Of a stretch of 64,000 bases of DNA, positions 1 through 64,000 are shown piece by piece; position 1 is the stretch's first letter; every line of letters starts with the position of its first letter. The notes under the pieces are model-generated. The model did no database searches, was not told where the DNA came from, and saw only the letters and a list, made by a program, of their open reading frames with translations. This DNA comes from Parasitella parasitica NRRL 2501 (taxonomy: Eukaryota; Fungi; Mucoromycota). The DNA lies in assembly GCA_025201805.1 (NCBI GenBank), contig MU619282.1:1-64000 (forward strand). The letters are read 5' to 3'. The position numbers and the translations under genes are program-made.

Positions 1-2
1 CC

Positions 3-274
3 TGTAAGTAACACAGATCTGAGCACCAGGATAAAGGTTAAGGCTCTGTCAGATCAAAGACGTGTAGCCCTTGCTGTATAACCTCATATCGTACCCTGTC
101 AAGTAGATTGTCACTGTGAATTAGTCTTGTCAATTAGTAATCTAAATAAGTCACCATAAATTTATGTAGTTGTAAAAAGTATAAATAGCAGATGCAATTT
201 CGATCTTAAATAAAGTATCTTCAGTTTTCGTATCTCGTTAACCTTTGGTTTTTTTATTATCTTTTTGATCCAAC
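3..274 (+). mobile_element. LTR-like remnant (boundaries approximate)
   Basis: Starts TGTAA, has TATAAATA (~180) and AATAAA (~209), and a CAACA at 270-274. Bases ~10-92 are a diverged inverted copy of 1897-1979, and 208-236 resemble the reverse complement of 47542-47567. Confidence 0.45.
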
Positions 275-859
275 ACTAGGGTGATTTTAGCACAAGTGAT
301 GAGCAAATATGTGATATTTATGATAAAAATTGAAAAATAAAACTGGTTTTGCAGATAACTTTTGATAGAGNNNNNNNNNNATTGAAAAATAAAACTGGTT
401 TTGCAGATAACTTTTGATAGAGACATGGCCCAGTAGAAATCAAGTTATGCTCAGATAGCGATGATGATGGGTGTTGTTATGGGGGATAATGTTGTTATGG
501 GGTATAAGACAGCGTTTTAATTACTGTCAATTATGGATGTTAAAAAGCGTAAATGTGTATCAGGTGAAAGGAGGAATTTGCGCATTTAAGCAGAGAAGGA
601 GTCATCGTGAATGCAGAAAACTCTATTTATAAGAAATTAATAATCAAATTCCAGGCTTGTGGAACCCATTTTTTCAAATAAACTAGAAATGAATCGTATT
701 TTTTAATGTACATAGAGCTCTCCGAGTGGAAAAAGAAATGTATGCTTTTTTTTAGCATTCACAATTATTAACAAATGTCAAGCAATTGTAAACATTACTG
801 AAGATAGAGAAGAGGAAGCGATATTTTTGGAGACAAATAAAAATTAAAAACGAGAGGCT

Positions 860-1338
860 TGTTGTATCCATAGAATACCATGGTTACCACTATTTCAACT
901 CAGTTGTCATGGCAACCGTTCCTAATCGGATCTAAGGTTAAATGGCATCGATCATTCTATCTAGTAAATAGAAGTATTCAATAGAATGCCTTGTATAAGA
1001 AACCATCTATTTGGGTTCTACTTATTCTAAATTGTGAAGCTCAACTTATCGATGAAGAATGATCCACATTCATAACGATTAGCTGATTAAATATAGAAAT
1101 AGGTCTTGCTCTGACTACTACTGTGTTATAATCTTGTTTGACAATTAAATGTCAAACATGACCTGATTGTATTTTATAGATTGATTTAGATTGATTTATT
1201 CTAATATAAATATACAGCTTCTTGTCAATCAATAAATCAATAGTTTTGTATCTGGTAAACTAAGTCTTTATTACATTCTTATATTTTTATATCACATACA
1301 ATCACCTGCTGTGCTCAATTTCAAGACCTGGCACAACA
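860..1338 (+). mobile_element. Solo LTR (479 bp) with 5-bp TSD
   Basis: TGTTG...CAACA termini flanked by identical AGGCT (855-859 and 1339-1343). Internal TATAAATA (~1207) and AATAAA (1231). Homologous fragments at 31494-31595 and 47458-47571. Confidence 0.85.
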
Positions 1339-1896
1339 AGGCTAACGAGATTCAAAACTTTATTGCACTTTATTGAAGATCGAAATTGCACCTGCTATGT
1401 ATACTCTTTACAACTATATAAACTTATGGTGACTCCTTTAAATTACCGATTGACAAAACTAATTCCCAGTAACAATCTACTTGACAGAGTACGATGTGTC
1501 ATAGAACAGGATTTGTACATTGGTTTACCCGCGGAATTGTACAACTTTAATGTCAATTTCGTGATATAAACTTTAATAAACATTTTAGTTACCTAAAGGT
1601 ATATTCATAAAGATCTTGCCTATAAACAAGTCCATAAATTTTTTATATCTACAATACACCAATTAATGTTGTAGTTGTCAATTTCTATCTTCATCAACAT
1701 CTACTTTCAATCTTCCTATCAGGTTTATTGGTCAATCATACATCACACCATCATGGTATATTTCTTTATCTTTAAATTTCACATTTAGTATAAATAGCAA
1801 TAGTTTATTCATAGCCATGAGAAGATCCTCATCCTAACATAAAATAAAACAACATCTTAAAAAGGATTTTATTTTAGTGTTTCTTCTGATTTTCAC

Positions 1897-1979
1897 ACGA
1901 TGTAAGGTTATGCAACAAGGGCTACACGTTCTTGATCTGACAGTGCCTTAACCTTTATTCTGCTTCAAAGATCTGTGTT
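1897..1979 (-). repeat. Inverted diverged copy of the LTR-like 5' end at ~10-92
   Basis: Reverse complement acacagatct...ataaaggttaaggcactgtcagatcaag-aacgtgtagcccttg aligns with positions 11-91. Confidence 0.75.
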
Positions 1980-3943
1980 TTAGAAATAGCCATCTTGGTT
2001 TGAAACAGAGACTTTATTCTCCAGTTTACACAAGCGTATCACATCACATCATTGGGCAATCTTCAATCTTCAATTGAGGAACATTCTATGATCTAATATC
2101 GATAATTATGACAGATCAGATATCCAGAAAAACTATAAACTGACCATCCTTTCGCCCAATAGCTGATAACAGATGATTCACTGAACTACAAGTAGCTGCG
2201 GTTGAATATATCTAAGAGGCAGAAGAGGTATCCCTGATGAGACAGTGTATGAGCTTATGTGAGTAGTTCAGGCAAAGGTCCAATATTGATAGTTATAAAA
2301 TAAACAATGTATATCAGGTCAGTTCAGAATATATTACTGATGAAACCTCGACAATATAATAAGCAAATGCTGGATATATCCGGGAAAAAGCTTTTGACAG
2401 AGGTATACCTGCAGCAATTCGACTTGAGGGTTGATGGCTGCCCAAGCGTTCATGATGAAGAAACAACTTCCTTCCAAAAAATAGTAACAATTTAAGTGGA
2501 TTCCTAAATATATTTTAATCCATAACGATAAACAGGGCTATGTGTAAAAACGTACTACATTAAAAGTAGCTAACCATAAACTATGCTCTCTTGTCCTTCA
2601 GATGGATTCTATCAAAACCAGTGCTGCTGATGCTATCAGACGATTGTAAGCTGAAAACTACTTGGCAAGCCAAATAATTTGATTAAGCTTTTTATTTGTA
2701 GGATGACAAGCTGCTTCTTGTGCAGCTATTGGAACTGTGAAAGTGAAAACGAGCTGTGAAATACGTATGTGGATCCCCTCCTTGACTCTCTCTTGAGTAA
2801 TCTCGAAAATGGGGTCCATTTACGTTAGTAAATAAGCGATTGTCACCATTAAATTATTAAACGAATGCTATGCATGTGTGAATAGTGTAATTTATATGCA
2901 GAGGGAATATTTGTATACAATAAGGGTTCTTTGAAACGAGATAATTCATTCAAAGTGTGCGAGAACTTCTTTATTCTCACAGAAGACAAACAACAAATAA
3001 TTCCCGTATTTTTTTAACCTTCAAAAGCTTGTTGATGTTTATTTGGTACCGTCATCAAAAGAGCTCATCCGTCGTGTAATTAAGACACATGCATACTTAT
3101 ATGTATGTGATGTAAACATTCATAAATATTACTGCTTATCACCAACGTGCATAATCATGCCATATGAGGTTTCGCCTGGTCGGCAGTTATATTGGATGGA
3201 GGTAAAGATCAATAAGTTGATGATAGTCATCAACAATGGCACACTTTCTTGTATTCTTGTCCATTTTGCAGCATAAACAAATAAAGTTATTTTCTTCTGG
3301 CAGATGCGGTTGAATGTGGTTGCCGCATGGCTTTGTTTATGTTTGTAATAATAGCCATGTACTAACATCCAAATAGTTGCTGATCTGCGCTATGATGAAA
3401 GATGAAGAAATACGTTGCTAATATATATGAAATTTGAAAAGTTATCACAAAAGGGAGCATTGTTATAATCTAGGAGTCTCTGATGTAAATCAGTTGAGAC
3501 AACATGTTCCTAAATTTAAACCCTAGCCCAAGAAACTATTATCTCGCATAATCCAAATGTATGTGCCTGGCGCTTTGTTTCACAGGCATGATTGTAACTT
3601 GGTTATTGTCAACGTTTCTTGAATGGTCGCAAACAATCAGTAGTAGCCCACGGATCGAGCTGTGTCTTTTTACTGAATCTAGCTATGGAATCTAGTAAAC
3701 AATAAAACCTATCGTGATCTCTGTAATCATCCCTGCCATTGAGGTTTTATAAACCACTATTCCTTCAAACTGAAACTAACGTGAAAATAACTGTAGAAAA
3801 AAAAGGGGGCAATAATCATAAATAATTAACAGGTTCCACTTCAGATTATTTCCTCTTTCTTCTGTATATTACTTTTCGCTTCGAAACAACCCCTTCCGAT
3901 CATTCTTTGAATAGAATCACAAGTATTAAAGCACTCAATAAAA

Positions 3944-4574
3944 ATGCTGTTCAACCTGCCCTCTCTTTTAACATTAACTGCAATCATTGCAATATCGTTG
4001 TCTGGTGTCCGATCTGCTTCCATCTCTGCAAATGCAAATAAAGTTATACACTCACTTGTTTCTGACACAAATTCTACCCTGGGCGATATATCTGCTTCTA
4101 TAAAAACCTCAAAAAAGAAAATCACCAGCGGTGGCAGCTTCTCAGGAATAGGAACCTTCTACATGACTGGCTTAGGTTCCTGTGGTAAAGTTAGTAAAGA
4201 CACAGACTTAATGGTTGCTTTGGTAATATTCAAAGAGTAGAAAGATCAAGTGAGATATGAAAACTAACTCGTTTTGACAGAATGCTCCTCAAATGGAGGG
4301 GGGTCGCGCACCTAAAGACCTTAATAACAACAATCCCTTGTGTGGCAAATACATCATAGCCAAAGGTAAGTTTTCCATTTTGATTACCCGTATGATCTTA
4401 TATAGTAGCATTTACTAAGAAAATTATTCAGGACCCAAAGGCTCTGTCAGAGTTAAAGTTTTAGATACTTGCCCTCCTTGCGCTAAAGGCTCTCTCGATT
4501 TTAGTGCTGCTGCTTACGCAAAACTTGGAGACTATGATGACGGTGAAATCAAAATTACTTGGAAGTGGGAATAA
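3944..4574 (+). CDS. Secreted RlpA-like double-psi beta-barrel (expansin/loosenin-like) protein, 3 exons
   Basis: Signal peptide; GTFYMTGLGSCG, MVAL|NAPQM, NPLCGK, VKVLDTCPPCAKGSLDFS motifs. GT-AG introns at about 4222-4280 and 4366-4431; stop TAA 4572-4574. Confidence 0.88.
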
Positions 4575-5265
4575 ATACTAGTTTAATAAAATGTGTACAT
4601 AATAAAAAGTGTTGAACACTGATTTTTGTCTATAGTAACTATGTCTTTCTTGATTTCATCCAGTAAACAAATTGATTTATTCAGCGTCTCCACTGAACCA
4701 ACTGCTTTAGGAGGATGGAGCACAAAGACATCCTTCAATTTGCCACTTATTGTGCTTCATCAGAATGTAGTCTGCTTGCATAAATGTTCATTCTCTCCTT
4801 AACAAAGAAAACGGAATTCTGTACACTATTTTTAGGAATTATTAGCACAAGTTGAGGGGAAAAAATAGTGCTCATAGTGTATTTCTTTACAAAAATTGTC
4901 AAAAATGACAAGGATGACAACAAGGTGCAGCTCAAACTGCCCTTTTTGGATTCGATGTCTTTATGTGGAAATACGTTAACCCCCCCCCCCACATTTACCA
5001 TCTTTAACAGTTTGCTCAACTTGGCTGCTTTTATTGCGATTTATTATTTTTTGTGTACGCAAGAGATATATGCGAATATGTATGTATGAATAAACAGTAA
5101 TTTGTACAGTAATCACAGTGCCAATTTGTGTAATATGAATTAAAGGGGATGGGGGAGGGGAGGGTAATAGCTTAAATGGATCCCATCGTCTGTTAATCAG
5201 TCATATGCCGAATCTTCAGAAGCTTGACTAAAGAAACAAATGGTATATTTAGCCACGTTGTTATG

Positions 5266-6469
5266 CTATAGAATATCTGTATCATAGTATTGTGCACTAT
5301 GAAAATTCCAGGTATTGTTATTAACACGTATGTCATTGGAGTTTGTTGCATTAGCGAAATTCGTATGTGGATAGACATCATTTTTTAAATAGTATTGTTG
5401 CTGCTGCTCGCGTTCCGTAGCATTCGCATAATAATGGGATTCTGTTTCTAAAGACATGATCGAAGCAATCTTCGGCTTATAGTAGTCATTGTGATCATAT
5501 AAAGCAGAGCTGTCAGCATAGTAAAATGGGCTTTTTGTTGTTGCGTTGTGATTATTGTGAGCACTGTGATGATAGGATGCATGATGAAGTTCGTTATATA
5601 GAGTGTTTAGCTCGCATAGCTGTGTTTTCATACACTGCACCGAGTCTGTGGTGTTTTCTATCATTATATCTCTATTGTCACTTCTAATATTATTGTAGTA
5701 AAGATTAAATCGATTTTGTGCTATTAAAGCATTATCTAGTTGTGATGGTTGAATTGTGCAATCTGTAGAAGATGAGTATACAATGGGCGATTGCAATTGA
5801 CTGGAGGGGTTGACTTTAATCGTGTATTTGGTTGTATCTGCTTTTTCTATTTATGCACTATAAGGATCTGTATATGGTTATACTAAACGATTCTCTAAAC
5901 CTACCGATTTTGAGCGCAGTAAGTTGTGCTGATTTCTTTTTGTATGGTCCCCTTTTGAACCCTTTTTTGCGCTCTTTTCTTGGAGAATCAACACAAGTGT
6001 CTGTAATGCCAAGTTTGATGCATCGTTGACATGGGCGTCCATCGTCACATTTCTTACAGGCCTTCTGGCAATTTACTAGCAGGGAGATACAATCACGTTA
6101 GACCATTGAGCTGCTAATGACTGTATGAAAATAGTTTACAGAAAAAAGTTATTTACCACATGCATTTTTCACTTGGCTTCGACGCTTTACAGTAGATTTA
6201 GTCGCTGTGTCGCTTGAAGAAGAGAAAGAGCGAGCTGAAGAGGTTTGTAGCAGTGGCAATGATGAAGATATCGATGTAGGCAAGGGCACCGGATTTTCTA
6301 TATTAAGGGTAGTTATCGGGTCCATTATGATCGGCTGCAGTGACAGTGGGTATGGTATCGAGTCGATATCAGTGTTGAGTTCGTTATTTGGCATTATCAC
6401 CGCGAATTGTGTGGTGTCAAAATCATAGCAGGAAGAAGGGGACCCAATTGGTGATAGGAGGTGGCTCAT
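5266..6469 (-). CDS. Zn(II)2Cys6 transcription factor, multi-exon
   Basis: Spliced KRRSQVKNAC|VNCQKACKKCDDGRPCQRCIKLGITDTC binuclear cluster followed by the basic segment RKERKKGFKRGPYKK. Confidence 0.85.
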
Positions 6470-6996
6470 TTTTATATATGCAAAATCAACCAGTGGCTGG
6501 CAGAATATGGTGTCGTGAAGAAAAGAAAAAGAAAGGCAAGGTTACTTCAGAATTTCGATCGAAAACGAATTGTTTTGTTTATTTATTTACATAATGAATA
6601 TTCGTTTTGTTTGTAGGTTGCAGACAGATGATCTAGGTGTTGTAGGCTTATTCCATGATGACAACAGTTTCATATGTGGGCTCGCCATATATCTTTTTAT
6701 TCATTGCATATCAGTGATGGTATCAGCGATGCATATACTTACAGTATCATTGAGACTGTACAGCAATGTGCTGAAATCCAAGCAATTCATTGATGTTTGT
6801 GATACATGACTTGAATTGACAAATCCAAAATACTGCATGCATAAAAGTTCGATATATGTTTTGTTTGCATTGCAAAATACAATTTAGTCAGGAACTAGAT
6901 CTGACTGTACGTAGCACAATTAAATGCATATTAACGATGCTCATCTCGTCTTTATTGGATTGAGAAACACGTATCGAGCTCTTATTGTCTGAATAT

Positions 6997-9025
<2,029 letters not shown>

Positions 9026-11283
9026 TTAATGCACTGAATAGAGGGAAGACGAAAAAATACTAGACTGATTCCTTCGCATATTTATAATGTCTTGTTCATT
9101 GCAAAATAGAACATTCAGATTGTAAAGAAGTCGTTATTAGACGAAAATAAGCCTCTTCGAGCTTAGCGAATGTCTATTTCAGGAAGCACGTTCAATAAAA
9201 TTTGAGCGCCACACTAGTTTCAGAGTTTTTAATACTGTCTTCTTGTTGTTCTTTGTGTATTTTTTTTTTTTTTAGTAGAAACATTGTCAGGTAGGTTGCG
9301 CTATTAATCCGCAGGCAAGCAAGGCACTGCAGCCTTAATTCTTAAAAGCCTTACAAGTAAAGGTGTTTTTAAGGAGTGTCTATTAAATAAGGCATATAAT
9401 ATATTTGATGTATCTTGCAGAGATAAGATGAGCAAGGAAATTTCATGAAGGTACACAGATGGAATCCTAGTACTTTTCTTTTCCAATTTTGTCTTTAAAA
9501 GAAAATCAAGTTTGACCTCCAAATGATATTTAATTAAAATTGATCAAAGCAATTCAAAAATTGCTATTGTAGGTAATGCCTATACAAAATAAGCATTTTT
9601 AATCAAAAATTGTGGTTTTGTTTGCATCCAGAGTACTCCAACTTTTTTGTGCAAAAACCATTTAAAGTTTATACCACAAAAACTGGTTCACGAATAAAAA
9701 GTGAGTGAACACTGTATGGTTGATCAAAATGAAAAAGAATAAAAGGGGGATTAACATGATCATATACATCGCAAATTCTTGAAAAATAACTTTAACAGAC
9801 AATATTAAATGATTAAAATATCTTGATTTATGCGTACTCGAACAAGTCCTGATATAATCTTAGATGAACATCATGCTTTAAAGCTTGAACCTGCATGGGT
9901 GTAACCGTTACACACGTTTTGTTTGGGTTTAGTAGGCACAAAGGTATGAAAAGCGATAATCGAAAGCATAGACGTTGAAACGTTTACAGTTTATCTGATT
10001 TTGACTGATGTGTTCAACATTCCCAGTGATTTTGAGCTATACATAGCGATTTTTAGAAGAAAATGAAGCGATTTGTATATGTTAATGTCAAGGAAATACA
10101 TATACCAACAGCTGTCAAAGCAATATTGACGATCAGGTGCAGCTGTCGATTATCAAACATATATTGCTTTAATTAATTGATTTAATCAATGACCAAACCA
10201 AGATGTCTTAATTGCAGGTAATTTAGGCACTTGTCAAGATAAAAATTGATAAACAATTTCATGGCAACTATCAGTGGATCAGAAAAACAAAAATTTATAT
10301 AAAGCCGAAGCATTGTCTAAGATGGAATACCTTTATACTTGCCATTTTATCATCGATACTCTAGTAGGATATGGATATTGGTACGACCTGAATTCATGTC
10401 TTCGGTTAGAGATCCGCTAATTTGTTTACGAGAATCATCTGTCGAATGGATTTGCAGAGATATGGGACTAGAGAAGTTTAAAAACCCACTAATAGAGCTT
10501 TTATTATTATAATCGGCTTTGCTTTTGCAAGACCTTAGTTTGATGGGTAAGAGGAAAAAGTTGGACTTCCCTTGGGCCTTCATAATGGGGGAAACGAAAA
10601 GGATAACCCATGCTATCCATTGGCCTTTTTGTCATGAAATGTGCGTTATCGATGGATGTTGACATTTGAGTTGATCTTCAATGCATTTGCCATTTACTAA
10701 ATATATTCTATATAAAGGTATCAAGGAAGAATATGCACGACTGCCTATATCTATAGATATTAATGAGGACTATCTGATATCTGATGTTGATGTTTATTTG
10801 ATTNNNNNNNNNNNNNNNNNNNNNNNNNNNNNNNNNNNNNNNNNNNNNNNNNNNNNNNNNNNNNNNNNNNNNNNNNNNNNNNNNNNNNNNNNNNNNNNNN
10901 NNNNNNNNNNNNNNNNNNNNNNNNNNNNNNNNNNNNNNNNNNNNNNNNNNNNNNNNNNNNNNNNNNNNNNNNNNNNNNNNNNNNNNNNNNNNNNNNNNNN
11001 NNNNNNNNNNNNNNNNNNNNNNNNNNNNNNNNNNNNNNNNNNNNNNNNNNNNNNNNNNNNNNNNNNNNNNNNNNNNNNNNNNNNNNNNNNNNNNNNNNNN
11101 NNNNNNNNNNNNNNNNNNNNNNNNNNNNNNNNNNNNNNNNNNNNNNNNNNNNNNNNNNNNNNNNNNNNNNNNNNNNNNNNNNNNNNNNNNNNNNNNNNNN
11201 NNNNNNNNNNNNNNNNNNNNNNNNNNNNNNNNNNNNNNNNNNNNNNNNNNNNNNNNNNNNNNNNNNNNNNNNNNNNNNNNNNN

Positions 11284-12716
11284 AAAAAAAAAGCTGTCGG
11301 TATTTGTAACCAGAGAGAAACAACACTGATTTGGGATCGTAAAACCGGCGAACCATTGTACAATGCGATTGTTTGGGGCGACACTCGTACGAATCACCTC
11401 GTCAAAGAACTGGCAGAGAAGCAAACAGACTTGGATGTGCAAGAAATTTGTGGTTTACCCATTCATAATTACTTTTCCGCCGTGAAAGTGAGATGGTTGA
11501 TGGATAAAATCCCCAAGGTAAAATTTGCTGTGGAAAATAAGCGTGCCATGTTTGGCACGGTCGATACATGGTTGATATGGGTAAGGCGTCTATTGTGATA
11601 TACCCTACTGGTTTTTGACAATATACGTATATATGGAAATAGAATTTGACAGGTGGCATTCAGGCTGGAAAACACATTACCGATGTAACTAATGCAAGTC
11701 GTACAATGTTTATGAATTTGAAATCACGCGAATGGGATCAACGTTTGCTGGACTTCTTTGGAATCCCTTCTCACATCCTACCGACAATTGTATCGTCAGC
11801 CGAGAATTATGGAAATATGACATGGGGGCCTTTGGAAGGTGTCCCTATTATGGGTTGTTTGGGCGATCAGCAAGCTGCGTTAGTTGGTCAAAAATGCTTT
11901 GAAGTCGGCGATGCCAAAAACACGTACGGGACTGGCGCTTTCTTGCTCATGAACGTTGGTGAATCCCCTGTGCTTTCCAAGAGTGGCTTACTGTCGACTG
12001 TCGGCTATCAATTTGGACCCGATGGCCCGGTTTCTTACGCCCTGGAGGGTTCTATTAGCGTTGCTGGTGCCGCCGTGAAATGGCTGAGAGATAATCTCGA
12101 GTTGATCAAGACCTCAGATGACATTGATACACTTGCAGCCAAAGTAAAGACCACCGGAGGTGTATTCTTTGTCACTGCATTCTCCGGTCTTTTTTCTCCT
12201 TACTGGCGTGATGATGCTCGTGGTACTCTGGTCGGTCTGACGCAATATACAACGAAATCCCATTTAGCAAGAGCTACATTGGAAGCCGTCTGCTTTTCTA
12301 CTAGAGCTATACTAGAAGCTATGAAAGCAGATGGAGACGTTCCTCTCAAAATGTTAAAGGCAGACGGAGGCATGTCAAATTCAGACCAGTGTATGCAAAT
12401 TCAAGCAGATGTTCTAGGCATACCTGTCATTCGTCCTGGAATGCGTGATACCAGTGCTCTTGGTGCTGCCTACGCAGCGGGGTTTGCAGCTGGTGTTTGG
12501 AAAGATTTGAAGGATATCAAAAAGGACTCTGTTGATCGTGAAGATGTATTTAATGCAAAATGGGATGACGAGAGTAAGTTGTTATTTCTTCAGTATATAT
12601 TTTTGTTAATGATTTACTATAAAGGCCGTGAGCGCAAGTACAAGCAATGGGAGGAAGCTGTACAAAGAAGTTTTGGCTGGACGGATGTTTATAAACCCAC
12701 AGATCACATTCTGTAA
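11284..12716 (+). CDS. GUT1: Glycerol kinase (FGGY family); 5' end hidden in N gap 10804-11283
   Basis: GICNQRETT, NAIVW, TDVTNASRTM, GDQQAALVGQ, AKNTYGTGAF, YALEGS and ADGGM motifs. Confidence 0.92.
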
Positions 12717-14577
12717 AAGTAGCATTTCTCATACATTACTCTCCTCAACATCATCACCACGCCGCTATAGCAACATTATTACTCAAAATGTAGTAACGAC
12801 TATTGTTTTATTATTTCATGCGACCTTTTCTCTATTTTCTTGTACCCATTTGCCATCTTTTCTGATTTATCATAAATATACACGCATACTCTTGCTGCTC
12901 TTTCTCAACATTCGGTTATAATCTATACTCCATAATTCTTATAAAATTTTCTGCTGCAAATAACCTGCAAATCTCCGGGTAATTGATGCCATAATAGACT
13001 AATACCAAGAAAAATTAATGCATGTGGTAACGCTGCATAAATAAGGGGCAGATCAAAATCTGTATGTTGATTTTGACATCCCGAGAACGCTTTGCTTCTC
13101 GACAATATTATTTGCTAGACCTCAAGCTAAAATAATTTTACTCTTTATATTAGTAGAAAATGGAATCTGCATACATTTTAATCTGACTTCCTGATCAATA
13201 TACGCACAACCCACATTTTTGAAAAAGAATAACACATTTGAGAAGATTTTATTTTTTACATTTAATGTCTATATTCACTTAACATTTTAATTATATATTT
13301 TGATTACATATTTATAAGAACATCATCAAAAGTGACATGTTGAGAAAATTTGACCACAGATCCATAGGCTCCATTATAAATTCGTATGGAAAGAAACTCT
13401 TCGATTCATATGAAAATCTCAATAGCGCAAATCAAAGCCCTTTGCATCTATTGCCTACATGTGGAATCTCTGACTTTATCAACTATTTACCATCAGGGAC
13501 TGAGGAACAATGGTTATTTTTAAAAAAGAATGTTTAACTCAAGGGCAGTATCAAGCCTCGTCCCAAATTAAGTAAACATGTTGCCCATCTGTAGGCTATA
13601 ATTCTTTTTGTCAAATAATTTTTTTTGTTAATTAATAATCATGAAAATGTCTTCCCTCTATGCTGTATTATTTGGATGAATTATTAAAGTTAACGTTATG
13701 TATTTTTGGGCTTTAAGGATGGAGGGCCATCACAACAAACTGATTTTTTAAGGTTGTTGAGGGGTTTAAGAAAGCAAGGTAACATGTTAAAAACGCTTTC
13801 AAATAGACAACAATATTAGCCTTGGCTAAATGAGAAATTGGCAAGTTTCAAATACTGTAATCCTTTCAACACATCATGTTTTAATTGCTGACAACTTCTC
13901 AAAACTGATTTTATTACTCAAGATCATTCAATTCTACGTTCATAACTTCTTAACAAAATTATAGTTTATATTATACCTCTCAAAAAAAAACCCCCCTCGA
14001 CCTCATCTTTTGTTTTATACATCTTGTTACGCATCAAATGTGAAAGGTTTCTGTAAAGAGAGTAACTAGAAGGAGAGATGCTCAGTTGGCTCAAAATTTT
14101 TTATTTTCTTTGCAACGTGTGGTTGAGCATTATTGTGGAGTAATGGAATATCCTTTCTACTCCCCAAAACAAATCGAACATTTATGCATTTCGAGTGTAT
14201 CCTTGACATTCATGATTTCGCTTTGTTCCAACATTTTATAATGAACGATCTTTTTGGAAGACCACCAAACACCTAATTAAGCCTTTTATAAGGGGGTATG
14301 TTGAAATACAAACAATAATTCCAATTTTTCTAAGCGGTATGTGTTTAATTTAAAAGAAGAACCCACTGTAAACTCAAAGACATACTATCCTCAAAAAAGA
14401 ACGATGTCTCAAAAGTATCTGGAGTGTATATTGCCTTGATATCAGGGTATAGCAAGGTTATAAAAACAGCACTGCATCCAATTATAAAACATTAAAACCA
14501 AAATGTAAACCCGGTGAGCGAAGCGAGCAGGCCAGCTGGTTTTATTTAACAAATTTATAATCGCAATAACACTACAT

Positions 14578-15280
14578 TTACGCCCAACTCCAGGCAATAT
14601 CTATCACGCCATCATCCAAGCTGGCGATTTTTTTGAAAGCACCAGGGCTTAAATCAAGACTATCTCCAGATGGACAACCAGGACAAGTATCTTGTACTTT
14701 AACCGTTACCTCACGGCCATTTTTGGGATCTGAATTAAATAGTTAGTGAATGTTGTTCCAATCAACTTCAAATGAAGACTTACTGCGAACATTTATTTTC
14801 TTGCCACACAGTGGATTGTTATTTGGGTTCCCTGAATAGCTTTCTGTCATTTGGTTTGCATTCTATCAAATTAATTAGCTGATTGTTTCCACAAAAACGA
14901 CCAGTATACGTTACCAGAGCAACAATCATGTCAGATTCTTTATTTGCCACACCACAAGACCCCAGCCCAGTATTGTACCATGTGCCCTTTCCTTTGAAAG
15001 TTCCAGAGCTACTAGAAGAGCCGGAGGTCTTTTTTACTGATGTAATTTTCTTGTGGCTGTTCTTCCCTTGTTTTTTTTCATGCTTCTTATGTCTGCGTCT
15101 CTTTTCAATTCGATAGCCATCCAAATCTAATTGCTGGGATGGGACGGCGATCCTTCTTAAAGAGACAGATGGAATTGCAACGTCAAGAGTAGAGGCTGGA
15201 GCAGATTCTGCGCCATTGAAAAGCAGTGATATTGAAATAACGGAAGCTAATGTCAAAAGAGTAGAATGAGTGATCCACAT
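14578..15280 (-). CDS. Second secreted RlpA-like DPBB/expansin-like protein
   Basis: Signal peptide, Lys/His-rich linker, GTWYNTGLGSCG, MIVAL, NPLCGK, VKVQDTCPGCPSGDSLDLSPGAF, IAWSWA stop. Confidence 0.88.
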
Positions 15281-16101
15281 TGTGTTTTTTTTCGCTGATT
15301 GTGGCAAGTATATTTGAAATACGAGTAAGAAAGGATCGTAAGGGGTTATTTGAAAATAATTATGAAGATATGAAAAGCAAAAGGAAGAAAACCTACCAAT
15401 CTCTTTTTATAATTGTCTAATGCATAGGATTAACCTTATAGTGCTTCATATAAATGGAATAGTGATATCTATATATATCATATAATTACGCACTGCTAGG
15501 GGTAAGTGCTCATGCGACGGTTTTATTGTTCGTTATGGTCGTTCAAAGAAACAATCTGATCGTTAAAGGGTGTTGTGATTACAGCATAATCGAATTTCAT
15601 CAATAAATCGAATTTCACTAAAAAATCGTGCCCCTGGTGACTTGAATTATCCAAACTGATCGACGGTACCTTGAATCCATTGTACTATCTACAATAGCAG
15701 AAAAATAGCTTTGATTGTCTCATTAAAATTTGGATAATGCCTCAAATGCTTTTATTTTTAGGATTTGACAATTAAAATCCCAAAACAAAGCCAAACCCGA
15801 ATTGAAAACGTGAGATATTATGTGATTGACCAGAACTATGAACTCACTTTTGTACAATCACCCATCTCCAAGTGGATGGTCACCAGTTTGAAATGGAAAA
15901 GAATGGTGTGCTCTTGGTGCCCCCCCCCACCCTCCAATTTTAATTTAATCACCGTAACAAGGTCTCTCATGGAGGCCTCACAATCTTTTGCAGAGCGCTA
16001 TTTTGTGCTATACAAAAGTTGCAGCAGTGTATCTATATTTCAAGTCTTTGATTTGAATCAATAAAAAAATACTTTATTCAATCGACAATGTGCATAATAA
16101 C

Positions 16102-16583
16102 TCAATTCATAAAATTGGCAAAAGTGCTACTCTTGTAACCAATGTTTTCCTTGGGGACATCCGTAAAGACAAAGTAGCCACGGCTGTCCTCAACTCCCAA
16201 TTCCTTTACAAGTTCGGCGGTAACAGCCTTCGTCAGCTTGGAGTTGCGATCATTATCTTTGTGAAAATGTTATTATATCAGATTTACGCGTCATTACTAC
16301 ACAAACGCACACTTACCAATGTGACCAATGGAGCCGACCTTGACGAGGAAGCCAGGCTTATCTGAACCAGCAAAATAAAAGCTGTCAACCTTGGTAAAAG
16401 TGACCAAACAGTACTATATGCCATTCCGTGAGTAAAAACCTCATACATACATACATTAGAATGTTGCTAGTTTATTACGCTTTCGGGCTTGCCTATCAAT
16501 TCCGCAAAGAGGGCATTCATTCTTTTAGTGAAAGCATTGAGGTCCTTGGGCGCTTGAGCAGAGGAAATCTCGAGAATAGGCAT
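16102..16583 (-). CDS. MIF/D-dopachrome tautomerase-family protein, 3 exons
   Basis: Starts MPILEI (Pro-1); LIGKPES|YC, VGSIG and FTDVPKENIG motifs; about 117 aa. Confidence 0.8.
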
Positions 16584-16886
16584 AGTGGTTATATGTGTAT
16601 TTAAAAAAATAGAAAAAACAGCTTGAAAAAAGCACAAGGCAAAATGCCCTAAATATCTGATGCTGACACGATGTGAAACATGATGCAAAAATATTTTCCC
16701 TTTCCGAGTTGCTTTTATATCTTTAGCCGAGATATATACAACGTACAAACATGGCAAATAAAAAGCTTATTCAATAGTCGGCATGCGTACTTTTTATAAT
16801 ATTTTTCATCGGATAGCCGATTATCTTTATGCAAAAAAAGCCCATAACATTTCTTTCCGACACTTTGTATCATTGATAGAGTAGGT

Positions 16887-19800
16887 TTATAATGATTCAT
16901 CAAAATTATGCAATTGCTTTCCCACAAGATATGTATCATCGCGAACGCTCTTTAGCCAGAATTTGATCAACCTAAGAGACAACATGGCTAGTATAATCAA
17001 GCAAGCGCCGCAAAACATAATCGGGTATGCACATCGGAAGATCAGCACCTTCATCGATGAGTCTTCAACCGCTAAAAAAAAAAAAACCGTCCGAACGTGT
17101 TATGAATTCACATAGCATAGCTATTCCAGTAACTGTACTTACATAGTAAAAAAACGATGATTAGGGCAACAATACCAGGAAGACAGATAATGGCACACAG
17201 GCATTCAATGCTTGGCAGGATTACATCTTTTGTGACAATGGAGACGTCAAGATTATCAAAATTGTCCCAGTTGAATTGTACGACTTGGTTTCTATACGGT
17301 GTGTGTTGGGGTAAAATGTGAATGATGCCATAGAACAAGCTCAGGGCTGCGACGCCGATTGCCCAATCAATAGTAGGATAGATATCGAGCGATGCTTGGT
17401 AAGTGCTTGATTGCTTGAGGGGCCTGATAATGTATAAATCAAGCATTATGCCAGTCAAGAATGGCACCACAAATCCCAAAAAGAGAAAAACGTACGCAAA
17501 CTTTGTTATCTAAATGCAAATATTCAACAATTAGCACGATTTTTGTATGATTGTTTGTAGACGTTTACCTTGGCAATCTTTGCGCAAATGTAGTCTTTTA
17601 CTATTGTCCACCTAACTCGACCCTGGTTGCTCTCCATTATTTGGTATTTTTGTACTGCAGTGTTCAACAAAGAGCTCAGCAGTATCATGATGTAGGCTCC
17701 GAGAGCAAACGAATACAGATCATGAATAGGCCTGTCTGGCCCCAACTGCAGCTTTGCAAAGAGGTTGCGGCCCAGCTTCACTACAAATCAAGACAAGTCA
17801 GCCTTGATATAATCATGCGAACACAAGCTATCAATCAACCTACATGGCGCAACAGAGATGGAGCAGACTAGAATGGACCCTGTCGCCCATATCAGAAATA
17901 AGAATGCGGCTATTCGAAGCTTGAAATAGGGCGGAATGTACACAATGGTTGTATTTTTCGTCTTGTCATCATTCCCTGCTGCAACTGGATGGCCAAGTAT
18001 CCGCTCCGTCTCATTCAGAGGCTGGAGTGTGCTTGGATTGACGGGAACAATCATACGTCGGCTAGGCATCGCAGCGGGGACATTGTCATGCGCAGGAACC
18101 CGAACGAGCCCCCCATCTTTTCTGAAGCCGCTGGGTGCGGCTGGTGCTGATTGTTGTGGAGGTAGGCTCGTAATCCATTGATACCATGATCCATAAAGAG
18201 GAGCCCCTTCCTCTTCTAGATAGCGCCCCCCAAACATGAACGATGACAGCCGTAATTGTCGAGACACAATGTGCCACCATGTCGCTACATTTTTCTTGGA
18301 AAACTCTCTTGGCACAATGTATCTCATGATGGGAGGTAATAGAAATTGTATAGCCAATAGGTCTATTGGCAAAGAAGAGATGGGTATGCTGTTTTGGTTG
18401 GTTGTTTTTTTTAACAGCGTTAGCCTATTACTCTTTGCATGTTTGTCTGCTGGAACTTACTCAAATTTCCATATGATGGGATAAATGCCGCAATATCGAC
18501 TCACCAGTATTGTGACAAAGCCCATTCCTACCATGATCAGCATGAAATAGATGGCTGCTTTAGTGATCAATCTTCGCAGCAAGGCAAGAATGGGCTGGTC
18601 CACCATATCTTGCACCGGTTTAAACTGAGGGTCTTTGGGATCAGGCCAAAAATACAGCACTCCAGGCCGGACGACCTCTCTCACAAGCGTGGTGAACACA
18701 GAAAACTGCAAAATAAACCCTGTGCCTACAAACCAATGCAGAAATATGCCAGTGTACGGGTTCAAAAGCACAAAATGGAACCGGCTCTTGATCGACCATT
18801 CTGTAAACAGCGGTAGCGTTGATATGTCCAGCAAACCGCCACATACAGTGGGGAGTACCACCAATTCGAGAAAGATAAAAAAGAGGACTTTGAGAAATAT
18901 AGCTTGTTGGCGAAGGATTTCGTTGGTGGAACCCGCTCGGGTCCTCTTGTTCCTTGATAGGTAGCAAGAGCCAATGGATACCAGCACGATATAGCCAGTG
19001 CATGTACACACAGTGCGATCTAGGCTCGTCTGTCCAATGGCACATTGTTGCCATCGGGTAAACACAGCAGCCGATATAAAGTACAGGTTGTCCCTGAGCG
19101 GCTCCCAATTGTGAATGTTGATCATGCTTCTTGTTGTACTAGTCGTATCTGAGAGTAGTTGGGATAAGCTGGCAGCTTCGGATGTATCATGAAGCATGAT
19201 ATAGATTGATCTGAATATGAAATAAAGGCCGGATAAAACGGTATCCATGGTGGATTTGACGGCCACCAGCGTCGTTTCGGGTAAGATTGTTTTGACCACA
19301 AGCAGCAAGTTGGTGTAGGTAGGCCAGATAACTGTGTCGAGACCAAAATCAACTAATGAAGCAGAGATCGATTGCAAGATACGGACAGGGCTTGCCACAA
19401 TGCTAAGGGGGTGTATCTTGTGGCAACGTTAATACACAGTTAACCCCTAAATAGACATGTACCTACCAGAATGACAGAACGTCCAATCACGTACGGGATC
19501 CATACAGAAACACATAGACACAGACTGATCATCAAAGACATTAGAACCGAGTTTTGGAATAGCACGAGCATATTGCCACGCATCCCAATGGCCTCTAAAA
19601 TACCATCCAAATCTTCAACTAAATCAAATGGAGCTTCATTGTTGTTATTCGCTGCCCTTGGATCCAAGGCCGGAGGTGCTACTGTTGGCGTGACAGGTGT
19701 GGCTACTGATGAGGTATCGTCCTCCTCAAGCACAGTTTCGTTCAGAAATTGCTCTGCGAAATAATCGCTTTCTTCTGCAATGGCCGATGCTGAAAATTGC

Positions 19801-21042
19801 CCTTCTCTCCAAGCATCATCTTGAGGTGTAGTATTATGCTGTTGATGTCGATTATTTAGGCTGCTGCTATTTGCACTATCTTGTTGGTAATCCCTCCAAC
19901 TTGCAAAAGGAGATTGCGTCCCACTTGGAGGGTTCAAATAAGTAATGTTGTCTTTGTCTTGATCGTCTTGATCGTCTAAATTGTTATTGCTTGCATGGTT
20001 GCTGGTATCATCAACTATCGCTAAACGTCGTCTTTGCTCTATTTCTCTTCTCAATTCTTCTAATCGGGCGCTGATCTGCTCTCTTTCATTCAAAATTCCT
20101 TCGTCGGTTGCATTGACTGTTTGGGCAGCATGAGTAAGGCCATCTACAGTGGATTGCTGTTCATTACTATCGTCCTGCTCTGTTCCGGATCCCGTTACTG
20201 CTTCTGTTTCTGCTGGTGCTTGTACTGTTGCAGTGTTTTGAATGACCCATTCTCGAAATAAATATGCAGCAACAAATACCACCACCACCACTGCTGTTAT
20301 AATCTGCCCCTGAAAACAATCTGATAAAAACTCTCTATTGTTCAACGGCGAAATAAATAAAAAAAAAAAAAGTTACTAATGACGGATTTGCATTCAATTA
20401 AGCACTCTTACTTCCAGTTATAGTACAGTAAATATTGACGATCATTCTCAGAGTGGCTGTTGCTGATATCTTGCTTCAATGTGGAAGGAAACCCTATATT
20501 CTCTCCACTCCAGAAATAGAATCGCCATGTCCACAGTGTAAGTGCTGGCAAAAGAATCAGCCAAACAATAATGACAACAGCAGATCGAACGCAAGTGATG
20601 AATACGTTTACTAGGCGAGATAGCGACTGTCGCAGTAGTACCTGAAGCGGTAATCTAGTTGGCATATCATCGCGGTAAATTGGCGTAAAAACAAAGGAAT
20701 ATTCGCAGACTTCACAATATCTAAAAGTACATGGCATTATCAGATTTGCGTTGACTATAGCATAGCACAACCATTTCCTACTTCTTTTTACTATGGGACA
20801 GCCACTGCAGCAAGCTTTTTGAAAGATTGTAAGACAAGGTACCATCCAGCATAAGTACAAATATGTTTATACCATTCTTGATGAACAAAACGAATGCTTC
20901 CACTGCATTTGCAAGGGTGAAAGAGAGGGTGATTTAATGAAGATCCGCTTCTACATACTCTACAGATAGCTACAGAGCTGCGTTTTATATCAAAATTGTC
21001 ACACTGTGGTATGTCTTCAAGCAAACCTTGATCGTCTTCCAT
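16887..21042 (-). CDS. DOA10: ERAD E3 ubiquitin ligase Doa10/MARCH6
   Basis: N-terminal RING-CH (CRVCR...[14 protein letters not shown]...YCEVC), [33 protein letters not shown] and C-terminal [13 protein letters not shown]. Confidence 0.92.
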
Positions 21043-21705
21043 TAAGTCGCAAATAAAAAAATAAAAATAAAAATAAGGCTGTTTAAAAAAGGTAATTTTA
21101 CAGATACCCAAAAACCCTAATTGAAAGAATAGGACAGAAATTCACGCGAGTCGGAATCATCAAGTGTTACCGTACCATTCACCTTGTTCCATGACATGCT
21201 CATTATTATATTTATGCAGACTGGACGTTGCTATGCCGTATGCTCACTATGATAGTAGGCGACATAAGCCTTTCTTTCAAGTTGTACTTTGCGACGAATC
21301 TTGATTCAATATACAGTTCAAGATCAGTCGCAAACGATGTAAACTGGCAAAGAGCCAGCCACTAATAAAGATGGTCAGGTCAACAAGACTAATGAATTAC
21401 TTATTTGATTGAACGCTGTGTGCGCTAAAAAGCATGTTGCCTAGCAACGATAGTGTTTCTGCTTCATTTTTCCTTGCTTTGGCTACATTAAAGCAAACAA
21501 TGTTTTCCCCCAAGATGGCACATCTCCAGGATATGCACGCTTGTGATCATGTAAAGCATCTGCTCTTGACATTACTAATTTTGCCCAGCACCCAATTTCT
21601 TTGGGACAACTTTGTAGTGTCCGTTAAAACCAGACAAAAAGTTAGATTGTTTGTGGATGTTTATAAATATGTATAATTACAAATGGGAGAAAATGATTAC
21701 AACCA

Positions 21706-23554
21706 TCAAATCTCATCAATCTCCATTGATTCATCTAATTGTGTGTCAGGAGCTTTGTCAGCTACTTCTCTCTCTGCAATCTGTTTGCTCAACTCGTAAT
21801 AGGTGTTGGGATGTTCGATATTATCGATTTTTTCCTTGTTTTGAGGGTGAGTTACTTCAAAGTGTTTTGTACATGCTAATTGATAATGTTTGTTGCGAAC
21901 AAGTTCTAGTATTTCATCTACATGAGATCCGCTGATTTTGTCTTTACGCAATCTAGCTTCCAAATTGCTATGAGAGAAATGACGGAAGGGGCAACCATGA
22001 TTCTCTCCATTTGAAGGTGGATTGCTTGTGATAATCTTTGTGCAACTGCCACAATTACATTTCAGTTTATCCATTATATAGATTCTTCAAAGTAGGCTAC
22101 AATACCTGTATGGGTTATAATTTACACGCCTTCCTTCAAGACCGTAATTGTATCGAATGTTGTAGGCATATTCTTTTTGGAATTTATCATCTGTTGTGTT
22201 GGAGAATGCTTCTCTCCAGAATACAAGAGCTTCCTCTACGGTTAGTCCAATACCTTTTAGGAACAGGCCATATTGAAGTCTGCCTCCGTGTTTAAGATGC
22301 TTTTCAGATCTCAATGAGTCGTGCAAATTACGCATACATAAAGGCGCATGATGGCGAATAAACTAAATAACGTAAATGAGCACCGTCTCTCGTCTACTGC
22401 CAATGTCAGAATATATACCGAATCAACATCTTTGGCTGTTACAGAGCCTGTGGCATCCCCGGTGTCATTGTAATTTCTCCCAATATATTGCTTTTCAACA
22501 TTGAGTAAGATGGGCCTCAATCTGTCGTCTTCTTCCATTCTTGGTAGCAATTTGCTAGTTGCCTCCAGTGCTCGTATTAGATGATTCTTGAATTCCGCCA
22601 TGACAAGGTTGATCTGGTCGCTCATGGGAACATAGGCTTTCCCCTTTCTCAAGTAAACGGACCGAGTTGCGATCATCGAAGGAACCTTGAAAAAATCAAC
22701 CTGGAAAAAAAAAAGATGCCTTTGTCAGCCATGCTATGGATTCAAAGTGAAATTCTGCTTGCCAATACCTCAAAGAAAGTCTCGGAAGTAATGTGATCCT
22801 GTATAGCTTGTGCGGTTGTTGCTTGCTTTGGTTTGAAGCAGATCTCCAATTCTTCTCTTATGCTTTCCTTTTCTTCATTTGAAAGCTAATGTGACAGAAA
22901 TGGTCAGCATTTCATTTCAGGGGCTTCAATTTCATACTTGCAATCTTCCAATTCAAGTTTAAATACTTTAAAAAGTTCCTTTTTTCCTCTAATGTTTCCT
23001 GCTCAAATCTATATTTGAACAGTGCAGTTTCTTGCTTTACAAACCAATCACGCAACTCCTCACTACAAGAAATGTCAATCACCGTTGCAATCAACCAATC
23101 GATTTACATCCAAACTTACCTTCGACAATACGCCATTCTCAAGACAAAATGGCTAATATGGTCTTTGCGTCTTTCTTCATAGAGTGTGTCGGATTTTGAC
23201 ATGTTTGATTTGAGAGGCAAGTATTCATCGACTGTCTTTGCAATTTCAGCTTTAAGATCCTTGTTGCGTAAAATGGCGGTTTCGACTGCCCTCAACACTT
23301 GGATATTTTTGAGCAAACGTGAGATGTCAGCGATTGTGTCCTAATTTACCTTGAAGACGGTCTAGCGCAAACGTCTCGAATTCTTCGATTGTGATTTCTG
23401 ATGGCGGTGGTTTCATGTAATAGTTTACTCGAAAAGGATAGTCGCTTTGTAGGCTATAATTCATTCCGTTTTCGACAAACACAGATCTTCCAGTCTTGGC
23501 AGCGTTTGCAGCAACAGCAAAGCGATTGGCACTCTTATTCTTGTGTTTAAGCAT
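21706..23554 (-). CDS. PRI2: DNA primase large subunit
   Basis: [62 protein letters not shown] and HGCPFRH motifs. Confidence 0.95.
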
Positions 23555-23702
23555 AGTTGATGGAAAAAAAAAAAAAAGGGATAAAAGAGAAATTTTATTA
23601 TTAGAATCACGAAACGCGGTTATCGCGACATCAGCATGTCAGAAAGGGTGCCTCAAGGATATAAAGATATAAAGTATACACATTAATGGTTAGGTTTTTT
23701 TT

Positions 23703-26068
23703 TTACAGCTTCTTTGCGTCCTTGAGCTGTCGTTTGATGGCCTCAAACTCGCTTTCTCGTTCTGCAAACGTCATTTTCATATTGATCAGCATGGCTTCTG
23801 TGTCAGTTAATTGAGTAGCTAACGAGATATTTTGCTGTGCTAACTCCTTGTTCTCTGACGCAAGCTGGTTCACCTGCTTTTCAAAACAAGCTTTCACATC
23901 TTTTTTGTATTGCTCGAATTCAGCCTTCACTCGAGCAAATTCATGGCTTATCTGCTGTTTTTCATCTTCGGTTCGAGCAACTGTCATTTTGCTGTCAATG
24001 ATTTGCTTTGTGATGTCTTGATTCTCCACTCGGAGCAGCTGTAGGGAAGCCTCCACTGAGCGAATATGTTCAGAAAGCTGGCCATTGATTCTTCTCAGGT
24101 TATCTTCTTGTGATGTCGATTTCGACTCTCGCGCCTCCTCCCCTGTATATTGCTGAGCAAGACGAGCCATGAAGCGTGCCGGTAAGTCAATGCGGTACGT
24201 GTCTTCCACAATCGCATTGCCATCCTCGCCAAAGTTTGCAAATACACCGTGGCCCAGGAACTCGACCAAAGATTCAAATTTAAGTCTGAGGATCTTTTCT
24301 TGGTTGCGGATGATGATTGCCAGTGCAATTTGAACTAGGATATGCGTCCCTTCCACTAGCAGCAGGTCAATAACTCTTAGCGTCAGTTGCATGGGACATC
24401 TATAAGCAAACAGGGTGAGGAACCATTGGGAGGCGTACATCGAGGGTGTGACACCTTCATTTTCCATATGGCGATGAATCACGGGCAGTTTTTGTTGAAA
24501 CACATTGTCAAACTGGTACATGTGCTGGTGCAGGACTTCCATGCGAGGGGTGAAGTGTCCTCGTAGGCCGTATTTTCCCATTAGTTTGATGAGCACACAG
24601 AAAGCCGACTCCTCAGACATCTACATGGGAGGTTTATAGTTAGTTTTTTTTTTTTTTTTTTGGTTCACGGACAATGCGTTCAAAGTCATCAGATTCTTAC
24701 ATGTAGCAGTAGACAGCCAATGATGAAAGCTAAGCCTTGACAATAGCCGACTTCTTGGTCGAATATGCTGTACGCCTTGGCTACATTAAAGAGCGCTTGT
24801 CTGCCAGATTCCTGCATAAAATAAGGATGGTCCGGGAATGTTCTAGTCAGATCTCGCTGTATTTGCTTTTCAAACGGACTGACAGATTTCCTCAGGATTT
24901 CTCTGTATTCAGTCTCCATATCAAAGCTATCACGGGATTTGGATATGAGTTGCCATAACAATCCTCGGATAGGAGAGGGGATCCCCCCTTTTGCTAAATG
25001 TTGTCGTAAATCGTCCATCTGTGAATCAATGACAGCACCAAAATTATCTACTACTTGTTCCCAGAAACCTACATAGGATATGGGTTACATATATATGGCA
25101 GATTAAACCAAACACACAGTGCAATAATTACCCCAATCAATGCTGTTGTTTTCTATGCCACCCTTCTCTCTGCAGCGCTTCATCTCGTCCAATGCTTCTT
25201 GCTTGAGAAGAGTGTGTTTCTCAGAGTCGTATTTGTGATCATTGTGTGAAAAGCGTCTAAACTTGGACACCAACTTGTCGAAATGTCGATGGTTGCTTGC
25301 TGGCGACTGAGGGGCTCCAATTAGGTTGGTAGGTAAGACTTCAGAGAATCGTTTGCTCTGTCTCTTTTGGAAAGACTGTGAGGGCCGGGATATAATCGCA
25401 GAAGACTGGATAGATGTAACAGACAAAGGTCTCGCCTTGAACCGGTTATTAAACGAAGAAATAATACTATGTCGGCTGATGCTGCTACGCTGGGTATCTT
25501 TAGATGATCGGACAGCATCTATGTGGGGTGTGTCAATCTGCACACTGCTTCGTATGGAATCAGCTTTAGGAGTGGGTGGGGATTTCAGGACAGGAACTCT
25601 GTCATCGACGCTGTTGGTTTGGTTGTTGGAGTCGGCTGGCATGGAAGAGATCTGGTAATCGGACTTGTGCAAGTCTGCGGCATCGTCAGAGAGCCACTTT
25701 TGATTTTCGTGAGAGTTGTGCGAGTGTGGATGTGGTGTTGTGAGATTTGTGTCGACAGAATCATCATCACTTGTGGCAGTCGTGGTTGTTGTGGAAGATG
25801 AAGTGTTGAGATTATTCAATGGACCTGCCCCTTTTTCGTCGTCGGATTCATTGAAATCAGAGTCTTCATCGCTGGAAGACTCGTCATCTGTTCTCACATG
25901 GATTTTGAATCCAAAATGGTCCAAGTATTCTGAGCTGGTTGGGTTTAGAAGGGCGTCATCAACCACATCCAGGTCAAAATTAGCCATCTCATCGCATTCG
26001 TCTTGGTCAGATTCTGATTCATAATAATCATTGTGAGTAGCTGCAGGAGGGTCGTATAATGTAGTCAT
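23703..26068 (-). CDS. TBC-domain Rab GTPase-activating protein (Gyp5/EVI5-like)
   Basis: GIPSPIRGLLW, IQRDLTRTFP, GYCQGLAF and SMYASQWFLTLF motifs; C-terminal coiled coil; acidic disordered N-terminus. Confidence 0.9.
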
Positions 26069-26603
26069 TTTGGAAAGTTGATGAAAAAGAAACAAAAAAA
26101 AAAGAAAATGAGCCCAAACGAAAAAAAAAGGGGAATAAATAGTTGATTCCTTGTGAAACTATATTAATTTATGTAATGTCTTATTGCCAATTTCAAACAA
26201 CCCTTAGTAGTGCATACAGTGCTGGAAAAGCCACTCCCATCATACAATACTTCCTGATCAAGTCGATACATACGCCCTTTTGCCAGAATCATATCACAAG
26301 AAAAAAAAAAAAAGAAAAGAAAAAAAAAAAAAAAAAAGGAGAGAGCAGGATGATCATGTTTAGCCGGTTGCATGTCTGCCATTTCATTGAGGCTGTCAGC
26401 ATTAATAGTTGGCTCTTTTTTATATGCATCATCAGGTTCATTCGGCTTGCAATGACATGCATATATGCAAATGTTACCAAGCAGCAATCACCGTAACTCT
26501 CTTGCTATTCCAATTGACAACCAGTGAATCCCAAGTAAAATAAGACAGATTTTATTCTTTTAAAAAAATATGAAATAAAACCGTTTACAAAGATGATGCT
26601 GAT

Positions 26604-27324
26604 TTAAATGAAGCCAATCTACACAAAAGAATTTAGTATGTGATCTATGCAAGAGCTTATAAATGCTTACCTTGTTGGCAACGTCAAGAGCATCGACATC
26701 AGCAGTCAAGCGGACGAAGGCCTTCTTGTAGCCATCGGGGCGAATGAGAGTGTTGACTTGAGCAGCTTCAACATCATAAAGTCTCTTTACAGCATCCTTG
26801 ATTTGGTTCTTGTTGGCCTTAACATCAACGAGGAAAGTCAAGGTGTTGTGTTCCTCAATCTTCTTCATGGCAGTCTCGGTGTTGAGAGGTTGACGAATGA
26901 CACGGTATTGATCCATACGGGGAGCATGAGCGACAGACTTGCGAGTGTACTTGGGAGCACGCTTCAAAGCCAAAGTCTTGGGGATATGGAAGTGGGTGGA
27001 AGTGCGAATCTTGCGTTCAGTCTTACCATAGACACCCTTGAGGGCGGCCTTCTTGGCAGCTTGAGCCTTAGCCTTGGGAGCTACGTTTGTATCGTGTTAG
27101 TTGTGCTTGGAGTCTGGTTTATGAGAGAAACGAATGGATAAAACATGGCTGTGGTAGGTTGGCAGTTCATGTCATTTTGCTGAAATATTTCATCTAATAA
27201 GTCAATCTAAACCCAACTCTTTTTTCTATGTTGATTAATCATCGACACCTATCCATCCACTATTCTATCCATCCGTTTCTATCGATGTTGCGTAGAGTTA
27301 TTACTAACCTGAGTTTGCAGGCAT
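26604..27324 (-). CDS. RPL25: 60S ribosomal protein L25 (uL23)
   Basis: [44 protein letters not shown]|IGFI stop; short first exon ATGCCTGCAAACTCAG. Confidence 0.96.
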
Positions 27325-28019
27325 TGTTGACGTTAAAGAGGAGGAGGAGGGGGTGCCAACACCTTCATCTTCAGATTCATCTTTACTCTCCCAATGCTCG
27401 CATGCGATGGTGTCAAAGCAAAAAAAAAAAGGCGACGAGGATCCGGTTCGGACAGCATTTAAGCTCCACATCCCCCCTCTTTCTTCCGCATGTAGAAGAG
27501 CCCATTATAACATTAGCTGATCAGAGCTTTATGTACATGCCAACTTTCAAATATATAGACATATAAAATGTGGCCGATTGATTCATGTTTGAGAAATTTG
27601 ATCATTCAATTTGGCAGCTTTATTTTTAATGCTTAATGAAATACAACTGGTTTCGCTCCGTCGAATATTACAATCCCATGTCTGCAACCAAAATAATCAC
27701 TTGACTCTATTAAGCTATCGTGTGATGCAGATGAAGGAGTATCTGTCAAATTGATTTATACTTTCTGTTAAATTGACACTCTGCTGTATAAAATAATAAA
27801 CAAATATTACCATTAATTTTTGCACTATTCCATACGCATCAGACATCAAAGGAAGATATAAAAACAACCCAAATTAATTTCAAATGATGCGAAAACGGCA
27901 TGAGTAGACTCTCCAGTGTTTTACCGATCTTTTGATACTACATCTGAACGAGTTGATCTAAATTATAGTAGCTTTCGAACTGATAGAAGGTGCCAGACAA
28001 CCTTCTTCCTTGCCATCAC

Positions 28020-30248
28020 GAAAATTAATTTTCAAAATCGGAGCGTGGGCTGGTAACGCATGTTATACATTTGTAAAGACCATCATTTGATAGCCAAGAA
28101 GCATGAAAGGTTAATAAATGCAGCAATATTTATTTATGTTCTGAATCAAACTAACTATGGCTTCCTAAAGTTGTAACTTTCGTTCAAAAACGCAAAAAAC
28201 AGCAGTTCTGAGTTTTAATTACCATGGAGATCCTCTTGATGGTTTGGCTCACTGCTGATATCTGAAATACGCTTCGCAAGTTCAGACCGGTGAACCCAGC
28301 TTTTTGGTTGTTGAAATAAATCTAATTTGCGCACGATTCGACCAGCTACTTGTGATAGTTTTTTCAGGGGGATGCCCTTTTAAATAGCACAGATTGATTT
28401 TCGAGGATCAAACTTTGTCTTCTTTCATTCTAATTATCCTAATTAATCAAGTATNNNNNNNNNNAAAAAAAAAAAAAAAAAAAAAAACCTGAAACTAAAC
28501 AATCACCAACGGGCCACAATACTAAAAATTTTGAATTCTATAATGTTTAAACGCTGATAAATTAATTCAGATATACTCTTTAGATATTAAACATCTAAAT
28601 AAGCTCAATATTTAGACAAATCTACAGAACTGCAAAGATATTTAAACTAAATTACAAAGCCATCAAAGTATCAAAGTATCAAAGTATCAATCAAAGTGCA
28701 TATACTAGTAAGCCATTAGGTTGTACGTATCCATGAAATTATGCATTTACACAATGGCAGTATATCCTGAATCTAAGTTTAAAGCAACCATTTCATTCTG
28801 TTTTCTCCTTTAATTATATGTCTTTTCAAAAATCATAGCATATTCAAGCAAACGACAATCTCTATAACTTCACAATATCATTTTAAGCTACATCCGCTGA
28901 GTTAAGTCAGCATATCCAATATCAAAGAGAGAATATACAGCCAAGACTCGTTATAACGGACGGGTTGGTGTACAAAAATGTGTTTGGTATAGCAAGTCAT
29001 CCCCTATTTAGAATCTGATACTCTACAGTACAGTGCCTGGAACCTGGAGCCTGAAATCCACCAGAAGCTTATTATGAAGCTTAGCTTTTGTTAGTAAAAT
29101 TACTCTTAACCTCAATCCTAACCTATATTTTACTTTCTATTTTACATATTCAGCATTAGAATCACAAGAAAAGGAACTTTTGAATTAGTATTAAGCATTA
29201 TAATAAGCAACAATGATAATAGGGCTTTTCTGTCAGTAGCAATTAGCAACTTATGAATTATTCACAAATAAAAGGGCTTATTGTAGCAAAGCATTGTATT
29301 TATTATGCAACCTCTTCTGCTTCCAACTCGATGGGCCACACCTGCTTGATCATATTATTATAAAGAAAGGTATACTTATGTATCAGAAATACCTACTTTA
29401 TAGCGCTGTATCATGTAAAAGAATTGATATTAACAGGATATCATCTTCAGATAGATGTTTTTACAGCTTAAAAGCAAGAACTTTAGCTTTGCGTGCATCT
29501 TTTGACAGATTTTCATAATTAAAAGTGCCTTGAAAACGCCAGAAATAGTATTCATTGGGAAAAAAAACTATATTATATGTGATTTTGGTGCAATTTGAGC
29601 ATGATTTTTTTTCGATGCAAAATGACGGATTTTTTCGATTTTTTCCTTGTATCCACACATCCAAAATCATCGATTATGCATTATCCTCGATTTAGACCCC
29701 AAAAATGCAACTTTTTGCTAGAGCATATCTTAGAGGAAAATGATCGTAAAAGACCGTTCCTTGATCTGAAAGACTGGAAATGCGCCCTGATTAAGCAAAC
29801 TATTGACTTTTCCCTCTTGATCTGTTTTGAGGTTTTTTCGACATAATTCCTTCCGTGAGCATACGAGAATTATGAAATTATACCATCGTGTAGAGCGTCC
29901 AAAAGTACAGCTATTATCGTAGACCGACAGTCGGAGTATGCATAGTATCAAAGGATGATATCTTGCCTTAAAAAAGTAACTTTGTTTTCTAATTGTACAA
30001 ATGGAGTTTCTGGAAGAATTTTTACTTCCTGATTTTGGACGCGTTTAATCTCCGCTTTCAAAGATAAAAATGGGGTTTTTTGACGAAAGTCTTAGCTTTG
30101 AGAAGCCATAGCTTGCCCAATTCAAGGAAAAAACAATTGTAATTTAGTTTATTTAAATGGTGTACTTCTTGGCTTTCTAATGATAGTACTTTCATGTCTG
30201 CACCTGGCCTGAAGATCTCACGCTCCGATTTTGAAAAATACTTTTCCG
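28020..30248. repeat. Diverged ~175-bp inverted repeat pair (about 28020-28195 and 30072-30248) in a gene-free region
   Basis: Collinear blocks TTTTCAAAATCGGAGCGTG, ATCATT..A.AGCCAAGAAG, CTATGGCTTC and ACTTTCGT..AAAA occur on opposite strands. Confidence 0.6.
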
Positions 30249-30704
30249 AGAAAAGTCAGAAAAGTCGTTATCTTCATCTGATGTCCACTTAAAAAGTGCA
30301 AAAACTTGGTCTAAGCTATGCAAATATGTAATCAAAAGGCGCCTTATAGTCTAATAAATTACTTTGCATTACTATTTTTAGTGTTTGAGGTTGCTAAACA
30401 TTACTTTCTTGTAGTTTTTGTCTTTTTTCTGACAATAACGCACTGAAATTCGTGTAGAACAAAAAAATATATAGAAAAATGAGGCGCCTAAAATCTACGT
30501 AGCTAGCTTTACAAAGAAACGCACTTTTGAACCATTCCAATATTATGGAAAAGACGGCACAGATTTGACTAGCTGTTCTACTGCACAACTTGATATAGAG
30601 AGTCTAGCTTGGTACTCGTCTGACAAGACCTTCTACACTAGAAGACGCCAGATCAATTTAAGGTATAAGAAAGTGCCAGAGAAAAGGAAACAATTTGCCA
30701 CCAG

Positions 30705-30820
30705 GATAACACACCCATTCATAAAAAATTCATCTGCATAGAAATTTATTAAATCGCAAGGACATAAATGTGTTTGTCTTCAACCTTGCTCTCCGTTCCT
30801 GAATCCAATTAAAGGTTTTT
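30705..30820 (+). pseudogene. Degenerate Tc1/IS630-type transposase catalytic fragment
   Basis: Across a frameshift it reads DNTPIHK...KSQGHKCVCLQPCSPFLNPIKGF, matching DNAxIH...GYxxxxLPPYSPFLNPIEEFW as in the 59-60 kb element. Confidence 0.7.
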
Positions 30821-30882
30821 GATTCGAATTCAACAGACACACTTATACCCAGAATTGCAGGTGTTTGTCAATAGACACCGTA

Positions 30883-30913
<31 letters not shown>

Positions 30914-31390
30914 TNNNNNNNNNNNNNNNNNNNNNNNNNNNNNNNNNNNNNNNNNNNNNNNNNNNNNNNNNNNNNNNNNNNNNNTTGCTTTTCAGTCTCC
31001 TGGCCCCCTAAGTGAAAGTGATTGGGCCTTAGAGTTACTATGCATATTGGTTTCCGTGCGTATAGACCATCATGCGTAGCATATGCCTTATCTGCGCTAG
31101 TTCTGTATACCCACATTTAAGGCAAACAGACGAGATTTATGGTCCTCCAAAGACAATTCAACATCTTTGGCTAAGTCCAACATTCAAGTGCTCGATGACT
31201 CTTGATAAAAAACCTTACAATCACTTTTAAAATAAAAGTTAAAATTGCTCATGGAGCCAGCCCTTGCAATATGATCCCGCTCTCTTTTATTTATCACCTG
31301 ATGGAGAGTCTCATTGTGATTGTGCCATTGCTCTGAGGAAACTCTAATTTATTCATATTTCTCCACTTGATATGGTACTACATTGGCAAA

Positions 31391-34300
31391 TCTATATATA
31401 AACGAGCTGGTCATCGCACGGTAAAAATCGACCCTCGTGTACGCGGTGTCCATCACGCTCTGCCAAGGCTGCCAGTCTGTTTTCAAGCGTACATGTTGTA
31501 TCCATAGAATTCCATAGTTCCCACTCAGCTTTCATGGCACCCGTTCCTGACCGAATTTAAGGCTAAATGTCACCGCATATTCTATTATATAGTAAACATG
31601 TAACATCGACTACATAACAGTATGTATTCATAATATTTTCCAATAACATGTTAGATTTAGGGCAACGTAAAACATACTCAGGTTGATCATATTTCTTGGG
31701 TTCATAGGGCAAACATCGTGAGTTCTTCTTCTATGGCCCTTTCTTCTGCAAGATATACATCTAACAACTACTTGATCTAAGGGCCATTTATTAATGTTTT
31801 GATTCGACAAATTAAACATTATCCATTCTATTCAATGGCGCAGCTTCAAATATAAATCTCTTTCAAGATGACGATAGTCTTTCAAGATGACGATAGTAAT
31901 ACAGTTGTTATTCGCCCTGAATGTTAACTAATGTCTAAAACAGATGTGACCGTATCGTGCTTTTTTATTTAAGCAGTGATTTTTGCTTTTAAGCCCTGCG
32001 ACTAACTCCCTAATCATTTTACAAAAGTCAGATATGCTATATTATACTACCAACCTCTTTAATCTGTAATTACTTTAACATACATTAAGAATTAGAATTG
32101 GTATTATGAATCGAAGAATCAAAATATTGAACAGACATACTTACATCAACATTAATAAAAGCAACTATCCAATCTTTTACATTAGACTTGGCCTTTAAAG
32201 AACCATGAATGAAAATAATACAAATGTGTGCCGTTTCTGTGGAAGACAAGGCCATTCAAGACGATCACATAGCAACTGCGCTCAAAATGTTGCCACAGCA
32301 GCTATCTCTGGTCCTGTCGATGCAACAATTTTCCATGATCCTGTCAATGTTACAGATGTCCCTGATGTTGTCACATGCCGCTTTTTGTGGAAGAGAAGGT
32401 CATTCCAGACGATTACATAGTAACTGTGCTCAGTATACCATTTTTGACGCAACCGTTATTTCTGGCACTGTTATATGTCGTTTTTGTGGAAGAAAAGGCT
32501 ATTCAAGACGATAGCATAGAAACTATGCCATGAATGCCAACGCTACATCAAGCCAGAATTGTGGCCGCAACCCTACATTGCCTGAAGTGCAAAGAAACAG
32601 TGTTGGAGCTATGAATGTTGTGTGTTCTTTGTGCAATGCCCATATGTGGATAGGGGAACGAAAGACTAACTCTAGTATGGCAGCACTTATCTTTCAAATA
32701 TGATGTACAGCAGGACGAGCTACTTTCAAACCATTGGAGCCACTCTCTGAAGCTATTGAACACCTTTATCAAAAATGAAAGGCACAAAAAACGTTGGCGC
32801 AATCAGTTTTATAATACACATTTTGTGCCATTAATTTTTGGAAAAGGTGTAAATCGAATCCGAAACAATAACACGCAAAACGAAGAATTCAAAACCAACA
32901 TCAGAAGTTACAATTCTGCTGTAAGCTTCGCTCCAGTGAACACATTTGCGTTTAATGCACTCCTTGATCGTGTCGGACGAAAAGGTGATATTGCGATTGC
33001 TGTGGCATAGAGCGGAACTGCTGCATTGTGGCTTAAAGGCGGACATACTGCTCACTCTACCTTCAAGATGCCTTTAGAGTACCTAACACTAGCATGTACG
33101 ACATTTCTCCTCGCTCTGACATAGCCTCATTTATCCAAAGAGCAAAAATTATTGTTTGGGATGAATGCTCAATGATTAGCAAGGACTTGATAGCAACAGT
33201 TGATCGCTCATTTCGTGATATAATGAACATCGATCTCCGTTTTGGTGGCCTTTTCATGGTTTTCGGTGGAGATTTTCGTCAGATTTTGCCAATAATCCCT
33301 GGAGCCAGCAGGTCGGTTATTGTTGGGCAGTGCTTGAACAAAGCCAGCTTTTGGCCATTGGCGTTCTCAAGGCAATTGCGTACAAACATGAAAGTTCAGC
33401 AGGCTCTTCAAACTGACAATCCAGGCCTTGCTAACGAGCTTCAACAATTTGCTGATTATCTACCTCAGGTTGCGTCAAGGTACTGTTCCTACAATTACTC
33501 TGCCCAGAGACATACCTTCAGATTTTATCCAAATTCCTTGAGGAGATGCTCATATCTGGAGATAATTTGATTAATTTGAGAAGAAGCATTTTCTTTGATA
33601 TTGCCACTGCGGCTAACAGTCTTGATTACTTTGCTGGGAGGGCTATCTTGACTGCAAAAAACAGAGATGTCAAGGTGATAAACGATATACTCTTGGAGTG
33701 CATTGAAAAGGCGCAAAATGTCGTACGTCAGTAGTGATCAAGCCTGCGAAGATGAATCTCAATTGACAATGCCGGTTGAGATGCTTAACACCATCGAAAA
33801 TGGGTCTTTGCCTCCTCATATTCTTGATTTGAAAATTGGTGCTCCAATTATGGCAATCAGAAATATTGATCCTGCGGCTGGCATCTGTAATGGTACGAGA
33901 TTAATCGTCAACTTACTGATGACGAATATCATCGAAGTAATCATTGCTACCGGGCCCAATGCTGGTAACATTGTTGTTATCTCCAAAATCAAATTCATCT
34001 CTCTTGTCACTGAAGACTTCTCACCTTTTAATTTTCAACAAATTGAGTTTCCTGTAAGACTGACCATCAACAAGTCGCAAGGCCAAACGCTGAATTTTTT
34101 CGGTTTGTACCTAAAAAGCCATTCATTTGGTCATGGCCAACTGTATGTCGCTTTATCACATTTGCGGACGCCAACCTCTGTCGAAATAATGATCTCTGAT
34201 GATATATTCAAATAGACAATTACACTGGGTCATATACTCACAACATTGTTTATAAAAATGTTTACAATGCTGCATAAAAACTAATAAAATCAAATTATAA

Positions 34301-34428
34301 GCATTTTATTTTATTGGTAAACCAGGCCTGCGGCAGCACGAGATGTATACCGCTTTAGTGAAGGGTAAATTTACCGTAGCAAGACGAAAGCGAAAATTTA
34401 TCCCAACGTGGCGGTATGATACAGCTCG
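31391..34428 (+). mobile_element. Internally deleted, pseudogenised Helitron (zinc-finger N-terminus plus Pif1 helicase; Rep absent)
   Basis: A|TCTATATATA 5' end; MNVVCSLCNAHMWIGER and FKTNIRSYNS N-terminal motifs; Pif1 motifs GGHTAHSTF, IVWDECSM, FGGDFRQILPI, LPPHILDLKIGAPIM, NIDPAAGICNGTRL, TINKSQGQTL, HGQLYVALS with stops and frameshifts; GC-rich 3' region ending CTCG|T. Termini are tentative. Confidence 0.85.
31494..31595 (+). repeat. 5' fragment of the 860-1338 LTR family
   Basis: TGTTGTATCCATAGAAT.CCAT.GTT.CCACT...TCATGGCA.CCGTTCCT...AAGG.TAAATG aligns with 860-965. Confidence 0.8.
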
Positions 34429-34719
34429 TTTATTTCATAAAATAATCTAATAATAATTTAACCAGCAATACTTGTAATAAAAGAGTAAAAATAACGATGG
34501 GTTGGATGTACTGATTCACCTTGAAATTTAACAATTGGTCTACAGTGTTCCCATTAAGAGGGAAAATAAAAAGTGGTTAAAAAATATCGAGTTAATGGTA
34601 CATTAAGTACCTCTTTAGTGCAAATATAATTTTTTACCTGATCAGAGGCAAAAAGAACAATTGTATCGCTAGATAATAGCTAATGAAAGACACGATTTTT
34701 ACCATTTTTCTGGCTTTAA

Positions 34720-35305
34720 GAGCATCTCCAACGGAGATGCTAAACAAAAAGCCAGCTTTTTTGGAAGTGCTAATTTGATACGAAAATTTTAGAAATCAAG
34801 CGATCTAATTCTCATAAATCATCATTTAAATGGTTGATTTCGATGGACATATTGATATAATATTTGTTCAAATTAATTAAGGGTGTGAAATATCTGAGAT
34901 TATGTAATTGAGGTTTTCTGGAATAATATGATATTGATTTATCGATAAAATATATGGAGTATTTATACTATTTGATATTCGGTTAAAATAATATGTTTTG
35001 GTTATTCAGTTATATATATTTGACATGGTTAAGAAGGGCCTTGATACCAGAAAGTTAATGGTAACTACCCACTGGCCTTGGTTCGCGGTTAGGGAATCAT
35101 CTTGGAACACCTCGAGGGTTACCACCAACACAAATTTCAATATAGCTTTTTCAAAAATAACGGCCAAATTTGGTTTCCTGGCAATCTTATTTTAGCTTTT
35201 GCTAAATATGGCACCCTGTTTACCTGGTCCGTTGGAGACCGTTTTTATTTATTTGGAGGTATTTTGGGAAATTTTGGGAAATTAGCACCTCCGTTGGAGA
35301 TGCTC
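34720..35305. mobile_element. PIF/Harbinger (Tourist-like) MITE, 586 bp
   Basis: 24-bp TIRs GAGCATCTCCAACGGAG(A/G)TGCTAA with 1 mismatch; TAA TSD at 34717-34719 and 35306-35308; AT-rich non-coding interior. Confidence 0.9.
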
Positions 35306-35530
35306 TAAGCTGGTTGTTTACTAAGCAACCTTGTTGAACCATAAGGGTACAAATGGCTTCAGGCTATTCTTTAGCTTGCTAAACGAGTAGTCTAAAAATT
35401 GTTCGAGTTCAAGACTGAAACCCCCGCAAAACCTAGTTACATTCTAATGATTTTCTATTTATTTTGTACAAAGGTGAGGATACTACAGCTTTCCTCTATA
35501 TAATACTTTTAAGATTCTAACAACTAGACT

Positions 35531-36637
35531 TTAATTACTACCACGAGCAGCATTAAGGACCTCATCAGCAAAATCAGACTCCTTTTTCTCAATACCTTCT
35601 CCGACTTGCCAGCGGATAAAATCAACAACCTCAGCATCAGCAGCTTGCTGGACATAATCAGCGATAGTTAATTCTGGCTTCAAAAGATACTTTTGCTTAT
35701 TCAAAACTTGAGCCTCCTCAAATTCTTCTAAATTGGGTTGAGATTGTCGTTCACTTTCTGGGACATCTTGAGGGTTAAGCCAAGTGGGGTTGAAGCCGAC
35801 AACTTGACGGGCAATTTGGCGGGCAGTTTTGGCTAACGTTCCTGCAGAAGCTTCATTGACTTCTGCTAATGTTACCTTCTTGGGCTGAAGAACGGCAATA
35901 CCGCCCATCTTGCCGCTGTGAGCATCTCCACCGTGTATGTAACAAGCAGAGACCCCCTCTGCAACAATAGCGGCACGACGTAAAGAGATATTTTCACCAA
36001 GCTTACCGATGACCTCCACAATTGTTTCTTGAACAGTCTTTCCGATGTCGTCTGCTGAAATCAATTCATTGTCATCAGGGTGAGGCATTAATGGTGCATT
36101 GAGAAGAACGTCTACGGGGATAGACTCAATAAAGCGAGCGCTGGCGGCGGCAGGTCCATCATGCATTAACAAAGATGTGGCAGCAATTTTGGAGGCGAGA
36201 TTTTTGAAAACATCATTTCTAGAGACAAAATCAGTCTCGCAATTCAACTACAAGTAAAAAGAAGGGTTAGTTTGCATATGGAATCAGCCATTCATAAAGT
36301 ATACACTCAAATTTACCTCAATGATGGTGCTCTTGCTCTTGAACGCATTTGAGGCAGGGACTAGAACAGATGCTGTGGTAATCAAACCTTCACTGGCAGT
36401 TCTGCCAGCAACCTTTTGTGCTTTTTTAGCTCCAGAGATTTGAGCATCCTCAGACAACCAAGCTAATGCTTTCGCATAGTCATTGTTGGTCTTGACAAGG
36501 GCCTCCTTTGCTTTACTCATAGAAACTTCGGTCTCCTTGCGAAGTTCCTTTAGTAATTTCATATTTGGCTTTACTTCAGTAGAATAGCCTCTAGTCAGAG
36601 TACGATGAAGATTGCGAAAGACACTGAGCTTGTTCAT
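35531..36637 (-). CDS. TSFM: Mitochondrial translation elongation factor Ts
   Basis: Presequence-like N-terminus; LLKELRKET...KAKEAL, KVAGRTASEGL, E|LNCETDFVSRN, GENISLRR and GEGIEKKESDFADEV motifs. Confidence 0.93.
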
Positions 36638-36767
36638 TTTACGATTAATTATTGAATGACAAAAAAGAAGACAGGGGCATTCGCTGAATGGGTCATTTCG
36701 ATGCTGTTCATTATAGTCTCAGATCTACACACCTTCTACTCACAAGCATGGTGGCTTGGGATGTGCT

Positions 36768-36804
<37 letters not shown>

Positions 36805-36914
36805 TAGTGGACTTCATGATTTCGTGAAAANNNNNNNNNNNNNNNNNNNNNNNNNNNNNNNNNNNNNNNNNNNNNNNNNNNNNNNNNNNNNNNNNNNNNN
36901 NNNNNNTGTGCTGG

Positions 36915-36947
<33 letters not shown>

Positions 36948-37077
36948 AACAATAGTGGACTTCATGATTTCGTGAAAACCTCCTCTCTTTCGTCTATCTT
37001 TTGATTTCTGTAAGTGCTTGGTTTTGAATAAATTGAACAATTGAAATTGCCTCTAAACAGCGAAATTCAGGTTCAAA

Positions 37078-37572
37078 ATGGCCCCTACTGTCAAGTCCAA
37101 GAAGAACACCGAGTCCATCAACTCTCGTCTCCAACTTGTCACCAAGTCTGGAAAGTACACTCTCGGTTATAAGACCACTTTGAAGACTATTCGTCAAGGA
37201 AAGGGTAAGTTGATCAATATTGGAAACAAACAAAAAAAGCGATCTCTGTATCATTCTAGGGGGACAGGAGCCTCTTTTTTATTTCGTTCTACGCCTCTAT
37301 CTTTTTTTTTTTTTTTTTTTGGCAGAGATCGTCCCCCATTCAACTCTCTTATTAATGCCTTGCATCTAATAGCCAAATTGATCATTATTGCTGGTAATTG
37401 TCCTCCTCTTCGCAAGTCCGAGATCGAGTACTATGCCATGTTGTCCAAGACTGGTGTTCATCACTACAACGGTAACAACATCGATCTTGGTACTGCTTGT
37501 GGTAAGCTCTTCCGTACCAGCGTCCTCTCCATCACCGATGCAGGTGACTCTGATATCTTGACCGCCCAATAA
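37078..37572 (+). CDS. RPL30: 60S ribosomal protein L30 (eL30); intron 37205-37372
   Basis: [48 protein letters not shown] and GDSDIL; intron bounded by GTAAGT and TAG. Confidence 0.97.
37239..37337 (+). promoter_or_regulatory. Putative intronic L30e-binding kink-turn RNA element with competing helix
   Basis: GGGGGACAGGAGCC (37259-37272) and GGCAGAGATCGTCCCCC (37321-37337) form canonical k-turn geometry resembling the yeast RPL30 autoregulatory site. Confidence 0.65.
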
Positions 37573-37769
37573 GTTAACTATTCTCATGAATAAAATTATG
37601 GAATATAATGCCATGCTATCACAAAAAGTGTATCGATGATCAGTTAAGCAGTCGATACGAAATTTTGGCACCACACAGCATAATTACAACAAAACATTCG
37701 TTATAAAGAATTTGACATGAGAACGACAGGACACACATTTACCTAGGACGTTTTATTATTCCAAAACAA

Positions 37770-40534
37770 TCAAGCTAATGCCGATTTGAGCTGTTCAGCA
37801 TCGTAAATAGGTAGACCACATGCAAAGTTCTCACAAATATATGCAGCGGGTTCATTAGCTGTGCTTTGAGATTGTTCTGCGATTTGTTTGATTACAGAAT
37901 TCTTGGAGGCAATAAACCCTTCTAGCTTGGCCAAAGCTACTAGTTTGTTGGGCATAAATACACGAGATACAATCTTTTTGAAAGTAGACATGGTGGGATC
38001 TGCAGGTCTACCTGCTAATACAATCTAGTACATTGTGTGTGAGTACCTAAGACAGACAGGCGCACATATATATGCAACAATTTACCTCCTTCAGACCATT
38101 GGAAACTAACATGAATGAAGCCACTAGAGCGGGTATAGCAAATGGAAATTTGCTCAAAGACAATCGGAATGCTTGTACCGTTTCCTGTGCTTTGTTCATG
38201 TAAACGGGGACCTCCAAAAGGGATGCAAGACGAGTTAAATTTCTTGACGAGACAGCATTTCTGTTATCCAACATGTTAGCATCAACCTCTAGTGATATAT
38301 ACCATAAACTTACGCAGAAGGCTCAGCACCATCTTGCTCTATAGGATATAAACCTCTTAATGCAAGGATATTACTTAAACCAACAGCTCTGCCTTACCTT
38401 CTTTCATTCTGACCAAAATTGACTTGTCGTTAATAGTTACATTAAAATAGCCGCCTTGCTCTTGATCATAAAATAGCTCATTCTGCTTTTCTTGCAACAC
38501 AAATGCCCATTCAATCCACCGCTCATCAAAGGTCACTTCGTACAGATCCAAAAGAGCCTGGATGAAATTGCAGTAATCATCAACAAAACCTTGGATATCC
38601 GAAGGGCCCTTGCAGTAACTTCTCAACAAGATGTGTGCTGTAGGATCGTAGAGCTCTCGATGAACAAACTCTGCAGCCTCCACTGCCAATTTAATGATTT
38701 TTTCATCCTGAACAGCTTCATATGCATGTACTAGGCCGGTAATCATTAGCCCATTCCACGAAGTCAAGATCTAGAAGAACGAATAAACAAGAGTGAAATC
38801 TAGCGATGCGTATACACCTTTACCTTTTCGTCACGATGAGGTCGAGGGCGAGCTCGGGAGCGATATTCCCATAGTTTACTCTTTGCCGAAACTAGGATTT
38901 CATAGACCTCCGTTGGTGTCATGCCTGCAGTTTTCGCTGTCTCTTCTATCGATTTGCATTCTGAAAGCACGTTTTTCCGTTTTAGCTCGTTCTGCGGATC
39001 TTGCATTGGATCCACATTTCCCTCTTCTTCACATTTGTAATGGATGCTTACGACATGAGAGTTCACCAGACCCAAAATGTCTTGCAATTCAGATAGTTCC
39101 CAGACACAAAAAGCCCCCTCTAGTTTCTTGGGCGAGTTGTCGTACGGCAATGAATCGGCATCTTCAGCTGAATAGAACCCGCCCTGTGCATGATGCAAAT
39201 CTCTCGATACATACAGAATAATATCTCTTGTTACCTGCGCAAATACTGGTTCCCCTGTGATCTGATACGCGGAGGAGTAGAGTGATAACAGCTGTGCTTG
39301 ATCATACAGCATTTTCTCGAAATGAGGTACATGCCACTTTTTGTCGGTGCTATATCGATGAAACCCACTTCCAATGTGATCGTGAATGCCTCCTGCTGCA
39401 ATCTTTTTCAATGTAAACAGTGCCATTTCAAGAGCTTTTTGTGCGTCAGCAGTCTTTTTCTGTCTATTGTACATGTAGTAGTCTATCAAGAACTGCAGCT
39501 GAACTGGTGTTGGGAACTTGGGGGCAGGGCCAAACCCACCATAGACGGGGTCAAACGAGTTCTCGAAATGATGGTAGGTTTCTGCTGCAACTGCAACTGG
39601 ATCCAGTTCCGACGATGATTCTGCTGGCTTTGCCTATGTGGAGATGTTTAGTAGCTTTATGGGTGCAAATTCATAACGCAATGTACCTCAATGTAAGATT
39701 TTAACTGCTGTGTCATGTTTTCTCCGCTCGCTTTTATTTTTTGTGGATCAGTTGTCCACAATTGAGCAATACGCTTCAGTAGAGTTTTGAATCCAGGTTT
39801 ACCGTTCTGATCTTCAGGAGGAAAGTAAGAAGCACCAAAAAAAGGGTTCAAATCAGATGTGAGAAAGACAGACATAGGCCAACCACCTTGGCCTGTTGTT
39901 AATTGAACATAGGTCATATATAACTTGTCCACGCCGGGATTTTCTTCTCTGTTAAAGATGTTAGTATTTCACGTCTTGCAAATAGCAAAACTAACCTATC
40001 AACTAGGCAGTGAAAATAGATTAGCAAATATTACATTCAATGCAGGAAGTCTTACCTTTAATATTCACAAATTTGTCGTTCATGATTGCTGCTACAGTTT
40101 CATTTTCAAACGATTCATGCTCCATGACATGGCACCAACTATTGTAAACAAAAAAAAAAGTCTTTATTTGCAATAAACAACTCCATTGACTACATAACAC
40201 TTACTGACATGTGCTGTAACCCACGCTCAAAAATATGGGTTTATTTTCCTGCTTTGCTTTATTAAAAGCTTCTTCTCCCCATGGATACCAATCAACCTAT
40301 ATTCTATCTGATTAATTTGATTTTTTTATATGGCAATATTCACTAACGGGATTATGAGCTATCAAAGTCGATCAAAGCGCATTAGTAATTAAAAAAAAAG
40401 AAAAAGAAAGAAAAACTAATCCTAATTACCGTGTTGCTTTAGAAAAAGAGCATTAGCAATAAATATAAATCCTAATATGCTAGATTTACCAATAGATAAG
40501 GGCTTTTCTCTTTGATCAATCTGTTTGTAGACAT
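37770..40534 (-). CDS. SPATA20/YyaL thioredoxin plus six-hairpin glycosidase-like protein, many exons
   Basis: Spliced [63 protein letters not shown]...[30 protein letters not shown] and [10 protein letters not shown]. Confidence 0.93.
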
Positions 40535-40728
40535 GCTTTTATATTTGAATCAATACACAAAACGTGAAAGAGGAGGCGATAAAAGCAAAGAATCTGGGTT
40601 TCTTCCCATTTAAAGCAAAGCATTGACCTTAAATGGTAACCATGACTACCTGTTTCAATTTGAACGAAAAAAGATTGGGGGTTTATTTGATAGTTATAGT
40701 TATTAGAATTAAGGTGTTAGTATTAGAA

Positions 40729-42165
40729 TTAATGATGCGACGAAGTAGACGATGAAGATGATGATTTTCTACTACCAAATAGCTTGGATAAAGACACTTT
40801 TTTACCTACAATGGAGCGAATCATGAAATTGCGTTCTTTTATGCTCGTTGAATTAGAAGGCATTGGAGGTGGGGAAGAAGATGCTATTGAGGTTTTGAAA
40901 GAAGCAGATAACGAGGATTTTGTTGGAAAGGATCTACTTTTAGTAATGGTAGCAGCTGAATGCTGTGGCTGTGATGGTGGCTCCTTCAGCTGCGTATGAT
41001 GATGTTGTTGGTGTTGATTTTGGATGGCGTAAGATGAAGAAGACCTCTTCATCGATTGCTGACAGCGCGGTGCCAAGTTATTACTGATGGGCCTGAAGGC
41101 AGAAATGCTTGATTCACTTCTAATCATGAGAAATGGGTGCTTTTTTTTAGCTTGAAGGTTGTAAAAGTCTGCTAAACAATCGTCAGTTTCCACTTTTTCG
41201 TCTGCAAACTCCTGCTCAAATATGATGGGCTCGTCAGGTGCTAGTAAAGGCTGTCCTTGTTGGCTTTCTGTGTGCTCATCAACGAACCAGCTTTTCCATT
41301 GAATTCCATTGCCATCCATTTGCGCATTCAGATCACTATGATCACTATGATCGCTGTAAATGCTTCGGTTTTCTGACATGATGCTTTCTTCATCCTGTTT
41401 TACATCAATCTCTTTCCATGAAGAAGCTTGGTTGAGTTTTTGGTAATAACTCTCGTATTTACGGTTAAATCCGCTTTTGTTCAATGAAAAATCATCCAGA
41501 CTTGATCTCAATGAGATGTTTGGTGTAGAGCTGGATGCAGTCAATCGGAAATCTTGCTGTTTAAAATCTTGGATATCAAGCTCAATCAAGTCTGGGTCTT
41601 CTTGCTTGATGCTTGTTGTGACAATAGCTTCGTCTTGGGTGATATTGAATGTTTCTTCGACAGGTGTATTATTATGCTTGACAAGTAAAGGAGCATGCAC
41701 TTGGCCATCCTCCTCTTCTTCCTCTTGCTCCTCTGTACCAGCCAGAGGGCCTGATGTGATATCAATTGGAGCAACGCCAAACCCTACCATAAAATCAGGG
41801 TCTCCCAATGCTTGAAGTAGCTCTTGACGTGCATCCAATGACCTTTGCATTGACTTTAGGCTGATAATATTCATAGTATGAACAGCTTCGGTAATGCTGA
41901 TAGTGTCGCGAGCACTCCAAGCTTGAGCACATTGCAGCATTTGTTTTGAATCCAACCATTGCTGGTCAAGATAATGGTCCATGAGTCTCATCCAGGCAAA
42001 TCGAATGTATTCATAGCTGGGAGAAGCTGGTATCTGCTCAATCAACTGAGTTTTCCAGGCTTGTGTAAGTGTTTCATATTCTTGTTCGACATTTGGGTTA
42101 TGTGGGTGAAGAAAGGATGGTAATGAGTTTTGTGCGTCCTGCGCATCTTTGGCATGAGCAAACAT
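40729..42165 (-). CDS. Hypothetical protein, Ser/Gln/acidic-rich (start uncertain)
   Basis: Uninterrupted ORF of about 480 codons; no recognised domain. Confidence 0.7.
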   Translation of the reverse strand: MFAHAKDAQDAQNSLPSFLHPHNPNVEQEYETLTQAWKTQLIEQIPASPSYEYIRFAWMRLMDHYLDQQWLDSKQMLQCAQAWSARDTISITEAVHTMNIISLKSMQRSLDARQELLQALGDPDFMVGFGVAPIDITSGPLAGTEEQEEEEEDGQVHAPLLVKHNNTPVEETFNITQDEAIVTTSIKQEDPDLIELDIQDFKQQDFRLTASSSTPNISLRSSLDDFSLNKSGFNRKYESYYQKLNQASSWKEIDVKQDEESIMSENRSIYSDHSDHSDLNAQMDGNGIQWKSWFVDEHTESQQGQPLLAPDEPIIFEQEFADEKVETDDCLADFYNLQAKKKHPFLMIRSESSISAFRPISNNLAPRCQQSMKRSSSSYAIQNQHQQHHHTQLKEPPSQPQHSAATITKSRSFPTKSSLSASFKTSIASSSPPPMPSNSTSIKERNFMIRSIVGKKVSLSKLFGSRKSSSSSSTSSHH

Positions 42166-44422
42166 AATGATTGAAAGAATAATCAATGGTGTATTTAAAC
42201 GAAAGGAAGATGATGAAGTACAATCATACGCTCATGTTGAGTATTATATATCCCATTTTGACATTTATTGCATTCCCCATTACTGTATAAAACATCCCTT
42301 TATTATAAACAACTCCTTGTGTTTATTACCATACTAACGCCAAACTCACATAGTGATATATCTAGTATATTCATACACAAACACTGATTTCAAAGTGTTT
42401 TAAGATCATGGCTTCTTATCCCGTTCTCGCTCTGAAATAAAAAATAAGATAATATTGCTTACATAGCAGCAAAAAAAAAATTGTGCACAGAATCAAGATC
42501 ACTATACATCTATTAGCTTGAAATGGACCCCTATAATAAGCACTTGTATTTTACTATTTTAGCCTTTCAAGATAATAGGGGCTCGACATCAATTCTGTCA
42601 TGGCAAACAGTACCTATCCCAGGCAGAATTCAAGTAAATGTTTAGTTATCAGCGAGTTCTCGGCATTTTTCATTGAAACACTATTGCTTACCACACACAC
42701 TAAAAACAAAAACTATGAGAGTCTTTACCTAGCTCAACACATTAAGAAGACTATGGCAAATTAAGGCTTTTACCATCCGCTTTACTCAATAGCGATAGTG
42801 ATAAACAAAGGTTAATATTCCCCTTTCATCATGCCCCTTTAAATTTAATAGAGTTATTAACCTCCTTTCTCTAAATTTTGCACCAATTCTTGTATTAAAA
42901 TGTGAATGAAAAACTTTCGCATGAAAAGAGATTCATTGATCAAAAGTACGCGCAGATCAATGAGCGCGTATCTTTCCATCGATTTGAGAAACCCGAGAGA
43001 AAAGACCAGAAAATGTGATGCCATCTGTCAAGAGTCTAAATATCTCATAGGAAATCATTGTCATCTGGAAAGAATGCGATGATGACGAGGTAGTTATATT
43101 AGTATAGACGTATATCTACAATATATACTAGAGCAATTTATACATTTTAATCAGGACAGGCGGTATGACGCCTATCAGAACGGAGAAATCTTGCCCAATT
43201 TTTAAATCAATATTACAAACAGGAAAGATTCTATGCTCCCTTGATAAAACCAAAAAAAGATAATCGTTCATGAAAATAAAAAATATTAACATTGCTAGAT
43301 GTGCTCTTGATTCAAATACAAAATGGTGGCAGGTACATTCCAAATGCATAACAAGCTTGCAGTTAAGTAATAGAACAAACAGACTGCCCCGCAGAAAACT
43401 AGGTTTCGGCGCTGCACTGAAGCAATTTACTAATAAATTCAATACAAAACTGAACCCTCCATTTGAAAAATGAACTGTAACTCGAATTAATCATATATAA
43501 CAATTAAGCAAAACTGCAACAGCCGTTAATAACGATTCAATGTACCAGGCGAAGCGCAGCAGACAAGCAATTGAAATTGGGCGATCACGCAAACTATTTT
43601 GCCGAAAAGAATTGTTTGTCGGTAGACTAAGAGAATTTGGCAGATAAGGACAGTGAAGATGGTGCTCAAGGTATTACAGGCAGAGTTGAACATCGAGAGA
43701 TCCACAAACATTAAACTGTATGTTATATCCAGTCAAAGGCTAGCCAGGTATCTTCACATTGACCCCTCTCCCCCAACTATAATGGACATGTTTGTCGATA
43801 CGTCGCAATGACAAGATAGCTTTATGTTTGACAAAATGCCCACAACTGAAGGAATTGAAAAAACAAATGCAGAGCACAGCAAATAATAAATGAGAATCCA
43901 TCAAACATTTTTTGTAGCTTTGTAGTTTGCAGTTTATGTAAAGCTTGTGTTGATTGCGAGATATCTTTGAACAAGCAATGCTAGCAAAAAGACCTAAACA
44001 CAAGAGCCACAGATAAATCAGAATGTCTTTCCTGAATTTATCAACTCCATGTTTGAGTAATGTGCAATGAAGTCATTCAATTTTAAACACGGATGCTTAC
44101 TAACATTTACATGTTTATATGACTGGTCTCCTCATACAGGGACAAATTCTGCCTGTTTATGAATTAGTCTTGATGATATATTATTGTAAAAAAATAATAA
44201 TTAAACAGCTTTTTACTTTGAGAACAGTAAAAATAGGTATTTTAAAAAGCTATATGAAGGTACAGTGATAATGCAAGATTGCATCAATTAGCTTGCCCCG
44301 CCACGCAGATTGCTTCTTGGTTAACTAGACTGCTTCGTGACCCTTTTTCTCGAAGATTAGAGTAACACCTTCTTTCGAAAAAATGTTTTTTGACATTTTA
44401 TAACATTCGCTGAATATTTATT

Positions 44423-45517
44423 ATGGGAGAACCTGTAACACGCCCCTCAGAATTAAAGAACAAACACAAGAGAGAAAATCTCTTCCAAAAACAAAAACTC
44501 GAAAAGCAGAAGGCTAAATCAGCCAAAAGAAAGCAGCTTGCCAAAACAGAAGAAAAGAATCCTGAATTAAAAAAGGTAATAAAGAAGTTTGTGAAGAGAT
44601 TTCATGTATATAACATGTATATCTATTACAGAAACGATTAGAAGAAAATGTTCCCAAAACATTAGATAATACCAGAGAAGCCGATGAGACCATGGTAGAT
44701 CAAGATGACGAGGTAGCCCAAGATGAAGCCATGGACGAATTAGCCAGTTACTTCTGTGGAAAAACACCCAAAGTGCTTGTTACATCTAGCAAAAACCCTT
44801 CGCCCAATTGCTATGACTTTTGCGCAGAGTTAGTTTCCATGTTTCCCGAATCACAGTTTGCTAAGCGTGGTCCTAAGCATGAATTGAGACAAGTGATAAA
44901 GATTGCAAATGAAAAGGAATTCACTGATCTGATTATTGTAAATGAGGATCGCAAAGTACCTAGTAAGTACACTTTGCTGTAATAACAGATATGTATGAGA
45001 ATTTTTAATATTTATCTTCTCTCATTCAGATGCAATTACATTAATACATTTGCCTGAGGGCCCATCTGCCTATTTCAAGCTTACAAGTTTCACTCCTGCC
45101 AAAGCCATTTCGGTAAGCATTATTTTCGTTCACTCACTTGATTCCACATTTATTCAACTTGCTTCATGTAATTAGGGCCATGGTCGTGTTACTGCTCACA
45201 ATCCTGAACTAATTCTAAATAACTTCAATACCAGATTAGGCCATACAATCGGCCGTATGTTTCAAGCTCTTTTGCCTCAAGTGCCTGAATTTCAAGGCAG
45301 ACAAGTTATTACATTTCACAATCAACGTGATTTCATTTTTGTTCGTCGCCATCGTTATGTTTTCAGAGATACAGAAAAGGTTGGGTTGCAAGAGTTAGGT
45401 CCAAAATTCACATTGAAGCTACGTTGGTTACAAAAAGGCGTGTATAAACGAGATGGCGAGTATGAATGGGTATTCAAACCTGAAATGGAAACTAGTCGAA
45501 AGAGGTTCTTCTTGTAA
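44423..45517 (+). CDS. RPF1: Brix-domain ribosome biogenesis factor Rpf1
   Basis: [79 protein letters not shown] and RKRFFL stop. Confidence 0.93.
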
Positions 45518-45652
45518 ATAATATACAATCTATACATACAACGTCTTATTCCAATCATACAAACACATATGCACACACACATACACACACACACACCTCG
45601 CTCGCCCTTGTATTTTCAATAAAACTTGGTTTTTTTTTTGCTTCTGATAAGT

Positions 45653-46513
45653 TTATTGTACGGCAAAATAGAGATCAAGATCATGCCTTTTTGGAGTCAT
45701 TTCTGAGCAGTAACAAATATCGTTGATACTTATGAGCTATATAAACTACGTATATCTATGTCATGCATTTGAAATTATTAACTCGTTAATTAATCGATAA
45801 AAAAATACGCTACGTACTTTTCGAACAATAGCTGAACCATGAACCAGCAGCAGGAAAATACCCGTCGCAATATATACTAAACGCGTTTGTTCTTTGGTAA
45901 TCCCTTGTTGCTCCATGAGTTCAGGCATCCGATACTTGAAGAAAGTTACCACAAAGCCTTTTCTGAGTATATGGATTACTAGATCAATGGGTTCTTTTAT
46001 AGCCCTAAAGAGCGCCAAAAATTTGTATACTTTTGCCAATTTGTATGAATTCTTGATTCTAGAGTTTGAGTTCACCGACAATAACTTATACAGATAACGT
46101 TAAACACATGACTTACCATAAAGCTAGCGATTATACCCATCAAATAGGTTACAATTGCAGTATATTCAGAGATAGTAAACGGTGAATACCCATGTATGAC
46201 CTTGAGCTGAGGAAAATCTGAATTTATTGCATAAACTACACAATAAAGTTCAGTGGTTTGTTAATATATGGATGGCTTATGTGGCTTTACCATGCCTATC
46301 TTCATATCCTAGAATATAATAAATATAGTTGATGTTTATGTACAAATGCCAACCGACTATCCATATCTGCCACGAGTAAAGAACCATTAATGTAGGTCGT
46401 TAATAGACAACAACAAGTAAGAGAAGAAGGTTATGCTCATTTACCAACGAAACAAATCCAAATATGAAAACAACAGCCCTCAAAGGAAGGCAGCAATAAA
46501 AACTATTATTCAT
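45653..46513 (-). CDS. Hypothetical multi-pass membrane protein, multi-exon (3' end uncertain)
   Basis: Spliceable exons MNNSFYCCLPLRAVVFIFGFVSL | IWIVGWHLYININYIYYILGYEDRH | ... | NSYKLAKVYKFLALF...LVYIATGIFLLLVHGS with GT-AG boundaries. Confidence 0.6.
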
Positions 46514-47457
46514 TATTACAACAGCCAAAAAGGGTCAAAGCTAAAACTAAGCATTTTGAGCTGTTTATAATGACTTCAAATTTTTGCGTTGGTGCTACAT
46601 TTGTGCAAGAGTGATTGATATTATTTTATAAGTTATAAATATCAATGAAAATATTGATACAAATGGTCTTATTTGATAGTACTGAGTTATCACCGTGTAT
46701 TTCAGATTTGACCGTGCTTCTATGGTTCTTTTGGCATAATTTGTCAGAAGCAAATGTTTGAAACTATGAAAATCAAACTTGTTTTTGTAAAATAATTGAA
46801 AAAAATGAAAGCTTTTAATGTCATTTACTCTATCTATCTTTGCTGAAATATACTCCATAATCTGGTATTTGAATCATAAGAGACGAATTCATACTGACAT
46901 GACAGTTCTATCAATAACAAGCTATAGGGGCTTGTAACCAGATCAAAAGGCTAAAGCCGGTGTGCGTGCGTAAAACACGGATTTACACTGCATGCTCTAT
47001 ATAGTAAACCTTAATTACAGTCGAACATTATGACATTAGCACACAACGATGGTTTATATAAATACAACTTTTGGATGTATTTCTAATAAAAGTGTAACTC
47101 TTTGGCAGATTCATTTTACTGACTTACTTTGACAAAGCAGTCGTTTAGCACAAAATTAAGGTACTAATTAATCAGAATTGTCCGTACACGTTAAATTGCG
47201 AGAATAGAACATTTATCTATAGCTCAAGTATATAAAGGTTCATCTACCTAGCCAGTAGATGAACTAATGTTTTAACACCTGTTGATTTGATAATAGAACC
47301 TATACCTTTATCAAGTTGAAATTTATTCTTTTTTTATTTGATTTTTTTCCTTGAATCTATATACATCTTATACCGATTCCACAATTCTGGTACTCAAATC
47401 TATGTTACTACAGGAATAACCTTTTTGATTTGAAACAGAGACTTTATTCAAGCGTAT

Positions 47458-47571
47458 TGTTGTACCAGTGTCAAAGGGCGCAGCATAATTTAATGTAAAT
47501 ATGATTTGTATAAAGTAATAAAGACTTTTCTGAATAAAAGCAGATACAAAACTGAAGACTTTTTATTGACA
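47458..47571 (-). repeat. 3' fragment of an LTR related to 860-1338
   Basis: Reverse complement TGTCAAT...TTTTGTATCTG...AAGTCTTTATTAC...TGCTG...CTGGTACAACA matches 1223-1338. Confidence 0.7.
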
Positions 47572-48429
47572 TAAAATATGATCTCTATTTATACTAAAAT
47601 ATATCCCAATCGATGTTTATCCACATAACATCTGATGTTGGACAAGAAGTGTCAACCCTTATTAAATTACAACATTTCCAGGACAAACCTATTCTTCTAT
47701 GTTGCATTAAAGAGAAGACTGGGTGGGATGTCTTCTCGACATCCCGCGATCTGATCTTTATGTAATCTTTGAATAAAACTAGAGACTTGCAAGAGGTTCA
47801 ATTCTAACTTGTAGCTTACTCCTTATTTGTAAAAGAATTACCAACAATTAATCATGATCTGTACAATGTAATTATGTTAGATATGACATATGTAGCCTTT
47901 ATATGGGATTAACAAATTGGTGAACAGGAGTGCAGCGAAACGCAGCAAAAAAGAATGAAAAAAGCAAAATACGATTAAAATTCCTCTTTGAAAGTAGATT
48001 GAGTCTGCAATAAGCTGTTATTTGATATCTCCATATATATTATTTAGGTGTCATCTTGCTAGCAGACAATTGTATCGTTAATTTTAGCGGCTCCGTTATT
48101 CTTTAGCTTGTGTTATAATTTCTAATCGGCCGTTCTGGCTTAGTAGTATACCATCATACTACTTGTGATGATTAGGGATGGCCATTCATCAGGACAATAG
48201 AGGAATTTTATCGAAGCTATCCTAATCTTACGTAAGTCTGAATATTATTGAGTTGTTTATTAACGCTAATGATCTAACAACGGATAAAAGACGGCATTTT
48301 TAGCATCATTTTATTCAATCGTCGATGTGAACTTCAGAATGGGCGATGTAACCAGTAAGGTCCTTCTATGTATGGGTACAGTCATGAGCATTTACAACTT
48401 TTTCTTTTTTTTTCAATTCAATATGAGTA

Positions 48430-48672
48430 CTCACGATGCCAAAATCAGTAAAAGAGGAATAGCTTACTGAGAGCTGAGCTGATACTATAGACGAACTGGG
48501 TGAAGTCAACATGTTGAGGCCTCTTATTGAAGTACTCAACAAAATCGAAGATGAAGGACTTCCACCCCACAATTTGAAATTTTCCTGTTACAGTGCCCAC
48601 TCGATTTAAGGCTAAATTAAAGGCCACAGCGAAGCAGCTGAATCATAGCTGAAGGTTAAAATTTACCGTAGC
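48430..48672 (+). pseudogene. Helitron Pif1-helicase fragment and 3' sequence
   Basis: ADTIDELGEVNMLRPLIEVLNKIEDEGLPPHNLK resembles EMLNTIENGSLPPHILDLK at 33.8 kb; GAAGG.TAAA(A)TTTACCGTAGC is shared with 34360-34380. Confidence 0.6.
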
Positions 48673-51034
48673 CCAGTAAGGGTCAAAACTTTATTGAAAC
48701 AGGCTTGTTTTGGATTCAAGTTTGTTATTTATTTGATTGAACTTACTTTTTGTAAAGATGCAGTTGTAGACTTCAACCTGTTCACAAGACAAAAGGGTGG
48801 TGTTAGGTGTTTTAGCAAAACAAGACAAGACAAATAAACATAGATATCAAATGATAACTATAAAAGGGTTTTTGCTTATTTATCTAAACTTGATGTAATG
48901 AATAAGTATATTCTATAACTACGAGAAATGACAAGATATAATATTAGAGTTAAGCTAATAGATGTCAATTATGCCTATAATTTAAGGAAGAGCAACTATG
49001 ACCGTTAAGAGTAAGGATTAAGGAGGTAAGTACGATACCACGAGGGAAAACTACAAACGGGTCATGACATTTTTGACACCCTATTAATGATTAACAACAA
49101 GATCTAGCAACAAAAATGAACAATTAGATGAATCTAAAACCAGAACTTCAAGATCTATACAATTTATCCCAGTTACACAATTTGTATGAACTGTGCTACC
49201 AGATCCAGTCAAGCAACTAGTCTTTCTCCATTGAGGAAGAAACAGGTCTAATGGCTTTGTTTGCAGCGAGCAATCAACTACAAACCGCTAGTCGTTGACC
49301 AGACTAACCGGAAGAGCAACAGTGTGTGGCCTTTCAGTGCAGAAGCTGCCCATTGTGATCAAGTAAGTTTTCTTTTCATCAACGAGTTTAGTGAAGTAAA
49401 CTATCCAGAATTAACGTGTCTGAAGTGCTACAGAAATCGGATAGTAGAGCTACTCGATACGAAATAAATTAGAGCCATTAGATGCTGTGTCTTTAATCGA
49501 AATTGGAATAATTGTGAATCTGGCGCACCGCAAATTGGTACCGGAAGCACTGTGTTCAACGTTTTTTCAGAAGTAAATATTTACTGTTTCAGCATAAACA
49601 GCGGCGGATTTTTTTTTTCAGTTTCTATATCAAAATCGGTAACGTCAATTACAATACCTTCCATGGAGCACAGATTTATTTTTTTATTCCATCCTGGCCA
49701 CACCTCTATCACAACTAAAAAAAAGGGAATGTGGGATGAAAAAAGCGCAGGAACTAGACTATGTAAACATGGTTCCAGCATGAATTAAGGCAACAAATAA
49801 ATACTAAACTCTAATCACTAGTGTTTTAAAAGCAAGTTTAAAACACGTACATTTACTACCAATTGATTTTAGTTGTACATGAACATATTTAACCCTATAC
49901 TTTTTATTTTGTTTATATATAAGAGTCGTCCATGAAACATTGTACGGCGTCTGTTATCTACAACAGAACACTTTATGTTACTCACTGACCTCTTCCAAGT
50001 TTAATGAACACCATGCAAACAAATAAAACAAAGCAAAGTAACGCAAAACAAAACAAATAAATACATTAATTTCAAGTATGACAACGTCAGCTTCTAATGT
50101 AAGCATGAATCGGAAACAGCTTTCTATTTGATATCGAAAATTCATTGTACTTGCAAAGTATGTCGAGTTAATTAACGTGTCTACTTTATATATATTTCCA
50201 TACGTTTTGGCCCTTTAATCATCTTGACGTTCCATAGTTCGATTTTTTTCCCAGTTGCAAAGATAAAAGGCATGCATAAAAGAGAGATAAGGTGTGTTTA
50301 TACACACATTTAGGGCATTCATTCAGGACATGCTGGCTTTCAAAGCAGAGTCCAATGTTACAAATGGCAAACCATAAAGGAGGTTTGATGATGTGGCCGA
50401 ACTTGCCTATTTTTAGCAGCAGAAAAGTTATAATATAAAAATTGAACATGATAAATTCTAAATTTTAGTTTGGGTATTCCATGGTGAACCTTACATGTTG
50501 TATCTCATTTTTGCCATGGGGGAAATTATGTACAATTACATGTTTGTTGGGACAGATATAGAGAAATCCCCCATGCGACTTGTAAATCCCAACAAATTCA
50601 CCAAGCTAATCAACAAACAGTCTTCAAGATGCTGACCCCTTTTTCCTTCTTCTCAACATCTTGAAAGCCTGGGTGCATTACAAATCGCAATGTATTTAAC
50701 GGGTTTTCTATATGATAATCCTGAAAATATAATATATGGTTCTAAAATAGATATCGAGTAACCAAAATGTGGATTGGCTGGTTATTTTTGGACAGTAGCA
50801 TCGGAAACAATATATATTTTTGCTCTGTTGCTCCAGAAAACTAAACGAGGAGATGCGTTCAAGGGCGGTGGCCGCGGGATAAGAAGTTTGCCAACGGCTA
50901 CTCAGAATCCGCGGATGGAGACCAAGTGCTTGTTGGGTCGGATTTCATATAAAAAGACCTATTTGTGAATCAATTCTGATCTCTTTTTCTTCTTCTCCTC
51001 TTTTCTAGTTTATCTATCTAACAAGTAAAAAAAA

Positions 51035-53329
<2,295 letters not shown>

Positions 53330-53959
53330 ATCATGGTTGTCACATACTCAAAATTACCTTCATCACAAACAAAAATAATCATTTTTTTTTTTTTCTTTTG
53401 TAACTTCATTTCAAAGAATTTGTTCATTTTTCGCTCAACCCACCATATACACCAAAACAATCTTTATTATTATCTGATAAACAATAAAGTATCAATATTA
53501 AAGGATTTCGCCATTGACGTCTTGTAAGACAAGAAGTGTTAACGAATCTTGTCACCATGAATGAACATAATACAATGCATGATTTAGCATATGGAAAATT
53601 CATCATGTTACTTAGTTGATTTCCAGAAGGAGGATCACCACCTTTAAAAATTATTCACACACAAAAATAAGCATAATGTGCACAACCAATAAAGTTTCCA
53701 GATTTAAGAAAAAAAGTATTTGTAGTAGAGTAGTAGAGTACTGACGGCGATAACTGGCAGAAAATAGTTACTGTTGTCATCAAGCTATTTGGTATTTTAA
53801 GTGGACACCAGTGTTTTTGTAGACAGATTTCAAAATTTTGATCGTGTTTAAACAGGCTGCTGAAGATTTGGTGAGCTGTCCCAGCCGTCAAGCCATACTT
53901 CATACGGCATTCTGAAAACTGCCATAAGCATGTAGACTAAATTTTATAGAACAGTGCAT

Positions 53960-54107
53960 ATGTTTTTTTTTATTGAACCATGACATGTAGCGTGGTATGA
54001 TTGCGTCTTCTGTAGAGCCGAGGATTGCGAACTGTCTGAAATGTTTTTCGAGACCCATCCAGGCACTGGGGACAAGTTTTGCTTGTTTTGAACTTGTCAA
54101 TCAAGAA
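53960..54107 (-). pseudogene. Fanzor/TnpB-like C-terminal remnant
   Basis: FLIDKFKTSKTCPQC...TFQTVRNPRLYRR, then CHG after a frameshift. This resembles the RuvC-II (E) plus zinc-ribbon segment 'IDE.kTS..CP.C...NPRP.RR...CHGLL' as I recall it from Mucorales Fanzors. Confidence 0.6.
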
Positions 54108-54409
54108 GATCAAACTATGGATTGTCGAATTCAAGCAAGGTAGTATCATTGACAGGATGAACAAACCAGTAATCAGCATTGCTGAGAGAAGCCATTGCAT
54201 GCAAGTGGCCACAGTAGATATGATTTTAAAATAAGCTTCTTTGCGTATTATGTATCCTGATTTGAGGTCATTTGAATAGCCTTTATCAAACCATCTCAAA
54301 TCGGAGTTATGGTTGCTGATTGATTGCAACAAAGTGTATAAAATGCCCATGTGCCTTGACTTTTCCTGTGTCCTCGTCCTTCTCTTCTTTTTCTTTTTCG
54401 TTTAGATAA

Positions 54410-57400
54410 ATGACCAAGCCTTCATCAGATTCATCTAATCAAAACAAAGCTCCTGATCCCATCACCAAATCGACTGGAAGTCTATCAAAGAGTTCAGTAA
54501 CTTCGTCGACTGCTTCTTTATCACCTTCTACCTCCATACTGTTCTCCGCAGCTACTAACCGTTCCTCTGCTCCCACCAGCAGCAGCAATAGGAATAGCAG
54601 TTACAGACAGGGACAATCATCTAACCCTCCAATTTCGTCGTCATCGTCTATATCCACTAGCAGTGCCACCAGAAATGCCAAATTAGAGTCCATTATCCAG
54701 GTACCGTAAAATGATGCGCTATTATTGGTATTTTTATGTCCTCATGTCTGCATGAAAAAATTAGAATCTTTACACCAAAACAGCTCAAACTATCATACAA
54801 GCAAGGGTACCGAGCACAAAAAACACATCAGGAAAGAACAAATTAAATAAATGGGTACATATTGCGCAAGAAATTTTTTTTTTTTTTTTTTTTTTTTACA
54901 TGGTATAAATTCATGCTAATTTTTTCAAAGTTTAACATTACGACAAATGATAACGAGAAATTAAAAGAAGAGCTTAAATTTTGGAAATCACTAATCAAGT
55001 ATCAACAAGATGCCGAAGAGCCACAGCCGCTAGTGATTGACATCTACCTGGAGACAAGCGAGCCTCAATTATTGCAAGAAGGTGACGACAATCGTGGCTG
55101 GCATAGACTGGATTTTGGTATACAGCAGAATGACATTCAGCGAATATTGATCGAATCATGGACATTATCATTAAAGTAACAAAAAAAAAAAAAAAAGGGT
55201 TGGCGGCGGCGATGGTGGTACTAATAGCCCGTTCGAATAATAGTCATCCGCTGCCTGATTATCCAGTTGACTTGCCGAATTTGTATAAAAGATCAATTGT
55301 ATTTTTTAGGTCATTGCATTCGCTGGTGAGAATATTGCCGAGTCATAGCTTATTTGAGCGCTTGAGATTACGAGAGGGCGAAATTTCACTAGGGTATAGG
55401 CTATCTACAACCAGATCAAACCGAAAAGATGAGATTTCACTTGGTATCTATGATGTAAAGTGCGTGATTTTGGTTCTTGAGCTAATAAACCTTTGCAAAC
55501 AGATCATGCTCTCACCAGCAGTGATACAATTCAGCTACATGAATTTAAGGAGCTGTCAACACCCTTGGGGTAAAGTGAGCACTGTATTTCAGTATGACTT
55601 GATTATATTAATTGATATTGACTTAGTATAGTACATTCAAATTAAAACTGTTGTTCCGAGAACATTGTCAGTTCGACACAAAGGAAGAATCTAAGCTGGA
55701 CGGTATAGATGTTGACGAGCATTTTTTTACGCCTACCATGACAAAGTACAGGCTAGAAAACAGCAAAGAAAAAGCTGCACCACCGCCATCTCCAGTGCCT
55801 TTATTTTCAACTGCTGCTAGCACAGCATCTGGAAAGAGCCGATTGAAACCATCTCGAGGTGCAGCGACGGCCACAACTACAGCAAATCGCACCGCTTATT
55901 ATCTCACAAATACAGGGTCTTCCTCCTCAAGTGTGTCCAGTAACAACAACAGTAATGCATCTCAGCTGGAAAGGCGCATATCTGCGCCCTTGGTATCGCC
56001 TTTCAAGTCACCCTCTTTATCGTCATCACCCCAAGCAGAATTGATGTGTAATTAGAATCTTACTCACCTTGGCGCAGATTATTATATCAATACTAACTAC
56101 ATTTTAACTTATAGTTACATCTCATCCTCGCTCAAATACACCAGAAAGATCAAGACCTGGAAGTGGGTCATTTGGCCGCAAACCTGAGTTTTCATCCAGC
56201 TTTGAAAAGTTCTTTGCTAAAGGGAACAACAGTGATAGTAGCAATGCGAGTGCCGGTAGTGGCCATCATCATATACGCAGAATAGGATCTTGCAATAACG
56301 TAAACACAAGAGATATACCAACTGAGAGTTGCATGACAAGGAGATGGTCAAAAACGAGCGATCATAGCTCCATCAATCTGGTTAGTGCATCAATCACAAT
56401 AGAGCACATGCAGATGCACAAGTTTATTTAGAGTTTGATAGGAGTCAGAAGAAGACCAAGAGGATTTAGAGGATTTTATGAGATTCATTACCGCTAGGCA
56501 AGATTTGAAGTTGTTTCAGCAACAAGCATCTCAGTTAACCTTTAATCCCATTGCGGCAAGAAATACGACAATAGATGCGTCGAAATACCAAGAAGATCAT
56601 GAGGACACAATGGTATTGTCTGCAAAGGCATAACATACGTGTTTATAGCTAACATGAGCACTGCATAGAGACCTTTATCTCACTTTAGGAATATACAAGA
56701 AACACATACCATTTTGTCAGCTTCAATGACATTCAATCAGCAACAGGTAAAGCCGCAGCAGCAGCAACAGCAACAGCAGCAGCAGCAGCAACATCATACA
56801 GAAAACTCTTATGACTCAACGTCATCGTCTTCACTTACTAAAGGGTTAAATCTGCCAGTGATCCCGTCTCCACTGCACAGTACGGAACCTGTTATTCACC
56901 CTACTGCAACTGCTTGTAGCGAAACGCCATCAAAGACTTCTCGCAATCACAACGAATCATTATACAACAGATACCCTACAGATATTGTGATTTACTCACC
57001 CTTGAAGAACCGTCAACCGCCACCTCCACCAGCCCAACCCAAAATGCCCACAAATCAACCTCGTCGTACCAGTGGCAGCGGTAGCAGCGGTGGTATACTA
57101 GATGATGATGATTCTCTAGTGTTTAAAATGAGCGAATTAAATGAATACGACGAGAATGCATCGAGCTGTGACCAGTATAGCAGTAGCTTCTATTATGGCA
57201 ATAACCGCGATGACTATCTCCAGAAGTTGAAAGTCGCGGCTGCACTGAACGATGATGAAGATACCAAAATGAGAAGAGCGGCAAGTGCAGGAGACACACC
57301 AAACAGCACTGCTAATGCAGCAGCAATGTTTGACGGTAGCGACAGTAGTTCGAAAAGTGACCCTATTGGATCCACCCGGAATAAATTCAAAGCAATACAG

Positions 57401-57451
57401 CAAGATCAAGGCACCAGAATTACCCGCCGATTATTCTTTGATGAATTATAA
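54410..57451 (+). CDS. ATG13: Autophagy protein Atg13 (HORMA domain plus disordered tail), multi-exon
   Basis: KLESIIQ|NLYTKTAQTIIQAR, NKW|FNI, PLVIDIYL, LIESWTL and LYKRSIVFFRSLHSLVRILP; SPFKSPSLS; polyQ tract. Confidence 0.88.
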
Positions 57452-57587
57452 TTTCAATTTACTCTTAACAAACCCTTAAATAACGCTATGCTATAAATAC
57501 AAACCTATGATTAATATATATGAAAACTGCTCAAATACGGAAGAATAAATAACAATATTTTCTCTCTCTCTCTCCTCTTTCTTCCTC

Positions 57588-59230
57588 ATGTATTACCACT
57601 ATTACCACTATTACAGCATATACTTGAGTTTGCTACTCTTCGGAAGTTTTGCATCATTGCAACCTATTAAAAATCAACAGGAATTTATGTGCTTAGATAG
57701 CATTTATGAATTCTTTGGTAATAAAGACTTGAACGCACACAAATGGATCCCATGCAATGCTGAAAATAAGGTATCATCAGCCCTCTACAGCAAAGACCAT
57801 CCCTCATATCTCCGATTTTCATCCACTGCAGATCAGCCACCCTCGTCTGCGCCCATCGAGATTTCATTTAAATGCTACCATGCACCGAAAAATGTATGCG
57901 AAAAAGCCGCAAGAGCCTTCAAAAAAGCAGGAGACATAATCTCGAGTGTCATTTTGTTTCGAGAGTCCATCAAAGTAAATGCTACACTGGCGTCGTTTTG
58001 CCAAATGGGGAACGAATGCGGTAAAAGCATGATGACACTTGGGGGCTCTTCCCCGGCGCGCGCAATGCCGCTATTGAATGACGATGGGGTGATGCGTTTA
58101 CATCCTCAGGCACTTGTTAAACAGTACCTGTTGCAGGATCACCCAACATTTGCAGAATATGATATACTCAGCGTATTTAATGCAGATGCCCCTTTTTGGT
58201 TTGAAGTAATCTGATGCCAAATTCAAATTAAGATGTTGCCGTAATTAACTATGTCTTTAGGAAGATGGGATCCCAATCGACTCTAATCAAGCAGACTTCT
58301 CGTTCGTCATACTTGTAAGCATTGCATACCCTATTGCAGAGCCAACATGCATCCACTCATTCGTATATACACATATAGCATGAATTCATGCATGGATTAG
58401 GTTTTTATTCAGGATGGAACGAGTACATCTCTAAAAACGCACTGACTCCGGATCCTTCCCCTTTCCTAGCAAATCAACTCATACGCATGCTTAATCCTAC
58501 GTCCACGAGCGCATTACACTCAACTCAGTTTTTGGAGAGCGCCATGGATCGACTAATGACGGTGCTCGACTATGAAAACGGCAATGCGTCTGTGTCTGTA
58601 TCAAAATACACGGGCCAGCTAAACAGGATTCAAGCCACAACAATTTCGGATCTGACAAGATCTCCAGAATTTGCGTCTGCAAAAGAAATGGGATATCTTG
58701 CCACTAAGGCAGGGTCTCTAGGTCTAGACATCTCTTCTGAATTGGAACCGATTGTCCTCGAAACCGCTTTGCAACCATTTCAACCTGGATCTTCTGTATC
58801 TCACGTTGATTATGCAAAGTATACCGAATCGCCCGACTTTCTGATGCGATTCATGCAAGACCGTGGATTGACATTGGCAGAGGCTATCAAACGCGGCGGT
58901 CAGGGTGTTGATGGACAGCCTATTGGCCCTTTACTATTGAGAGTCTTTGAAGAGCTGGGTTATTCTACTGTCAATAGTCCAAATACAGCACCTCCCTTGC
59001 TCATTTATCAGCAACAAGGCATGACTGATATTGTCATGAACGAGTTGCAGCCTTCTAATCACCACGGCCTTCGAAGAAAACACCAGCACCATCATAATTC
59101 TGTAAATATCACAGCTAAAGATGGCCAAATCTATATTTCGGCTGCTGGTAAAACAGCTAGATATCACGTTTCGTATGCATTTCAGCAAATTTCCCTCTTT
59201 GCTGTTTGTGCATATATATGTGCTATGTAG
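57588..59230 (+). CDS. Secreted HEXXH zinc-metalloprotease-like protein, 3 exons
   Basis: Signal peptide; spliced DFSFVIL|HEFMHGLGF, GSSVSHVDY and DFLMRF; hydrophobic C-terminus. Confidence 0.75.
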
Positions 59231-59475
59231 TTTCTTTTGTGAATAAATCTGTAGTGCTTGAGCACGCAATCCCCATATACCAAAACCAGAGACTCAAACT
59301 TGGCGCATGCTTTTACAGTCGACGAAAAAAAGGTTGGCCAATAAAAAAAATAATTGGCCAGTTTGAAATGAAATGGACGGAAATGGTTCATTAGTACGAA
59401 AATGGGTCACCAATACAGAAATGTAATGAGGATTGGCCGAATTCTCTCTTCTTGATTTTTTTCATATTGCTCAAC

Positions 59476-60742
59476 ATGAACGAAGAATACAATTTTGACA
59501 GTGAGACAGTACCTGTGATGATACAATCATATATGGACTGGGAAGAAACTGCAGCAGTAAATGCAGCTAAGAGGAAGACCAAGCCTCACTCCAAGGAGCC
59601 CTTCCTTGATGTAGTGAAGAAGAAAAGGGGATCATACATTACCAAGAACAAAGCAAAGGTAGTTAATTTGATCAATTTGTTGCAAGAGTTTGAGAATATA
59701 TCTATCAGTGAAGCGGGTAGAAAGGTAGGGCTCTCCAAGTCAACAGCTATTCGTAAAGTCAAGCAGTGGAATCAAATGACAAGCGAAATAGCTGAAAAAG
59801 GGTTCCCTGATTCTATCGCAATCAAAGAAGGAAAGGGACGACCCACAATACTCAAAGACGAACACACTGTATTTATCGTTGAGCTGCTGGCTAATGAGCC
59901 AACATTGACAGTTGAAGCTGTTACAGACCACCTGTCAAAAGAATTTAGAGATATACAGATCACCCTCAGATCAGTGGAGAATCACATGAAGAAGAAGTGT
60001 CGCCTAACCTACAAGCGTCTCATTCCTAGATATTATGGCAGGAACACGGATGAAACTTTTACCAAAAGACGAGGTGCGATAGCATACTGGGTTAGCCAGA
60101 ACATAGACTTTATGAATGAATGTGTATTCTTGGATGAAGCTGGCTTTAACAGGAGTATGCATCGCTCATATGGATGGTCTGAGGCTGGAACACCTTGCAA
60201 AATTGATGTTCAAACGAAGGGAGCAAATGTCAGCATCTTGAGTGCTATTTGTAAAAGCGGTTTAATCACATTATCAAGAAAAGAAGTTGTACTTGGTGCT
60301 AGGAGTGGAAAACGAACTCGAACTGGTGAGAAATCTCAGGCCCCCAAGAGGAAAGGTACCGTACTACCAGCAGTGACTTTTTTGAATACATAGAGCAGGT
60401 CCTCACGACACTGGATGCGGCTAACATGAGCTACAAATATCTAGTTCTTGACAATGCATCCATTCACAAGGCTGCACTTATTGGAAGTTGGGTTGAGCAG
60501 CGTGGCTATAAGCTTCTCTTTCTGCCCCCCTTATTCTCCTTTTTTTGAATCCAATTGAGGAGTTTTGGTCCAAGCTGAAGACTATTGTAAATAACGATCC
60601 TTCTTCTGTCAGTCAGAATGAAAAAATCTCTGATCGTATTCGCAACGCAGCACTTCACATCAGCAGAGAAGATTGCGAGAATTGGATAAAGCATTCTTTG
60701 ACGTTCTGGCAGAGATGTTTGAATTGTGAAAAAGGATTATAA
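59476..60742 (+). pseudogene. DD34E transposase with two frameshifts
   Basis: HTH region, GRPTIL, FLDEAGF, LVLDNASIH and FLPPYSPFLNPIEEFWSKLK; frameshifts at a GTACC/GTACT 5-bp duplication (~60356-60365) and in the C-run near 60525. Confidence 0.9.
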
Positions 60743-61190
60743 GAAACAAAATAAAAAGCATACATTACACTTCTTTATTGGTGACCCATTCCTAATGTTG
60801 GCGAAACGAAGTCGAAAAATGTGATAGATGCCTCTCCTTGGTATCATCGATTCTTCTAAATCATTTTATCTATTATCTTTATCTTATTATCATTATTTTT
60901 ATATTTACATTTCCCTCCCTTTAAAAAAAATTATACTTGAAAGGAAAATAAAGCGTGGCTCTGAGAGCATCTATCACATTTGCAGACGGAGTGGAGCCAA
61001 CTGAGATTGTCTTAGGAACGACAAACAATGATCTCATTGACACAAGTGTAAAAAGTCTGATGTTGACTTTTATGCTGTTTTTAAGTATACGGCACACTTT
61101 TTGACATTTTATTGACTGAGTATAAAAAACTCCGTATATATTCCCCGTGTTTCAAGAATTGACCTTTATTTTTCATTTTCTTTTTAGTTT

Positions 61191-61456
61191 TCAACATTGG
61201 AAGTATGGCCTGGATTTTTTCCGCATCACCAATGAGGTTTTCTTCCAAAGCACCGTCTTACATCCCGCATCATGTCGGTTAGCTTCCTTTGGGAGTCAAT
61301 CTGTGGAGGCTAGAGTATATCGTCGAAGCATCAACATTGGAAGTATGGTCTGGATTTTTTCCGCATCACCAATGAGGTTTTCTTCCAAAGCACCGTCTTA
61401 CATCCCGCATCATGCCGGTTAGCTTCCCTTGGGAGTCAATCTGTGAAGACTAGAGT
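61191..61456 (+). repeat. Direct duplication, two 126-bp copies at a 140-bp period
   Basis: 61191-61316 and 61331-61456 are near-identical with a few substitutions. Confidence 0.95.
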
Positions 61457-62935
61457 TGAGGGAAAAAAGCATTTTTGAAAGGTGAGTATTATTAAATGCT
61501 TATATCTCTGTAGCAGTTTTGCTAATACGCACAGGTCTCTTTCGATATGTCTTTTTTTTTTTTTCCTTTTTTAATTTGTGATCTGGGGGTCAGGAATAGA
61601 TGGTCTCCACCTTCTCGTGGTTATTCCTGCAAGTAAAAGTGAGCTGCTTTGAAACTAAGAGAGACTTTGCGTTATAGACAATAAGAATATACTATATAAT
61701 TAGTCAGATGGTTTATTAATGCGAAATTATAAAAAGTATTTATTAAAAGATTTTTTCGTTTGAATCAAAGAAATATCAAAAGATCGAATATTTTGTTATT
61801 GAATAACAATGAGAAATACCATGTACTAGCTTCTGGGCTCCTACTATTACCATACGCTTATATTAAGCAGCCGTATACGTAATAAGGATCATGCCACTTC
61901 TCATTTTTCCATTACACCTTTACTAAATAAGGCAAGAAATAATATACTCCTTGCTTTCTCTTTGTGATCTGCTTATCTTTAAACAAGTCAAGAAATTATT
62001 TAGCTAATTTTCCTTGTTTTTGCCATCTGCATCTACTACTAAAGGGCTGGAGCAACTCTTTCTCGTATACCCCTTTTTATCGGTAGTAAAACCCTGACCT
62101 TTGATAGCCTTGAACAAATTTGTTCGGGTTACTTCGATTTCTTCCTTTTTAAATGCACAAAACAATGAGACGAGTGAGCATATTATTACTATTTACACAC
62201 AATCATTATTTACCTTTACTTGAGTCAATACCTGCATAATAGTGGTACAAGATTTCAAACTGGAATTATTTTTTTTATTGGGCCAACCTTTTTTTCGTCG
62301 ACTGTAAAACAACAGTTTCATTGAAGCCAAATCATAAACGCATGAGATTGCCATATCTTGATCATACAGCATCTATCAAAAGTAGTTACGTTTATCGATT
62401 ATTAAAGCCGACTCGTTTTAAATCCACATTGGTGTTTTCATGTTGACGAGTCAAGCCTAATCCGCGTATTTAACTTGAACAAGCCCTGATATAAATCGAC
62501 AGCCGAAATTCTGGAAAATAAGTTTATTAAAGTCCATTTGCATGTAGCTTTATTTTTTGGTCTATGAAACCTACCACCTAATCAACACTATCCCTTTCCT
62601 CGATTTGAACATTTTGCAAAACAATCAAATGTTTTAAACATACACATGGAGTACCGAATCTAACATGGTGGTGACAAGAAATCACTAGCAAACCTCTTCC
62701 CCCCTCCCTCCCCCATTGGCTTGAATTTAGTGGATTTGATAATATAAGTTGCAAGACTTTGCGGGTATTGTTATTATCCAGTAACGTATTGACGACCTGC
62801 CTTTGTGTATTGGATGATGTTTCTAATAATAAAAAGAGGCTCACGGAATTTCAAATCAAAAGTATAAATTAGGGTCTTTGTTGGCATTTGCCAAATATTA
62901 TTCGAGTTTTTTTTTTTTGTATTTATATTTATACT

Positions 62936-64000
62936 ATGCAAGCGCCTCCTCCAGCTACCAATGGCCCAGTCATTGCGGGCTACTTTGCGAACTGGTAAGC
63001 TATGTGGCAACTATTTCACCGTAATGATATTGAATAAGAAATGTGACGAGGGGTATCTATGACAGAAAGTACAATGTTATAGACGTGGCAGTACAAGCCA
63101 ACAAATTGACACATATATTATACGCTTTTGCAAACTTACAGGAAAATGGGCAAGTGGTTCTCGGGGTAAGTTCATCGCACAAGATAATTGAGTTCAATGC
63201 AGGCTTATTTGAATTTTGTTTTTTATTTTTTTATTTTTTATTGATAGGATGCATATGCTGATAAAGAAAAGCATTTTCCTGCAAGTAAGTCATTACAGCA
63301 GCTATATATATATATATATATATAAAAGAGAAATTGACGGAAGGATTTATACAGATGAATGCGTCAATGGTAGAGCAGATAGTTGGAATGATCAAGGCAA
63401 TAATTTGTATGGCAATTTTAAGCAATTCTATCAGCTCAAGCAGAAACATCGCCATCTGAAAGTATCACTCAGTGTGGGCGGCTGGACGTGGTCGAAAAAT
63501 TTCGCTTCGGTAGCCTGTGATCCCGCTAAACGCCAAAGGTTTGTTCAATCTAGTATCAAACTAATTGCCGACTTGGGCCTGGATGGCGTGGATATTGATT
63601 GGGAGTATCCAAAGAACGACCAAGAAGCGTTTCATTATGTGCATTTGTTGTATGAGACTCGTATTGCGTTGGATGCTTACCAGCAACAATGCCAGCAATT
63701 GGATCAGCCTCGTCTGTTATTGACTGTTGCTGTACCTTGTGGCCCTGAACATTATAGAAAATTACGTCTGGCTGAAATGCAGCCTTATGTGGATATATTT
63801 TACTTGATGGCGTATGATTATGCCGGTTCCTGGGATAGCAAAACTGGTCACCAAGCAGCCATGTTTGGTGGTGCACTAAACACCGATCAAGCTGTAAATG
63901 ATTACTTGGCTGCAGGCGTTCCTTCCAACAAGCTGGTGGTGGGCTTTCCTATGTACGGCCGTGGCTTTTGCAATACGGATGGCCCCGAGTGTGGATTTCA
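62936..64000 (+). CDS. GH18 chitinase, no evident signal peptide; runs off the window end
   Basis: GYFANW|GIYDR, LTHILYAFAN, LKVSLSVGGWTWS, DGVDIDWEYP, YLMAYDYAGSW and KLVVGFPMYGRGF. Confidence 0.95.

Follow-up and report, generated by a model that had tools for sequence, protein, structure and literature searches.

A kink-turn conserved in an RPL30 intron of Mucoromycota is a candidate sensor for eL30

The RPL30 (eL30) gene of Parasitella parasitica NRRL 2501 carries, within an internal intron, a kink-turn (k-turn) that shares its core with the autoregulatory L30 site of Saccharomyces cerevisiae. The window, that is the whole 64,000-nt stretch analyzed (contig MU619282.1, positions 1 to 64,000), contains this gene at 37078-37572 of the forward strand. 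Comparison of RPL30 introns provides strong sequence-level evidence that the k-turn is selectively conserved in Mucoromycota, both paralogs of this genome included. We regard the intronic k-turn as a candidate binding site, or sensor, for free eL30, and assign this reading a probability of roughly 0.7.

RPL30 in the window consists of two coding exons, with one intron in the 5'UTR and another between the coding exons. The features are as follows.

37010..37070, + strand: 5'UTR intron, GTAAGT...TTCAG, 61 nt (the loose end of an RNA contig from run X7 before 37071 reads ...TATCTTTTGATTTCT, which is the window up to 37009)
37078..37204, + strand: first coding exon of RPL30/eL30, ATG at 37078, 42 codons plus 1 base (translation, spliced RNA contig)
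37205..37372, + strand: phase-1 intron, GTAAGT...TAG, 168 nt, holding the k-turn; an open frame with no in-frame stop in the window copy (X7 record 11 joins 37204 to 37373)
37352..37356, + strand: likely branch-site motif UUAAU, with the inferred branch A at 37355, 17 nt before the intron end (motif scan)
37370..37372, + strand: 3' splice site UAG (spliced contig)
37373..37572, + strand: last coding exon of eL30, stop TAA at 37570-72 (translation, relatives, solved chains)

Coding exons were compared singly rather than as a joined, spliced protein. The eL30 proteins annotated in Rhizopus, Cunninghamella, Phycomyces and Zychaea, each with Pfam PF01248, are 94-98% identical to the last exon, 64 of whose 65 residues align to solved eL30 chains, yeast 1T0K among them. 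This exon is highly conserved and contains GKLFR, by our own count probably the position of yeast F85. Head-to-head upstream of RPL30 lies a gene for mitochondrial EF-Ts (35531-36637, - strand; PF00889). The same neighbour precedes RPL30 in Phycomyces, Zychaea, Umbelopsis and the assemblies of loci L005 and L008, indicating conserved synteny. The RPL30 promoter includes an N run (36830-36906, in the region 36765-36978), both flanks of which present GTGCTGG, a long T-run and then AACAATAGTGGACTTCATGATTTCGTGAAAA; with its repeated flanks it looks like a gap in the assembly whose edge was duplicated, and not like biology. Scanning 36900-37700 against Rfam at E up to 10 returned no snoRNA or other family, the sole match being CRISPR-DR26 at 36987-37011 in the RPL30 5'UTR, which at 27.8 bits (E 0.017) falls below the gathering score of 39 and was taken as chance.

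RNA evidence for the intron came from contigs of four public runs placed on 36950-37700, of which X7 was judged from its behaviour to be an RNA run. X7 record 11 (155 nt, mean word depth 9624) covers 37079-37222 with 4 mismatches and then reads CTGGTAATTGT. Since the first 18 bases of the intron differ from those of the next exon at only 4 places, both the length and the mismatches of this record are exactly as predicted for 37204 joined to 37373; the spliced contig aligned onto the intron because the intron start resembles the start of the next exon. The contig confirms the 37204|37373 splice, and the intron at 37205-37372 is therefore genuine. Inspection of the two starts (37205-37222 and 37373-37390) reveals 14 of 18 matching bases, with TTGATCA.TATTG common to both, a likeness that may reflect chance or a trace of intron origin. 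X7 record 12 (depth 127) has no break between the T-run and 37401 and represents either unspliced RNA or DNA carry-over. Intron retention cannot be quantified from contigs. Across the 11 related introns compared here, retention would introduce an in-frame stop in nine, a frameshift in Zychaea and neither in the window copy, where the 168 nt remain in frame and would insert 56 residues. We give the open frame of the window intron little weight, because the length of a T-run in an assembly is not very reliable.

The k-turn element occupies 37259-37337, entirely within this intron and 54 nt from the 5' splice site. Its parts are given below, where NC and C denote the two helices, n the non-bulged side, b the bulged side and L1-L3 the bulge.

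37259..37265, + strand: 5' strand of the NC helix, GGGGGAC (sequence, alignment, RNAalifold)
37266..37269, + strand: non-bulged core side, A (4n), G (3n), G (2n), A (1n) (GGA invariant in 11 sequences; matches yeast L30 RNA)
37270..37272, + strand: 5' strand of the C stem, GCC (pairs with 37321-23; compensatory C-G to U-A in Umbelopsis)
37273..37320, + strand: variable hairpin loop ending in a 19-T run, 37302-37320 (7 to ~95 nt and unalignable between species)
37321..37323, + strand: 3' strand of the C stem, GGC (sequence, alignment)
37324..37326, + strand: bulge L1-L3, AGA (L1 A or U; L2 G in 10/11; L3 always A; the yeast site also has AGA)
37327..37330, + strand: bulged core side, G (1b), A (2b), U (3b), C (4b, opposite A37266) (GA invariant; 3b.3n U.G in 9/11)
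37331..37337, + strand: 3' strand of the NC helix, GUCCCCC (sequence, alignment, RNAalifold)

The 5' strand thus reads GGGGGAC-A-G-GA-GCC (37259-37272) and the 3' strand GGC-AGA-GA-U-C-GUCCCCC (37321-37337). Tandem G37327.A37269 and A37328.G37268 pairs follow the bulge, and U37329.G37267, the C37330.A37266 mismatch and the 7-bp NC helix complete the structure. In layout this is a standard simple k-turn, with C stem, 3-nt bulge, tandem G.A/A.G pairs and NC stem all present in the sequence. The same generic layout occurs in 10 of the 11 related introns, the eleventh (Gigaspora) being degenerate. The first-pass annotation had proposed this geometry, and every coordinate and pair it named is borne out; the yeast sequence it had given also matches the published construct (PMC3706390 Table S1), with an identical core. 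The 3b.3n pair has been linked by rule to k-turn class, and that of the yeast L30e pre-mRNA k-turn is U.G (PMC5061560); the U.G pair of the intronic element predicts the N1 class. Nearest-neighbour folding does not favour the k-turn helix in 5 of the 11 introns, the window included, where forcing the NC helix costs 4.5 kcal/mol relative to the best fold in a model that takes no account of protein or of tertiary contacts in the k-turn. The k-turn hairpin is the predicted best fold in the introns of Phycomyces, Zychaea and Umbelopsis.

Conservation of the element is seen both within the genome and across Mucoromycota. A second RPL30 copy in this genome (locus L002, G000:C11:353718-354100, - strand) has a last exon 91% identical to that of the window copy and an intron of 130 nt that is unalignable to the window intron outside the k-turn (15/48 matches in the loop, 28/54 upstream). 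The k-turn of the paralog, GGGGGGC-A-G-GA-GCC / GGC-AGA-GA-U-U-GUUCCCCC, differs from that of the window at 3 places, all of which keep or improve pairing (C.A to U-A, A-U to G.U, G-C to G.U). This paralog also has a 5'UTR intron of its own. At 37108, X7 contigs bearing paralog variants account for 25,054 of a word depth of 34,678, ~2.6 times as much as the window copy, a weak hint that L002 is the more highly expressed copy.

Loci of relatives were fetched via their eL30 proteins. Rhizopus microsporus, Cunninghamella blakesleeana, Phycomyces blakesleeanus, Zychaea mexicana, Umbelopsis (two assemblies) and Gryganskiella (Mortierellaceae) all have the element in an intron at this phase-1 position, as do L005 and L008, from two assemblies that encode a Phycomyces-identical eL30 protein. 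In Umbelopsis the loop is 7 nt long and the C stem is GCU:AGC, a compensatory change from C-G to U-A. The Mortierellaceae form is GACCGGAGCUC-GCAA-GGGCUGAGAACGUC, and Gigaspora retains an exact 5' strand with a degenerate 3' strand (GGU-AAA-GA-U-AA-UCCC). Lack of conservation of the motif in orthologous introns had been named at the outset among the observations that would refute the proposal; it is instead present in these relatives, though degenerate in Gigaspora and missing in Bifiguratus. All 11 loci carry it in an RPL30 intron, that is, within the RPL30 transcript.

The 11-sequence alignment (A1) gives quantitative support to this conservation. GGA, GA and the A at L3 are invariant, and 89.5% of cells pair, versus 37-60% when the register is shifted. 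Changes on both sides of a pair occur at 4 pairs, and RNAalifold independently recovered the same two helices around a 4+7 asymmetric loop. Identity to the window reaches 11/14 to 14/14 and 14/18 to 17/18 in the two k-turn strands versus 13-55% in other parts of the introns. With an element that hardly varies and just 11 sequences in the alignment (~10 independent), covariation is thin. Conservation of paired strands together with compensatory changes led us to reject chance and DNA-level conservation as explanations.

Searches beyond the aligned introns indicate that the motif is specific to RPL30. A strict core pattern matched all Mucoromycotina and Mortierellaceae RPL30 introns fetched except that of Bifiguratus, while Gigaspora fails through its degenerate 3' strand; elsewhere in 174 kb of eL30 loci it matched only twice, in helix-less sites downstream of the gene. 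A covariance model (R1) applied to the 32.8-Mb genome returned only the two RPL30 introns, with E about 1e-11 and 2e-12, in a run that scored 150 of ~34,800 first-look candidates. Of 90 other eL30 loci, R1 found Gigaspora alone, which belongs to its own training set, and matched none of the remaining 89. A generic k-turn scan detected exactly one k-turn per Mucorales or Umbelopsis intron, versus 0.04-0.34 expected from shuffles, and none in the introns of Bifiguratus, Syncephalis and Geranomyces. The motif was absent from Syncephalis, Geranomyces (5 assemblies), Schizosaccharomyces cryophilus, Basidiobolus (an intronless copy), Bifiguratus and 80 metagenomic eL30 loci, so that the Zoopagomycota, chytrid and fission-yeast loci sampled all lack it. 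Within this small sample, only Mucoromycota have the element, and Bifiguratus lacks it although it has an intron at the same position. By eye, the Bifiguratus adelaidae intron (L012:1329-1571) contains GGAUGAUGC and CGAUGAAG stretches, which recall box C-like letters.

A separate search of the assembly with an LSU model and a sarcin-ricin-loop pattern returned only C61:68109-68718 and C243:13299-13611 of G000, both partial and AT-rich, which we took for putative non-nuclear copies. Nuclear 25S was not located with this model and pattern; nuclear rDNA may be unassembled, or may have been missed by a stricter first look.

The placement of the element relative to the branch site is also shared. 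In 10 of the 11 introns, the 3' strand of the NC helix ends 5-15 nt before a CUAAC, CUAAU, CUGAC or UUAAU motif, and the 3' splice site follows 15-55 nt after that motif. The initial proposal of a wholly intronic element that ends just upstream of the likely branch site (UUAAU, 37352-56), and hence of an architecture other than that of yeast, where the site lies at the 5' exon and 5' splice site, agrees with this spacing and with the spliced contig. Closeness to the branch point actually used is not universal, because in the 549-nt Mortierellaceae intron the k-turn lies ~190 nt from the used acceptor; a CUCAC occurs there 12 nt after the k-turn.

Because the core is that of the yeast site and is kept while the rest of the intron drifts, the element is probably a feedback sensor placed differently from that of yeast. 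The SF3a/SF3b subunits of the U2 snRNP contact ~20 nt just 5' of the branch point in a sequence-independent manner. In yeast, eL30 bound near the 5' splice site blocks U2 binding (PMC8047918). We envisage that eL30 present beyond the demand of ribosome assembly would bind the k-turn on nascent pre-mRNA, and that the bound protein and the 7-bp NC helix would together occupy the stretch where the U2 snRNP is held. Use of the branch site would then fall and less mRNA would be made, providing negative feedback, and the unspliced RNA would be unproductive in the 10 of 11 introns that bring a premature stop or a frameshift. This particular step, occlusion of the branch site or of U2, is more tentative than the sensor itself and falls a little short of even odds. 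Lying wholly within the intron, the site would permit control of splicing only, and not of mature-mRNA translation as in yeast.

The first-pass annotation had gone further, proposing a protein-responsive switch between two states, in which the k-turn alternates with a mutually exclusive 11-bp helix and a cryptic acceptor yields a transcript with a premature stop. The competing strand is

37239..37249, + strand: competitor strand GCGAUCUCUGU, able to pair with 37322-37332 and so exclude the k-turn (MFE fold, duplex energy; not conserved)

This 37239-49/37322-32 helix exists as described. It appears in the predicted MFE fold of the intron, its duplex energy of -18.3 to -18.7 kcal/mol is unusual against shuffles (z about -5, p about 0.001), and substitutions in two related strains (A37238>G and G37239>A) keep it and would lengthen it. 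What did not hold is its conservation. When the best competitor to the bulged strand was compared with dinucleotide shuffles, p was 0.001 for the window, 0.035 for the paralog, 0.058 for Rhizopus and 0.079 for L005, with all others at 0.36-0.999; these further competitors are weaker, non-homologous and differently placed, lying upstream or in the loop. Excluding the window, and L008 as a close relative of Phycomyces, the nine other introns combine to a non-significant Fisher p of 0.2. No competitor was found in the introns of five lineages (Phycomyces, Zychaea, Umbelopsis, Mortierellaceae and Gigaspora), in several of which the k-turn is the best fold.

The alternative acceptor fares similarly. 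CAG 37323-25 follows the T19 tract (37302-20) and resembles a 3' splice site, and its use would indeed place TAA 37367-69 in frame, but it is replaced by CUG in 4 of the 11 sequences and by UAA in Gigaspora, and no contig among those listed joins the exon to 37326, although contigs drop rare isoforms. Mutually exclusive intron structures do have precedents in yeast RPL7B and RPL22 (PMC12311795, PMC13630204). A conserved intron switch of that type is not what the comparison reveals, with a competitor significant only in the window, and we consider the two-state reading unlikely. The competitor helix is a real sequence feature of the window lineage, of uncertain function and outside the conserved element; there, it may raise the eL30 threshold. 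A broader scenario is rated no higher, being speculative and improbable as a whole: an ancient eL30 sensor would have been reused by setting the k-turn on the U2 anchoring region, some lineages, that of the window among them, would have gained an anti-k-turn helix and with it a protein-operated two-state switch, and the cryptic acceptor may add an unproductive isoform.

Under another reading, the hairpin would serve as a zipper stem and its k-turn-like loop would be incidental. The hairpin does span most of each intron: its start lies 22-64 nt past the 5' splice site and its end 5-15 nt short of the branch motif. Zipper stems are known to enhance splicing in ribosomal protein introns of yeast (PMC12311795). 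However, a zipper needs pairing and not an invariant asymmetric loop, whereas here the unpaired GGA and the GA after the bulge are the most conserved positions and equal those of the yeast L30 site. Given also that the motif is limited to RPL30 within the genome, we judge this reading very unlikely.

Least probable of all is recognition by another protein of the L7Ae family (Snu13/15.5K, Nhp2, eL8 or eS12), for example on a snoRNA-like or kink-loop RNA derived from the intron: k-turn recognition is common to the family (PMC5061560), mammalian intronic 15.5K-bound K-loop RNAs are reported to suppress excision of their host intron (bioRxiv 10.64898/2026.08.03.742641) and CUGA occurs in the 3' strand of 4 of the 11 sequences, but the partner strand offers no box C (RUGAUGA) to pair with a box D CUGA as in box C/D k-turns or K-loop RNAs, no snoRNA family matched in the Rfam scan, L3 is always A with U.G at 3b.3n as in the L30 site, and the motif is tied strictly to RPL30 in every lineage and in the two paralogs, which points to eL30.

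Autoregulation by eL30, the reading we prefer, is the textbook example of how a ribosomal protein can control the splicing of its own transcript, and to our knowledge it has been dissected only in Saccharomyces. If the reading is correct, the presence of the same RNA core at a different gene position in early-diverging fungi would mean that eL30/k-turn feedback is either very old or repeatedly re-invented, and the introns would offer a natural test of whether a block to U2 recruitment that works from the 5' splice site works from the side of the branch site too. The short, near-invariant motif is a possible marker for RPL30 introns in Mucoromycota annotation, and it is a compact candidate for a protein-responsive splicing module in fungi with few genetic tools. 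No description of this intronic RPL30 element was found in the literature searched, a search whose reach excluded most subscription journals.

Comparison with known systems distinguishes the element from others proposed for the same gene or the same logic. Li and Breaker (2017) described the rpl30 motif, a conserved hairpin that is associated with RPL30 genes, has an internal loop rich in purines and has been proposed as a site of eL30 autoregulation (PMC5640933). It lies mostly in the 5'UTR, is known from Pezizomycotina only with no Mucoromycota representative, and has a different consensus (AAUGAUC ... UGAUGAUAAGGAU); with another location and another consensus, the intronic k-turn is not a member of that motif. 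In Schizosaccharomyces pombe, the product of one of the paralogs rpl30-1 and rpl30-2 lowers splicing of the pre-mRNA of the other (Lemieux et al. 2011, as cited in PMC4695336). The present genome likewise has two eL30 paralogs, both with the k-turn site; the cross-regulation, as far as that source describes it, is given without an RNA site, and the one Schizosaccharomyces locus compared has neither an intron at this position nor the motif. In the RPL7B and RPL22 introns of yeast, mutually exclusive structures set splicing in response to the cognate protein, and the competitor helix of the window would fit such two-structure logic. The alternative structures of those yeast introns are conserved across species, whereas the window competitor is confined to its lineage.

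The closest relative remains the S. cerevisiae site, which lies in the same gene. The autoregulatory k-turn of S. cerevisiae RPL30 (formerly RPL32) is reportedly described by Vilardell and Warner, Mao et al. (1999), Chao and Williamson (2004; PDB 1T0K) and Macias et al. (2008). Gel-shift and structural work on the yeast site used an L30 RNA that consists of NC stem GGACC, G, GA, GUGUC, a GCAA loop, GACGC, AGA, GA, U and GGUCC (PMC3706390 Table S1). Both elements share the -1n/-1b G-C pair, the AGA bulge, the tandem G.A/A.G pairs and the U.G at 3b.3n, and GGAG together with GCAGAGAU is identical to the yeast oligonucleotide; they differ at 4b.4n, where a C.A mismatch in the window replaces a Watson-Crick pair of the yeast construct. 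The ligand, eL30, and the step controlled, recruitment of U2, would by analogy be the same. In contrast, the 5' exon and the 5' splice site together make up the yeast site, which is kept in the mature mRNA, making translational control possible, a feature that is missing here, where the site lies wholly within an internal phase-1 intron after codon 42 and adjoins the branch site. Taken together, the sequence comparisons make a conserved RNA element well supported, as a new placement of the known yeast-type L30 site core with a putative role for eL30.
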